DNA from: an uncultured Anaerolineales bacterium
Lineage (GTDB): Bacteria; Chloroflexota; Anaerolineae; B4-G1
NCBI GenBank assembly: GCA_964653285.1
Contig: CAZZEX010000021.1
Span: 1 to 56,735, forward strand
DNA: 56,735 nt
Reading direction: 5' to 3'
Positions 1 through 56,735 of the stretch are shown piece by piece (within the stretch, counting starts at the first letter, position 1; the number at the start of each line of letters is the position of its first letter). Both the position numbers and the translations under genes were made by a program. The notes under the pieces were generated by a model. It searched no databases, had not been told where the DNA came from, and was given only the letters and a program-made list of their open reading frames with translations.

Positions 1-1
1 G

Positions 2-260
2 CCGGACATTGTGCTATCCAACGACTTTCGGGCCTTCCACACCCCCCAGGCGAAAGCCTTCTGGAAAGAGCACGGCATCGCCGTCGAGAGCCTGTATGGG
101 CTGCTGTGTGTCCTCGGCCGGCGGGAGCGTAAGGGAGAGACCGAGCCCAGAGTTGCTGGCGCGGGGTGGGCTGTACAGCCAACTCTACCGGCGGCAGTTG
201 GAATTGGCAGCGAGCGGAAACACGAAGGCCCGAAGTAACGAAAGACACGAAAGTGTTTGA
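2..260 (+). CDS. 3' end of an upstream gene, probably frameshifted. Codon-position GC favours frame 2 over about 2-130, then frame 3 over about 140-260. The frame-3 tail ...PELLARGGLYSQLYRRQ resembles an ABC-exporter ATPase C-terminus.
   Basis: GC3 pattern read by eye. C-terminal motif ELLxxGGLYxxLYxxQ is typical of MsbA-like ABC ATPases. No start codon lies in the window. Confidence 0.25.
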   Translation, partial: RTLCYPTTFGPSTPPRRKPSGKSTASPSRACMGCCVSSAGGSVRERPSPELLARGGLYSQLYRRQLELAASGNTKARSNERHESV

Positions 261-407
261 CAATACATAGGGAACTTCGTTCCAATGAACAATGAGACAA
301 TGAACAATGAACAAAAGCGGCTCAACATTCTGAATGTTATTCACAATCCTGGGGCAATAATGACATATTTCGTGTCTTTCGTGGTGTCTTTTGTGCTTTT
401 CGTGTTC

Positions 408-745
408 TCAATTGACCAGTCGCTTGATCTGCAACCGGGAAGCGCCGAAGTTTAACAGCAGGCCCAGCTTGAACCCCGATGCTTTGACGTAGTTGAGAGC
501 CTGTACGTAGCACCGTGCCGGTATCGGTGATCTCCTCGTATTCGTACTCCAGAGTTTTCTCGGTATCCATTTCTGCCTCACTCTTTCGCGCTTTTCGTGT
601 GCTTTTCGCTCCTTCGTGTTTCTTTTCGTGTGATCTTCGGCTATTCGTGTTTCCACTACCCACGGCCACACCGCACCGCATCCCTTGAACCGCTAATGTC
701 GCTGAAACACGAAAGTCCGAAAGGACGAAGGACGCGAGGGATGCA
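408..745 (-). pseudogene. Remnant of a GxxExxY-family (PF13366, PD-(D/E)XK-like) gene, probably frameshifted. Only the C-terminal ~45 aa are intact.
   Basis: ORF 408..671(-) ends ...ARCYVQALNYVKASGFKLGLLLNFGASRLQIKRLVN, matching the conserved C-terminus of GxxExxY proteins (..Q.L.YLK..G.KLGLLINFG...KRIV). The N-terminal part is unrecognisable and a neighbouring frame carries HEKKHEG / YEYEE strings. The region is full of cacgaaag / ctttcgtg inverted repeats. Confidence 0.4.
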
Positions 746-747
746 TG

Positions 748-1998
748 TCAAGCGCTCTTGCCGCCCTCGTCCTGCTCCAGCACCCACAGTCGCACCAGCG
801 CCAGCGCTCCGTCGGCGGCCCACTCCCGCACGCGGGCGCGGTCGCCGTTGAAACTGATGCGCCGGCAGGTCTCCCGGCCCCGCAGATTCACCGCCACGTG
901 GACCGCGCCGTAGGGCCGCCGGGGGGTGCTATCTTCAGGGATGATGAGCGTCCCCACGCCCACGCCGATGTCAGCATCGGTGGCCTGCCGGATCGCGTTC
1001 GCCATCGTCAGGGCGTCATCCTCGTAGGTCAGGCGGCTCCTCTTCCCTCTCCCCGACGCTTCCCATTCTGAACCGAAGATCATGCTGCGCCGGAGCCAGC
1101 GCTGGGACCCCTCCGGCCCGGTCAGCCGGGTGGCCACCAGCCCACCGGTGCCCAGTTCCGCTGTCGCGATGGTCAGCCCGCGCTTGACCAGCAGGTCGGC
1201 CGCCACCTGGGGCAGGTCCCGCTCATCCTCGCTGATGACGTGCTGTCCCAGTTCGGCCCGCAGCGTCGCCAGGTCCGCCTCAATCAGCGATTCCGCTTCC
1301 TCCAGCGTGCTGCCTGCGGCGACCACCTCGACGGTGATGGTGCCCCGGTGGGGCAGGAGCCCCAGGAGTGGGTTGCGGCCCCGCGCCAGCATGGGCTGGA
1401 TTCGCTCGTTGATCTCCGACTCCGGCAGGCCGTAGACCTTGAGCGCCGCCCGCCGGACGTGGTGACCGGTTCCCACCAATTCCCGCAGATGGGGCAGGAT
1501 GAACCTCTCCAGCATGCCTTCCATCTCGTAGGGGATACCCGGAGTGACGAAGATATGCTTTCCGCTCGTCGGCAGATAGAACCCGGCGGCGGTGCCCCGG
1601 TCGTTGTAGATGATTGTGCTGCCAGCGGGCACCTGGGCCTGGATGCGGTTGCTCGTCGGTATAGTGGACATCGTGCGGCCCCGGCGGGCGAACCGCTCCT
1701 GGATGCGGGCCAGTGCCTTGGCGTCCTCCACCAACTCCAGGTTGAAGTAGGCGGCGATGGCCTGACGGGTCAGGTCGTCCTCCGTGGGTCCCAGCCCGCC
1801 AGTGATGATGACGACGTCGGCCACTTCCAGCGCGATGCGCAGCCCTCTGTGGATGGCCTCCCGGTCGTCGCTCACAGTCAGGTGCAGGACGACCTCAGCG
1901 GGCAGGAGCGCCAGGCGGCGCGAGATGGCCTGGGAGTTGGTGTCCAGCCGGTAGCCGCAGGTCAGTTCGTCGCCGATGGTGAGAATGGCTGATTTCAT
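748..1998 (-). CDS. cinA: Competence/damage-inducible protein CinA (MocF-like N-terminal domain plus CinA C-terminal domain).
   Basis: Translation MKSAILTIGDELTCGYRLDTNSQ...VITGGLGPTEDDLT...; C-terminal ...ATAESCTGGL-like TAELGTGGLVATRL. ATG at 1996-1998 is preceded by GGAGGTGATC. The 690-aa table ORF is an upstream in-frame extension without protein-like sequence. Confidence 0.88.
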   Translation of the reverse strand: MKSAILTIGDELTCGYRLDTNSQAISRRLALLPAEVVLHLTVSDDREAIHRGLRIALEVADVVIITGGLGPTEDDLTRQAIAAYFNLELVEDAKALARIQERFARRGRTMSTIPTSNRIQAQVPAGSTIIYNDRGTAAGFYLPTSGKHIFVTPGIPYEMEGMLERFILPHLRELVGTGHHVRRAALKVYGLPESEINERIQPMLARGRNPLLGLLPHRGTITVEVVAAGSTLEEAESLIEADLATLRAELGQHVISEDERDLPQVAADLLVKRGLTIATAELGTGGLVATRLTGPEGSQRWLRRSMIFGSEWEASGRGKRSRLTYEDDALTMANAIRQATDADIGVGVGTLIIPEDSTPRRPYGAVHVAVNLRGRETCRRISFNGDRARVREWAADGALALVRLWVLEQDEGGKSA

Positions 1999-3329
1999 CT
2001 GATCACCTCCCGCGCTACCCGTCGCCCCATCTCCACAGCGTAGTTGCTCCCCCGGTCCCAGGGATAGACCTGGCTCATATTCGCCATCCACAGCCCAGGA
2101 ATGGGCGTTTTCAGCGGTGGGATGTTGCGCGAGTGGTTGAGCGGGGGAATCGGCTGGGCGTACCTTTCGGTGAACATCCAACTGGCGCGCACCCAATCGA
2201 GGTGGAAATCTGGGTTTATCTTGACCAACCCCGGCAGATAGGTCTCCAGCAACTGTTCCTTGCTGTAGTCGAAATAGGGATGGTCGGGCGGCAGGTAGTC
2301 GCCGCAGTAGACCAGGTGGTCGCCCCCGTAGTGCTCCGGGCTGACGTAGTTGGTGTGCTCGACCAGTCCCATGAAGGGAAGGCCTTCCCCCTTGGGCAGG
2401 TTGATCCAGTAGTGGCCCTCGGTCAGGCGATGCTTGAGGGCCAGGATGAGCACTACCGCGCCCATTGATTTGAGCCGACCCAATTTGGCGGCGTAATTGG
2501 GGGGGAGATCGGGGGTCAACCGTACCATCGCCTGGGGGGAGCAGGTGCCGATGACCTGCTCGTGCTCGGCGACGTCCGCCGCCGTCTCCAGCCGCAGGCA
2601 GCCATCGGCGGTGGGATGGATGGCCCGCACCGCTGTCCCCAGCCGCACCTCTCCACCCTGTGCTTGCACCCGTTCGACCAGGAGATCTATAAATCCCTGG
2701 AATCCGCCGACGAAGTAGCCCAGGCTGGCGGTACGTTTGTACAGTCTGGCCCACATCCAGGCCATGTTCACGTCCCGATAGTTCTCTTCGCCGAATTTGC
2801 TGATGAGCAAAGGCTTCCACATCACGTCGTAGGCCCGTTCACCGACTGTCCTGCGCATCCACTCATCCGCCGAAACGCGCTCCAGCGGATGCCAGTTCCT
2901 GGTCAGTATCAGGTAGACGCCCACCAGCCCGAACCGCAGGCGGTCTACCAGCGGCAGCGGAGTGAACTGGAGCGTGCGGATGGCGCGGTGCAGCGGCGCT
3001 AAAGGGATGAACTTGAGTGCAGGGACAGGGCTGTCAAGCGGGTAGAGCCGGCCCTGGTAGTAGATGGAGGTGGTGGGGCGGGGGAAGAAAAGCCGGTCGC
3101 GGGTCCCGAGTTCATCTATCATGCGGATGACGTCGTCGTCGGAGGCGAACCAGTGGTGGTAGAAGCGGTCCAGGCGCCACTCCCACCGCTCGTCGCGGAA
3201 GCCCGCCGCCAGCCCCCCGGCATAGGACCGCGCCTCGTAGACAGTGACGTCGTGGCCTTGCTTCGTCAGGTCGTAGGCGGCTGTCAGGCCAGTGATTCCT
3301 GCACCGATGATGCCGACATCCATAGGCAA
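1995..3329 (-). CDS. FAD-dependent oxidoreductase, amine-oxidase / phytoene-desaturase-like fold.
   Basis: N-terminal dinucleotide-binding motif MDVGIIGAGITGLTAAYDL...VTVYEAR..GG. Length 444 aa. Stop overlaps the cinA start (ATGA), suggesting an operon. Confidence 0.75.
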   Translation of the reverse strand: MPMDVGIIGAGITGLTAAYDLTKQGHDVTVYEARSYAGGLAAGFRDERWEWRLDRFYHHWFASDDDVIRMIDELGTRDRLFFPRPTTSIYYQGRLYPLDSPVPALKFIPLAPLHRAIRTLQFTPLPLVDRLRFGLVGVYLILTRNWHPLERVSADEWMRRTVGERAYDVMWKPLLISKFGEENYRDVNMAWMWARLYKRTASLGYFVGGFQGFIDLLVERVQAQGGEVRLGTAVRAIHPTADGCLRLETAADVAEHEQVIGTCSPQAMVRLTPDLPPNYAAKLGRLKSMGAVVLILALKHRLTEGHYWINLPKGEGLPFMGLVEHTNYVSPEHYGGDHLVYCGDYLPPDHPYFDYSKEQLLETYLPGLVKINPDFHLDWVRASWMFTERYAQPIPPLNHSRNIPPLKTPIPGLWMANMSQVYPWDRGSNYAVEMGRRVAREVIR

Positions 3330-3364
3330 GTCCTAAATCCCAATGACCAAACCCCAATAGCAGA

Positions 3365-4411
3365 CTACTTGCTCAACCCGCTTGCCCACTCGGCCAGCGT
3401 CCGCCCCAAGTCCGACTTGCCCAGCCCGCTACGCCACATAAACCACAGCCCGGCGAAGGTTTCCGTACACCATAGCACGGCGTGTAGCAACGTCTGGTAA
3501 CTGATGGCCGTGTTCTGGACGACGCCGACGTGGGTCAGCACCAGGATGGCAGGAGCGTCGAAAGTGCCCAGATTACCCGGCCCCGAAGGCAGCGCCGTCC
3601 CCAGGTTGGCCGCGCCGCTCATCAACAGGAGGTGGTGCAGGTCAACGCCAAAACCAAACGAGTTCATCAGCAGACGGTAACTGCACGTCTCGGCCGTCCA
3701 CACGGTGATGGAAAAGACCAGAACCAGGGTCAGCGTCAGGACGGATCTGATGGAGGCGAAACCACGAATGAAGCGCTCGGCGACGTCACGCAGACGTGGG
3801 CGGAAGTGCTGCGGGGTGAGGCGGGCGATGAGCCACTCCGCCAGGTGCTGGATGGGGACGGGCCATAACACCAGCGCGTAGACAAATGCCAGCGCAGCGC
3901 CAAAAATCGCCACTGCCGCCCACACGATGTAGCGCAGGTAATCGGGGATGCCTCCGATGAAGGCCGCCAGGATGAGGAACAGGATCATCGTCAGCCCGTC
4001 GAAGACACGCTCGACCAGGATGGAGGCCAGCCCGGCGGCGGCGGAAACAGAGTTGCGCTGTCGCAGCAGCAGCGCGCGTATGATCTCGCCAGTCCGAAAG
4101 GGATAGATGTTGTTTGCCCCCCGGCCCATGGCCATCGTCGGCAGAAGTTCTCGCAGGGGGATGTGACGCTCGGAGGAGAGGAGCGCCTGCCACCGGGCGG
4201 TACGGGCCACCAGCGCGAAGAGATATAGAACCACTGCTGGCGCAATCCAGAGGTAGTGGGCCTGTCTGAAGGCCAGCCAGACCTCCCTTGGCTGCAGGTT
4301 CTGGATGGCGATGTACAAGGACACGCCGCTCACCATCAGGCCCACGATAGCCCTCCAGTTGAAACGGCGTCCCCGATCTATTCTGGCTCTCACCTGTTCC
4401 CTCCCCGTCAT
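3365..4411 (-). CDS. Polytopic membrane protein of the flippase-like / lysyl-phosphatidylglycerol-synthase TM-region (UPF0104) type.
   Basis: About 8 predicted TM helices, basic N-terminus, 35-bp spacing to the downstream oxidoreductase. Family assignment is from memory of the UPF0104 pattern. Confidence 0.6.
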   Translation of the reverse strand: MTGREQVRARIDRGRRFNWRAIVGLMVSGVSLYIAIQNLQPREVWLAFRQAHYLWIAPAVVLYLFALVARTARWQALLSSERHIPLRELLPTMAMGRGANNIYPFRTGEIIRALLLRQRNSVSAAAGLASILVERVFDGLTMILFLILAAFIGGIPDYLRYIVWAAVAIFGAALAFVYALVLWPVPIQHLAEWLIARLTPQHFRPRLRDVAERFIRGFASIRSVLTLTLVLVFSITVWTAETCSYRLLMNSFGFGVDLHHLLLMSGAANLGTALPSGPGNLGTFDAPAILVLTHVGVVQNTAISYQTLLHAVLWCTETFAGLWFMWRSGLGKSDLGRTLAEWASGLSK

Positions 4412-4599
4412 CGGCGTTGTGCCGCCATCAGCAGGTTCCCTTCAGGTAAACCATTCTAGCATATCCTTCCTAAATGACAACACCAGCCGCCCCCAACCTG
4501 GCGGATAGGCTGGTTCGCGCCCGGCGTTGCTCCTCGCTCCCTGCCTCCGGTCTCTCGCTTCTTGTCTCTTGCCCCTTGCCTCCTCCCTCTTACCACTGC

Positions 4600-5361
4600 T
4601 CAACCAACCACCGGCGTCTGTCGCTGTCGCCACGCCTCGTAGAGCACGATGGACCCAGCCACGGCAGCGTTGAGGGAAGTCACCTTTCCTTGCATAGGCA
4701 GTTCAACCAGGAAGTCGCACCGCTCCCGTACCAAACGCCGCAATCCTTCCCCCTCGCTCCCTACCACCAGCGCTAGCGGGCCGTTCAGGTCGGCCTCGTG
4801 GTAGAGTTGCGTGCCGTGCAGCGCCTCCAACCCGGCCACCCACACGTCGTGCGCCTTGAGCCTCTCAATGGCGCTCACCAGATTAGTCACCTGTGCCACC
4901 AGCAGGTGCTCCACTGCACCTGCCGAGGCGTGGACCACCGCCGGTGTGATGCCCACCGCCCGCCGCCGCTGAATCACCACCCCGTGCACGCCCACGGCCT
5001 CGGCTGTGCGTAGCAAACCCCCCATGTTCTGAGGATCCTGCAACAGATCGAGCAGCAGGAGTAGAAGGGCTTCGTGACGGGATGAGGCCATGGCCAGGAT
5101 GTCATCGAGCGTGCTGTAGGGATACTCGCTCGTCTCCAGCGCCACGCCCTGGTGGTTGACGTTGCCAAGACGGTTCAGATTGCGCCGTTCGGTGCGATCC
5201 ACCGGCACCCCGGCCTGCTCGGCCAGAAAAACAATCTGGCCGATGATGTCCGTCTGCCGGACGCCTTCGGCCAGCATCACTTTGTGGGGCTTGCGCCGCC
5301 TGGCCTGCAACGATTCGCGGACCGCGTGCCGGCCATAGAGAACTTGAGAATGTCCCCTCAT
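4600..5361 (-). CDS. rlmB: 23S rRNA (guanosine-2'-O)-methyltransferase RlmB (SpoU/TrmH family).
   Basis: YGRHAVRESL... KR-rich N-terminal L30e-like domain plus SpoU motifs (LVVGSEGEGLRRLVRE, VTSLNAAVAGSIVLYE). Overlaps the cysS stop by 4 bp, as in the Bacillus cysS-yacO arrangement. Confidence 0.85.
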   Translation of the reverse strand: MRGHSQVLYGRHAVRESLQARRRKPHKVMLAEGVRQTDIIGQIVFLAEQAGVPVDRTERRNLNRLGNVNHQGVALETSEYPYSTLDDILAMASSRHEALLLLLLDLLQDPQNMGGLLRTAEAVGVHGVVIQRRRAVGITPAVVHASAGAVEHLLVAQVTNLVSAIERLKAHDVWVAGLEALHGTQLYHEADLNGPLALVVGSEGEGLRRLVRERCDFLVELPMQGKVTSLNAAVAGSIVLYEAWRQRQTPVVG

Positions 5362-6818
5362 CCTCCCCTGTGCTCCACCCGCCAGGTTGGTCCCTCGGGC
5401 CGATCTTCGACCACAATGCCGAGTTCCCTCAGTTGGCAGCGCAGCGCATCTGCTTGCTCCCAGTCCTTGGCCCCACGATATCGCTGGCGAGTGCTTAAAA
5501 TGATACCCATCAGCCCCTCAACCAACTCGCCGCCGGCCTCATGGGTCAGATTCTCGGGGATGATACCCAGTACCTTGCTGCCCAACTCACGGTAGAGGCC
5601 GTCCATCGCTGCCAGTGTGCCCCGGCTCACCGGTTGCCCTGAAGCCAGCAGCGCGTTCACGGCCCTGTTGAAGTCGAAGAGAGCAGCAATCGCTTTGGGC
5701 GTGTTGAAATCATCGTTCATTGCCTCCATGAACGCATCGTGATGGGGGTCAAGGTCGGTGATATAGGAAAGGTCTGCCGTGCCCGACGGCATAGCGTACT
5801 CCACCCGCATTCGCAATGCGCGCACGGTACTATGCAGCCGCTCAACCCCCCGCTCGGCGGCCAGCATCGCGTCGCGGCTGAAATCCATTGGTCCCCGGTA
5901 GTGGCTCGATAGGATGAAGAAACGGATTGCCTCCGGGCTGTAGAGTTTGAGCGCCTCCTTGATAGTGAGGAAGTTGCCCAGGCTTTTGCTCATCTTGATC
6001 CCGTTGACAGTCAGGGAGCCGGCCAAAATCCAGTAACGGGCGAAGGGTTTGCCGGTGGCAGCCTCCGATTGGGCGATTTCGCACTCGTTGTGCGGGAAGA
6101 TATTGTCCAGCCCGCCACCGTGAATGTCAAACGTCTCACCCAGGTACTTGGTCGCCATCGCTGTGCACTCGATGTGCCAGCCTGGATAGCCCCAGCCCCA
6201 GGGTGAGGGCCAGCGCAGGACGTGTTCCGGCTCGGCGTGTTTCCACAGCGCGAAATCGGCCGGGTGCTGCTTTTCCTCCCGCACCGCCACCCGCGCTCCT
6301 GCCTCTAACTCCTCGACCTTGTGGCCGGAGAGTTTCCCATATTCGTCAAACTTCTCCACCGAAAAATAAATATCCCCTCCTGCCGTTTCGTAGGCATATC
6401 CCTTCTCCAGCAGCGTCTTGACAATCTCTATCTGCTCGGGGATGTGGCCACTGGCGCGAGGGGAGATGTTGGGGCGAACTATTCCCAGGGCGTCCACGTC
6501 CTCGAAGTAGGAGCGAGTGTAGGTTTCCACCACCTCCATCGGCTCGACCCGCTCCCGCCGGGCTCCTTTCAGGATGCGATCCTCGCCAGTGTCCAAGATG
6601 TGACCCACATCGGTGATGTTCTGGACGTAGCGGACTTTGTAGCCCAGGTGGCGCAGGTAACGCACGATCACGTCCATCGCCACGTACGTTTTGGCATGGC
6701 CCAGGTGGGCATGATCATAAACCGTTGGACCGCAGACGTACATGCCCACCTGTCCCCTCTCCAGTGGTTCAAAAGGCTCTTTCTCGCGGGTCAGATAGTT
6801 GAAAACCTTCAGACTCAT
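5358..6818 (-). CDS. cysS: Cysteine--tRNA ligase.
   Basis: Class-I HIGH motif (CGPTVYDHAHLGHAKTY) and KMSKS (IKMSKSLGNF). 486 aa. Confidence 0.95.
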   Translation of the reverse strand: MSLKVFNYLTREKEPFEPLERGQVGMYVCGPTVYDHAHLGHAKTYVAMDVIVRYLRHLGYKVRYVQNITDVGHILDTGEDRILKGARRERVEPMEVVETYTRSYFEDVDALGIVRPNISPRASGHIPEQIEIVKTLLEKGYAYETAGGDIYFSVEKFDEYGKLSGHKVEELEAGARVAVREEKQHPADFALWKHAEPEHVLRWPSPWGWGYPGWHIECTAMATKYLGETFDIHGGGLDNIFPHNECEIAQSEAATGKPFARYWILAGSLTVNGIKMSKSLGNFLTIKEALKLYSPEAIRFFILSSHYRGPMDFSRDAMLAAERGVERLHSTVRALRMRVEYAMPSGTADLSYITDLDPHHDAFMEAMNDDFNTPKAIAALFDFNRAVNALLASGQPVSRGTLAAMDGLYRELGSKVLGIIPENLTHEAGGELVEGLMGIILSTRQRYRGAKDWEQADALRCQLRELGIVVEDRPEGPTWRVEHRGG

Positions 6819-6838
6819 CGTGTCGTCCTCCTTAGCCC

Positions 6839-7888
6839 CTACCTTGCTAATCGGGCGAAAAGCATGCGACCAGCCGCCGTCTGCAGCACCTTGGTCACAA
6901 TTACTTCCCTGTTTTGGTTGATATATGGCTTTCCGTCTTCTACCACAACCATAGTACCATCGTCTAGATATCCTACGCCTTGGCCGATCTCCTTCCCCTC
7001 CTGAACGATCTTAACGACGAACGGCTCGCCGGGGAGAAGGAGAGCTTTGACAGCGTTAGCCAGTTCGTTGATGTTGAGCACTCTTACGCCCTGCAACTCC
7101 GCCACACGATTGAGATTGTAATCGTTGGTGACGATGGGACAGTGTAGCCGCTTTGCTAGCAATACCAACTTGTCGTCAACCTCTCGCACACCCTCGATGT
7201 CCATATCAGTGACGCGCACTGGCGTGACAGATTCGTTTTGGAGCCGGTGCAACATGTCTAACCCACGACGTCCCCGGTTGCGACGCAGGGTATCGGAAGA
7301 ATCGGCGATGTGCTGGAGCTCGTTGAGCACAAAGCGCGGGACCAGCATTTCGCCTTCGATGAAACCAGTGTGGCTGATGTCGGCGATGCGCCCATCAATG
7401 ATGACGCTGGTGTCCAGTAGCACGGGTTTATGCCCATTCTTTCCGGCTTCCGGGCCCTCTCCTCGCCCTGGCAACTTCCCGCGAATGATACTGAGAATGT
7501 CGTGTTGACGAGTGATCATCACCGTAATTCCCAGGTAGCCGAAGAGCACAGCAGCGACGAAGGGCAGAATCTGGCTGAAGGGTGGCGGGAGCAGCGAGAG
7601 CGGGAACGAGAGCATAGCAGCGATGATCAGGCCGACGACCAACCCAAGCACAGTGGCCAGCAGTTGCTGCGCCGGTGTCTGGCGGATGCGTTTGCGCAAG
7701 GCCAAGAAAGGCCGCACGGTCACGTAGGGCGTTAATACCAGGCCGATCAGTGCGCTGACGAGCAGAAAGATTGCCGCATACTGGTAGGGTGGGCCTCCCA
7801 ACTGGTCTGCTACGTAGGTGCCCAAAAAGGCCCCTCCAATAGCCATCAAGATCATACCGACAATACGGGAAATGAATTCTGTACTCAT
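6839..7888 (-). CDS. yacL: PIN/TRAM-domain membrane protein, YacL-like.
   Basis: N-terminal TM helices, PIN-like core (VLLDTSVIIDGRI...), C-terminal TRAM-like beta region. Located upstream of cysS as yacL is in Firmicutes. Confidence 0.75.
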   Translation of the reverse strand: MSTEFISRIVGMILMAIGGAFLGTYVADQLGGPPYQYAAIFLLVSALIGLVLTPYVTVRPFLALRKRIRQTPAQQLLATVLGLVVGLIIAAMLSFPLSLLPPPFSQILPFVAAVLFGYLGITVMITRQHDILSIIRGKLPGRGEGPEAGKNGHKPVLLDTSVIIDGRIADISHTGFIEGEMLVPRFVLNELQHIADSSDTLRRNRGRRGLDMLHRLQNESVTPVRVTDMDIEGVREVDDKLVLLAKRLHCPIVTNDYNLNRVAELQGVRVLNINELANAVKALLLPGEPFVVKIVQEGKEIGQGVGYLDDGTMVVVEDGKPYINQNREVIVTKVLQTAAGRMLFARLAR

Positions 7889-8270
7889 AGGTATCCTCCT
7901 TATGATAAATAATTAAGACCCGATCCGCGAACACGCCCTTATCATAGAAACAGGTGAGCACCAGCAAGGCCCTCACCTGCCGAAAGGCACCCTACATAGC
8001 CTGGCACTGGCATGCCTGGGTACAGTTTCGTCCCTGTGCCAGACGATTTCGCGGTACAGAATGAAATGAGACGATGAGTACGCGCAACTGAACCACGCAA
8101 CGGATGATGAGGGCCATTGGTAGGGCCAAGCACTAATATCTTAGCACATTCGCCGTCAAAAGTCAACGGCGCTATGGCTGGTAATTATCTGAATCTGTCT
8201 GGTGCTTGCAGCCCGTGTTGGTCGGTTGTGCTGAGCATCGGTTCGCTTCGAAAACTCACCCAGAGGCCAA

Positions 8271-8299
8271 TAGGCATTTTCCCACTGTTGGGCTATAAT
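8271..8299 (+). promoter_or_regulatory. Candidate sigma70-type promoter (weak -35 TAGGCA, 17 bp, -10 TATAAT).
   Basis: TATAAT at 8294-8299 inside GGGCTATAATGT. The same GGGCTATAATGT box recurs at 18961-18974 upstream of another gene. Confidence 0.35.
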
Positions 8300-8367
8300 G
8301 TACTGTGGACCGAGGTAGGATATTCAGGTAACACGCTGACCGCGTCGTCCTCCGAAAAGACAGGCGC

Positions 8368-9441
8368 GTGATACGGCGGCATAGGCTTGATGAGGCAATG
8401 ATGACTGAGCGGACCGAGCGTTGGGGTGCCGAACCTCTGGATGAAGAAGACGCTGGTACGTGGGCCTTCCGGGGCTATCGGTTAGACCCGACCCACTTCA
8501 CCACGGCGATGGTCCATTTCTACCGGGCCGAAGTGACCCGGGCCAACACCTGGCGCACCCGGTTGGACGCAACCACCAACTGGGCGGTGGTCACCGTGGG
8601 TGCGGGGCTCACCTTTGTTTTCAGCGCGCCGCAGAATCCCCACTTCGTGCTCCTGCTGGTGCTTCTGCTGGTGCTCACTTTCCTGCACATTGAGGCTCGC
8701 CGCTACCGGTACTATGCCCTTTGGTCTTATCGGGTGCATTTGATGGAAACCGACTTCTTCGCCGCGATGCTGGCGCCGCCTTTTCGCCCTTCCTCAGACT
8801 GGGCCGACCATCTGGTGGAGAGCCTGCTTCAACTCGCTTTTCCCATCGCCCGGTGGGAGGCGGTGGGTCGGCGATTCCGCCGCAACTACGTCTGGCTGAT
8901 CACTTTGCTGCTCATCAGTTGGTGGGCCAAGCTGACTATCCACCCGGAGTTGGCGCCGGATAGGGCCACGGTGGTCGAGCGGGCCGCCGTCGGCTCCATT
9001 CCCGGAGCGTGGGTGATGGCTGCCGTCGGGGTGGTATGTGGAGTGGTGGCAGCGCTGGCAGTGGTTGCGTCTCTTCCCCATACCTGGCGGGAGGCCCTGC
9101 CGAGACCACTACGGTGGATGGGGAGACGAGTGCAGCGAGCGGCAGGTCCGTTGTTGCCGGAGCCCCGCTCCCGGGAACAGTTGGCGATCATCATTACTGC
9201 ACGTGGTCAGCAGGTCTCTTCGCGGCTCTTGGCAGAATTGAGACGCGGGGTGACAGCGTTGGAGGGAACCGGGATGTACACTGGCGAGGCGCGGAACGTG
9301 CTGCTGTGCGCCGTGACCGACGTGCAAATGCCCCACCTGGAAGAGATCGTGTATCGGGCTGACCCGGAGGCCTTCGTCGTCGTCAGCCCGGTGGAGGAGG
9401 TGCGGGGGAAGGGGTTCCGTCCCTTCGAGCCCCCCAGTTGA
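8368..9441 (+). CDS. Membrane protein fusing a DUF2270-like N-terminal domain with a DUF2179-like (YitT C-terminal) domain.
   Basis: N-terminal ...MVHFYRAEVTRANTWRTRLDATTNWAVVTV...IEARRYRYY matches my recollection of DUF2270. C-terminal ...LEGTGMYTGEARNVLLCAVTDVQMPHLEEIVYRADPEAFVVVSPVEEVRGKGF matches DUF2179. The table start is GTG 8368; ATG ATG at 8398/8401 is a likelier start. Confidence 0.65.
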   Translation: MIRRHRLDEAMMTERTERWGAEPLDEEDAGTWAFRGYRLDPTHFTTAMVHFYRAEVTRANTWRTRLDATTNWAVVTVGAGLTFVFSAPQNPHFVLLLVLLLVLTFLHIEARRYRYYALWSYRVHLMETDFFAAMLAPPFRPSSDWADHLVESLLQLAFPIARWEAVGRRFRRNYVWLITLLLISWWAKLTIHPELAPDRATVVERAAVGSIPGAWVMAAVGVVCGVVAALAVVASLPHTWREALPRPLRWMGRRVQRAAGPLLPEPRSREQLAIIITARGQQVSSRLLAELRRGVTALEGTGMYTGEARNVLLCAVTDVQMPHLEEIVYRADPEAFVVVSPVEEVRGKGFRPFEPPS

Positions 9442-9611
9442 CCTGTGGAGAAGGACCGCTGCCCGGCACGAGCGGTGGTCTGATTTCCGGCTTACTTGTT
9501 CTTGCGCAGCAGCAAGGTCTGAACTGTGCAGGCTTGCGTCTCTATTCAACCCGCTGTACAATTAGGGGAGATTTCAACACCCTCTGTGGACGGGGACAGG
9601 GAGAAATTGAG

Positions 9612-10367
9612 ATGAGCAGACGCATCGGTGTGCTGAACTACAAAGGTGGCACAGGCAAGACGACCACGGTGGTGAACCTGGCCGCTGGCCTGGCCTTGCG
9701 TGGAGTGCGCGTTCTTTGTATTGACCTGGACGCCCAAGGCAGCCTGGCGACGTGCCTGGGGGCGCGTTATACCTATTCCCTCGCCCACGTGTTGCTGGGA
9801 CAGGCAGAACCGGAGGACTGCATCGTCCAGGCGCGGGACAATCTCGATCTCATTGCCAGCGATGGCAGCCTGTTTCAGGCTGAGGGAGAGATGTGGCGCA
9901 TGAACGATAGCCGGGTGGCCCAGCAAATACTGACCAGCAAAATGCGTGGCCTGGAGGGCCAATATGATTACGTCATTCTCGATTTCTCGCCTTCGGTAAG
10001 CATCTTAAGCGAGAGCGGGCTGCGATATATCAGAGAACTCATCGTGCCGGTCTCAATGGGTTATCTGGCTATGATAGGAACCCGGCAGGTGATTGAGACG
10101 CTGAGGAATATCGGCCGGGTACCCGGGCATCGCGTTCGCCTTTACCTGATCGTCCCCACGCTTTACTCCGGCCGGTTGCGAAAGGACCGTGAGGTTCTGG
10201 GAATCCTGCAACGTCACTTTACCGACAGGGTGACCGAGCCGGTCCGGGTGAACGTAAAGCTTACCGAGGCGCCTAGTCACCACATGACCATCTACGAGTA
10301 TTCACCCCGCAGTGCTGGCGCGGCTGACTATAAACGCCTGGTAGAGAGGGTTCTTCGTGATGGTTAA
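9612..10367 (+). CDS. ParA/MinD-family P-loop ATPase (orphan ParA-like).
   Basis: Deviant Walker A VLNYKGGTGKTT, CIDLDAQGS, D-Y-V-I-L-D Walker B region. The table ORF from 9438 has a non-protein-like N-terminal extension. ATG 9612 is preceded by GGGAGAAATTGAG. Confidence 0.85.
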   Translation: MSRRIGVLNYKGGTGKTTTVVNLAAGLALRGVRVLCIDLDAQGSLATCLGARYTYSLAHVLLGQAEPEDCIVQARDNLDLIASDGSLFQAEGEMWRMNDSRVAQQILTSKMRGLEGQYDYVILDFSPSVSILSESGLRYIRELIVPVSMGYLAMIGTRQVIETLRNIGRVPGHRVRLYLIVPTLYSGRLRKDREVLGILQRHFTDRVTEPVRVNVKLTEAPSHHMTIYEYSPRSAGAADYKRLVERVLRDG

Positions 10368-12087
10368 AAGAAAACAGAAGTCCGACAAGGTACAAGAATC
10401 AGATTTAGGCCGCGATCCATTCGAAGGCATGGATATGGAATGGATGGCCTGGGAGGAAGGTGCACCGTCCATTAAGGTACTGGGCCAGGATCCATTCGAA
10501 GACATGGATGTGGACTGGATGGACCAGGAGAGGGATGAACTATCCCCCGGGTTGGCTCAGGAAGAAGTCAAGGTCGCACTTGGCGAAACCGAAGCCCGGC
10601 CTGTCCCGAGGGCAGCCGAAGAGTTTGCTCTGGATCAAGTCGTTGTAGAAGAGTTTGCCCTTGAGCGGGCTGTTGCAGAGATTGAGCCGCTGGTTCAACC
10701 TAAACCTCTGGAGCCAGTTCGAACGGGCCGCCCCACCGGCGTCGCTCCTGCAAGAACATCCATGCCCGCAGCCACGTTCCACTTTCCCGCCGACTTCAAG
10801 TGGGGCGTCGCCACCGCCGCCCACCAGGTCGAGGGCGAAAACATCCACAACGACTGGTGGGCCTGGGAGCAGACGGATGGTCACATCAGGAAGGGGCACA
10901 TGTCTGGGCTGGCCTGCGATTGGTGGGAGAACGCCGAAGCCGACTTCGACCGCGCCGCTGAAATGGGTCTGAACGCGCTCCGTCTCTCGGTCGAGTGGTC
11001 GCGCGTCGAGCCCCGCCCTGGCGTGTTTGACGATTCCGCCCTGGAGCGGTACAGCCAGATGTTGCAGGGGTTACGCGAGCGCAACATTGAGCCGATGGTC
11101 ACCTTGCACCACTTCACCAATCCCCGTTGGCTGGCCGAGCGAGGCGGCTGGGAGGCCCCGGAGACCATCGCGCTCTTCGCTCACTTCGTGCGCCGGGTCG
11201 TCGAGGCGCTGGGCCGACACTGCGATCTGTGGTGTACCATCAACGAACCCAATGTCTACGGCTACATGGGCTATTTGGAGGGTGTCTTTCCCCCCGGTCA
11301 ATCCGATCTAAAAACAGCGCTGCGTGTCGTCCGCCACCTGCTGGCGGGCCACGCTGCTGCCTACCGGGAGATCCACACACTCCAACCCCACGCCCGCGTC
11401 GGCCTCGCCCACAACATGCGCGTCTTCGATCCGGCCAACCCCCGCTCGCTGCTGGACCGGCGCGCCGCACAGATGACGGACAAGGTCTATAACCAGGCCA
11501 TCCTTACCGCGTTGACCCGGGGCCGCTGGACGCTGCCTCTGGGCTTTGGCCTGGCCCGGAAACTGCGCCGTACCCTCGATTGGATCGGCCTCAACTACTA
11601 CACTCGCGACCTGGTCGCCTCCGACCGCACGCAGCGTCGGTCGCTCCTCAACCGCCGACTGCACGCCGGCGATGCCGAGTTGCTCGATGGTGGCTACGGC
11701 GAGTTCTACCCCCGTGGGATGTTCCGCTGTCTCCAGCGGCTGGCGCGTCTGGGTCTGCCCATCTATGTCACGGAGAACGGCATCCCCGACGATAACGACG
11801 ATCAGCGGCCGCGTTACCTCCTGGCCCATCTGCACCAGGTGTGGCACGCGATTCAGTTCTGCTACCCGGTGATGGGTTACTATCACTGGACGCTGGTGGA
11901 CAACTTCGAGTGGGCCGAAGGGTGGACACTGCGCTTTGGCCTCATCTCGCTCGATCCCGAAACCCAGGCCCGCACGCCGCGCCGCAGCGCTGACCTCTAT
12001 GCCGAGGTCGTCCGGGCCAACGCCATCACGTCCCAGATCGTTGACGCCTACGCGCCAGAACTGCGGGCCGAACTGCTGCCGGGATGA
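10357..12087 (+). CDS. Glycoside hydrolase family 1 (beta-glucosidase-like) with about 135 aa of N-terminal extension: a basic tip (MMVKRKQKSDK) followed by acidic repeats.
   Basis: GH1 signatures FPADFKWGVATAAHQVEG, LRLSVEWSRVEP, TLHHFTNPRW, INEPNVY, YVTENG, HWTLVDNFEWAEG. The N-terminal repeats DPFEGMDMEWM / DPFEDMDVDWM and EEFALD/EEFALE. The start overlaps the ParA-like stop by 11 bp. An alternative internal start is ATG 10762. Confidence 0.85.
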   Translation: MMVKRKQKSDKVQESDLGRDPFEGMDMEWMAWEEGAPSIKVLGQDPFEDMDVDWMDQERDELSPGLAQEEVKVALGETEARPVPRAAEEFALDQVVVEEFALERAVAEIEPLVQPKPLEPVRTGRPTGVAPARTSMPAATFHFPADFKWGVATAAHQVEGENIHNDWWAWEQTDGHIRKGHMSGLACDWWENAEADFDRAAEMGLNALRLSVEWSRVEPRPGVFDDSALERYSQMLQGLRERNIEPMVTLHHFTNPRWLAERGGWEAPETIALFAHFVRRVVEALGRHCDLWCTINEPNVYGYMGYLEGVFPPGQSDLKTALRVVRHLLAGHAAAYREIHTLQPHARVGLAHNMRVFDPANPRSLLDRRAAQMTDKVYNQAILTALTRGRWTLPLGFGLARKLRRTLDWIGLNYYTRDLVASDRTQRRSLLNRRLHAGDAELLDGGYGEFYPRGMFRCLQRLARLGLPIYVTENGIPDDNDDQRPRYLLAHLHQVWHAIQFCYPVMGYYHWTLVDNFEWAEGWTLRFGLISLDPETQARTPRRSADLYAEVVRANAITSQIVDAYAPELRAELLPG

Positions 12088-12119
12088 CGCGAGGACACGT
12101 CGGAAGCGAGGATGCCAGG

Positions 12120-13115
12120 ATGAACGGACGAAGCATTGCCGTCGTGGTCGCATTGAGCCTGAATCTTCTGCTGTTCGGATGCAGCGGTGAGGCGACCCCA
12201 GAAGTCCCACCGGCCTCGGCTCTCGACCAGATGCCCCTCGTGCTCGCTCGCCCCTTCTTCACGACTGGGTATGAACTGGTCGGCTATTATGAACTGGACG
12301 TCGGCAGCGATGGTGTTATGGAGGCGTTGGCAGTCCTGACCTTGAGACTTCCGTTGAAGGAATCCTTTCTGGGCGATTCTTACGTGTTGCTATTTGGTCA
12401 GCATGGGGGAGCGTGGAGCCTGACTGATGATCAGCAATTGGATGGCGTCAACGCCAGTGCGGAGTTGCGCGACCTGACCGGCGACGACTTTCCCGAACTG
12501 CTCGTCTTCACCGAGGAGGCAGATACCCAGTTGGGGGACTTTGTGACGCCGCTGCGCTACACTGACCACCTGATCGTGTTCACGTACGTGCCAGATCTGT
12601 ACCTGGTGGAGTTGGGGACGTTTAGCAGCAGCCTGTCGGGCGTGATGCGCCCACACTCGACGGCAGGGGAGTGGGGAGGTAGGCCAGTCATCCAGACCGC
12701 ACAGGACCTCCCGCCGACCGGGGACCCGCTGTGGTGGCCTTTCCGCGTCGAGACTTTCGCCTGGGACGGGCAGGACTTCGCCAGCGTGCAGGTGCGGGAG
12801 CAGCGACGAATCTCGCCCATCGTTTCCTGGCTGGTGCGCCGAAACGCACCCTGGGCGATGGCGTCTCTGGTCCTGGGCGGGGCGTTGAGTTTGGTCCTGA
12901 CCACGGTCGTACGTCACTCGCGCCTGCGGGAGCGATGGGCGATCCTGGGACTGGCCCTGCTGCTCATAGCGGGCGGGGTTGGCCTGGGGCTGGCAGAGGA
13001 GTGGTTGTGTGTGCCGGCATTGATCCTGGTCGGGCTGGCAGGCTTAGTGGTTGGACGGCAAGTGGCGACGCGGCTTAAATCGAGTCGGGATGCTGAGGTG
13101 GAGAGTGAAGGATAA
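12120..13115 (+). CDS. Hypothetical lipoprotein with a C-terminal membrane anchor.
   Basis: Signal peptide plus lipobox (AVVVALSLNLLLFGCSG), two C-terminal TM helices. The table start 12084 is upstream in-frame. Confidence 0.55.
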   Translation: MNGRSIAVVVALSLNLLLFGCSGEATPEVPPASALDQMPLVLARPFFTTGYELVGYYELDVGSDGVMEALAVLTLRLPLKESFLGDSYVLLFGQHGGAWSLTDDQQLDGVNASAELRDLTGDDFPELLVFTEEADTQLGDFVTPLRYTDHLIVFTYVPDLYLVELGTFSSSLSGVMRPHSTAGEWGGRPVIQTAQDLPPTGDPLWWPFRVETFAWDGQDFASVQVREQRRISPIVSWLVRRNAPWAMASLVLGGALSLVLTTVVRHSRLRERWAILGLALLLIAGGVGLGLAEEWLCVPALILVGLAGLVVGRQVATRLKSSRDAEVESEG

Positions 13116-14058
13116 GGCACCGACTTTCTGCCCCCGCTGTGGAACGGTGATGGAGACGGCCGAAGTAGGTGGGCGCGTGCGCGAGATCTGTCCCGCCTGC
13201 GGTTTCATTCTGTACCGCAACCCGGTGCCTGGCGCTGGTGTGCTGGTGGAGATGGAGGAAGGCATTGTGCTGGTTCGGCGAGGGCAGATGCCGTTCGTGG
13301 GTTGGTGGGCGCTCCCCTCAGGCTACATTGAGGCAGACGAGAGTGTCGAGCAGGCGGCGGTGCGGGAGTGTAAAGAGGAGACCGGGCTCGACGTCGAACT
13401 CCTGGAACTGTTCGGTGTCTATTCTTTCCCGGAGGGACCGGTGCAGAGCGGCATCGTCATATTCTACCGCGCCCGGCCTGTGGGCGGTGAACTGCGGGCC
13501 GGCGACGATGCCCAGGACGTGGGTGTCTTCGCCCCAGACGATCTGCCAGAGAAACTGGCCTTCCGCACTCACCGTGAGGTACTGGCGCGCTGGGTGCGCC
13601 GACGTTCGTCCGAGTCCCGCGCCGACGTGCCCGGCATCGTCATCCGGGAGGCCCGCACCGAGGACGCCGCCCGGGTCATGGAACTACTGCCGCTGATCCC
13701 TGCGAACGCAGGGTTGAGCCCCGTCGAGGTGCAGGCCGCGGCCCAGCGCTTCCACGAGAGCCTGGCGATGGACGTGCTGGTCGCGGAGGTGGATGGACAG
13801 GTGGTGGGCTTTCTCACTCTTTCGTTTATCCCCGTCCTCTCTGGACTGCGGGCCTTGATTGACGACCTGGCCGTGGATCCGGCGTATCGGCGGCAGGGGA
13901 TCGGCGCGGCGCTGGTGGAGGCGGCAATACAGCGGGCCGACCGGCGGGGAGCGACGCATCTGCTGGTAGACACCTCACAGGGCGACGTGGCGGCCCGCGA
14001 CTTCTACCAGGCCTGCGGGTTCGAGGCGGGGGGGGTCGCCCCTCTGCGCATCCGGTAG
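13089..14058 (+). CDS. Zinc-ribbon / NUDIX-hydrolase / GNAT-acetyltransferase fusion protein.
   Basis: CPRCG...CPACG ribbon, Nudix box GWWALPSGYIEADESVEQAAVRECKEETG, GNAT motif LAVDPAYRRQGIGAALVEAA. Start uncertain (13051 or 13089). Confidence 0.8.
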
Positions 14059-14162
14059 TGGGACAGAGTTTCCGCCGTCGAACCAACGCAGACAGAAAAA
14101 CCATCTTCGCCGATCAACCCACGCCGCCGAATGCGGCGTTGGCTGCATGCGGTGGTGCGGCA

Positions 14163-14558
14163 ATGACCGCCTACGAAATCAACCAAAGCTACAGCAACGT
14201 GGTGGCTGCCATCAGCGGCATCTATGACGGCAAGTACTGGCATTCGGCCACTATCACTGGCTTGGTGGCGGATACCACTTATGGTGTGGACGTCGTCTTT
14301 AACGGGCACGATCACCACTACGAGCGGACCTGCCCCATCCTCGATGGCACCTGCACGACTCCCCAGGATGGAGGCGTGGTTTATTACGTCACAGGTGGCG
14401 GTGGGGCTCCTCTGTACAGTGTGAGCGGCGACTGGTTCACTGCCTACGGCGAAAGCCTCAATCACTTCTTAAAGGTGGAGGTCAACGATTGTTGGCTGCG
14501 TCTGGATGCGATAGACGCCAGCGGCAACGTCTTCGATAGCTACGAGATTCACCACTGA
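14163..14558 (+). pseudogene. C-terminal fragment of a calcineurin-like metallophosphoesterase (purple-acid-phosphatase type). The N-terminal metal-binding half is absent.
   Basis: ...VDVVFNGHDHHYERT...VVYYVTGGGGAPLY...FDSYEI matches the last about 120 aa of PAP-like phosphatases. No GDxxY/GNHE motifs occur upstream, where the sequence is the NUDIX-GNAT gene. Confidence 0.6.
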
Positions 14559-14677
14559 GGTAGTTCCACTCCGGCACCAACGCCAACGGCGGTGCTGGTC
14601 GTTGGGGTCGGCTTCGCTGGTATTGCCCGTTCCTACGTCAGCAGGGATGGCTAATTGTGACGCTCGCCATCCAGCAA

Positions 14678-14707
14678 TTACCCAACTTCGCCATCCTGCG
14701 GTATAAT
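14678..14707 (+). promoter_or_regulatory. Candidate promoter with -10 TATAAT (GCGGTATAATCC) upstream of the UDP-xylose synthase gene.
   Basis: TATAAT at 14702-14707, 30 bp before the RBS AAGGAG. The -35 is poor. Confidence 0.3.
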
Positions 14708-14737
14708 CCCCTCGATTTCACAAACAAGGAGCGGCAA

Positions 14738-15688
14738 ATGCGCATCCTCATCACCGGCGGGGCCGGCTTCATCGGCTCCCATCTCTGTGACCGGTTGCTG
14801 GCCGACGGCCACGAGGTTATTGCCATGGACAACCTCAGCACTGGCAGCGTGGACAACGTCGCCCACCTGGCCGGGCACGAGCGCTTCCATTTCATCAAGT
14901 ACGATGTCACTAATTACATCTATGTCGAAGGCCCCCTCGACGCGGTGCTTCACCTGGCCAGCCTGCCCAGCCCGGTGGACTACCTGAATTACCCTATCCA
15001 GACCCTCAAGGTGGGCGCGCTGGGCACGCACAAGACGCTGGGCCTGGCGATGGAGAAGGGAGCCTGCTACTTGCTGGCTTCCACCTCCGAGGTCTACGGT
15101 GATCCGCTGGTGCATCCCCAACCCGAGCACTACTGGGGCAACGTCAACCCCATCGGCCTGCGCGGTGTCTACGACGAGAGCAAACGCTTCGCCGAGGCGC
15201 TCACGATGGCCTACCACCGCTACCATGGTGTGGATACACGCATCGCAAGGATCTTCAATTGCTACGGGCCTCGTATGCGGATGGACGACGGTCGCGTGGT
15301 GCCCAACTTCGTCTGCCAGGCTCTGCGCGGTGATCCTCTCACCGTCTACGACGGTGGCTCCCGCACCCGTTCTTTCTGTTACGTGTCGGACCTGGCCGAA
15401 GGTCTCGTGCGCCTGCTCCACTCCGACGAGACCGCTCCGGTCAACCTGGGCGATCCCGACGAGATGACCATCATTGACTTCGCCCACAAGGTGCTGGAAT
15501 TGACCGGCAGCAGTTCGCCCATCGAATTCGTGACCCCCACCGATGCCCGCACTGCCGATGACCCCAAGGTGCGCTGCCCCGACATCGGCAAGGCGTGGCG
15601 CGTGTTGGGATGGGAGCCGCAAGTGTCGCTGGAAGAGGGGCTACGGCAAACGATGGCGTACTTCCAGGAGAAACTGAGGCTGAAATGA
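14738..15688 (+). CDS. uxs: UDP-glucuronate decarboxylase (UDP-xylose synthase), SDR family.
   Basis: [26 protein letters not shown] catalytic motif, strong overall resemblance to UXS/ArnA-type decarboxylases. RBS AAGGAG. Confidence 0.88.
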
Positions 15689-15876
15689 TGGGGTACATCC
15701 CATCCGTCCTGGTCTACGTCCTCCGCGAGGGCAAGGTCCTGCTGATGCACCGCTCTTCCCACCCCCAGGCCGACGCGATCTTCGCCCCCAAGATCTTGGC
15801 GATGAGCAAGGGCTGCTTTCAGGCCAAATTCGTCTACGACGCTCACCTGAACCTGGTGGAATGGATAGAGTACTGA
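15685..15876 (+). CDS. Small ORF (63 aa) with very high GC3, possibly an N-terminal NUDIX-like fragment ([16 protein letters not shown]).
   Basis: ATG overlaps the uxs stop (ATGA). Third-position GC is about 85 percent, indicating real coding. Sequence resembles the first strand/helix of Nudix proteins but lacks the Nudix box. Confidence 0.35.
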
Positions 15877-17390
15877 GTCGCGCGCTGGCCTGGAATGGCC
15901 CCCTGGTTACATCCCTGGCGCTGACGCTGGCTTTCCTCGCTGGCCTGCTGCTCATCCGGCTCACGCCTGTGGGCGGGGTGCTCTTCGTCGGGCTGGCCGT
16001 CGGCGGCGTGGCGACCGTGATCGAGCCGCTGGCCGGGCTGGCCGCCGCGCTCTTCCTCGGTCCCTTGTGGGCCTACCTGCGTGCCGAGGTGCCGCAGGTG
16101 CCCGCCCAGATCGCCCAGGTCTTCGTCGCGCTGGCGCTGGCCGTCTGGCTGGCGCAAGGCCTGGCCCGCCGCAAATTCCGCATTCCTCGCTCGCCCCTTC
16201 TTCTGCCACTGCTCATCTTCCTCGGCACGGCGCTCGTATCCCTGTGGAACGCGGTCGAATTGCCCGTCTACGGCGTGCCGGAATTGATCAAGTGGGTGCA
16301 GATCTTGCTGCTATTTCTCTTCGTCAGCGACCGCCTCACGCCCCGGCACCTGCCCTGGCTGTTTGGTGTGCTGCTCGTGACCGGGCTCTTCCAGGCCAGC
16401 GTGGGCATGTGGCAGTTCGGGCTGCGCGGTGAGGGGCCGGAGCACTTCGCTATCCTCGTCCTCGGCGAACGATTCTATCGCGCCTATGGTACCTTCGAGC
16501 AGCCGAATCCGTATGCGGGGTACGTTGGAATGATGCTGTCGCTGGCGGTAGGAATGGTCATAGAAATGATCAGAGGCAAGGTGACAAGGAGACAAGGTGA
16601 CAAGGAGACTTTTCCCCTCTCCTTGTCCCCTTGTCCCCGTGTCTCCATGTCCTCGTGTCTCCCTGTCCTGTTGCCTGTCAGCATCGCACTTGGAGCCGCG
16701 CTGTTGATGTCTTGGAGCCGGGGAGCATGGCTGGGCTTCGGGGCGGCGGTGACGGTGATGGTGGTCGCGTTGCCGCGCAGGACGCGCTGGGGGCTGTTGC
16801 TGGTCGCCGTGATCGTCGTCGGGGGTTTGGGCCTGTACGCGACCGGCCTCCTGCCGGCCCCGGTCGTAGCCCGCCTGACCGACTTTGCCCAGGACGTGCG
16901 CTTTGAGGACGTGCGCGGTGTGGGCATCAACGACGCCAACTATGCCATCATTGAGCGGCTGGCCCACTGGCAGGCGGCACTGGAGATGTTCCGCTACAAC
17001 CTGTGGACCGGCGTCGGCTTCGGTTGCTACGAGCCGGCCTACAGAGACTTTGCGCTGATCAATTGGCCCATCGCGCTGGGCCATGCCCACAACTACTACC
17101 TGAACATTGCCGCCGAGACCGGCATCATCGGCCTGGCTGCCTACCTGCTCCTGTGGGGCGCGGTCTTCTGGCAGACCTGGCGAGTCACTCGCTGCGCCGA
17201 GGGTCTCTTGCGTGGGGTTGCCATTGGGCTTCTGGGCACCTGGACCCATCTTGCCGTCCACCACTTCCTCGACAATCTTTACGTCAATAACGTTCATCTG
17301 TACATCGGCGTCCTGTTGGGCCTCCTGGCCTTTGCCATCGAGAGAACACGGGTGGCAGGACAACAACGGACGGAAACGTATGATCGCTAA
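15861..17390 (+). CDS. O-antigen ligase / polymerase-like (Wzy_C-type) polytopic membrane protein.
   Basis: Ten or more TM helices, with the characteristic loop ...SWSRGAWLGFGAAVTVMVVAL.... Carries a palindromic in-frame insert at about 16566-16680. Confidence 0.75.
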   Translation: MDRVLSRALAWNGPLVTSLALTLAFLAGLLLIRLTPVGGVLFVGLAVGGVATVIEPLAGLAAALFLGPLWAYLRAEVPQVPAQIAQVFVALALAVWLAQGLARRKFRIPRSPLLLPLLIFLGTALVSLWNAVELPVYGVPELIKWVQILLLFLFVSDRLTPRHLPWLFGVLLVTGLFQASVGMWQFGLRGEGPEHFAILVLGERFYRAYGTFEQPNPYAGYVGMMLSLAVGMVIEMIRGKVTRRQGDKETFPLSLSPCPRVSMSSCLPVLLPVSIALGAALLMSWSRGAWLGFGAAVTVMVVALPRRTRWGLLLVAVIVVGGLGLYATGLLPAPVVARLTDFAQDVRFEDVRGVGINDANYAIIERLAHWQAALEMFRYNLWTGVGFGCYEPAYRDFALINWPIALGHAHNYYLNIAAETGIIGLAAYLLLWGAVFWQTWRVTRCAEGLLRGVAIGLLGTWTHLAVHHFLDNLYVNNVHLYIGVLLGLLAFAIERTRVAGQQRTETYDR

Positions 17391-17874
17391 ACTCACGATC
17401 TTTGCTCGCGCCAAGCGGAAGGAATTCGCCCGTTTCATCAAGTTCTCCGCCGTCGGTGCGTTGGGCGCCGTGATTGACTTCGGCGTGCTCAACCTGCTGG
17501 TGCAATTGGCCGGCTTCCCCAAGGTGGTTGCCAATGGTTGCTCTTTCACCACTGCGGTCATCAGCAACTTTGTATGGAACCGTCTGTGGGTCTATCCAGA
17601 GACGCGAGGGGAGCCATTGCGCAAGCAGTTCGTGCAGTTCTCCGTCGTCAACCTGGCCGGGCTGGCCATCAACACGGCGATCTTCTATGGTTCCGACCGC
17701 TGGCTCTTGGGCGAGGCGGGCCTGCTGGTCGGACCCGTCGGCGCGCTGGCCCTCGCCATCGGGGTGGCCCACTTCGACCTGGCCTACAACGGCGCAAAAG
17801 TGATCGCCACCGGCGTGGTGCTGTTCTGGAACTTCTTAGTCAATCGGTTCTGGACCTTCCGCCACGTTCAATAA
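17380..17874 (+). CDS. GtrA-family membrane protein (polysaccharide synthesis / flippase accessory).
   Basis: FIKFSAVGALGAVIDFGVLNLLV...NFVWNRLWVY...NFLVNRFWTF, classic GtrA. Start overlaps the ligase stop. Confidence 0.85.
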   Translation: MIAKLTIFARAKRKEFARFIKFSAVGALGAVIDFGVLNLLVQLAGFPKVVANGCSFTTAVISNFVWNRLWVYPETRGEPLRKQFVQFSVVNLAGLAINTAIFYGSDRWLLGEAGLLVGPVGALALAIGVAHFDLAYNGAKVIATGVVLFWNFLVNRFWTFRHVQ

Positions 17875-17903
17875 GGCTGTTCCAGAAAAATAATCATCCC
17901 AAT

Positions 17904-17999
17904 GTCATTCTGAGCGGAACGCAGTGAAGCGAAGAATCTCACGCCACAGCACCCAAACTGCCTGTCCAGGGCGAGATTCTTCGCTACGCTCAGAATGAC
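17904..17999. repeat. Palindromic dispersed element, copy 1 (GTCATTCTGAGCG...GCGAAGAATCTC // GAGATTCTTCGCTACGCTCAGAATGAC).
   Basis: Inverted-repeat arms of about 27-37 nt around a roughly 30-nt loop. Related copies lie at 19858-19927 and 56563-56668. Confidence 0.7.
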
Positions 18000-18100
18000 A
18001 GGCTATGACCTGGGATACTTTAAGTCCTGGAACACCCTAAATCCACTGTTGTCCTGTATAAGAGAGAATCCATCAGCCATAATCGCCGCCATCAGGGTAT

Positions 18101-18940
18101 ATGGACACACTGACCTCCCCACCCTCCAGGAAGCCTCGTGGGCCAGACTTCCCATTGCCGTGGCTGGTCGTCGTGCTGGCAGTAACGGCATTCGCGGCCT
18201 TTCTCATCGTGACGCCAGGCGGCTTGTTGACCAAGGCAGATATGGTCGGCTGCGCCGTCTGCGGTCGCATAACATCTCACTCCTTCACCATTGCCGGGCG
18301 CCAACTGCCGCTGTGTGCCCGTTGTACTGGCACCTTCCTCGGCGCGCTGACTGGACTCTTCGGACAGGCCGTGGTGCTGCGCCGCCGCCGCGCCGCCGAG
18401 TTCCCTCCCCCTCTCATCATCGTCATCCTCGTCGGCTTCATGCTGCTGTGGGCGGCCGACGGCCTGAATTCCTACCTGACTCTCTTTCCCAACGGCCCGC
18501 GCCTCTACGAACCTCAGAACTGGCTGAGGCTGACCACCGGCGCGCTCAACGGGCTGGCGATGAGCGCACTCGTCTACCCGGTCTTCAACTTCACACTCTG
18601 GCGACGCCCCGTCCCTGAGCGTGCCATACGGAACTTGCGCGATCTGAGCGTGCTGCTCCTGCTTGAAGCCGGCCAGGTCGGCCTGGTGCTCACCCAATGG
18701 TCTTTCCTGCTCTACCCGCTGGCACTGCTGAGCGCGTTGAGTGTGCTGACCCTCCTCACCAGTGTCAACAGCATGCTGGTGTTGATGATCGTGCGGCGGG
18801 AGAACGTGGTGGGCACCTGCCGCGAGGCCGTCGTCCCGCTGCTGGCTGGCTTCACGGTGAGCCTCATCCAGGTCGGCGTGATTGATGTCGTGAGGTACGC
18901 GCTCATCAGCACGCTGGAGGGCATACCGCCGTTGCAGTAG
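18101..18940 (+). CDS. DUF2085-like membrane protein (CxxC...CxRCxG motif).
   Basis: CAVCGRITSHSFTIAGRQLPLCARCTGTFLG plus 5-6 TM helices. Confidence 0.7.
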   Translation: MDTLTSPPSRKPRGPDFPLPWLVVVLAVTAFAAFLIVTPGGLLTKADMVGCAVCGRITSHSFTIAGRQLPLCARCTGTFLGALTGLFGQAVVLRRRRAAEFPPPLIIVILVGFMLLWAADGLNSYLTLFPNGPRLYEPQNWLRLTTGALNGLAMSALVYPVFNFTLWRRPVPERAIRNLRDLSVLLLLEAGQVGLVLTQWSFLLYPLALLSALSVLTLLTSVNSMLVLMIVRRENVVGTCREAVVPLLAGFTVSLIQVGVIDVVRYALISTLEGIPPLQ

Positions 18941-18943
18941 CAG

Positions 18944-18972
18944 TTGCCTCTTGCGCACACCTGGGCTATAAT
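18944..18972 (+). promoter_or_regulatory. Candidate sigma70 promoter TTGCCT-17-TATAAT.
   Basis: -35 TTGCCT 18944-18949, 17-bp spacer, -10 TATAAT 18967-18972. The downstream gene starts at 19058. Confidence 0.45.
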
Positions 18973-19057
18973 GTGCTCCAATGAACAATGACCTGGCTGA
19001 CGAAGCGACTACAGGTCCGCAGACAGGCAGAGGCAATAATGACATAGGGAGGGTGCA

Positions 19058-19783
19058 ATGGACATCGCCAAGGCATTAGGTTTCGTGTTCGAAGACGAGG
19101 ATTGGGTGAGCAAGATCTTGCTGGGGGCGGCAATAATGCTGATCCCCATCTTTGGCGGGTTTGCGCTCATGGGATATGCCATCGCTGTCATCCGCAACGT
19201 CATGGCTGGCGAGCCCCGGCCCTTGCCTGCCTGGGATGATCTGGGGCGCTACTTCATGGATGGGTTGATGTTCTGGGTCGCCACCTTGATTTACGCGCTG
19301 CCCCTCTTCATCTTCATCTGCCCGATCGTGGTGGTCTGGGCTCTGCCAGCGATTGCCGGTGAGAGCGAGAACCTGAAGACTATCCTGATCAGCGCATCAG
19401 GGCTCGTGAGCGTGGGGCTGGGCTGCCTGGCGAGTCTGTACGGCATCCTCCTGGGGCTCCTGACGCCCGCGTTGCAGATACGATACGCGGAGACTGGTGA
19501 ACTCGGGGCCTGCCTCCGCTTTGGGGAAGTCTTCCGTTTCCTGTTCGCCAACATCGGGGGTATCATCATCGCCCAGATACTCTTGTGGGTGGCGGGCATG
19601 GTCATCGGGATGATAGTGAGTGTGCTGGCTGGCGTCTTGAGCATCATTCCCATCTGCGGGTGGATTCTGGGCGCAGCACTCGGCTTGCTGATGCTGCCTG
19701 TTGGTGTCTGGTTGGCCGTCTTCTCCGGCCATCTGTACGGTCAGATCGGTCACCAGGCCGGGATAGGCCCTCTGGAGGTCTGA
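19058..19783 (+). CDS. DUF4013-like membrane protein.
   Basis: MDIAKALGFVFEDEDWVSKILLGAAIMLIPIFGGFALMGYAIAVIRNVMAGEPRPLPAWDD matches my recollection of the DUF4013 N-terminus. RBS GGGAGGGTGCA. Confidence 0.7.
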   Translation: MDIAKALGFVFEDEDWVSKILLGAAIMLIPIFGGFALMGYAIAVIRNVMAGEPRPLPAWDDLGRYFMDGLMFWVATLIYALPLFIFICPIVVVWALPAIAGESENLKTILISASGLVSVGLGCLASLYGILLGLLTPALQIRYAETGELGACLRFGEVFRFLFANIGGIIIAQILLWVAGMVIGMIVSVLAGVLSIIPICGWILGAALGLLMLPVGVWLAVFSGHLYGQIGHQAGIGPLEV

Positions 19784-19857
19784 GTAGCGCATGCGACAAT
19801 AGGTCCCTGCAACGCGACGCCGGATACATCGTTCGGCAGTAGCGCAAAACTTGCTAT

Positions 19858-19927
19858 GTCACCCTGAGTGAAGCCGAAGGGTCTCGGTTCTCATATAGGC
19901 GAGATTCTTCGCTACGCTCAGAATGAC
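19858..19927. repeat. Palindromic dispersed element, copy 2 (shorter and divergent left arm).
   Basis: Right arm GAGATTCTTCGCTACGCTCAGAATGAC is identical to copy 1. The left arm is GTCACCCTGAGTGAAGCCGAAGGGTCTC. Confidence 0.65.
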
Positions 19928-20012
19928 GGTCTGTTGCCCAGTAACTTTTGCGGTACTGCGGCAGTTTATAGCAACTTTGGCGGTATTGCATCGTTTGTCT
20001 GGAGGACGCAAA

Positions 20013-20585
20013 ATGGTAGCACAAGCATTCTTGAGCCTGGCGACGGCCTTTGGCCTTTCGACCTCGGCCGGATTGAACGCCTACATCCCGCTCCTGGTCG
20101 TCGCACTCCTGGCCCGCTTCACGTCGCTGGTCACGCTCAACGAGCCGTACGACGCGCTGAGCAGTTGGTGGGTCATCGGCATACTGGCCGTGCTCCTGAT
20201 CGTCGAAATCCTGGTGGATAAGGTTCCCGCCGCCGACACTGTCAACGACGTTATCCAGACCTTCATCCGGCCGGCGGCCGGGGCGATCCTCTTCGCTGCC
20301 ACCACGAACACCGTCGGCGTCCACCCTGTTCTGGCGGCCATCTGCGGGGTGATCCTGGCTGGCGGCGTGCACGCCGTCAAGGCGGGAGGGCGACCGGTGG
20401 TGGCGGTCACAACTGCGGGGGTGGGTGATCCGATTGTGAGCACGATTGAGGACACCGTCTCGTTGGTGATATCGGTGCTGGCCATCGTGGCCCCCTACCT
20501 GGTGGTCGCCCTGATCGTGATCTCGCTGGCACTGTTCACCTGGTGGTACGTGCGCCGTCGGCAGCGGCGGGGGGCTAAGACTTAG
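20013..20585 (+). CDS. DUF4126-like membrane protein.
   Basis: Four TM helices, ...STSAGLNAYIPLLVVALLARF.... ATG 20013 follows GGAGGACGCAAA. The table ORF starts upstream at 19923. Confidence 0.7.
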   Translation: MVAQAFLSLATAFGLSTSAGLNAYIPLLVVALLARFTSLVTLNEPYDALSSWWVIGILAVLLIVEILVDKVPAADTVNDVIQTFIRPAAGAILFAATTNTVGVHPVLAAICGVILAGGVHAVKAGGRPVVAVTTAGVGDPIVSTIEDTVSLVISVLAIVAPYLVVALIVISLALFTWWYVRRRQRRGAKT

Positions 20586-20743
20586 GGGCTGTGAAGAAAT
20601 AACTTCCCGTTTTTGAAACTATCGGCTGCCGTAGGGCAGGTTGGCGGCGAGTCAGACGTGCAACCGTCTCGTATCGGCCACATCCGTCGTGGCCACCCCC
20701 CATCAAAGCAAATCACCAAAGCCGCCTACCTGCCATCCTGTTG

Positions 20744-23700
20744 TTATCCATCTCTCTTCGCCACCGGCAGGTAGTACTGCCACGGCTCCAGGAAGAGCCG
20801 GTACGCCACCGGCAGGTAGGCTCGCCACGGCTTCAGGAGGAGCCACGTCGCCCGCTCCCACGTCCCCCCCGTTCCATCCTCCAGAAAGGCCACGCTGTAC
20901 AGGGGCGGGTGAATGGGATTGGTAGGCAGGGTGAGCCAGTAGGTCAGAGTCACCCGGCCCCCGGCGCTCAGGGAGCCGTTCCAGCGCACCGTTTCAGTCA
21001 GTACCTCCGTCGTGCCTCCACCCATCCAGACCAGGGAGTCGGGGACAAGTGTGGCGTCCGCCGGGAGGAGGTTGGTGATCACCGCCGCAGGGGCATCTCC
21101 AGGGCCGGCGTTGGCGAGGGCCAGCGTGCAGGTGACTGTGGTGCCGGGCCGGGCAGGGGATGGGCTACATCGGAAAGCCGACGGAGAGAGATCGGGCGTG
21201 CCTACCCGCACCACAGCGGCGTGGTGGAAGCGGATGTCCTGATCCTCCAACCCGAAGCAGGCCATGTTGGCGATGAGGGTGCCGGTGGGGAGGCCGGCCG
21301 CCACGGTGACTCGATAAGTGGAGGTAATCGCTGCCCCCGGCCCGAGTGGCCCCTCCCAGGAGAATCGGTGCGTGAGCGGGTCGTAGGCAGCGGGTCCAGT
21401 CAGGCCGTCGGGGACCAGGGTAAGGCTGGAGGGCAGAGTGTTGGAGAGCGTAGCGCTGACCGTCTCCGGGCCGCTGTTGTGCAGGGCGGTGGTGTAGGTA
21501 AGCACGTCACTGCCAGAGATTGCACCCCGGTCGGCGGAGAAAGTCGAGCCGCCCAGCCAACTCAGCCACCCGACGACGCGCTTCATCACCTCGGCTCGGC
21601 CAGCCTCCGGCAGCGTCTCATACGGGAAGGAGAAAAACATTGTCCTGTAGTCTCCCTTCTGCCGCGCCAGCGAGATGGGACGGCGCTCCTGGTCGCGGAA
21701 GGGGACGGCGGTGCCGGGAGTGGGCACGACCGCGTCCGACCAGTTGTGAAAGGGGTAATCCAGCGAGTAGGGGCCCAGCCGGTCTCCGACGGGGTTCTCT
21801 GGCACCCCACACGCCAGCGTCGGCGTGACGTCCTCGGTGTGGGTCATCACCCCCAGGTAGTCCCAACTGAATAGGTCGTGCTGGTGGTAGTAAAGGAAGT
21901 CCTGAGAAGAGAGAAACAACCGTCCCCCGCCATCAAGGTATTCCGCCAGCGCCGCCTCCTCGTCGGCGGTCACCGGCGCGTACCAGTCGTAGCCGGTGAA
22001 CCAGACGATGATGGGGTAGTGCCGCAGCACGTCCGACGGGGGTCTGCCTTCCGGTCCTGCGCCGTTGGCTTCCTCGGTGTGGCAATAGTCGTAGTGGAAA
22101 CCACCGCTCGCCAACGCTGCTTCGTATTTGGTCTCTTGGTCGTACCAGCGGTCGTCGTCCACCAACAGGATGGGAGCAGGGACCTTGGACGTGAGGATGG
22201 CAGTCTGGGCCAGGGTGGGAGAAAGGGACGAACGGGCGGTGAGGGTGATCACGTCCCGTGCGTCCCACTCGGCGGTGGGGGGAGCGGTGACAGTCACCAC
22301 GATGGTGGCCGAGGTGCAGGGGGCCAGGGGGAGGGACTGGGCGCTGAGTTGGGTGGCCCAAGATACGCCGTCGAGCGAGAGGCTGACGGTATCGGTAGTA
22401 CCTCCCTGCCCCACGTGTCGCACCCGCAGTGCATGGGTGACGGCGGTGCCGGGGAGGCCGATGTGGGTCTGGGTGGCGGGGGTCAGTTCCAGGCCGGCGA
22501 CGGGGGGATCGGCCACCAGCCACGCCAGCGCCCGGCCCATCACCTCCCGGCGGGCGGCCCGGTCGTTGATGGCCTCCAAGCCGAACGAGAGGTAGATGAC
22601 CCGGTAGTCCAGGCAAGTCCCTACCCGCACTCCCCCGCAGCCATCCTCTTGATAGGTCAGTATCGGTGCGGCGGCGTCGGGGTCAGCGACGGCGATTTCG
22701 TCGGGGAAATCCTGGTTGTCGGCCCCGCCGGGGCCTGTGATGGTGATAGTCAGGCCAGCGAAGACGTCGTCTCCCAGCCCCTCCAGCACCCGCGCCTGCG
22801 CGTCGTCGCTGACGTAACGAGCCTTGAGGTAATCCTGGTAGTAGGTGCACCGGTGGATCAACGATCCGCCACCGTCCCAGAAGCCTACGTCCTGCCCGCT
22901 CAGGAGCAGCCGCCCCCCGGCGGAGAGGTAGCCGGTGATGGTATTCTGGGCGCCGATATAGCCAGGAGCGTCCTGTGGCGCGCTCCAGGCCACGGCATCA
23001 TAGGGGGACAGGTCGGCTACAGCCGGGATGTCGCCGGGCAGGTGCTTGATGGCCCATTCGTCGTAGGCGTAAGCCAGGTCGTCCAGCGCCTGGCGAAAGT
23101 AGTTGGCCTGGCTGCCGTAGTACCAGGGACCGCTGTCTACCAGGAGGATGGACGCGGCGGGAGGCAGAGCCAGGTCTGCCTCAATGCTCTGCCCGGCGAT
23201 GATGTGCACGGTGGTGGTAATGACCCGGTATCCCAGGCTGCGGGCGCGAAGGGTGTAGGTGCCAGCAGGGAGGGTGAAGACGTAGGCGCTGGCGGTGACT
23301 TCAAGGGGAGTATCCAGCACGGCGATGGCGGCCGTGACTGGCATGCCGGTGGCGGCGTCGGTGACTTGGCCACACAGGGTACCGGTGGGCAGCGGCTCGA
23401 GAGAGAAGCCCTGCACGCTCGTCGTGCCGGTCGTCACTACTACCCCCCAGGCAGTGGTGGGCTCGTAGCCGAAGGCAGAGGCGGTCAGGTCGTAGGTGGT
23501 GGGGGCCAGCGCCAACAGGTAGTTCCCGTCAGCATCGGTGGTGGTCGTCCCCCCGCCCTCGCCCCCGTGAGGGGTGGCGGCGACCGTTGCCCCGGCGATG
23601 GGTGCACCATCTCCGTCCCGTACCACTGTCCCGGCGATGAGGCCAGGCTGGGCCAGCGCGGCGACGGCGGCAAAACCGTCCACCCGGCCCCAGCCGGCGT

Positions 23701-25250
23701 CGTTGTTGGGGATGGGGTCGCCCAGGGGGGCGGCGGTGCTGGTGATGAGGAGGGCAGCACGGGTGATACTCAGCGTGGGGCTGACCGAGCGCAGGAGAGC
23801 GGCGATGCCGGAGACGTGGGGGGCGGCCATCGAGGTGCCGCTCATCGGGCCGTAAGCGCCCCCCGGCAGGCTGGAGCGTACATTCACCCCAGGCGCGGCC
23901 ACGTGGGGACGGACCTCCCCCCAGGGGGAAGGACCCCGGCTGGAGAAGCCAGCCACCTCGTCGTCGGAGTCGGTGGCGCCGGCGGCGAAGGCTTCGGGCA
24001 GGGAAGCCGGTGAGTCGACCGTGCCCCCGTTGGGGCCATTGTTGCCATTGGCAAAGACGGCGAAGATGCCGGCAGCCTGCAGAGCCCGCAGATCGGGTTG
24101 AAAGGTGGTCAGAGAGCCATTTTCGTTGCTCCAGGAGGAGTTGACCACATCGGGGGCTCGGGACGGGTCGCCGCCAGGAGCCAGGAGCCACTGGAACCCC
24201 TCGTGGATCCAGGAGTCGTAGCCGTAGCCCTGATTATTCAGGACTTTGACCGCGATCCATCGTGCCCCGGGTGCAACGCCGATGCCATCCTGCCCGACGA
24301 TGGTACCCAGTGTGTGGCTACCATGGCCGTGGCCGTCCACCGGGTAGAGCGCACCGCCACCGGTGGCGTCGTGCCAACTGTAGGTGTGGTTGGCCGGCCC
24401 GTGAGGGTCGTAGCCCCGGTAGTTGGCCTGCAGCGCCGGGTGGAGCCAGTCCACTCCCGTGTCCATCCCCGCCACGACGGCCCCGGTGCCGGAGACGTGG
24501 AGGGAGGCCCAGACCTGGTCGGCGCGGATGCGGGCAACGTTCCACTCGATTGCAGAACAAGAATCCAGGTTTTCTCCTAAAAACCTGGTTTCTGGAAGGG
24601 TCGTGAGTTGCGAATTTGGGGTTCGGGGTTCGGGGTTTGGGATTTCGGTGGCGAGCCACTGGCGGTAATGATCCAGGCGAACGGCGGCGACGGTGGGATG
24701 AGCGGCGAGGGCCCGGATGAGGGACGGGCGCGCGCGGACGGCGATGCCGTTGAAGATCCAGAAAGGGGTGTAGGAATCCACCAGCCCGGCGGCCCGTGCC
24801 CCCTCCAGATAGGCCCGCAGCGAGGCTTGAGAACGGGCGGCGTTGGCCTGCAGTGCCGAGACGACGCGGGGGCGGGCCTCGGTCGTATTCAGCGCTCCGC
24901 CGACCGCCGCCTCGAGATCGGCCTGCTCGCGCAGGTGAACAATGACGCGAAGATACTCATCGGACTCTGCCTCAAGCAGAGCCCGCAATAGTTCCGGCTC
25001 AATGGGAGGCCCGTCCTGCTCAATTCCTCTCATTGGTCCAGGGGTGGACAGTTGCCACGGCGGTGAGAGCACAGCAGGCGTCGCTTCCCATCCGGGCGTC
25101 TCCCGGTAGAGGGGGAAACCTGGCTCTTCTCCCTGTTGAGGACTCCCCCCTTCGATTCTGTCGATCTGGGGGGAGTCAAGTGCGGGAATGCCCGCACTTG
25201 TCAACAGGAAGAATATGAGTATCATACTTGCGATGCGGTAGAGTGTGCTC
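20744..25250 (-). CDS. Large secreted subtilisin-like serine protease (S8) with an I9-like propeptide, carboxypeptidase-regulatory-like and CARDB/DUF11-like beta-sandwich domains (about 1500 aa).
   Basis: Signal peptide MSTLYRIASMILIFFLLTSAG. Catalytic triad contexts VVAGMDTGVD, HGHGSHTLGT, GTSMAAPHVSG. Multiple Ig-like repeats. Degenerate 45-bp tandem repeat at the 3' end. Confidence 0.9.
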
Positions 25251-25332
25251 ATTTTTGCCCTTCGCTCAATCCACCAACTTCCAATCATTATACCATCGGA
25301 GGTCAGGGAACGGAAATTCTGGAGGTGTCACC

Positions 25333-26310
25333 ATGCTGACGGAGAAACTATCACGTGTGTCCATCGCCCACCTGCCCACTCCGCTGGAGCCGCTGCCCCG
25401 GTTGAGCGCAGCGCTGGGCGGCCCAGAGTTGTGGATCAAGCGGGATGACCAGACCGGGTTGGCGACGGGTGGCAACAAGGCCCGCAAATTAGAATACCTG
25501 GTAGCCGACGCACTGGCGCAAGGGGCCGACATGCTCATCACCGCCGGTGCGGCCCAGTCCAACCACGCCCGCCAGACGGCGGCGGCTGCGGCCAAGTTCG
25601 GGCTGGCCTGTGCGCTGGTATTGCGAGGGGAGGAACCGCCGCACATGCAGGGCAACCTGCTGCTGGACCGGCTGCTGGGCGCGGAGGTGGTCTGGGCGGG
25701 GGGCCGGCCATTGGCCGAGGCGATGAATCGGGTGGCCGAGGAATTGCGGGCGGCTGGCCGCCGTCCCTACGTTATCCCTTACGGCGGGAGCAACCCTATC
25801 GGGGCCAGCGGATACGTGGCGGCGATGGAGGAGTTGCTGGCACAGTGCGCGGAGCGGGACGTGCGCTTCGATCACATCGTGCTACCCTCCTCCAGCGGTG
25901 GTACGCAGGCGGGGTTGGTGGTGGGAGCGCGGGCGCTGGAGCACGAGGGGTGCATCCTGGGCATCAGCGTGGACCCGCGGGCCGGGGCGCTAACCCGCAC
26001 GCTGGCGGGGTTGGCGACGGCCACAGCGGACCACCTGGGACTGGGGCAGGCGTTCGCCCCGCAGGACTTCGCCGTGAACGACGGCTACCTGGGCGGCGGG
26101 TACGGCGTGGTGGGGGAACTGGAGCGGGAGGCGATCCGCGCCATGGCTCGCACAGAAGGGATACTGCTCGGTCCGGTCTACACTGGGCGGGCCTTTGGAG
26201 GCCTCATGGATCTGATCCGCCGGAGCGGTTTCCGGCCCGACGAGCGGGTGCTTTTCTGGCACACTGGCGGGACGGCGGGGCTATTCGGGCATGGGGATGA
26301 GGTGATCTGA
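25333..26310 (+). CDS. PLP-dependent D-cysteine desulfhydrase / ACC-deaminase-family enzyme.
   Basis: ...WIKRDDQTGLATGGNKARKLEYL.... The lysine in GGNKARK is the PLP site. RBS GGAGGTG. Confidence 0.85.
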   Translation: MLTEKLSRVSIAHLPTPLEPLPRLSAALGGPELWIKRDDQTGLATGGNKARKLEYLVADALAQGADMLITAGAAQSNHARQTAAAAAKFGLACALVLRGEEPPHMQGNLLLDRLLGAEVVWAGGRPLAEAMNRVAEELRAAGRRPYVIPYGGSNPIGASGYVAAMEELLAQCAERDVRFDHIVLPSSSGGTQAGLVVGARALEHEGCILGISVDPRAGALTRTLAGLATATADHLGLGQAFAPQDFAVNDGYLGGGYGVVGELEREAIRAMARTEGILLGPVYTGRAFGGLMDLIRRSGFRPDERVLFWHTGGTAGLFGHGDEVI

Positions 26311-26335
26311 CCACCGGCATGCTCAGCAATAGTGC

Positions 26336-26364
26336 TTGCGCTTGGGATAGATTTGTGATATTCT
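26336..26364 (+). promoter_or_regulatory. Candidate promoter TTGCGC-17-TGaTATTCT (extended -10) for the zinc-ribbon / SPFH operon.
   Basis: -35 26336-26341, -10 TATTCT 26359-26364 with upstream TG. Confidence 0.4.
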
Positions 26365-26418
26365 TTGGGTCAACGGGTCGTGAGACTAGATGGCCCCAGT
26401 GGGCGAGGGCAATGAAGC

Positions 26419-27552
26419 ATGCCTGAATGCATTGTTTGCAAAGGGCACTACGAGGTGGGGCAACGCTGCGAGCGCTGCGGTGCTGACAACAGCGCCTGGG
26501 AGGAGTGGAAACGTGAAGAGGAAGGACTCGGCGCACCGGAGGCCCTGTTGCACTTTCTGGCACCTCATCTCTTCCTGCCTCTGATGGTCGCTGGCTGGGC
26601 ACTGATCTTTGGTCTACTGGGAATGCTCTGGCCCTGGGGCGGGGTCAAGCCGCATGTGCTTGTGCCGGTTATCGCGTTTACCTTCATCGGGTGCATCCTC
26701 GCGGCTGTGGACATCTATGAAAAGCGCTTTGACTTGCGCGAAAAGGAGTTGCTCAGAAAGATCAGGCGGGGACGGAAGAAAGGGATCGGGATCGAAGTGC
26801 GGACTTTGCTTGTGCCCGCCATTGTTCTCAGCCTGGCAATGATTTTGACGCTATCTCTGATACAGAGCGAGACACTTTGGGAGTTAGTGGGATGGCTGGT
26901 GCTCGAACCCCGGCCCGGCGATTCTGGCGTCGAAGAAACGCCTGCGCAACAGGAGGAAACCTCCAGCGAAGGCGCTCCATTGCCCCAGGAGAAACCAGAC
27001 ATCCAAGAGAGGTTCGGGCGGGCTTTTCCTTTGATGTGCCTGAGTGGTTACGTCACCCTTGTTGCTTTCGCCTATTCTTCCTCGCTGATGCTGGCGCGGG
27101 TATACGCCAGGCGGCTGAATGAGCGGCTGCCGCATCCAATCTTTTTGCAAGACGAGAAACTGGCCCAGATTGTACGGCGGGAGGCTGAGGTTGAGTTGGG
27201 CCGGCTCGATCCCAAGAGCACAAACGTGATAAGCCTGATGGGCTATCTGCAGTTCGAGGGCCAGACCGATCCGCAAATTCTTCACCTTTCCCCGAGTGTG
27301 GAGCTGTCAACTGCGGTAGGGGTTCCGTTATCGCCACAGGTTCAGCTGTGGGGCCAGGCCGCCACCTGGGTCTGGGACGAGTTAACCCGCACCGATGATG
27401 GCGGCATCGAGATGAAGGTCGCCCGGCAGGAGATGTACCAACTGCCCCAACCAACTCAGAACTCAGGCCACCGTCCCCACCCACGAGTGTGCTACGTCGT
27501 GCGTGCAGACCCGTGGGGGCACATCATCGAGATCAAGCGGGATATCGAGTAG
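26419..27552 (+). CDS. Membrane protein with N-terminal zinc ribbon (CxxC...CxxC), four TM helices and a cytoplasmic C-terminal region. Function unknown.
   Basis: MPECIVCKGHYEVGQRCERCGAD. Hydrophobic segments. Confidence 0.6.
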   Translation: MPECIVCKGHYEVGQRCERCGADNSAWEEWKREEEGLGAPEALLHFLAPHLFLPLMVAGWALIFGLLGMLWPWGGVKPHVLVPVIAFTFIGCILAAVDIYEKRFDLREKELLRKIRRGRKKGIGIEVRTLLVPAIVLSLAMILTLSLIQSETLWELVGWLVLEPRPGDSGVEETPAQQEETSSEGAPLPQEKPDIQERFGRAFPLMCLSGYVTLVAFAYSSSLMLARVYARRLNERLPHPIFLQDEKLAQIVRREAEVELGRLDPKSTNVISLMGYLQFEGQTDPQILHLSPSVELSTAVGVPLSPQVQLWGQAATWVWDELTRTDDGGIEMKVARQEMYQLPQPTQNSGHRPHPRVCYVVRADPWGHIIEIKRDIE

Positions 27553-27579
27553 ACACAGCAGGCTTGTGAATTCGGTGCG

Positions 27580-29274
27580 ATGGAAATCTTGCCGGAAATC
27601 TTGAACGACATATCAATCCTTGTGACGGTTGTGGTCGGGGGCACGGTGGCCACCGTCGCTTTTCTTGGGCTGGCCATGTTCTCGCGGCGCGACGGATTGA
27701 TGGTATTAACGATACGCCTCATCGTAGGGGCGTTCTGCGCCCTCGTCTACCTCGGGCTGGCAATGAGATTCTCGCTCAGCGGCCCGATGGTCGTCTTCTT
27801 GAGCGCCCTGATTGCGGAACCGCTACAAATTCCGCTCTCGTACGTTTGGATGCCCACCAATAAGTGGTTTCGGCGGTGGGTACCCTGCGTCGTGTGGCTT
27901 TATCTCTGGGTCACGGCTCTCATTGGCTGGCGATCCGGATGGCTGGGGCTGCTGATCGTCACGCTGCCGGCGCTCCTCATCGCCGGGCTAGGGCTCTTCT
28001 TTGTGGCCGGCTATCTTTTGCCCTTCCCGAAGCAAGACCTATACCGGGGCAAGCATCCTGCGCCCGGCGCAAGGGGCATACCGACTTTCGGTCAGGAGAT
28101 TCGGGATTTTCTTGATCTCCTTCGCTATCCCCAAAATCGGGAAGCCCGGAAGCAATGTATCGAACAGCGCCGGAAGGCCCTCCAGTGTCTCCTGACGTAT
28201 ACGCTGGGGACGAACCGCCCTTACTACGTCGTCATAGACGAAAAGATCGCAGAACGCGCTGAGGGTACCACTACCTGGTTGACAGAGGAGGAGAAACTGA
28301 TTCAGCGGGTGGATGGCGCTATCTTTGGAGAGTTCCTGGCGGGTCCAGGTATTGTCCTCACTGGCTGCGACCAGGCCGTCGCCATCTCCACTGGCCAGAA
28401 GTTCAAAGGGGCCAAAGGCCCCGGCATCGTCTTCACCGGCTACACTGACCTTCCCGCGCACGTCGTTGACCTGCGAGTGCAGTTATGTGCCTTCCCGGTG
28501 GAGGCCTGGACAAAGGATGGCATCGCCATTAGAGTCACTACGTTCATCCCGTTCCAGATCGGCACAGGCAAAGAAGAACCGGCCCTGGGGCAGGGGTTCC
28601 CCTATCGTTCCAGCGACGTCTTCAAGGCGGTACACGCGCAACTGATGGAGCACGTGGACCCGTCCCAGGTGCCGGAGAGTCTGGAGGAGCAGAAGTGGTA
28701 CGATCTGCCCCGTCTGGCCGGCGAGCGCATCGTGCGCGAGATTATCTCCCGCTACGAGTTCGACGAGCTCTACACGCCATTTGAGTTGCACACAGACCTC
28801 GGCCAGGATCCCCGTTCCAGGATCGGCAAAGAAATGCGAGAGGAACTGAACCAGACACTGCCAGGTTGGGGTATCCAATGCATAGGCTGTGGCATCGGTA
28901 ACATAGTGCCGGTGGACGAGCGCGTGATCGAACAGCGTATCGAGGCCTGGAGGACCGACTGGGCGCGCAAGATCATGCTTCAACAGGCTGCGGGCCAGGC
29001 CAGGCGGCTACGCCTGGTGGAGCAGGCGCGGGCGCAGGCACAGATTGACATCGTCTTGGCTGTCGGCAGACGCCTGGAGCGACTGCGAGCCGCCGGGGGC
29101 CCTGTTCCATTGGACGCCATTGTGCTCTATTTCGTCGAGGTGCTGGAAGAGTTGGCCGGAAGGTCGGCGTTGCGCAAGCTCCTCCCAGGAGATATGGACA
29201 CCATTATACAGCGTGCACGCGGGGCGATCGGAAGGGGGCCAGCCGGCGCGGAGGGGGAACAGACCAATGCGTAG
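27580..29274 (+). CDS. SPFH/band-7 (flotillin-like) domain membrane protein with multi-TM N-terminus, paralog 1.
   Basis: ...GPGIVFTGYTDLPAHVVDLRVQLCAFPVEAWTKDGIAIRVTTFIPFQI... SPFH core. C-terminal coiled-coil (RRLRLVEQARAQAQIDIVLAV). Confidence 0.7.
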   Translation: MEILPEILNDISILVTVVVGGTVATVAFLGLAMFSRRDGLMVLTIRLIVGAFCALVYLGLAMRFSLSGPMVVFLSALIAEPLQIPLSYVWMPTNKWFRRWVPCVVWLYLWVTALIGWRSGWLGLLIVTLPALLIAGLGLFFVAGYLLPFPKQDLYRGKHPAPGARGIPTFGQEIRDFLDLLRYPQNREARKQCIEQRRKALQCLLTYTLGTNRPYYVVIDEKIAERAEGTTTWLTEEEKLIQRVDGAIFGEFLAGPGIVLTGCDQAVAISTGQKFKGAKGPGIVFTGYTDLPAHVVDLRVQLCAFPVEAWTKDGIAIRVTTFIPFQIGTGKEEPALGQGFPYRSSDVFKAVHAQLMEHVDPSQVPESLEEQKWYDLPRLAGERIVREIISRYEFDELYTPFELHTDLGQDPRSRIGKEMREELNQTLPGWGIQCIGCGIGNIVPVDERVIEQRIEAWRTDWARKIMLQQAAGQARRLRLVEQARAQAQIDIVLAVGRRLERLRAAGGPVPLDAIVLYFVEVLEELAGRSALRKLLPGDMDTIIQRARGAIGRGPAGAEGEQTNA

Positions 29275-30697
29275 GAAAGTTGAGTCCCAGTACTTCAAGC
29301 GTCTGTCTGTACTTCTGCTGCTGGTTGCACTGGTGTTCCTCCTCGGTGGCCAAGCGGAATTTCACCGTCGCCAGATAGACCTGACGGCGTTGGACGTCAG
29401 AGCCATAGCCATTTTGATGGTCAGCCTGCTCCCCGCTGCTGTACTCAACTCGCTCCCGGCATTTGTGGCGCTGGTTGCCATCCCGTGGCTGGCCTCGCGT
29501 TTCATCTACACTCTCTACGACCCGAAGAACCTAAAGGAAGCCCACGAGTTCTTGCACCGTAACGTGTTTGGCATGGCGACGCTTAGGCCAATTCTGATCG
29601 TGAAAGAAGGGCACATCGCCGTTGGCGCGGGCAGCCTGTGCGACCGTATCGGTGGCCGCGGTTTCATGGTGGTCCACAACGACAGCGCGGTGGTGTTGGA
29701 AAAGGGGGGGCGTCTGACCCGTGTCGTGGGGGGGCCTTCTTTGGGTTTTCTTGAACGCTTCGAGCGGGTCTGGGAGGTCGTCGACCTGCGCCGTCAGCGC
29801 TGGCTCCTCACTGTTAACGGGATGACCAAGGAGGGCATCCCCATCGCCTGCCAGGCCGACATCACCTTCAAGATTGACGACCGGTTTGTTGATCAATGGG
29901 AAGATATGCAGCAAACGCTACCAGTCGAGACAGAGATCCAGCCATTCACGGATGCAGCGATCGCCGCGGAACTGGAGAAGGCCGGAATAGCGAAACCCCT
30001 CCCCTACACGGAGGAGGCGGTGTTCAAGGCAGCCACGAGCATCTGGGTCCGCGTCCGCCAACCGGACCATAAAGAGCAACTGAGGAAGTGGACGGGGCGG
30101 GTGGTGATTGGCGAGGTGGAAGGCACCTTGCGCTCCATCCTGGCCCGCTACCGGCTCGACTGGCTCATGCGGCCGTCCCAGCCGGGGCAAAAGCATCCCC
30201 GGGAGGAGATACGGGGGCTGTTGGAGCAAGCACTGCGCGATGCGTTTCCGGTGGGCAACCCCATCGGCGCCCGGATTCTCCACGTGGGCCTGGGGCGGAT
30301 TGACGTGAAGGACGAGAGGATCTCCACCCAATGGGTCAAAGCCTGGCAGGCCGGGTGGGAGCAGAGAGCGGTGGAGGGCCGGGCGGAGGGAGAGGCGGAG
30401 ATGGCGCGCCTGCAGGCGGCTCAGGTGCGGGCGCAGGCGGAGATGGCCCTGGCCCTCACAGAGGCGATCCGGCCGCTCGTTACCAGCGTAGAGGAATTCC
30501 CCTCCTACCTGCTCGCTATGCAGTTTATCGAGACCCTGCGGTGGATGGCCTACGACCCGTGGAAGCGGGTCTTCCTACCACCCGAGGCACTGCGGACGCT
30601 CGACGAACTGGAGAAGATGATGGATAAGGCGGGTGTATCTCCGGACGAGACCCGCTCGGAGATCAGACGGCTGCTGGCAGAAGCGAGAGAGACATGA
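29267..30697 (+). CDS. SPFH/band-7 domain membrane protein, paralog 2.
   Basis: ...GRGFMVVHNDSAVVLEKGGRLTRVVGGPSLGFLERFERVWEVVDLRRQRWLLTVNGMTKEGIPIACQADITFKI... is collinear with paralog 1. EA-rich coiled coil. ATG 29267 overlaps the upstream stop by 8 bp. The table ORF starts earlier at 29045. Confidence 0.7.
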   Translation: MRRKVESQYFKRLSVLLLLVALVFLLGGQAEFHRRQIDLTALDVRAIAILMVSLLPAAVLNSLPAFVALVAIPWLASRFIYTLYDPKNLKEAHEFLHRNVFGMATLRPILIVKEGHIAVGAGSLCDRIGGRGFMVVHNDSAVVLEKGGRLTRVVGGPSLGFLERFERVWEVVDLRRQRWLLTVNGMTKEGIPIACQADITFKIDDRFVDQWEDMQQTLPVETEIQPFTDAAIAAELEKAGIAKPLPYTEEAVFKAATSIWVRVRQPDHKEQLRKWTGRVVIGEVEGTLRSILARYRLDWLMRPSQPGQKHPREEIRGLLEQALRDAFPVGNPIGARILHVGLGRIDVKDERISTQWVKAWQAGWEQRAVEGRAEGEAEMARLQAAQVRAQAEMALALTEAIRPLVTSVEEFPSYLLAMQFIETLRWMAYDPWKRVFLPPEALRTLDELEKMMDKAGVSPDETRSEIRRLLAEARET

Positions 30698-30764
30698 GTA
30701 ACCCGGAGACGACGTACAGGCTTTGAACCCGTATCAAGAGGCCTGGTAACAGTTATCGGGTCGG

Positions 30765-31769
30765 TTGGCCATCGGAGGGAATATGATCAATTTGCCATCT
30801 ACACTAACCCCGTCCGCATTGCTTCGCCGCGAGGAACTACCACCATTCGTTGACGAACTGCTGCGAGGCTCCCGCTCGTTGCGCAGGGAGGGCAGGTTGC
30901 CGGAGGCCGAGCGGTGTGCGTTGGATGTCATAGAGGCCAGCCAGGAACCGGGCACCAACGTCAGCCAGGCGGTGGCCCTGATCCATCTGGCGGACGTGCA
31001 TCGTGAGATGGGCAAACTGAGACCGGCGCTGGTCGATTGTCAGAAGGCCTATCCCATCTTCCAACGCCAGCCGTCCCGCGATCAACGCCATAACGAGGCG
31101 GTAGCCGCCTATGCCCTCGGACTGGCGCACCAACTGCTCGGCAGCGAGATGGACGCGCTGAGGTGGTACCAGGAGGCGGCTCAACTGTTTGAGAGGGCCA
31201 GGGAGGACTGGGCCGCCGTCAATGCCCTGGCCCAGGTGGAGACCTGCACCCGCATCCGACGCTGGATGGAGACACTGAGCGAATACCTGACCGCTGCCCG
31301 GACCCGCAGCACGGATGCGAACCTCGGCACTGGCGTCTGGGTGCCCGTCGTTCCCTCGGACGGCGACGGAGGTGAGTTCGCCATAGTAGAGCTGAGGATA
31401 GACCAGTACAGGTTAGAGCGGGAAGCGACGGTCAACGGGGAATCGTTCCGTGTACACCCCCTGAGGGGAACCCGACGCATCTCCCTGGTGCCTGGCGTCG
31501 AGTATTATGCCTTGCAGGTTCCCGATGAAGCGCGCGGGCCTTTAGGCGCTGGCGAGGGAGACTATGCGCTGGTAGTTCGGAAGAAGGACGCAGATCGAGA
31601 GGGCCCCGGCGTGCTGGAGACACTCAGTGGGCCAGAGTTTGGCCATTTCGAGCGCGACGATGAAGGCAATATCAACTTTATTCGTCCTGATGCCCAGGTG
31701 ATCGGCGGCAAGGACATCGGCGAGGATTTCCAGGTCGGGTACATCAACGCACTGCTGAAGCCAACGTAG
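30765..31769 (+). CDS. Hypothetical protein with a TPR-like helical N-terminal half and a beta-rich C-terminal domain (possibly a degenerate LexA/S24-like fold).
   Basis: Helical repeats (AVALIHLADVHREMGK..., AYALGLAHQLLGSEMDALRWYQEAAQLFE). C-terminal GDYALVVRKKDA...GNINFIRPD recalls the S24 beta-barrel but lacks the Ser of the Ser-Lys dyad. Confidence 0.5.
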   Translation: MAIGGNMINLPSTLTPSALLRREELPPFVDELLRGSRSLRREGRLPEAERCALDVIEASQEPGTNVSQAVALIHLADVHREMGKLRPALVDCQKAYPIFQRQPSRDQRHNEAVAAYALGLAHQLLGSEMDALRWYQEAAQLFERAREDWAAVNALAQVETCTRIRRWMETLSEYLTAARTRSTDANLGTGVWVPVVPSDGDGGEFAIVELRIDQYRLEREATVNGESFRVHPLRGTRRISLVPGVEYYALQVPDEARGPLGAGEGDYALVVRKKDADREGPGVLETLSGPEFGHFERDDEGNINFIRPDAQVIGGKDIGEDFQVGYINALLKPT

Positions 31770-31874
31770 GGCCGGGATCGGCAGCGAGACTCCCCTGCTC
31801 CTGCTTGTCATTAGCTGACCTGAACCTCAAAGGCGCGTCAGCATAACTGTTGGAGCTGAAGACGCCGGACTGAC

Positions 31875-31903
31875 TTGCACACTTCAAAGAGATGTGCTAT
31901 GCT
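31875..31903 (+). promoter_or_regulatory. Candidate promoter TTGCAC-17-TGcTATGCT upstream of the AlaRS-like gene.
   Basis: -35 TTGCAC 31875-31880, -10 TATGCT 31898-31903 with extended TG. RBS GAGAGGG 9 nt before ATG 31949. Confidence 0.4.
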
Positions 31904-31948
31904 ATAAATGCCTCTGTTCTGCGCACAGTTAAATGAGAGGGCCTCGGC

Positions 31949-33286
31949 ATGAACTCCATTGAGATTCGGCGGCGCTTCGTGGACTACTACGAAGGACATG
32001 GGTTTCACCTGCTCTCTCGTGCTCCCATGCTCCATCCCTCAATCCCCATGTCTTTTGTGATGAGCGCCGGTCTGGTTCAGGTGGAAACTTCGCTGGCCCG
32101 GGCAGAGGAAAGGCATGGCGATCAGTTCGTCCTCGTGCAAGAGTGTTTCCGCCACTTCGATCTCGACAAGGTGGGTACTGATGGCACTCACCTTAGTCTG
32201 TTTGAGATGCCTGGAGCATTCGTTTTCGGGCCAAACGGAAAAGCAGAAACTGTTCGGCGAATGTGGATACTGGCAACCTCGGTCTTAGGGATAGATAAGA
32301 GCCGCATCTGGGTCTCGTACTTCAAGGGTGGAAAGATGTTGGGCGATTACCTGCCGGGTGACGAGGTGACACGCCAGGCATGGGTCAAGGTGGGGATGCC
32401 TGAGAACCGGATTGTCGGGTTAGTGGACGACAACTATTGGGTGCAAGGCGGTGGTATTGATGGGATGGAGACGCCCCGAAAAGCCGGCCCAAACACAGAG
32501 TTGTTCTACGACAGAGGGGTCGAGAGAGCATGTGGGCCAGATTGTAGACCGGGCTGCAAGTGTGGGCGTTTTGTAGAGTTCTCCAACTCCCTGTTCATCT
32601 GCCGCGAACAGGATTCACAGAGCAGGTCTCTCCGCCCGATGGCGGAACCCTTCTCCGAAACTGTCATTGGCACTGAGCGAGTGGCGATGATATTGCAGGG
32701 CACTCAATCGGTGTTTGACACAGATACCTACCGACCGATCATCACGGCTGTGCATGGTTTCGTTCGCGCACCTGACCTGCCAGAACCGTTGCTCACCGCA
32801 AGCGAACGAGTGATAGCCGATTATCTCAAGGCACTCTACTTCCTGGTGGCAGATGGCGCTCCTCCGCCAGGTAAAAACGGGCGAGAGCGCATCATCAAGA
32901 TATTGATTCGAGGTGTGATAGCGCGGCAGGTCATCCTGGGCATTCAATCCAAGGAGTTTCTGCCCACACTGATAGATTGCATTTCCCAGACGGTTCACAG
33001 CAGTTTGCGAGCGACGCCGGAGGAAGAGAGGCGACTGGTGTCCTACTTCTCAACCGAGTCACAGCGTTTCTCAAAGACCATTGAGCGTGGACGTCGCCAA
33101 CTACTGCGGTTCCTGAAAGAGAACGATGGACGCACGCTTTCTGGCCCGCAGATTGTCTGTCTGGAAAAGAAGTGGGGCCTGCCACGCCTTCTAACTGCCG
33201 CAATGTTGCGGGAGAAGGGATTGGTGTTTACGGAAGCGGAGTACGGAGAGGCGTTGGAGGTCTGGAAGCAGCAGCCCCATAACTGA
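31949..33286 (+). CDS. Stand-alone alanyl-tRNA-synthetase catalytic-core paralog (class II core plus tRNA-recognition helical domain, no editing or C-Ala domains). 445 aa.
   Basis: Collinear with the AlaRS N-terminus: IRRRFVDYYEGHGFH, motif-2-like CFRHFDLDKVGTDGTHLSLFEMPGAFVFG, ELFYDRG, FVEFSNSLF, RVIADYLKALYFLVADGAPPPGKNGRERII. Ends about 440 aa where the AlaRS editing domain would start. Confidence 0.8.
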   Translation: MNSIEIRRRFVDYYEGHGFHLLSRAPMLHPSIPMSFVMSAGLVQVETSLARAEERHGDQFVLVQECFRHFDLDKVGTDGTHLSLFEMPGAFVFGPNGKAETVRRMWILATSVLGIDKSRIWVSYFKGGKMLGDYLPGDEVTRQAWVKVGMPENRIVGLVDDNYWVQGGGIDGMETPRKAGPNTELFYDRGVERACGPDCRPGCKCGRFVEFSNSLFICREQDSQSRSLRPMAEPFSETVIGTERVAMILQGTQSVFDTDTYRPIITAVHGFVRAPDLPEPLLTASERVIADYLKALYFLVADGAPPPGKNGRERIIKILIRGVIARQVILGIQSKEFLPTLIDCISQTVHSSLRATPEEERRLVSYFSTESQRFSKTIERGRRQLLRFLKENDGRTLSGPQIVCLEKKWGLPRLLTAAMLREKGLVFTEAEYGEALEVWKQQPHN

Positions 33287-33437
33287 ATCTGCATACCTGG
33301 GAATCGTGTGCCGCAACTACATTGGTGGCCCGTTTCACTAATCCGCAACAGTGCTGTAACTCAAACGAAATCCAAAGAATGTTGACTCTGAGTTATACTA
33401 ATGCTGAGGACATAAGGATGGCGAGGAGAGTGACCCA

Positions 33438-36400
33438 ATGACCATCTCTCAAGAACTTGACAGAAAACAGTTCTTTCAACCGGTGGTGGAAACCATCAGT
33501 CTGACCCTGAGAATGCCGGCCTGCATCTGGCTTGCTGATGAGACTGGAGAAGCCCTCTGGATTGCCGCAGCTACGGAGGAGTTATCAGATGATTACATCC
33601 GCAAGGCGGTCTTGCGCCTGGATGAACCCAGCGTTGCGTCCGAAGTGGTTGCAGAACGCAAAACGGTCGTTGTGACAGACATTGCCTCCGATGACCGCTG
33701 GAAGTACAAGCCCGAAGCCGCTGACATGGGGTTGAAATCGGCTATGGTGGTACCATTGCAAGTCAAAAACAAGATCGTGGGCGTGCTTGATGTCTATGCC
33801 GACGAAGTAAGAGATTTCAGCGATTCCGAGAAGGCGCTGATTGAGGGCTTCGCCACCCAGATAGCCATCACGCAGCGTCGGATTCGGGATTTGGCGGTTT
33901 TGAACGAAGTGAGCCTGCTAATCAATTCCGAGTTACGCCCCTCCGATCTTTTCAAACGCATTGTGCAAGCCGCAGAAAGGGTGCTGGATTGTCAGCACGT
34001 CAGCATATTCCTGGTGGATAAGAGCGGTGACCTGGTGTTGGAGACCGCCTCGTCAGCAGGCATCGCACGACAGCGGTTCGCCCAAGGGGTCGGGTTGGCC
34101 GGGTGGGTAGCTAAAACCAAGCGCTCAGAACTCGTCCCGGATGCAGTCAAGCACCCCCAGTTTGTCCCCGGTCTGTCGTCAGAACTCATCAAGCGCTCGA
34201 TGTTGCTGTCGCCTATGCTCTTCAAGGACAAGGCTATTGGCGTGATCTCGGCTGATATGGACGGCCTGGGCGGCTTCAATGAGCATGATCAGATGTTACT
34301 GGAGGCATTGGCAAGTCAAGCCGCCGTGGCTGTACGCAATGCGAGATTGTTTGAGCAGCGGGAATTGCTTCGAGAGATCGCTCGGGACGTCACCAAGGTG
34401 CGAGGAACAGAAGAACTTCTGGAGGAGATATTAAGACGCTCCTTGACTTTGCTTGATTGTGAGGTTGGTTCGATTGCCCTGTTGAATGAGACTACCGGTG
34501 AACTGGAGTTTCGCTATGCGATTGGCAAGTCCGTCGGGATCTGCCTTCCGGTTGATAAGGGGCTCATGACTGCGGCGGCCCGAGAGCGTAGGCCGGTGCG
34601 AATCGGGGACGTTACGAAGGATAAGAGGTATGTTTGTCACGTAGACTCAACGCGCTCTGAACTAGACATGCCCTTGCTGGCACGTGGGAAGGCGATCGGA
34701 GTGCTAAACTTCGAGAGTCCATACTACAATGCCTTTGATGAGGACGATGAGATGTTGGCTCATGCATTGGCCGACCATGCAGCAATCGCCCTCTACAATG
34801 CACAGCAAGGTGAGCGGCTAAGTACGCTAGTCAAAGTAGGGCAAGATTTGACCTCCGAAATCCATTTGGAACGGGATGAGATACTAGAGTTGATCTACGA
34901 ACAAGCCCGCAGACTAACGGGTACTCAAGACATGTACATCGCCCTGTACGACGATGAGTCGAACAGAATCCGCTTTGGGTTGGCAATGGAAGATGGAAAA
35001 CGAGTAGAAGTAGGTGTAGGCGGATGGTCTCCCCGTGAAGCCGATCTGGAAAAAAGAGGGAAGACGGAAGAGATCATCCTGATCAAAGAGCCAATCCTGC
35101 ACAGGACGCTGGACGAATCGACAAAGTGGTATGAGGAGCCTGGACACAAGGAATTCCTCGGTCGAGTCGCTACATCTTGGATGGGTGTTCCCATGGTTCT
35201 AGGGGACAGGGTTCTAGGCGTGATCGCCATCTACGATTGGGAGCGCGAGTACGCCTACGACGAGCAGGATCTGCAGGTCATATCCTCTATGGCCAGCCAA
35301 GCCGCGATTGCTTTGGATAATGCAGATCTATACCATCGGCGTCTCAAGGGTCTGGATGCGCTGAACCAGGTGGGACAGGTCCTTAGTTCCAGTGTTTGGC
35401 TGGAGCAAACGGAGATACTAGAGTTGATCTACGAACAAGCCCGCAGACTAACGGGTACTCAAGACATGTACATCGCCCTGTACGACGATGAGTCGAACAG
35501 AATCCGCTTTGGGTTGGCAATGGAAGATGGAAAACGAGTAGAAGTAGGTGTAGGCGGATGGTCTCCCCGTGAAGCCGATCTGGAAAAAAGAGGGAAGACG
35601 GAAGAGATCATCCTGATCAAAGAGCCAATCCTGCACAGGACGCTGGACGAATCGACAAAGTGGTATGAGGAGCCTGGACACAAGGAATTCCTCGGTCGAG
35701 TCGCTACATCTTGGATGGGTGTTCCCATGGTTCTAGGGGACAGGGTTCTAGGCGTGATCGCCATCTACGATTGGGAGCGCGAGTACGCCTACGACGAGCA
35801 GGATCTGCAGGTCATATCCTCTATGGCCAATCAGGCGGCAATCGCGCTGAACAATGCAGCTTTGTACCAGCAGGTGGAGACAGTGCGGAGCGTTGCCAAC
35901 GCCATCACTACAGAGTTGGACCCGCAAGCCTGTATGGAACGTATTCTTGACGAGACGATGAAGCTATTGGGTGTCCATTACGCTACCATTCAATTGGTAG
36001 ACAAGGCGACCGATGAACTGGTCATACGTGCACAGAGAGGCGTAGAAGGGAGGATACTGGCACCTGATCTATACAGAATCAAGATAGGCGAAGGAATCAC
36101 AGGTGTAGCAGCCCAGGGTAAGCGGACGATTAGAGTGGGCAACGTGGACGATGTCGGGTACTATCTGGATTACATTGAGGGCACGCGCTCAGAAATGGCA
36201 ACGCCGTTGATCCAGCGTGGGGAAGTGATCGGTGTGCTTAACGTAGAGGATCCAAGAGAAAATGTTTTTGATCAAGACGACGAAGATTTATTCGAACTGC
36301 TGGCGGAGGAAGTAGTGGTCGCGATCCAGAATGCTGCGCTCTTTGAAGAAAAGGATCAAGCTCTAAGGTCGCTGCGGGAGGAGCAAAGGAAAAGCAGGGC

Positions 36401-37085
36401 TGCCGAACGTTTAGCAGCAGTAAACACCGTAGCGGCAGGGTTTGTGCATAGAATGAACAATGTTGCTGGCACGATACCGGTGCGTGTTGGGCAAATCAAA
36501 GAACTGTTGGATCCAGGCGATCCGAAATATTCCAAGATTGCCCATTTTCTGGGTGCTATAAACAGGGATGTCGATGGCATCCTCAGAACCGCGAAGACTA
36601 TTAGGTCATCCACCGAAGCCACGGAACCTCTCGAGCTGGTAAATGTTGCTCTTCTGGTTTCCAGTGCAATCGAAAGAATCGCATTACCCACGGGCATAAC
36701 AGTCTGCAACCAGTGCGAGCAGGATCTGCCCGACGTGCTTGTTTTCAGCGGTAAGCTCATAGATGCTCTAGAGAACCTTATTCGAAATGGCATTGAAGCC
36801 ATTAAAGGGTCGGGTTCAGTTACTATAGCATGCAGAACATCGGTGAAAGAGGATCAGGAGTGGGTAGCCATTGAGATAGAGGATACAGGCCGTGGCATTT
36901 CTTCCGAGGATTTGCCCAGGATCTTTGACCTGTTCTTTTCCACCAAGGGTGGAATGGGCTTTGGCCTTTGGGGAGCCAGAACGCTTGTCGAGAGCCTGGG
37001 GGGCAGGATTGACGTATCAAGTGAGTTCGGTAAAGGTACGACTTTCACGATCCTTCTACCGGTGGAGAAGGAGGCGCAGAGATGA
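33438..37085 (+). CDS. Cytoplasmic multi-GAF sensor histidine kinase (about 6 GAF domains plus HisKA plus HATPase_c).
   Basis: Repeated GAF signatures. H-box ...AAGFVHRMNNVAGTIP.... ATP-lid/G-boxes IEDTGRGIS, GGMGFGLW. No TM segments. Confidence 0.9.
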   Translation: MTISQELDRKQFFQPVVETISLTLRMPACIWLADETGEALWIAAATEELSDDYIRKAVLRLDEPSVASEVVAERKTVVVTDIASDDRWKYKPEAADMGLKSAMVVPLQVKNKIVGVLDVYADEVRDFSDSEKALIEGFATQIAITQRRIRDLAVLNEVSLLINSELRPSDLFKRIVQAAERVLDCQHVSIFLVDKSGDLVLETASSAGIARQRFAQGVGLAGWVAKTKRSELVPDAVKHPQFVPGLSSELIKRSMLLSPMLFKDKAIGVISADMDGLGGFNEHDQMLLEALASQAAVAVRNARLFEQRELLREIARDVTKVRGTEELLEEILRRSLTLLDCEVGSIALLNETTGELEFRYAIGKSVGICLPVDKGLMTAAARERRPVRIGDVTKDKRYVCHVDSTRSELDMPLLARGKAIGVLNFESPYYNAFDEDDEMLAHALADHAAIALYNAQQGERLSTLVKVGQDLTSEIHLERDEILELIYEQARRLTGTQDMYIALYDDESNRIRFGLAMEDGKRVEVGVGGWSPREADLEKRGKTEEIILIKEPILHRTLDESTKWYEEPGHKEFLGRVATSWMGVPMVLGDRVLGVIAIYDWEREYAYDEQDLQVISSMASQAAIALDNADLYHRRLKGLDALNQVGQVLSSSVWLEQTEILELIYEQARRLTGTQDMYIALYDDESNRIRFGLAMEDGKRVEVGVGGWSPREADLEKRGKTEEIILIKEPILHRTLDESTKWYEEPGHKEFLGRVATSWMGVPMVLGDRVLGVIAIYDWEREYAYDEQDLQVISSMANQAAIALNNAALYQQVETVRSVANAITTELDPQACMERILDETMKLLGVHYATIQLVDKATDELVIRAQRGVEGRILAPDLYRIKIGEGITGVAAQGKRTIRVGNVDDVGYYLDYIEGTRSEMATPLIQRGEVIGVLNVEDPRENVFDQDDEDLFELLAEEVVVAIQNAALFEEKDQALRSLREEQRKSRAAERLAAVNTVAAGFVHRMNNVAGTIPVRVGQIKELLDPGDPKYSKIAHFLGAINRDVDGILRTAKTIRSSTEATEPLELVNVALLVSSAIERIALPTGITVCNQCEQDLPDVLVFSGKLIDALENLIRNGIEAIKGSGSVTIACRTSVKEDQEWVAIEIEDTGRGISSEDLPRIFDLFFSTKGGMGFGLWGARTLVESLGGRIDVSSEFGKGTTFTILLPVEKEAQR
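34877..35828. repeat. Perfect 418-bp direct repeat with 534-bp period (34877-35294 equals 35411-35828), an in-frame duplication of one GAF domain inside the kinase gene.
   Basis: Identical antisense ORFs are reported at 34914/35448 and 34925/35459. Aligning the two copies shows divergence only after ..ATGGCCA (SSMASQ vs SSMANQ). Confidence 0.9.
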
Positions 37086-37471
37086 GCGACAGACGCATTC
37101 CCCGTATCCTGGTCGTGGACAGCGAGCCCAAGTGGAGTCAAGCGGTAAAAGCCACTTTGGAAGAACATGGGAAGTACTACGTTGTAAATGTCGGTGATAG
37201 TGAGACTGCTTTGAAATCTTCCTATGGTGACGGCTTTGACCTCATCCTCATCAATGCTACCCTTGCCCTTGGAGAGAACATGCCCAAGTTCGAGGAGATA
37301 GTGCGTCTATACGCAGATAAGGTACTGGTCATTTCCGACGTGCGTTCGATATCAACGGCCATAAAAGTGTTTAAGATGGGAGCGGACTATGCAGAGAAGC
37401 CGTTCGAGCCAAGACGAGTCATAGATCTGGTAGCGAGTCGCTTGCAGCAGGCATACGGAACTGCGAGCTAG
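37082..37471 (+). CDS. Single-domain receiver (REC) protein, likely a pseudo-receiver (phospho-acceptor Asp replaced by Asn).
   Basis: ILVVDSEPKW...FDLILIN(ATLALGE)NMP...VLVISD...EKPF. T/S and K are conserved; D57-equivalent reads N and D13-equivalent reads S. Start overlaps the HK stop (ATGA). Confidence 0.7.
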   Translation: MSDRRIPRILVVDSEPKWSQAVKATLEEHGKYYVVNVGDSETALKSSYGDGFDLILINATLALGENMPKFEEIVRLYADKVLVISDVRSISTAIKVFKMGADYAEKPFEPRRVIDLVASRLQQAYGTAS

Positions 37472-37494
37472 CGTCACACGAGGAGGAGAGTAAA

Positions 37495-38352
37495 ATGGAG
37501 ACCTTACCCCAAGACCGTCCACGCGTGCTCATTGTGGATGATCAACCGAACTGGCGGGAAGCGTTGTGCGAATTACTGGATCCCACCAAGTACGAGATTG
37601 AGACAGCAGCCAGCTACGATGAGGCCAAGCGTAAACTACGGCAACGCGCCTTCCACGTACTGGTGGCTGACCAGAGGCTGGTGGACGCTCAGGTGAACAA
37701 CATACAAGGCATCCTTTTGTTGGACGAAGTGAACAAGCTTCGGGATGGAACCCAGGCCATCATCGTGACAGGTTATCCGTCAATCGAGGCGGCCAAGGAT
37801 GCACTGAAGGGGCGTGCTGCCTACGACTACATATTTAAGTCCCCGGAAGAGAGTGAGCCGCCATTCAATATCCAGTACCGGGAACGGGTTAAAGAAGCCA
37901 CCGAGGAGGCGGAGCTGGAGCGACAGAAGGCAATTACGTTGGGCTTTTCAGTGTCGTCACTGATCGCGGGCTTAACTTATGAGCGAATTGCTGAAACCTT
38001 GTTCCCCGCAGGCACGGTGTCCCAAGATTTGCTGGAGGGTGTTAAGAGAGTGCTACATAGGCTACTTTACCCGCTCCAGCCCTTGGCGCGTCAGATGGGT
38101 AGAGTTTGGCTGTCGGAGTCAGATCAAACATGTGAGGTTCTTTGTTGGAGTAGAAATCGCGGCAAAGCAGCTTTGATCAGGATCGGTAGAGAAAGACTCT
38201 CGTTAGACGACCGTAAACCCGAATGGCTTAAGGAGAGTTGGCGTTCGATTAAGGACGAGCAGTTCGCGTCCGTTCCACTTGTAGGAATCTCGTACACGAT
38301 TGATGATATGATGTTTGAGGACTTCGTAGCTTTGGTTAAGGAAGAAGATTAG
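37495..38352 (+). CDS. Receiver domain protein with a roughly 150-aa uncharacterised C-terminal domain (no HTH).
   Basis: VLIVDDQPNWREAL...HVLVADQRL...IIVTGYPS...IFKSP. The C-terminus is unassigned. Confidence 0.7.
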   Translation: METLPQDRPRVLIVDDQPNWREALCELLDPTKYEIETAASYDEAKRKLRQRAFHVLVADQRLVDAQVNNIQGILLLDEVNKLRDGTQAIIVTGYPSIEAAKDALKGRAAYDYIFKSPEESEPPFNIQYRERVKEATEEAELERQKAITLGFSVSSLIAGLTYERIAETLFPAGTVSQDLLEGVKRVLHRLLYPLQPLARQMGRVWLSESDQTCEVLCWSRNRGKAALIRIGRERLSLDDRKPEWLKESWRSIKDEQFASVPLVGISYTIDDMMFEDFVALVKEED

Positions 38353-38353
38353 T

Positions 38354-39358
38354 ATGGGACCGAAGCCGAAGAAGCGCATACTGGTGATAGAGGATCAACC
38401 TAATTGGCAGGACCTAATTGGTGAATTGATCCAGGAAGTCGCTGATGAGATTGGATGCGCAATCGAAGTGGTGATCGCGACTCGCTTTGTGGAGGCATTG
38501 AAGAGCATCGCGGCAACGTTCTACGACTGTGTTACTGTTGACAACGCTCTCCCGGATGGCAAGATGGCAAGGGCGCTAATCGATCGTATCGGGAATCTTG
38601 GCTACAGAGTTCCAGTTGTCGTTGTAAGCGGACAGGTGAAACCAAGCGACGTTGGAGATTTCTTCCAGGACTACAGAATTGACGGGTTCTTTTGGAAGGG
38701 AGAAGATTTCGAGCCGAAGAAATTCAAAAACACACTTGCAAGGCTACTCGCGCCTGTCAAGAAAGGTGAGGAACTGCAAGGACTGCAGCGCAAGGAAAGA
38801 GGAGACAGACTTATGGACTGGAACACAATCATTAGCCTGGCTGTATCCGCTGTGTCACCGTACGCCGTCGCATTTGCGACGAGCGCCGCAACTGTCGCTG
38901 GAAAGGAGCTGGTCGAGACAGCTTCCGAAAGTATTAAAAGGCTGTGGCAATGGATTAATCAGACTATCAGCAAAAGCAATGATAAGTCCGCTAGGAAAGT
39001 ATGGGAGGGCTTCAAGAAGGATCCCCGTAGCAACAAGGATGCTTTGGTTGACGCCATCTGGCGGCTGAGTCCAGATGATGATACGGTTCTGCGCGGATAT
39101 GTGCGGGGGCTCATTCAGGAAGTGCAACTCCGAAAAGGCGCACTGTTGTTTTCTTTGCTTGACAATCCCGACTATTACACCTTCAACGATCTGAAGCGTA
39201 TCTGCAGTCGAGTTAGCCCGCAATGGGAAGGCGAGACAGGGCCCCCGACGCGTGAGGGCTTGGCACGCTGGGTCGTCACCTATGTTCCAACAAGGAACAG
39301 ACAGCAAGATTTGATTGCAGCCATGCTGGAAGTGAATCCAACCGTAATGCTGCAATAG
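38354..39358 (+). CDS. Receiver domain protein with a helical middle region and a C-terminal module resembling an effector-associated (EAD/death-like) domain.
   Basis: ILVIEDQPNWQDL...CVTVDNALPDG...VVVVSGQ...FFWKGEDF. C-terminal ...YTFNDLKRICSRV...GETGPPTREGLARWVVTYVPTRNRQQDLIAAMLEVNPT fits the F..eL..lC...G......r.kA.eLV.y.e..r.....L...L pattern of EAD-type adaptor domains. Confidence 0.65.
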   Translation: MGPKPKKRILVIEDQPNWQDLIGELIQEVADEIGCAIEVVIATRFVEALKSIAATFYDCVTVDNALPDGKMARALIDRIGNLGYRVPVVVVSGQVKPSDVGDFFQDYRIDGFFWKGEDFEPKKFKNTLARLLAPVKKGEELQGLQRKERGDRLMDWNTIISLAVSAVSPYAVAFATSAATVAGKELVETASESIKRLWQWINQTISKSNDKSARKVWEGFKKDPRSNKDALVDAIWRLSPDDDTVLRGYVRGLIQEVQLRKGALLFSLLDNPDYYTFNDLKRICSRVSPQWEGETGPPTREGLARWVVTYVPTRNRQQDLIAAMLEVNPTVMLQ

Positions 39359-39450
39359 CCTGGACGCATAAGGCGCGGATAGGCTGGCTATCACCGCTAC
39401 CTCCGCGCCTTCTTTCGCGTTGACTGTCCCCACAGAATCGGATCGCTGCT

Positions 39451-40113
39451 ATGACCCAAGACATCATCGCCCTCCTAACCGCCTTCGCCTACGTCTTCGC
39501 CATGATCGGCGTCGCCGAGGCACTCCGCAAGTGGCGCGGCTACTCGGTCGAGTTCACGCGCAAGTTCATCCACATCGCGGTCGGCATGTGGGCCTACGGG
39601 ACGGTGCTGCTGTTCGAGCACCGCACCTTCGCCATCATCCCGCCGCTGGCGTTCGTCGCCATCAACGGTTTCTCCTACTGGCGCGGGACGTTCAAGGCCA
39701 TGGAGACCGGGGAAAAGGGACAGTTGGGCACCGTCTACTTCCCCATCTCGTTCGTCGTGCTCATCTGGCTGCTGTGGGACCGCCCGCATTTGCTGGTGGC
39801 GAGCCTGATGCCGATGACCTGGGGGGATGCACTGGCCGCCGTGGTGGGACGGCGCATCGGCCAACGGCGCTACACTGTCGCTGGAAGCACCCGCTCGCTG
39901 GAGGGGTCGGTGGTGCTGTTCCTCATCAGTTGGGCGGCGACGCTCGTGCCACTTATGCTGCTGGCTCCGGAGCCCATTAACCCGGCCGCCGCAGTGGGAA
40001 CCGCGGCCGTGACGGCACTGGGCGCAGTGGTCGTCGAGGCGGTCTCGCCGTGGGGCATTGATAATCTGACCGTGCCAGCAGTCTCAGCGCTGGTGCTGGT
40101 GTGGATGTTGTAG
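39451..40113 (+). CDS. Polyprenol/phytol-kinase-like membrane protein (DGK1/SEC59/VTE5, CTP-dependent kinase family).
   Basis: Polytopic protein with FTRKFIHIAVGMWAY and C-terminal ...RSLEGS...TALGAVVVEAVSPWGIDNLTVP, typical of the phosphatidate-cytidylyltransferase-like kinase family. Confidence 0.65.
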   Translation: MTQDIIALLTAFAYVFAMIGVAEALRKWRGYSVEFTRKFIHIAVGMWAYGTVLLFEHRTFAIIPPLAFVAINGFSYWRGTFKAMETGEKGQLGTVYFPISFVVLIWLLWDRPHLLVASLMPMTWGDALAAVVGRRIGQRRYTVAGSTRSLEGSVVLFLISWAATLVPLMLLAPEPINPAAAVGTAAVTALGAVVVEAVSPWGIDNLTVPAVSALVLVWML

Positions 40114-40117
40114 GAGA

Positions 40118-40200
40118 GTAAATGGGTGAATGAGGAAAGGGTAAATGAGGAGACCCATCTACTCATTCCTCATCTACTCATTCCTCATTTACTCATCTAC
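40118..40200. terminator. Hairpin and direct-repeat region between convergent genes (GAATGAGGAA ... TTCCTCAT xN; TACTCATTCCTCAT repeated).
   Basis: Inverted repeats seen directly, located between the stop of the kinase-like gene (40113) and the stop of the minus-strand gene (40197). Confidence 0.4.
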
Positions 40201-40991
40201 TCACTCACCTCCTCCGTGATCAGGAACTGGGCGATGCCCTGCAGCCGGGCCTCAATGAAGACGTGAATCTCGCAAGTACCCGGTTCCCAGCCCCCCGGCG
40301 GCTTACAATAGTACGAGTTACGTCCGTGCTCGCCCCAATCCCGCCCCTCAACCAACCCCCAAAGCCACGTGTCCGAGCAGAAATCTATGAACTCCCCATC
40401 TCTATACCAGGCAAAGGTCGTCACGACGCCGTTCTCCATCCCTTCGTAGGTGAAGAATAGGTACACCCGGTGATCGCCCGGTGGGAACTCGGTGCCCGGA
40501 TCCACAGGCTCACCGCTATCGTCCTGGTCGGCGGCCAGGGTGATGACGGCGATACGTGCATCCTCTCCGGCCGGCACGGCTGAGGGCAGCGGCGTCAGCG
40601 CCATATCGGGCAGGGGGGCGGCCGGCGTGGGCGTGGGGATCAAGGGCGGGGTCGCTGTGGGCCGGCGGGTAGGGGTGACAGTTGGCGTGCGGGTGGGGCG
40701 CGGGGTAGGCGTGAGCGTGATCGTTGGGGTCGCAGTCGGGGCAGGGATGGGGGCAGGCACGATGACCGCCAGGTACAGAGCCGCGATCAGCAGAGCGATG
40801 GCCGACGCCTGTAGCACCAGCGATGTCAGGAGCCAGCGCTTGGCCCGCCTGAGGGCATCCCGGCGCATGGCATAGTACGGGGCGTGGCGCGCCTTGACGA
40901 GTTGAGAGATGACCAGCCCTACCGGGATGGCGGAAGCGATCAACAACGCGTAAGCAGCCCAGCGTATCAGGCTCAGAGTCAGGGGGGTCAA
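40197..40991 (-). CDS. Membrane-anchored protein with a Pro/Thr-rich linker and a Cys-containing C-terminal domain. Function unknown.
   Basis: Two N-terminal TM helices, PTATPTITLTPTPRPTRTPTVTPTRRPTATPP linker, C-terminal domain with four Cys. Confidence 0.55.
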   Translation of the reverse strand: MTPLTLSLIRWAAYALLIASAIPVGLVISQLVKARHAPYYAMRRDALRRAKRWLLTSLVLQASAIALLIAALYLAVIVPAPIPAPTATPTITLTPTPRPTRTPTVTPTRRPTATPPLIPTPTPAAPLPDMALTPLPSAVPAGEDARIAVITLAADQDDSGEPVDPGTEFPPGDHRVYLFFTYEGMENGVVTTFAWYRDGEFIDFCSDTWLWGLVEGRDWGEHGRNSYYCKPPGGWEPGTCEIHVFIEARLQGIAQFLITEEVSE

Positions 40992-41101
40992 GCCAGCCTA
41001 CCTCACTACCAATCTATCAACCTGCCAACCCACTGGCGGAACTATACCACAAATCTCCAATTTCAACAACAGATTTCCTGGCCTGCAAAAGCCGTCTGCA
41101 C

Positions 41102-43039
41102 CTACAGGTGCTCCTTGACGGCCAGGGCCACAGTACGGGGGATGCCAGGCACGGCGGCCAGTTGCTCGACGCTGGCTGCGCGGATACCATTGAGGGAGCC
41201 GAAGGCTTTAAGGAGCGCCTTACGCCGCGCCGGCCCCACGCCGGGGATGCTGTCTAGTTGCGACGCGACCCCCGCCCTGCGCCGGCGCGCGCGGTGGTGC
41301 GTGATGGCGAAGCGGTGCGCCTCGTCCCGCACGCGCTGCACGAGAAAGAGCCCCTGGGAGCGACGGGGGAGCAGAACAGGCTTGACCCGTCCTGGCAGGA
41401 AAATCTCCTCGCGCTGCTTGGCCAGGGCCGCCACCGGCACCCTGGCGAGCAGATCGAACTCCTGCAGCGCCTCGACCGCCACACCCAACTGCCCTCTGCC
41501 ACCATCCACGACGAGCAGGTCGGGCAATTTGGCCCAGCCTTTGATACCCCCCTCAATCCCCCCTCCAGGGGGGAGGCTTCCCTTGATACCCCCCTCAATC
41601 CCCCCTCCAGGGGGGGGAGCACCCCCCTCAATCCCTCCTACGAGGGGGGAGGCTGACGCGGCGGTCTGCCAGCGGCGGAGGCGGCGCTGCAAAACTTCGC
41701 GCATGCTGGCGTAGTCGTCCTGGCCCTGCACACTGCGCACGACGAAGCGTCGGTATTCGGACTTGCGGGGCACACCCTGGACAAAGACGACCATGCTGCC
41801 GACTACTTCCGTCCCCTGCGTCGTAGAGATGTCGTAGCACTCAATGCGTATCGGAGGCCTGGGGAGTTCCAGCGCCTTCTGGAGTTCGGCCAGTGCCTGC
41901 TCGTGCCTGTGGGCGTCGGCCTGCCACTGGGCACGCAGGGCGGCCAGCGTCTCGGCGGCGTTCTTGGCCGCCAGTGCCACCAACTCCCGTTTCTGACCCC
42001 GGCGGGGCACGCGCAGCGTCACCTTGGCCCCTCGCTTCCCCTTCAGCCACTGCTCGATGACCAGTGCCTCCTCGATCTGCTCTGGCAGCAGCACCTCGGG
42101 CGGGACGTAGGCGGCCTCCTCGTAGAACTGCTTGAGGAAGGCAGCCATCACCTCCCGCTCGTCCTCGTCCTGCGCTCCCTCCAGCACAAAGTACTCCCGT
42201 CCCAGCAGTTTGCCCCCTCGGATGAAGAAGACCTGCACGCAGGTGTCGTCTTCTTCGCGAGCGAAGGCGATCACGTCCTGGTCAGTGCCGGCCGATGAGA
42301 CGATCTTCTGCCGCTCGACGACGCGTTGCACCGCCTGTAGTTGATCGCGCAAGGATGCTGCCTGCTCGAAGTCCCATCCATCGGCAGCGGCCTGCATCCG
42401 CGCCTCCAGGTCTGCGATCACTTTCTCACTGCGACCTTCGAGGAAGTGGACCAGCCCCCGGATCATCGCGCGGTACGCGTCTTGTGTCACTGCGCCGATG
42501 CAGGGTCCCAGGCAGAGTTTGATGTCGTAATACAGGCAGGGCCGCTCGTCGTGACCGGTGATCTCCCGATTGCAGGTCAAGTATGGGAATGACTTGCGCA
42601 GCAGGTCGAGCGTCTGGTGCATGGCCGAGGCGGAGGTGAAGGGGCCGAAGTAGCGGCTGCCGTCCTGTTCCATGCGGCGGGTGATGAGTACCCTGGGGAA
42701 CGGGTCGGCCCAGGTGATCTTGATGTAGGGGTAACGCTTGTCGTCCTTGAGGCGCACGTTGTAGCGGGGACGGTGCTGCTTGATCAGGTTCGCCTCCAGG
42801 ATCAGCGCCTCCAGTTCCGAATCGGTGACGATGAACTCCAGATCGGTGATCTCGGACACCAGCGCGTGCACCTTGGGGTTCTCCTGGGCCGAGGCGTGGA
42901 AGTAAGAGCGCACGCGGGCGCGCAGGTCAACTGCCTTGCCCACATAGATGACGGCCCCGCTCACGTCGCGCATCAGGTAGACGCCCGGCTTGCGAGGAAG
43001 TGTCTCAATCTGGGTCCAAATGTGCTCTGGGAAGTTCAT
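41102..43039 (-). CDS. uvrC: Excinuclease ABC subunit C.
   Basis: GIY-YIG N-terminus (KPGVYLMRDVSGAVIYVGKAVDLRARV), UvrBC-interaction region, RNase-H-like/endoV domain, HhH2 C-terminus. Contains an in-frame repeat insert at 41521-41650. Confidence 0.95.
   Translation of the reverse strand: MNFPEHIWTQIETLPRKPGVYLMRDVSGAVIYVGKAVDLRARVRSYFHASAQENPKVHALVSEITDLEFIVTDSELEALILEANLIKQHRPRYNVRLKDDKRYPYIKITWADPFPRVLITRRMEQDGSRYFGPFTSASAMHQTLDLLRKSFPYLTCNREITGHDERPCLYYDIKLCLGPCIGAVTQDAYRAMIRGLVHFLEGRSEKVIADLEARMQAAADGWDFEQAASLRDQLQAVQRVVERQKIVSSAGTDQDVIAFAREEDDTCVQVFFIRGGKLLGREYFVLEGAQDEDEREVMAAFLKQFYEEAAYVPPEVLLPEQIEEALVIEQWLKGKRGAKVTLRVPRRGQKRELVALAAKNAAETLAALRAQWQADAHRHEQALAELQKALELPRPPIRIECYDISTTQGTEVVGSMVVFVQGVPRKSEYRRFVVRSVQGQDDYASMREVLQRRLRRWQTAASASPLVGGIEGGAPPPGGGIEGGIKGSLPPGGGIEGGIKGWAKLPDLLVVDGGRGQLGVAVEALQEFDLLARVPVAALAKQREEIFLPGRVKPVLLPRRSQGLFLVQRVRDEAHRFAITHHRARRRRAGVASQLDSIPGVGPARRKALLKAFGSLNGIRAASVEQLAAVPGIPRTVALAVKEHL
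41521..41650. repeat. Three tandem copies of a G/C-rich palindromic unit (..ATACCCCCCTCAATCCCCCCTCCAGGGGGG..) inserted in-frame in uvrC, encoding (P)PGGGIEGGIKG x3.
   Basis: Direct inspection. Insert lies just before the conserved UvrC LVVDGGRGQL motif. Confidence 0.75.
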
Positions 43040-43166
43040 CGTTTCATTTCTGGCAGAATCGTCAAGACGACCACTTAAGCCTGAGTCTGCGCGAATGGCG
43101 TCGTGCTCCGGGGGGTGGGTCGGTGTGGTCGGAGCGTGCTACGTCGTTCCTGTGACCTGTGGCCTG

Positions 43167-44171
43167 CTACAATTGGGCGGCGAAGGCTTCCAACGCGTCT
43201 GGCGTGATGGGAGGTGTTGCGCCGCGCTGTGTGGCGACGTAGGCTCCCAGCAGGTTGGCGAAGTCGGCCACCTCGGCCAGCGGCCGGCCAGCCAGGTACT
43301 TCACGACCAGCGCCGCCGTGAAGGCATCCCCGGAGCCGACCGTGTCCACGACCGGGCAGGCATAGCCAGGTGAGACGACCCGCTCCTGGCGCGTGCGCAG
43401 GATGCACCCGCGCGCGCCCAGCGTCACGCAGACCAACTCCAGGCCGTAGGCTTCCAGCAGGTGGAGCAGGAACTTGTCTTCGTCCAGATCATCTTGCCCC
43501 AGCATTCCCTGCACTATGCGCAGTTCGTCGTCGTTTAACTTCAGCAAGTGGCACCGCGACAGCGAACCGCGCACGACCTCGACGGAGTAGTGGGGTGGGC
43601 GCAGGTTGAGGTCGCAGACAATGAGCGCCGGCGCGGTGCCTTGAGCGCCTCGACTGGGCTCGGCGAAGTCTTGTCGGAGGGAGGCGACCTCCAGCAGCGC
43701 GGCGATGGACCGCCGTGCTACCGGGTGCCGCTGCGCCAGCGTGCCGAAGCAGACCACATCGGCGGCGCGGACACGTGCCACGGCTACCGGGTCAGCAGCG
43801 AGATAATCGTAAGCCACCTCTGTGCAGATGTCGAACTCCGGCTGCCCGTCGGCGTGGAGCGTCACGTGCACCTGCCCGGTGGGGTGGTCGGTATCGCGCT
43901 GGACCGGGCTGGCATCCACACCTAGTTCTCGTGCTCTGGTCATGATCTCGTCGCCCAGTTCGTCCCGACCCACGCGGCTGACGATCGCGCTGCGAGCACC
44001 CAGGTGGTGGCAGTGGACGGCGAAGTTGAAGGGCGCACCGCCCAGGTGCATCCCTCCCGCCCCCCCTCCACCTTCCCCCCCAAAGTTGGGGGGGACAGAG
44101 GGGGGGCGGGAAGGGAGGATGATGTCCCAGAGAACTTCGCCGATGGCTATGACGTCGAGTGCTCTGTCCAC
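43167..44171 (-). CDS. PfkB-family carbohydrate kinase (fructokinase/ribokinase-like) carrying a 22-aa palindrome-encoded insert near the N-terminus.
   Basis: VIAIGEVLWDII[LPSRPPSVPPNFGGEGGGGAGGMH]LGGAPFNFAV..., C-terminal DTVGSGDAFTAALV (PfkB signature). The insert corresponds to palindrome 44041-44110. Confidence 0.85.
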   Translation of the reverse strand: MDRALDVIAIGEVLWDIILPSRPPSVPPNFGGEGGGGAGGMHLGGAPFNFAVHCHHLGARSAIVSRVGRDELGDEIMTRARELGVDASPVQRDTDHPTGQVHVTLHADGQPEFDICTEVAYDYLAADPVAVARVRAADVVCFGTLAQRHPVARRSIAALLEVASLRQDFAEPSRGAQGTAPALIVCDLNLRPPHYSVEVVRGSLSRCHLLKLNDDELRIVQGMLGQDDLDEDKFLLHLLEAYGLELVCVTLGARGCILRTRQERVVSPGYACPVVDTVGSGDAFTAALVVKYLAGRPLAEVADFANLLGAYVATQRGATPPITPDALEAFAAQL

Positions 44172-44199
44172 ATTCCCTCCTGATCAACCCGGCAGCGGG

Positions 44200-44895
44200 C
44201 TAATGCACCGGGTGGTGTGTAGGTCCGAACTCGTTCTCCAGGATGGCCCAGATGTCTGCCCACAGGTCCCGGTCGGCGAAACTGGTGTGAATCTCGTCCA
44301 GCGTCTGGTTGAAGGTGTGCTGGTCGGTCTCTCCCAGGATGGTGAGCACGGCGTTGGCGACCCCGAAGCGAATTTCGCGGTTGGCGCGGTGATGGCGGTG
44401 CACCTGGCGCAGGCGCGGGATGTCTTCCAACTGTCCCAGCATGATCATACCGGCCACACCGTTGGCGACCGGTTCCTCGTCATCGGAGTCCAGTCCTTCG
44501 CGCAGGTAGGGCAGGGCGCGGTCGTCTCCCAGGCCAGCCAGGCTCAGCGCGGCGGTGGAGACTCGCTCCGGGTCGTCCCGGTTGTCCTGGAGAAACTGCC
44601 ACACTGGTTCACGCGCTTGCTCATCGCCGGTGCCTCCCAGGAGGGAGACGACCTCGTCGGTCGCGATGGGATCCAGCGCCGGATCGGCCAGCGCCTCCAG
44701 CAGCTCGGGTGCAACGAGTTCACCCATGCGAGCCAGCCGGTCGAAGGCCAGGTCATGATCGGCCTGTGTGAGGCCGGCCAATTGGCGGATCAAGTCAGGC
44801 GCTCGTGCGCCGTACTTGCGGTAGGCGCGTTCTGCCTGGGGGTGCATATTGCGGCGACGCTCGGCCGCCGCCTCCATCATTTTGCGGTTGGGCAC
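44200..44895 (-). CDS. HEAT-repeat (PBS-lyase-type) protein.
   Basis: Repeated ...ALxxLGxxxAxxxLxxxLxDxDxxVR...-like helical repeats. Confidence 0.6.
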   Translation of the reverse strand: MPNRKMMEAAAERRRNMHPQAERAYRKYGARAPDLIRQLAGLTQADHDLAFDRLARMGELVAPELLEALADPALDPIATDEVVSLLGGTGDEQAREPVWQFLQDNRDDPERVSTAALSLAGLGDDRALPYLREGLDSDDEEPVANGVAGMIMLGQLEDIPRLRQVHRHHRANREIRFGVANAVLTILGETDQHTFNQTLDEIHTSFADRDLWADIWAILENEFGPTHHPVH

Positions 44896-44970
44896 CTCTC
44901 ACCTCTTTTCACCTCAGCACCGGCTCTTCAGGCCGGTGCGGTCGACTCTCCCCCCGCTGTGTGGGGGCTT

Positions 44971-45387
44971 CTACTCTCCCATCATCTGTACCACCAGCCG
45001 CCGTGACCTGGGGCGGGTGTCGAAATCGAGAAACACGATCTGCTGCCACGTGCCCAGCGTGAGGCGGCTCTCGACGAAGGGCACCGTCAGCGAGGGACCG
45101 ATGAGAGCGGAGCGGATGTGGGAGTGGCCGTTGTCGTCCCCCCAGCGCAGGTGGTGGCGGTAATCCCGGTCTGGCGGCGCGACCTCGTCGAGCACCCGCT
45201 GGAGGTCGGCCAGCACGCCGCTCTCATACTCGATCGTGGTCAGGCCCCCGGTCGAACCGGGGCAGAAAACGGTGACAATGCCCGCCTGCAGGTCTGATTC
45301 CTTCACCACCCCCGCGACCTGGGGGGTGATGTCCTGAATGTCGCAGTGGCCACGGGTATGCAGTTGTAGTTCGTGAGTAATAACCAT
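44971..45387 (-). CDS. yjbQ: YjbQ/UPF0047 family protein (secondary thiamine-phosphate synthase-like).
   Basis: ...DITPQV...GIVTVFCPGSTGGLTTIEYE...HSHIRSALIGPSLTVPF... is characteristic of UPF0047. Confidence 0.85.
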   Translation of the reverse strand: MVITHELQLHTRGHCDIQDITPQVAGVVKESDLQAGIVTVFCPGSTGGLTTIEYESGVLADLQRVLDEVAPPDRDYRHHLRWGDDNGHSHIRSALIGPSLTVPFVESRLTLGTWQQIVFLDFDTRPRSRRLVVQMMGE

Positions 45388-45690
45388 CCGCTTGTCTCCT
45401 CCGATTCGATATCTGAACTATGCCCCGTTGTTGGGAAGATCCCCGTCCCCTTGATGCCCTAACCGAAGTCTGGTACACTGTGGCTAGAAGCCGGGTGGTG
45501 TAGCCTCCTCACGGTAACCAGTCCGTGACCGAATCTACACAGTACCGCGAAAGCGGTTTCTTGATTGTTCCTTGGTGGCCTGTATACTCATCGTCACTGA
45601 TACCAGCCAGCCGGTTTCCAATATCATAGCACAATTCTCTCAGATTCCAAAATTGGCGCGCTGTGTCCAGTCATGTTACAATGCGCCACC

Positions 45691-47919
45691 ATGGACATCC
45701 TTGAAGGACTCAACTCCCAACAACAGAAAGCCGTCACCGCCTCTGACGGCCCGGTGCTGGTGCTGGCTGGGCCGGGCAGCGGCAAGACCCGCGTGCTCAC
45801 CCATCGCGTCGCCTGGCTGGTGCTGGAACTGGACGTCGCCCCCTGGCGCATCATGGCGGTCACCTTTACCAACAAGGCTGCCCGCGAGATGCGGGAACGG
45901 CTGGAGTACCTTCTTGGTCCCTCCCGCGCCCGCAGCCTCACGCTGGGCACCTTCCACGCCACCTGTGCCCGCATCCTACGCCGCGAGGCCGAGGCAGCGG
46001 GCATCCCCCGTGATTACGCCATCTTCGATGCCGACGACCAACTCCGCCTGGTCAAGCAGGTGATCCGTGACCTGGACCTGGACGACAAGCGTTACCGCCC
46101 CCAGGCGGTGCATGGTGCCATCTCCCGCGCCAAGAACGAGCTGATTCCGCCGGAGGCGTACTCCACCGGCTCTTACTACGGCGAGGTCGTCAAACGGGTC
46201 TACGAGCGCTACCAGGGGCTGCTGGCGGCCAACAGCGGGCTCGACTTCGACGACCTGCTGATGGTGACGGCGCGCATGTTCGGCCAGAACCCGGACGTGC
46301 TGGCGAAGTACCAGGAGCGCTACCGGCACATCCTGGTGGATGAGTTCCAGGACACCAACCAGGCGCAGTACGTGTTGTTGCGGCAACTTTCGGGGCGGCG
46401 TCACAACTTGTTCTGTGTGGCTGACGAGGATCAATCAATCTATGCGTGGCGTGGCGCGGACTATCGCAACATCCGCCGCTTGCGGGACGATCACCCTGAC
46501 CTGGTGACCATTCTCCTGGAGCAGAACTACCGCTCCACCCAGACCATCCTGGACGCCGCGCACGCCGTCATCCGCCGCAACCCCGACCGCACCGACAAAT
46601 CGCTCTTCACGCGACGGGGGCGCGGACCTGAGATCATCGTCCACGAAGCCTACGACCAGGACGACGAGGCCCGGTTCGTCGTGGACACCATCGCCCAACT
46701 GGCTGCCTCTCCCCCCCCTGGAGGGGGAGGCAGGGGGGGGGTACGCCCCGGCGACTGCGCTGTGATGTACCGCACCAACGCCCAATCTCGTGCCTTCGAG
46801 GAATCCTTCATCCGCGCCGGACTGCCTTACAGGCTGGTCGGCGCCACCCGCTTCTATGCCCGCCGTGAGATCAAGAACCTGATCGCTTTCCTGCGCCTGA
46901 TCCACAACTCCACCGACGGCGTGAGTATGGCCCGCGTGATCAACGTCCCTCCCCGGGGCATCGGCCGGAAGACGGTGGCGGTGCTGGAGGACGCGGCGCG
47001 GGAGCGGGGCGTCTCGGTCTACAAAGTGCTCAAGGAAATCCCTCAGGAAAGCCCCAAGCCCCAAGCCCCAAGCCCAAAACTGGGGACGCGGGCACGCCGG
47101 GCGCTGGCACTGTGGCTGGGACTATTGGAGGGCTGGATCGCGGCGCGTGCTGCATTGACGGTGGCGCAGTTGATAGACCGCGTCTTGGAGGACACCCGCT
47201 ATGCTGACTACCTACGCGACGGCACCGAGGAGGGGGAGGAACGCTGGGCCAACGTGCTGGAGTTACGCAACGTGGCCGCCGAGTACGAGGACCTGATGCT
47301 GACCGACTTCCTGGCCGATGTCGCGCTTGTTTCCGACGTGGACAACTTGAGCGACGAGGCGGACGCGCCGACGCTGCTCACGCTTCACAGTGCCAAGGGG
47401 CTGGAGTTTCCCGTCGTCTTCGTCACCGGGCTGGAGGAGGGGATGCTCCCTCATAGCCGCTCCTTCGACGAACCGGAGCAGATGGCCGAGGAGCGACGGC
47501 TGATGTACGTCGGCCTGACGCGGGCGAAGGACCGGCTCTTCTTGACCTACGCCTTTATCCGTACCCGCTACGGCGACAGCGAGCCCTCGGTGCCCAGCCG
47601 TTTCCTGGACGACATCCCCCCGGAGTTGGTCAAGGGCTCGTGGGGAGGGGGGCAGGAAGCAGGAGGCGGGAGGCAAGAGGCAGGAGGCGGGAGGCAAGGG
47701 GCAAGGGGGACGAGAGGCGAGGGGCGCAATTCGCCATTCGCCATTCGCAATTTGCAATTCCGTGCCGGGCAGCGGGTGCAGCATGCGACCTTCGGCGAGG
47801 GGCTGGTGATCGAGAGCCGCGCCGATGGGGACGATGAGATGGTGACCGTGGTCTTTGAGGAGGTCGGGTTGAAACGACTGATGGCGGGCCTGGCGCACCT
47901 GGAACGGCTGGAGGATTAG
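45691..47919 (+). CDS. uvrD: ATP-dependent DNA helicase UvrD/PcrA.
   Basis: LNSQQQKAVTASDGPVLVLAGPGSGKTRVLTHRVAWLV (motif I), DEFQDTNQAQY (II), YRSTQTIL, TLHSAKGLEFPVVFV. The table ORF starts 18 nt upstream at 45673. Contains several in-frame repeat inserts. Confidence 0.9.
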   Translation: MDILEGLNSQQQKAVTASDGPVLVLAGPGSGKTRVLTHRVAWLVLELDVAPWRIMAVTFTNKAAREMRERLEYLLGPSRARSLTLGTFHATCARILRREAEAAGIPRDYAIFDADDQLRLVKQVIRDLDLDDKRYRPQAVHGAISRAKNELIPPEAYSTGSYYGEVVKRVYERYQGLLAANSGLDFDDLLMVTARMFGQNPDVLAKYQERYRHILVDEFQDTNQAQYVLLRQLSGRRHNLFCVADEDQSIYAWRGADYRNIRRLRDDHPDLVTILLEQNYRSTQTILDAAHAVIRRNPDRTDKSLFTRRGRGPEIIVHEAYDQDDEARFVVDTIAQLAASPPPGGGGRGGVRPGDCAVMYRTNAQSRAFEESFIRAGLPYRLVGATRFYARREIKNLIAFLRLIHNSTDGVSMARVINVPPRGIGRKTVAVLEDAARERGVSVYKVLKEIPQESPKPQAPSPKLGTRARRALALWLGLLEGWIAARAALTVAQLIDRVLEDTRYADYLRDGTEEGEERWANVLELRNVAAEYEDLMLTDFLADVALVSDVDNLSDEADAPTLLTLHSAKGLEFPVVFVTGLEEGMLPHSRSFDEPEQMAEERRLMYVGLTRAKDRLFLTYAFIRTRYGDSEPSVPSRFLDDIPPELVKGSWGGGQEAGGGRQEAGGGRQGARGTRGEGRNSPFAIRNLQFRAGQRVQHATFGEGLVIESRADGDDEMVTVVFEEVGLKRLMAGLAHLERLED

Positions 47920-47951
47920 GACGGGATACTGGATACTGGTCACTTTCGGGA

Positions 47952-49136
47952 GTGGAGATACTGGTGGAATGCTTGATTGATTTGCAAGAGTTGGACGGCC
48001 CGCGCCTCGTCCGGCGGCAGGAACTGGCGGCCTCGGAGCGGCTGGCGGCGCTGTGCTTTCCCGGTGCAGCAGGGGTGATGGAAGGGATTCGTACGTACAC
48101 CCCACCCCGGCGCGGAGGCATCCAGGTTTTATGCCACCAGGGCGTGCCCGTCTCCCAGATCGGTGTCTACCACAGCCGTGTCAGCGTGTACGGCAGCCAT
48201 CTGCGGGTCGCCAGCATCGGCAGCGTGTGTACCCATCCCGACTACCGGGGCCGGGGCCTGGCTACTCACCTGCTCGACTATTGCACGCGCCAACTGACCG
48301 CTGAAGGCGCACGGCTGATGCTTATCTCCGGCATGCGGGGGCTGTATACCCGGGCCGGCTGCGTCACTGCCCAGGAGTTTGAGTACATCGTGCTCAAGTC
48401 CGATGATCTTAGGACACGGATCAGCAGGATTAACGGATTAAGAGTTCGCCCGGCGACCGAAGCCGATGCCCCACTCTGTGCTCGTCTCTACCAGATGGAA
48501 GCGGTCCACTTCGTGCGGCGCGTGGAGGAGTTCGTTGCCCACTTTCAGCGGCCCGAGGAGTTCTCCAAAGCGAAGGACTGGATCATTGAGGTGGCAGGGC
48601 GGCCAGTGGCCTATCTCTTCACCGGCATTCCCTGGGAGTATCAGCGTGATAAGGATGCGGGCGTGCGGGAAGTGGTCGAGCATGCCGGTAGCCGGGTGGC
48701 GCTGGTTGGTGCGTTGGCCGGGGTGATGGCGCGCCTGAACCTGCGGGAACTGCGGCTGCTCGTGCCGTGGCAGGACGTGGACTTCCTCCAACTTCTCCGA
48801 GAGCAGGGGGCTACTGGGGAGCACATTCCCCTTATCGGGCATACCATGCGCATCGTGGACTTCCCCGGCCTGATGTCGGACCTGCGGCCCTACGTGCGAG
48901 CACGGCTGACAGCCCGACAGCGGCGTGGCCTGCGGTTTGAGCAGGAGGGAGACCGGTATAGTATCGCGCGGGGGCGGGAGCGGCTCGAGCTGGATGGGAA
49001 AGGGATGACGCGGCTGGTGGCGGGAGCGCCGGCCGAGGTAGCCCCCGACGTTCCGGTTGCGCCGGGCGCACTGGGCGAGATCATCCCGGCGCTGTTCCCC
49101 TTGCCCTCGTTTCTGCCGGGGCTGAACTACCGGTGA
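47952..49136 (+). CDS. Eis-like GNAT acetyltransferase with a C-terminal sterol-carrier-like domain.
   Basis: GNAT core ...ASIGSVCTHPDYRGRGLATHLLDY..., second GNAT-like region and SCP2-like tail, arranged as in Eis-family enzymes. Confidence 0.65.
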   Translation: MEILVECLIDLQELDGPRLVRRQELAASERLAALCFPGAAGVMEGIRTYTPPRRGGIQVLCHQGVPVSQIGVYHSRVSVYGSHLRVASIGSVCTHPDYRGRGLATHLLDYCTRQLTAEGARLMLISGMRGLYTRAGCVTAQEFEYIVLKSDDLRTRISRINGLRVRPATEADAPLCARLYQMEAVHFVRRVEEFVAHFQRPEEFSKAKDWIIEVAGRPVAYLFTGIPWEYQRDKDAGVREVVEHAGSRVALVGALAGVMARLNLRELRLLVPWQDVDFLQLLREQGATGEHIPLIGHTMRIVDFPGLMSDLRPYVRARLTARQRRGLRFEQEGDRYSIARGRERLELDGKGMTRLVAGAPAEVAPDVPVAPGALGEIIPALFPLPSFLPGLNYR

Positions 49137-49272
49137 GCGCTGCTTACTTGCTGCCGCCATTGTTGTGAGCGAGCGCTGGTTTGACATCCCCTGACGCGCA
49201 TAGTATACTGGCCGTGAAAATGCTCAAGAAGCATTGTATTGGCTGCAAAGATTGTAAGGAGCCCAATTCGCG

Positions 49273-49605
49273 ATGGACGCGACAACGCTTGAGCCGGAAG
49301 TTCTGGATCGCATTTTTCACTCCCTCTCCCCCGATGATCGGGCGGAGATTCTCAGTGTCGAAGCGGCATTTCGCCGTTTGAGCCTGCAGAAGCGACTGGC
49401 TCTGGCTCAGAGCAAGGTGCAAGCCTTCGAGGCCAAGTATCACACTACTCTTGACCAGCTTGAAGCCGATGGGCTGCTCGACGATGCTGGCTATGCCATG
49501 CACGAAGACTACGTCGAGTGGCACTATTGGTCACGGGTGTTGGAGCAGGCCTGGAAGACGTTGGACGCTCTGGTTGCGATCTCTCCAGCGCCGGAGCCAG
49601 CGTAA
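49273..49605 (+). CDS. Acidic helical protein, the first gene of a three-gene PIN module. Possible antitoxin/accessory.
   Basis: 110 aa, coiled-coil-like. Stop overlaps the PIN start (TAATG). Confidence 0.45.
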   Translation: MDATTLEPEVLDRIFHSLSPDDRAEILSVEAAFRRLSLQKRLALAQSKVQAFEAKYHTTLDQLEADGLLDDAGYAMHEDYVEWHYWSRVLEQAWKTLDALVAISPAPEPA

Positions 49606-50060
49606 TGAGCAATCAGAGCCGGCGCGTCTATTTGGATGTCTGTGCATTGTGCCGTCCTTTTGACGATCAGAGTCAGATCCGTATCCGCCTGGAGACCGAG
49701 GCTGTGCAGTTGATCCTCAGTCACGTCCGGACGGGGAATCTGAGTTTGGTCGTCTCGCCGGTTCACGATGCTGAAATTGCTCCCATTGATGACCTGGCCG
49801 AACGGACACATCTCCAGGTGATGCTCCAGCAAATCGGCCATCGCATCCCTGTGGACCTTACGCAGGCCAGGCAGCGTGCCGAGGCCCTGGTGCAACAGGG
49901 ACTTGGGCCCGCCGACGCAGCTCACCTGGCTTGCGCCGAGCAGGTGAGGGCCGATTCCGTGACCTGTGACGACTGGCTTATTCGTCAGTGTCGGCGGGTC
50001 AAACCGGGCATCTGGTTCGGCACGCCGATTGCGTTCTGTGATAAGGAGAACCTGCGATGA
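49605..50060 (+). CDS. PIN-domain (VapC-like) ribonuclease.
   Basis: RVYLDVCALCRPFDD (first acidic residue), ...VSPVHDAEI..., D-rich C-terminus (DAAHLACAE). 151 aa. Confidence 0.75.
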   Translation: MSNQSRRVYLDVCALCRPFDDQSQIRIRLETEAVQLILSHVRTGNLSLVVSPVHDAEIAPIDDLAERTHLQVMLQQIGHRIPVDLTQARQRAEALVQQGLGPADAAHLACAEQVRADSVTCDDWLIRQCRRVKPGIWFGTPIAFCDKENLR

Positions 50061-50284
50061 AGGCTCAGATTTACCTCCCAGAAGATGTGATGGTGCGACG
50101 CGCTTTGGAAGCATTAATGAATGCCCTCGGACCGGTTGAGATGACTCGTTTTCTCACTCTCCCCCGGCAACGGCGGTTGGATGCGGTTCAACGGCACCGC
50201 CAATGGCAGGCCGGTTTGGACAAAGACCGGTTTTTTGACCAAGTTTTCGGTGCGGCCGTCACTGAGCAGCCCTCTGAGGAGTAA
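50057..50284 (+). CDS. Ribbon-helix-helix (CopG-like) small protein, probable antitoxin partner of the PIN gene.
   Basis: MKAQIYLPEDVMVRRALEAL... has the typical RHH beta-strand plus helix N-terminus. Start overlaps the PIN stop (ATGA). Confidence 0.5.
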   Translation: MKAQIYLPEDVMVRRALEALMNALGPVEMTRFLTLPRQRRLDAVQRHRQWQAGLDKDRFFDQVFGAAVTEQPSEE

Positions 50285-50427
50285 ACTCTTCTCCCCCGCT
50301 GACCCCACCTTCGCCGCATCACTCCCCACCCCACTGCGGCCAGTACCAGGGATACCACGAGTCGGGGATGGATGAGACCTCCACCGGCTCACCGCTGCTG
50401 CCGTCCCGCCCATCAGTCAGACGTGGA

Positions 50428-51063
50428 CTATGGCAGCGGCAGGTCCGTGATGTCCCACACCTTGAGGTTGTCGAAGTACACCCGCAGCGTGGTTTTGTCA
50501 ACGCCACTGTGAACCGCCAGTGAAATCCTGCCTCTGCTCGACGATTCGTCATGGACGAACCACAACGGCTCTCTGTTCATGTAGACCGCAATCCGAGGGC
50601 TCTGAGCAATGATCGTCAAATGGTTTGTTCCCAATCCCTGCTCGAAGGTAGAGGCATACACTGAATATCCCACCAAGTCTGTAATGACCCCACCGACGTT
50701 GCTGTGTAGGTTGAAGGAGCCATCAGGTAGGAAGTTCAAGTTGTAACCGGCGTTACTAGGATCTTCGAGAGTTCCCGGTACATCACGAAAACACACTTCC
50801 CAGCTACCCCATTCGCCGGAGGCGAACTGTGCATCTACCTCCAGGACGAAATCGGAGAACCACAGTGCGCGGCCTGGTGTGGCACCAACGTTCTCATCGG
50901 CTTGCGCTGCTAAGATAAAGTAAGCATCGTCTTCGTAGCCCCATTCGTCTCCATCGGCGTCTGACCCGGTGGGCCACCCGCTCCCTGGATCGCTGAAGTC
51001 ATCCTCGTAATCCGGTGGCCTATCGGCGATGGCGGCCAGGATGGGCTCGGCGAAGGCGCGGGC
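50428..51063 (-). other. In-frame continuation of the Ser/Thr kinase gene past a TAG codon (212 codons, DUF1080/LamG-like jelly-roll domain). Pseudogene segment, sequencing error or stop-codon readthrough.
   Basis: Translating the minus strand from 51063 gives ARAFAEPILAAIADRPPDYEDDFSDPGSGW...GRISLAVHSGVDKTTLRVYFDNLKVWDI with no stop until 50428. No ATG start lies in this stretch; the table ORF uses an internal GTG. Confidence 0.5.
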
Positions 51064-54015
51064 CTAGTCGGCGAGGGAAGAAGCAGTGGGCGCTATGCCG
51101 GTGTCGAGGATCAGGAGTTGAGTGCCGTTGGCCACCAGCACCTCCAGGGCAGGATCGCTGTCCAGGTTTGCCGCCGCCAGGCCGAAGCCACCTTCGTTGT
51201 GGATGGAGTCCAGGGGGTAACCCCATAGCAGGTTGTTGGATCCATCCACGGCGTCCACGGAATAAGGGGGCTCTATCCCATAAAACCGGATTGTGCCCGC
51301 CACGATGTCATCTACTCCATCCCCATTCACATCGCCCACCGCGTGAACGCCGCTGCGGGTTCTGGACCACAGCTCCTCTCCTGTGTTTCCTTTGACCACG
51401 TGAAGGTCACCCGCGAAGGCGGAACTGAATACCACCTCGGTCTGGCCGTCGCCGTTCACATCGCTGGCTGAAACAGAGTCTCCTCCCCGGCTGGTAGCCC
51501 ACTCCTGGCTGCCGCTTGGGTCATAGGAAATGACATTGGCCACCACGGAGACGATTTCGTAAGTCTCGTCATCGTCCACGTCCTCGATGATGACATCCCG
51601 TCCGTGATAACCCTTGGGATGCGACCAGAGGATGCTGCCGGTTGCGCCGTCCAGCAGGAACACCTTGTTGTCATAGTTCTCCACCGCGACCTCCATGTCC
51701 CCATCGCCGTCCACGTCCCGGGCGTCAATGCCCTGGGCATGCCCGCTGCCCAGGGATTGCGACCAGACCCGTTCGCCGGTAGTACCCTCAATGAGGATCA
51801 CCTGCCCGCCACCCCAGGAATACGTGCCCACAGAGGCGACGACATCGGTATCCCCGTCGCCATCTATGTCGCTGTAGGCCAGGTCCACCGCCTCCTCGTA
51901 GTCGCCCAGGGCCTGCCATTTCCTGGTGCCATCCCTGCCCAGGACACAGATGATCGCCTTCCCCTGGCTTGTGGAGTCTCCTTTGCCTGTCCCTACCACA
52001 TCGAGGACGCCGTCATCGTCCACGTCCACCACATCGGCGTTAACGGGTGTGCCCGTCTGGGTGGTGATTCTATAGGACCACAGCTCCTCGCCATTGGCTC
52101 CATTTACGGCGGTCACGTATCCCCCTCCCGTGCCAAAGACCACATCGGGGACACCGTCGTCGTTGAGATCGCCCGTGGTCAGGCCATCGCCCCAGGAGTC
52201 CAGGGACCAGATAACATCTGGGGCAGTGTAGGTCCATTTGACTGTGACGGCAGTGAGCGTCGCCGTTGGGTGCGGGGTGGGCGTATGGGCCGCCGGTGTT
52301 GGTTCAGCAATCGAAGGAGCCAGATCAAGCTTTACGGAATACCAGGCATTTCTCACCCCGGCATATTGGCAGTCATATATCTCCTGAGCGCCTGGCAGTC
52401 CTTCTTTGTCTATATCGCTGCAGTGGAGCCACACGTTACTGTATATGTTGTCGTCGCCGTCCAGGAGCTGCCATTCTATGCCAGGCATCGCCCGGACAGG
52501 GGGATCAAACTCAAAAGTGATCAACCATGAGGCCTTTACCGGCACCTCTGTTCCACTGGGCAGTTCCCTGCTGGTCGCAGTGGATTCTTTATCGCCCAGG
52601 GTCAGCATTAGCTTCGAAGGTCCTGCTTTAACGTGAGTGTAGTAGCTGTCCTCTCTACTGGTCGTTAGATAGAAGGTCACAGCGCTCACGTCACTTTCGG
52701 GGAAGTCCGCTGGCAGATTGCCGTAATGTCGAACTTGACAACCGCAACAAGAGGTTCCCCCTGCCGGCCCATAAAAACCCTCAGTGCGCTCGCCGGAAGA
52801 GGTATAAACCAGCGCGCTCGGGGTTGGGCCAGTCATCGGTGAAGGCGCTGGTGTGGGTGTGACCGAAGCTGTCGCCGTTTCCGTCGGCGTCGCCGTCTCC
52901 TCCACCACCCGCACCACCTCCAGTTGCCCGCCGCTGATCTGTACCTTGAGCGGCACGCGGCTCAGGACGAGGAAGAGGGCCACCAGTGCAGCGATGCCTA
53001 CCGCCACCCACGCGGCCACTCGCCCCCATTTCGCCAGGAGTGGTTTCCGCGCGCGGGCCACTGCCCTTTCGGTTGGCGGCGCGGCTACCTCCGGCACGAC
53101 GGGTTCTACCCTTGCCGCTGGCACCGCCGGCTCAGTCCGCGCTGCCGCCTCCGCCGCCCGCACCGCCCCATCCAGCGCCTGCACCATCTCTCCCGCCGTC
53201 TGGAAGCGGTCGTCGGGCTCCTTGGCCATCGCCCGCAGGATCACCCGCTCCACCTCCTCTGGCAGGTCGGGCCGGATTGAGCGGGGCAGCGGCAGCGGCT
53301 CGGTGATGTGCTTCAGCACCACCGCCAGCGGTGTCTCCGCCTCGTAGGGCGCGTGCCCAGTGACCAGCTCGTACAGCATCACCCCCAGGCTGTAGACGTC
53401 GGTGCGGGAGTCCACTTTGGCTCCCTTGCCCTGCTCGGGGCTCATGTAGGTCGGCGTCCCGATTCCCACCCCCGTGCCGGTCAACTGCACCGACGATTCC
53501 ACCATCTTCGCCAGGCCAAAGTCGGTCAGAAAGGCATCCCCCTCGGCGTCTAGCAGGATGTTGGTCGGCTTCACGTCCCGGTGGATGACCCCCATCCGGT
53601 GGGCGTAGTCCAGCGCGCTGCCCACCTGCCCGATGATGCGGTTGACCTCGCTCAGGGGGAGCGGTCCCTCGACCATCCGGTACTTCAGCGTTCCTGCCTC
53701 CAGGTAGCGCATCACCAGGTAGGGCCTCCCCTCGGCCTCGCCGGAGTCGTAGACGGGGAGGATGTGGGCGTGTTCCAGCCGGGCCACCGCCCGCGCCTCG
53801 CGGCGGAAGCGCCGGAGGAAAGTCTCATCCTGGGCGAAGTGAGACGCGATCACCTTGACCGCCACGTACCGGTCCATCGCCGGCTGGTAGGCTTTGTACA
53901 CCGTCGCCATCCCGCCAGTGCCGATCTGCTCCAGGATGCGATACGGTCCCAGGTGCTGTCCAATCAGGTCATTCATCGTTATACTTATGGTAGCACATTC
54001 TGTTGTCGAAGTCAA
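51064..54015 (-). CDS. Ser/Thr protein kinase (Hanks-type) with one TM helix and an extracellular FG-GAP/VCBS repeat beta-propeller.
   Basis: GTGGMATVYKA, VAVKVI, HRDVKPTNILL, DFGLAK, TM LAKWGRVAAWVAVGIAALVALFLVL, repeated DxDGDGxxD FG-GAP motifs. Ends at TAG 51064-51066, which is followed in-frame by a further 212 codons. Confidence 0.9.
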   Translation of the reverse strand: MTSTTECATISITMNDLIGQHLGPYRILEQIGTGGMATVYKAYQPAMDRYVAVKVIASHFAQDETFLRRFRREARAVARLEHAHILPVYDSGEAEGRPYLVMRYLEAGTLKYRMVEGPLPLSEVNRIIGQVGSALDYAHRMGVIHRDVKPTNILLDAEGDAFLTDFGLAKMVESSVQLTGTGVGIGTPTYMSPEQGKGAKVDSRTDVYSLGVMLYELVTGHAPYEAETPLAVVLKHITEPLPLPRSIRPDLPEEVERVILRAMAKEPDDRFQTAGEMVQALDGAVRAAEAAARTEPAVPAARVEPVVPEVAAPPTERAVARARKPLLAKWGRVAAWVAVGIAALVALFLVLSRVPLKVQISGGQLEVVRVVEETATPTETATASVTPTPAPSPMTGPTPSALVYTSSGERTEGFYGPAGGTSCCGCQVRHYGNLPADFPESDVSAVTFYLTTSREDSYYTHVKAGPSKLMLTLGDKESTATSRELPSGTEVPVKASWLITFEFDPPVRAMPGIEWQLLDGDDNIYSNVWLHCSDIDKEGLPGAQEIYDCQYAGVRNAWYSVKLDLAPSIAEPTPAAHTPTPHPTATLTAVTVKWTYTAPDVIWSLDSWGDGLTTGDLNDDGVPDVVFGTGGGYVTAVNGANGEELWSYRITTQTGTPVNADVVDVDDDGVLDVVGTGKGDSTSQGKAIICVLGRDGTRKWQALGDYEEAVDLAYSDIDGDGDTDVVASVGTYSWGGGQVILIEGTTGERVWSQSLGSGHAQGIDARDVDGDGDMEVAVENYDNKVFLLDGATGSILWSHPKGYHGRDVIIEDVDDDETYEIVSVVANVISYDPSGSQEWATSRGGDSVSASDVNGDGQTEVVFSSAFAGDLHVVKGNTGEELWSRTRSGVHAVGDVNGDGVDDIVAGTIRFYGIEPPYSVDAVDGSNNLLWGYPLDSIHNEGGFGLAAANLDSDPALEVLVANGTQLLILDTGIAPTASSLAD

Positions 54016-54059
54016 CGCCTACGCGCGTGAAACGTGATGCGTGTTGCGTGAGTGGGCAC

Positions 54060-56441
54060 TTAACGCGACGCCGGTGGGGTGGCCCACGGCGGCAAGCGCA
54101 GCGGGAGGCCGGGATGCTCCTCTCCGCTTCGGGGGGGCTGGGGGGGGAGCACGCCCGGCGTTGACCATTGCGCCTCTGAGCCGCTCTCCTCGCCACTTAC
54201 TGGGGATAGCGGCAGGTACAGCGTGTACCCTTGTCCGAAGACGTGCTCGCCCAATCGCTGGGTACAGGTGCTCAGCCGGTTCACCTCTGGCTGGCGCTGC
54301 TGCGCCGGGCAGAACACACGCTGCCAACGGTTGTCCGCCGTCATGCGGTACAGGCCCAGACTGTCCTCATCCAGCCCCATCACATCTGCGTCTGTGTACT
54401 GCCAGGTAACGGTGATTGGAAGGAGCAGAGTCATTAACTCAGACGGGATCGGCTGTCCGTCTCTATACGCGGCCAATGTAAAGGCGGTGACGCCGATCAG
54501 AGGGCCGGGCGGCGACTCGGATGGCAGGCGAGGCGTGAAACGTATCTCCATGGGTCTCGTCACCGTCCCGGCAGGGAATAGGAAGGCCAGGTGGCCGCTG
54601 GCCGAGGTCAGCACGGCAGCGGCATCGGGCTGCAATGTAGTCGTGACGACGACCGGGATCGTCATTTCGACGTAGTTGTTGCCCTCGTCCTGCTCGTCCA
54701 GAACCCCGTCGCTATCTACCTCCAGCGCCAGGCGGTAGATGTCCTCGTTCGGAACGGGCAGAGTCAATTCCTCCACGACAGTCACCTGAGCGCCGGAGCC
54801 GAGGGCCGGGATGGAGAAACGCTGGGCGGGCAGGGTCAGAGTGCCGTGGATGCTGCTCAGGTAAAGTGCGCCAGAAACGGGTAGCGTAGGCCACAACCCC
54901 TCGTTGGTTGTCCTCAGAGTGACGCCTAGCATACCGTCGGGGGTTCCCGGTGAGCGGATGCTCCAGGCCGTCGTCGAAATCAGCAGGTCGGGTCGGGCGT
55001 CCACGGTCACCGTGCAGGTGTTGTTCCAACGGCGCGCGTCGGCCACCGCCTGGGCTGGGTCAGCGATGAGCGACGGATCGTATATCCCAGGTTCAGTGAT
55101 GACGAGCATCGGCACCGGCAGCGGGGCGACGTCCTCCTCGTACCGGGCAGGCACATCCTGGATGAGTTGGAAGCCTGGCAATGGGGAAGTGATGACCACA
55201 CCGGCCGCGGGTACCTGGCCCAGATTGGCGACTGCCCCCGTCACCGGGAGTGTGATGGTCAGCGCATCGTAGGGCACGGTTGGGGTGAGGTGCTTGAGCG
55301 GCTCCGAATTGACCCATAGTTGAGCCGTCAGGTCGATGTAGTCGGCTTGCGTGTCGGTCAGGGCGGCGGTGTAGTCGGCGTAGGTCTGCCCCATTGGGGA
55401 GAGTTCCTTGGAGCCACTGTGAAACAGATAGCCGTTGTAGTACTGATCATCGGACAGGCTGTACCAGGCCCAGGCCTGCACCAGCCGGTAGTCGTCCTCG
55501 GGATAGCCAATGTCCGGATAGGCTTCGTTGAGAAACAGGTCGTAGGTCTGGGTCATAAAGTGGCTCACGCGGGCGGGGGGAAAGGTGCGCCCGTCCTCAT
55601 CCGCGAACCAGTCTGGCCACAGTACCCCGTACTCGCTGATGATCAGCGGTTTATTCTGTCCCCCCTTGTCCTTCATCCACTGGCGCATGGCGATGAAGTG
55701 ATTGCGGAGCACGTCCACGTTGTCGCCGTCGCGGACGGGGTAGTCCATAGCGCAACTGGGATCCACTCCCGGCGGCGTGCTGGCCCCCCAGGAGCCATAC
55801 ACCTCGCGCAGGATAAAGGCGTGCACATTCCACACATCCACCGGCATCGGCTCGCCGTAGGTCTGCTGATACGTGTCCCACACAATGTCCAGGTACTCCA
55901 GCCGGCAGGGGGTGGGCTGGACGATGCCGCCGTTGGCGATGAGAGCGGTGGGGTCCCAACCCTTGATGTAGGTGTAAAAGTCGTGGTAGAGTATGGCATA
56001 GACCTCAGGCAGGATAGGATCGCCCGCGTAGATGGAATCCGGCTCGTTGCTCATAAGCCACAGGGAGCCCGGGTGGGCGGCGGCGATCTGGGCGATGACC
56101 TCCCGGCTGGGGTCCACCGTCACCTGCGCCGGGTCGTGGGGGTCGGCGCCAGCGTGGAAGCGGATCAGTTGCACGTAGGTGAGGCCATCGGGATGGGCTG
56201 GACTGAGGCTGGCGACCCAGTTGCTGTACCATCCGGCGTGGAGCAGGGCGACGTCGTAGCCAGTCAGCGCGCTGCTATCGAAGCCAAAGCGGTCGCGGGG
56301 ATCGGGGTAGGGGGGCAGGAAGTGATGGCCGGAGTGTAGGGTGCGCAACGGGGCCGCTGGAGCGGCGAATGAGAGCAGTGCACCAATGGTCAACAAGAGC
56401 AGCAGACTTAGGAATAGGGGTAACAGTGGTTTTCTCATCAC
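54060..56441 (-). CDS. Secreted glycoside-hydrolase-like protein (clan GH-A-like catalytic region with NEP / SEYG motifs) plus C-terminal CARDB-like beta-sandwich domains.
   Basis: Signal peptide MMRKPLLPLFLSLLLLLTIGAL. ...LWLMSNEPD... and ...LIISEYGVLW... resemble acid/base and nucleophile contexts of GH-A enzymes. C-terminal Ig-like repeats. Confidence 0.55.
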   Translation of the reverse strand: MMRKPLLPLFLSLLLLLTIGALLSFAAPAAPLRTLHSGHHFLPPYPDPRDRFGFDSSALTGYDVALLHAGWYSNWVASLSPAHPDGLTYVQLIRFHAGADPHDPAQVTVDPSREVIAQIAAAHPGSLWLMSNEPDSIYAGDPILPEVYAILYHDFYTYIKGWDPTALIANGGIVQPTPCRLEYLDIVWDTYQQTYGEPMPVDVWNVHAFILREVYGSWGASTPPGVDPSCAMDYPVRDGDNVDVLRNHFIAMRQWMKDKGGQNKPLIISEYGVLWPDWFADEDGRTFPPARVSHFMTQTYDLFLNEAYPDIGYPEDDYRLVQAWAWYSLSDDQYYNGYLFHSGSKELSPMGQTYADYTAALTDTQADYIDLTAQLWVNSEPLKHLTPTVPYDALTITLPVTGAVANLGQVPAAGVVITSPLPGFQLIQDVPARYEEDVAPLPVPMLVITEPGIYDPSLIADPAQAVADARRWNNTCTVTVDARPDLLISTTAWSIRSPGTPDGMLGVTLRTTNEGLWPTLPVSGALYLSSIHGTLTLPAQRFSIPALGSGAQVTVVEELTLPVPNEDIYRLALEVDSDGVLDEQDEGNNYVEMTIPVVVTTTLQPDAAAVLTSASGHLAFLFPAGTVTRPMEIRFTPRLPSESPPGPLIGVTAFTLAAYRDGQPIPSELMTLLLPITVTWQYTDADVMGLDEDSLGLYRMTADNRWQRVFCPAQQRQPEVNRLSTCTQRLGEHVFGQGYTLYLPLSPVSGEESGSEAQWSTPGVLPPQPPRSGEEHPGLPLRLPPWATPPASR

Positions 56442-56562
56442 ATACCATCTCTCGAAGTCGAAACCTTCAGTCGAACAATGAGGGCGCGGCGGGCTTGGGC
56501 CTGAACTCAGTCGAATGGCCGAAGGCCCGCTTCTCTTGTGCTGATGGAAGGGGCGTGCTATA

Positions 56563-56668
56563 CTTTCTGAGCCGGAGCGCAGCGGAGGCGAAGAATCTCA
56601 TTGTTTGCATAGGGAAACGCTTGTTTGCCCGAAACGAGATTCTTCGTCACTTCGCTTCTCAGAATGAC
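56563..56668. repeat. Palindromic dispersed element, copy 3.
   Basis: Left arm TTTCTGAGCCGGAGCGCAGCGGAGGCGAAGAATCTC closely matches the copy 1 left arm. Right arm GAGATTCTTCGTCACTTCGCTTCTCAGAATGAC. Confidence 0.65.
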
Positions 56669-56735
56669 AGGTTATTAAAATCGTATCTTCTCAATATTTC
56701 GGGGCAGTGCTGGATACAAAGGAATTTCTGACAAT

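What the first reader, a model, noticed from the sequence alone, without database searches (positions are those of the whole stretch)
50428..51066. Single in-frame TAG separates a Ser/Thr kinase / FG-GAP protein from a further 212-codon DUF1080/LamG-like domain
The 983-aa kinase ORF ends at TAG (51064-51066), but the same frame stays open for 212 more codons. These encode a convincing jelly-roll domain (...GRISLAVHSGVDKTTLRVYFDNLKVWDI) with no ATG of its own, only an internal GTG. The possibilities are a nonsense pseudogenisation, a sequencing error, or regulated stop-codon readthrough producing two isoforms (kinase with or without a C-terminal carbohydrate-binding-like domain). Local GC drops over 50430-50800, hinting at a domain of different origin.
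Basis: seen in the sequence. Interest (0 to 1): 0.55.

Follow-up and report, generated by a model that had tools for sequence, protein, structure and literature searches.

The report
Nonsense mutation cuts off kinase's lectin-like domain
A single premature TAG stop, real and fixed in this Anaerolineales-like population, has cut the last (sugar-binding-like) domain off a membrane receptor kinase whose relatives encode that domain in one continuous gene; this is an ordinary young domain loss, and nothing found points to programmed read-through.

Summary
It lies on the minus strand. A 970-aa Ser/Thr receptor kinase (983 aa from an upstream TTG) ends at TAG 51064-51066, and the frame stays open for 211 more codons (51063-50431). 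Those codons encode an intact concanavalin-A-like beta-sandwich (AF2 pLDDT 88; sub-threshold PF06439 hit). The TAG is not a sequencing error: six contigs fetched from different samples and runs are 100% identical to the window. TAG is not reassigned: it ends 16 of 38 long ORFs here, including the module itself. The positional ortholog L005 has GAG at this codon. The six closest module copies read Q, E or K there, and none of 28 related genome loci has a stop there; all lie inside long continuous ORFs, several being kinase-TM-...-module proteins. The module has no usable start. The first ATG/GTG/TTG is a GTG at codon 90, which would omit a helix and five strands, and there is no signal peptide. 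There is no RNA structure (z = -0.08) and no Rfam hit, and +4 is G. Most relatives end naturally just after the propeller, and the ortholog has lost the module too. Best reading: a recent one-base nonsense mutation that severs a dispensable C-terminal module. Only incidental low-level read-through is plausible. Interest is low.

The parts
51067..53976 (-). Coding sequence of the truncated receptor Ser/Thr kinase (970 aa from the ATG; the mechanical ORF from the TTG at 54015 is 983 aa)
   Evidence: Identical to database protein P0037. Pfam Pkinase 173.8 bits.
53200..53943 (-). Cytoplasmic Hanks-type kinase domain (aa 12-259). VAVK (38), HRDVKPTN (132), DFG (152) and SPE (179) are all present.
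52960..53019 (-). Single predicted transmembrane segment (aa 320-339, VAAWVAVGIAALVALFLVLS). Everything after it would be extracytoplasmic.
   Evidence: Read from the sequence. The topology is inferred, not tested.
52312..52815 (-). Variable middle extracellular domain (aa 388-555), low GC3. The ortholog L005 has a PD40/Tricorn-like domain in its place.
51106..52245 (-). FG-GAP/PQQ-like beta-propeller (aa 578-957), about 80% identical to the propellers of P0038-P0041
51067..51105 (-). Thirteen-residue linker tail DTGIAPTASSLAD. Its 'SLAD' matches the conserved SLA[DE][QE] lead-in of the module family.
51064..51066 (-). Premature in-frame TAG, in the context GAC-TAG-GCC. The site is GAG in the positional ortholog and CAG/GAG/AAG in paralogs.
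50431..51063 (-). Severed C-terminal module of 211 codons: an N-terminal helix (ARAFAEPILAAIADRPPDY) followed by a 14-strand concanavalin-A-like/DUF1080-like beta-sandwich. It is still intact.
50428..50430 (-). Original stop codon (TAG) of the ancestral full-length gene
50428..50796 (-). The 122-aa GTG ORF that gene callers report (P0001). It starts at module residue 90, so it lacks the helix and five strands. It is a gene-calling artefact, not a functional gene.

Best explanation
The locus encodes a single-pass receptor Ser/Thr kinase. Its ancestral form was kinase - TM - variable domain - FG-GAP propeller - short linker - C-terminal ConA-like (DUF1080/CBM66-like) module, all in one ORF. A one-base substitution changed the first base of the linker codon just before the module's conserved ARAFAEP helix (GAG or CAG to TAG). 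Translation therefore now ends 13 residues after the propeller. The product is a 970-aa kinase with the same end point as most of its natural relatives, so it is probably still functional. The 211-codon module downstream is a young, not yet decayed relic: it is probably still transcribed but not translated. At most, near-cognate tRNA-Gln misreading of UAG yields traces of full-length protein. What is shown: the stop is real, the site is a sense codon in relatives, the fused architecture is the norm, and the module has no start of its own. What is inferred: the truncated kinase works, the event is recent, and read-through is only background.
For: 1. The TAG is real and fixed. Contigs L001, L002 and L006-L009, from JGI 3300031651, 3300031278 and 3300031575 and from SRR8556697, SRR9694931 and SRR9707989, are 100% identical to the window over 2.1-7.5 kb, TAG included.

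2. The site is a sense codon elsewhere.
- The positional ortholog L005 has the same neighbours on both sides: CARDB protein at 57% aa identity, and acetyltransferase plus UvrD.
- L005 reads ...CTC GCC GAC GAG GCA CGC... straight through this position.
- The closest modules (60-67% aa identity) sit in continuous ORFs reading ...SPADQ/E/K-ARAFAEP. These include kinase-TM-X-module proteins L012 (1249 aa), L013 (820 aa) and L090 (1361 codons).
- None of 28 genome loci has a stop at this position.

3. Homology spans the stop: SLAD*ARAFAEP here against SLAEEARAFAEP and (S/T)PADQARAFAEP in relatives.

4. The module cannot be expressed on its own. There is no ATG, and the first GTG is at residue 90, past the helix and five strands of the AF2 model. 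There is no signal peptide, although the domain belongs outside the cell. The apparent stand-alone 'MAEQ...' modules in the database are not independent genes: L098 is open to its contig edge, two others start 51-53 nt from an edge (no DNA held), and L097 is split by a frameshift.

5. TAG is a normal stop here, ending 16 of 38 long ORFs.

6. The module is dispensable. Most family kinases end 2-10 residues after the propeller, and L005 has lost all but 30 codons of the module.

7. The module is not decayed. It keeps all family-invariant residues and has 6 singleton deviations, against 2-8 in its six closest homologs. This fits a recent event.
Against: - An intact 211-codon ORF that keeps every invariant residue is also what a functional, read-through-dependent domain would look like.
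- No relatives at 90-99% identity were found, so selection on the module since the mutation could not be measured.
- The TAG allele is the only one seen, so there is no polymorphism to show the direction or age of the change.
- Read-level data were not available; only assemblies were compared.
- The samples may come from one study site, so 'fixed' means fixed in this sampled population only.
Confidence: 0.8

Rival explanations
1. The TAG is a leaky or regulated stop, and the cell makes two isoforms: the kinase with and without the C-terminal lectin-like module.
For: The downstream frame is open for 211 codons and keeps all family-invariant residues. No terminator-like site lies between the TAG and the module's end, so the two are probably co-transcribed. 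UAG is the stop most often read through in bacterial pseudogenes, mostly as Gln, and Gln is the commonest residue at this position in the relatives examined. The -1 base is C, as in many such cases (PMC9122581; PMC5289835).
Against: No homolog has a stop at this site: it is a sense codon in the positional ortholog and in the closest module copies, and 0 of 28 genome loci have a stop there. The flanking RNA folds no better than shuffled sequence (z = -0.08), and there is no Rfam match. The +4 base is G, not the C that favours read-through. TAG is a common genuine stop here. The ortholog has lost the module altogether. Three changes sit in the most conserved motif (IIAQGPQIAVYVNGEP has become IIAQSPRIAVYMNREP).
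Confidence: 0.08
2. The TAG is a sequencing or assembly error, and the real gene is continuous.
For: A single-base difference from a sense codon is the commonest kind of error.
Against: Six contigs fetched from different JGI samples and SRA runs are base-for-base identical to the window across the site.
Confidence: 0.02
3. The downstream module is an independent gene, expressed from a non-canonical start or by re-initiation after the TAG.
For: Gene callers report a 122-aa GTG ORF (P0001) and a 77-aa ORF here. Some database entries look like stand-alone modules beginning MA[DE]QARAFAEP.
Against: The GTG ORF begins at residue 90 of a 211-residue single-domain fold and lacks the helix and five strands. 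No ATG/GTG/TTG lies in the first 89 codons. There is no signal peptide for a domain that is extracellular in all relatives. The 'stand-alone' entries are not independent genes: L098 is open to its contig edge, two others start 51-53 nt from a contig edge (no DNA held), and L097 is split by a frameshift. In all 28 genome loci the module lies inside a longer ORF.
Confidence: 0.03
4. The TAG is the ancestral stop of a propeller-terminated kinase, and the module is the remnant of a neighbouring gene that happens to lie in frame.
For: Most family members do end right after the propeller. The family is a domain mosaic.
Against: The positional ortholog reads through this exact codon for 30 further module codons. 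Module-family homology (SLAD|ARAFAEP) spans the stop. There is no spacer, start or signal sequence between the two parts.
Confidence: 0.03
5. UAG is recoded genome-wide or at specific sites (pyrrolysine, or TAG = Gln).
For: The relatives examined most often have Gln at this site.
Against: TAG ends 16 of 38 long ORFs in the window, including the module's own ORF. No tRNA gene lies in the window. No other gene in the window shows an internal TAG with homology running across it.
Confidence: 0.01

Closest known systems
Bacterial pseudogenes and domain truncations caused by nonsense mutation, including the 'pseudo-pseudogenes' of Salmonella Typhi/Paratyphi A (PMC9122581)
   Same: A single in-frame UAG sits at a position that is a sense codon in orthologs. 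Homology continues downstream in the same frame. Low-level Gln insertion at UAG is plausible.
   Different: Only the last domain is cut off here. The remaining protein matches the natural architecture of many relatives, so the gene as a whole is probably not a pseudogene. No expression data exist for this uncultured organism.
Hanks-type receptor Ser/Thr kinases of Chloroflexota/Anaerolineae with modular extracellular regions (e.g. 'protein kinase [Anaerolineae bacterium]', P0057/P0064/P0065)
   Same: It has an N-terminal Pkinase domain, one TM segment, PT-rich linkers, and FG-GAP/PQQ-like propeller extracellular domains. It is 56-82% identical to relatives over the propeller.
   Different: This copy carried an extra C-terminal ConA-like module, as L012, L013 and L090 do, and that module is now severed by the TAG.
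DUF1080 / 3-keto-disaccharide hydrolase family (Pfam PF06439) and the CBM66 / GH16 concanavalin-A-like beta-sandwiches
   Same: The predicted fold matches CBM66 (4b1m, TM about 0.8 over the target), DUF1080 structures (4jqt, 3u1x) and GH16 enzymes. The C-terminal strand motif FDN(L/F)K(V/I)W and the DDFS...W first strand are typical of the family.
   Different: The Pfam score is just below the gathering threshold. This subfamily has a distinctive, highly conserved N-terminal helix (ARAFAEPILAAIADRPPDY). No ligand or catalytic residues were established.
Programmed stop-codon read-through (Q-beta A1 protein, MuLV gag-pol, plant virus read-through proteins)
   Same: One in-frame stop is followed by a long in-frame domain-coding extension with no start of its own.
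   Different: The stop is not conserved, there is no stimulatory context or structure, and relatives encode a sense codon at the site.

Membership tests
Nonsense-truncated gene (domain-level pseudogenisation) | The in-frame stop is at a position that is a sense codon in orthologs and paralogs | tested here: met
   L005 has GAG. The six closest modules read Q, E or K just before ARAFAEP, and none of 28 genome loci has a stop there.
Nonsense-truncated gene (domain-level pseudogenisation) | Homology to the full-length family continues in the same frame beyond the stop | tested here: met
   The 211 codons align end to end with modules at 60-67% identity. The SLAD|ARAFAEP motif spans the stop.
Nonsense-truncated gene (domain-level pseudogenisation) | The stop is real (reproducible), not an error | tested here: met
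   Six identical contigs fetched from separate samples and runs. Read-level data were not examined.
Nonsense-truncated gene (domain-level pseudogenisation) | The downstream part is not translated | not testable with these tools
   This needs proteomics or ribosome profiling.
Programmed stop-codon read-through | The stop codon is conserved at the same site across homologs | tested here: not met
   No homolog has a stop there.
Programmed stop-codon read-through | A stimulatory 3' context or downstream RNA structure | tested here: not met
   Fold z-score is -0.08 against shuffles. There is no Rfam hit. The +4 base is G, whereas C is favoured (PMC9122581).
Programmed stop-codon read-through | Both the short and the extended protein are produced | not testable with these tools
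   There are no expression data.
Pyrrolysine / UAG reassignment | UAG is rare or absent as a genuine terminator | tested here: not met
   TAG ends 16 of 38 long ORFs.
Pyrrolysine / UAG reassignment | pylTSBCD genes or a tRNA(CUA) are present | not tested
   No tRNA lies in the 56.7-kb window. The rest of the genome was not available.
Pfam PF06439 (DUF1080 / 3-keto-disaccharide hydrolase) | HMM score at or above the gathering threshold | tested here: not met
   25.6 bits against a 26.8 cut-off, E = 1.5e-5. Many homologs carry precomputed PF06439 hits. The module is therefore treated as DUF1080-like, not as a certified member.
Pfam PF06439 (DUF1080 / 3-keto-disaccharide hydrolase) | Concanavalin-A-like beta-sandwich fold | tested here: met
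   AF2 pLDDT 88, pTM 0.88. Foldseek hits to CBM66, GH16 and the DUF1080 structures 4jqt and 3u1x at E from 1e-9 to 1e-6.
Hanks-type Ser/Thr protein kinase (PF00069) | HMM above threshold and catalytic motifs (VAVK, HRD, DFG, APE-like) | tested here: met
   173.8 bits. VAVK38, HRDVKPTN132, DFG152 and SPE179 are present.

The most novel reading that the evidence does not exclude
The TAG is a genuinely leaky stop, decoded as Gln by near-cognate tRNA at a physiologically meaningful rate. An Anaerolineales bacterium would then make a receptor kinase in two forms, with and without an extracellular carbohydrate-binding-like module. That would be a chromosomal bacterial example of functional stop-codon read-through that arose very recently.
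Probability: 0.05. Interest if true: 0.6.

Novelty: already known. Interest (0 to 1): 0.15.

Why it matters
The practical value is for annotation. The 122-aa and 77-aa 'hypothetical proteins' called downstream of the kinase are fragments of a severed domain and should be flagged as such. The kinase should be annotated as C-terminally truncated relative to its ancestral form.

For evolution it is a small, clean snapshot of domain loss in a modular receptor-kinase family. The same terminal module was removed by a point nonsense mutation in one lineage and by deletion or replacement in the positional ortholog. The result converges on the shorter architecture that most relatives already have. It does not open a new mechanistic question unless read-through is demonstrated.

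Tried and rejected
- **Sense allele in the population.** I scanned metagenome contigs for the exact pattern CTCGCCGACNAGGCNCGCGCCTTCGCCGAGCC. It returned 0 hits, not even the known JGI contigs, so that collection does not hold these samples and the test was uninformative.
- **Intermediate relatives.** A protein scan of metagenome contigs across the junction gave only 7 loci, none closer than 66% identity. dN/dS after the TAG could therefore not be estimated.
- **Decay of the module.** Singleton deviations at otherwise invariant columns number 6, against 2-8 in homologs, so there is no signal.
- **Gene conversion or a 'recombination handle' at the conserved 30-codon head of the module.** Third-position identity is 60-83% among close copies. 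I judged this explicable by codon bias and strong amino-acid conservation, so it was not pursued.
- **Stand-alone module genes.** I followed up three of the entries that start at or next to the MA[DE]Q lead-in (P0016 and P0023 with ATG, P0019 with GTG). L098 is open to its contig edge, two copies start 51-53 nt from a contig edge with no DNA held, and L097 is split by a frameshift.
- **TAG reassignment.** Rejected from stop-codon usage. No tRNA gene lies in the window.
- **RNA element at the junction.** Rejected.
- **Terminator between the TAG and the module end.** None found.
- **A second TAG-interrupted gene at 26419-27552 / 27580-29274.** The downstream gene has its own ATG nine codons on and begins with TM segments. 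I judged it an ordinary in-frame neighbour.
Full report
**Observation.** The feature is real and lies on the minus strand.
- The mechanical ORF 51064..54015(-) is 983 aa from a TTG. Homologs and the identical database protein P0037 begin at the ATG at 53976 (MNDLIGQHLGPYRILEQIG...), which gives 970 aa.
- The ORF ends at TAG (plus-strand 'cta', 51064-51066).
- The same frame stays open for 211 sense codons (51063-50431) to another TAG at 50428-50430.
- The extension has no ATG. Its first canonical start is the GTG at 50796, which begins the 122-aa ORF that gene callers report as P0001.
- Among 37 long ORFs in the window, the in-frame open stretch after the stop has a median of about 26 codons. 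Only this case (211) and one ordinary in-frame neighbour exceed 140.

**Anatomy of the gene.**
- Pfam finds Pkinase (aa 12-259, 173.8 bits) and FG-GAP/PQQ-like propeller repeats.
- The catalytic motifs VAVK38, HRD132, DFG152 and SPE179 are intact.
- One hydrophobic segment (aa 320-339) separates the cytoplasmic kinase from the rest. The rest comprises PT-rich linkers, a variable middle domain (aa 388-555) and the propeller (aa 578-957).
- A 13-residue tail, DTGIAPTASSLAD, precedes the TAG.
- The 211-residue extension hits PF06439 (DUF1080 / 3-keto-disaccharide hydrolase) at E = 1.5e-5. At 25.6 bits this is just under the 26.8 gathering cut-off.
- An AlphaFold2 model built on an 11-sequence alignment is confident (pLDDT 88, pTM 0.88). 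It shows an N-terminal helix (residues 2-12) followed by a 14-strand beta-sandwich.
- Foldseek against the PDB returns CBM66, GH16 glucanases and the DUF1080 structures 4jqt and 3u1x at E from 1e-9 to 1e-6.

**Is the TAG an error? No.** Look-ups by exact protein sequence returned contigs from JGI samples 3300031651, 3300031278 and 3300031575 and from Logan assemblies of SRR8556697, SRR9694931 and SRR9707989. All are 100% identical to the window over 2.1-7.5 kb, TAG included. No alternative allele was seen. A direct pattern scan for a CAG or GAG allele was uninformative, because that collection does not hold these samples.

**Is TAG a stop in this organism? Yes.** Of 38 long open frames in the window, 16 end in TAG, 16 in TGA and 6 in TAA. 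The module's own ORF ends in TAG. The window has no tRNA gene.

**What do relatives have at this codon?**
- Locus L005 (JGI 3300057034) is a positional ortholog.
  - Its neighbours match on both sides: the upstream CARDB-domain protein is 57% identical, and the GNAT acetyltransferase and UvrD helicase follow downstream.
  - Its kinase and propeller are about 80% identical to the window at the nucleotide level.
  - At the TAG position L005 reads GAG...CTC GCC GAC GAG GCA CGC GCC TTC GCC GAG CCC... It continues for 30 codons into the module (ARAFAEPILAAIADRAPDYDEDFSNPGSG).
- A genome scan returned 80 loci, nearly all from Anaerolineales/Chloroflexota MAGs.
  - In all 28 loci that include the module's N-terminus, the module lies inside a longer continuous ORF, with 17 to 1412 codons upstream. 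None has a stop before ARAFAEP.
- The closest modules (60-67% identity) are preceded by ...SPADQ...NPADE...PLAEQ or ...SPADK.
  - Several belong to the same kind of protein. L012 is kinase(MNNLIGQHLGAYRVLEQIG...)-TM-BNR-like-module (1249 aa). L013 is kinase-TM-LamG-like-module (820 aa). L090 is kinase-TM-PD40-module-LamG-module (1361 codons).
- CAG, GAG and AAG are each one substitution from TAG.
- Family homology also spans the stop: SLAD*ARAFAEP here, against SLAEEARAFAEP and PADQARAFAEP elsewhere.
- The ancestral gene was therefore one ORF, and the TAG is a derived nonsense mutation.

**Can the module be expressed alone? Very unlikely.**
- No ATG, GTG or TTG occurs in its first 89 codons.
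- The GTG ORF would start at residue 90 of a single-domain fold and would lack the helix and five strands.
- There is no signal peptide, although in every relative the domain lies C-terminal to a TM segment or a signal sequence.
- Database entries that look like stand-alone modules (MA[DE]QARAFAEP...) are not independent genes. In L098 the frame is open to the contig edge. Two other copies start 51-53 nt from a contig edge, but their DNA was not held. In L097 a kinase-TM-PT-linker-module gene is split by a frameshift in a C10 run.

**Is there a read-through signal? None found.**
- The 151 nt around the TAG fold no better than shuffled sequence (z = -0.08).
- Rfam finds nothing in 49000-54500 at E up to 1.
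- The context is GAC-UAG-G. In Salmonella pseudogenes that are read through, UAG predominates and is mostly decoded as Gln. C is favoured at both -1 and +4 (PMC9122581). Here -1 is C but +4 is G.
- tRNA-Gln(CUG) misreading of UAG is documented in E. coli (cited in PMC5289835). Trace full-length protein carrying Gln, the commonest residue at this site in the relatives examined, is therefore plausible as background. That is not evidence of a programmed event.
- No terminator-like site lies between the TAG and the module's end, so the relic is probably still co-transcribed.

**Is the module dispensable?**
- Most relatives of the kinase (P0039, P0041, P0044, P0045 and others; 765-786 aa) end 2-10 residues after the propeller (...LVANGTQLLALDP*). 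The truncated product therefore has a natural architecture.
- In L005 the ORF stops at TGA exactly where the window has the TGG of GSGW, and similarity is lost from there. L005's 136-nt spacer matches nothing in the window.
- Window 49137-50975 has no counterpart in L005. This stretch holds the rest of the module and three small plus-strand genes, including a PIN-domain protein.
- Two lineages have thus lost the same terminal module by different routes.

**Age of the event.**
- The module keeps every family-invariant residue.
- It shows 6 singleton deviations at otherwise invariant columns, within the range of 2-8 for its six nearest homologs.
- Three of those deviations hit the most conserved motif (IIAQGPQIAVYVNGEP has become IIAQSPRIAVYMNREP). 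This is suggestive but not significant.
- The data fit a recent mutation and cannot by themselves exclude continued function.

**GC dip.**
- The module has GC 0.564 and GC3 0.654, against 0.629 and 0.751 for the kinase ORF.
- Codons 400-600 of that ORF are lower still (0.555 and 0.59).
- Homologous modules in other MAGs have GC 0.50-0.555.
- The family is clearly a domain mosaic: the middle domain differs between the window and L005. The dip itself says little.

**Verdict.**
- This is an ordinary, well-documented kind of event. A single-base nonsense mutation, fixed in the sampled population, severs a dispensable C-terminal ConA-like module from a receptor Ser/Thr kinase and leaves a young, intact relic ORF. 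Confidence is about 0.8.
- Regulated read-through remains formally possible (about 0.05-0.08) but has no positive support.
- Novelty: already known. Interest: low.

Noticed in passing
window 49273-50284 (+ strand): ORFs 49273-49605, 49605-50060, 50057-50284: Three small, tightly packed or overlapping genes (110 aa; 151 aa with a PIN domain at 25.8 bits; 75 aa) lie convergent to the kinase/module gene. Together with the distal 550 nt of the module they have no counterpart in the positional ortholog L005. This looks like a toxin-antitoxin-like cassette inside an indel region.
   Followed up: partly
L097 3900-4010 (JGI 3300056906, Ga0568920_0012931): A kinase-TM-PT-linker-module gene is split into a 415-aa kinase ORF and a 234-aa GTG-started module ORF. 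The cause is a frameshift inside a C10 homopolymer run in the PT linker. It is either an assembly error or a slippage-prone tract.
   Followed up: partly
L003 959-2326 and L004 (two JGI samples, 3300028917 and 3300027893): A tandem pair of the same modules. Module 1 has no start codon and follows a beta-helix-repeat gene in another frame. Module 2 carries a frameshift at FSDFV|LEINGRF. Both samples show the same disruptions, so these modules appear to be disrupted repeatedly.
   Followed up: partly
window 52312-52815 (-), kinase aa 388-555: The middle extracellular domain has unusually low GC3 (about 0.59, against 0.75 for the whole ORF). L005 has a PD40/Tricorn-like domain at the same place, although the flanking kinase and propeller are about 80% identical. 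This is evidence of domain swapping within an orthologous locus.
   Followed up: partly
window 26419-27552 and 27580-29274 (+): A 377-aa gene ends in TAG and is followed in the same frame, nine codons later, by a 564-aa Band_7/SPFH-domain gene with its own ATG and N-terminal TM segments. It was judged an ordinary in-frame neighbour, but homologs were not checked for a fused form.
   Followed up: partly
module head, window 50974-51063 (-), and loci L003, L010, L090, L020 and others: The first 30 codons of the module (ARAFAEPILAAIADRPPDYEDDFSDPGSGW) are 90-97% conserved in amino acids and 83-92% in nucleotides among copies that are only 40-67% identical overall. Metagenome contigs often break 50-65 nt upstream of this head (P0016, P0023). 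That would fit a repeat that fragments assemblies.
   Followed up: partly
contig of P0030 (JGI 3300042731, no DNA available): An FG-GAP protein ends ...SPADQARAFAEPILAAIADRPPDYEDDFGDPTSGWPTPPSDLDTRKIICK*. The module is cut off about 33 residues in, and a UvrD tudor-domain gene tail follows immediately. This may be a third independent truncation of the module next to uvrD.
   Followed up: no
Metagenome-contig collection: An exact 32-nt pattern taken from the window found nothing, although identical JGI contigs exist (Ga0315543_1007563, Ga0307431_1022694, Ga0315532_1001279). Negative results from that collection therefore do not cover these samples.
   Followed up: no
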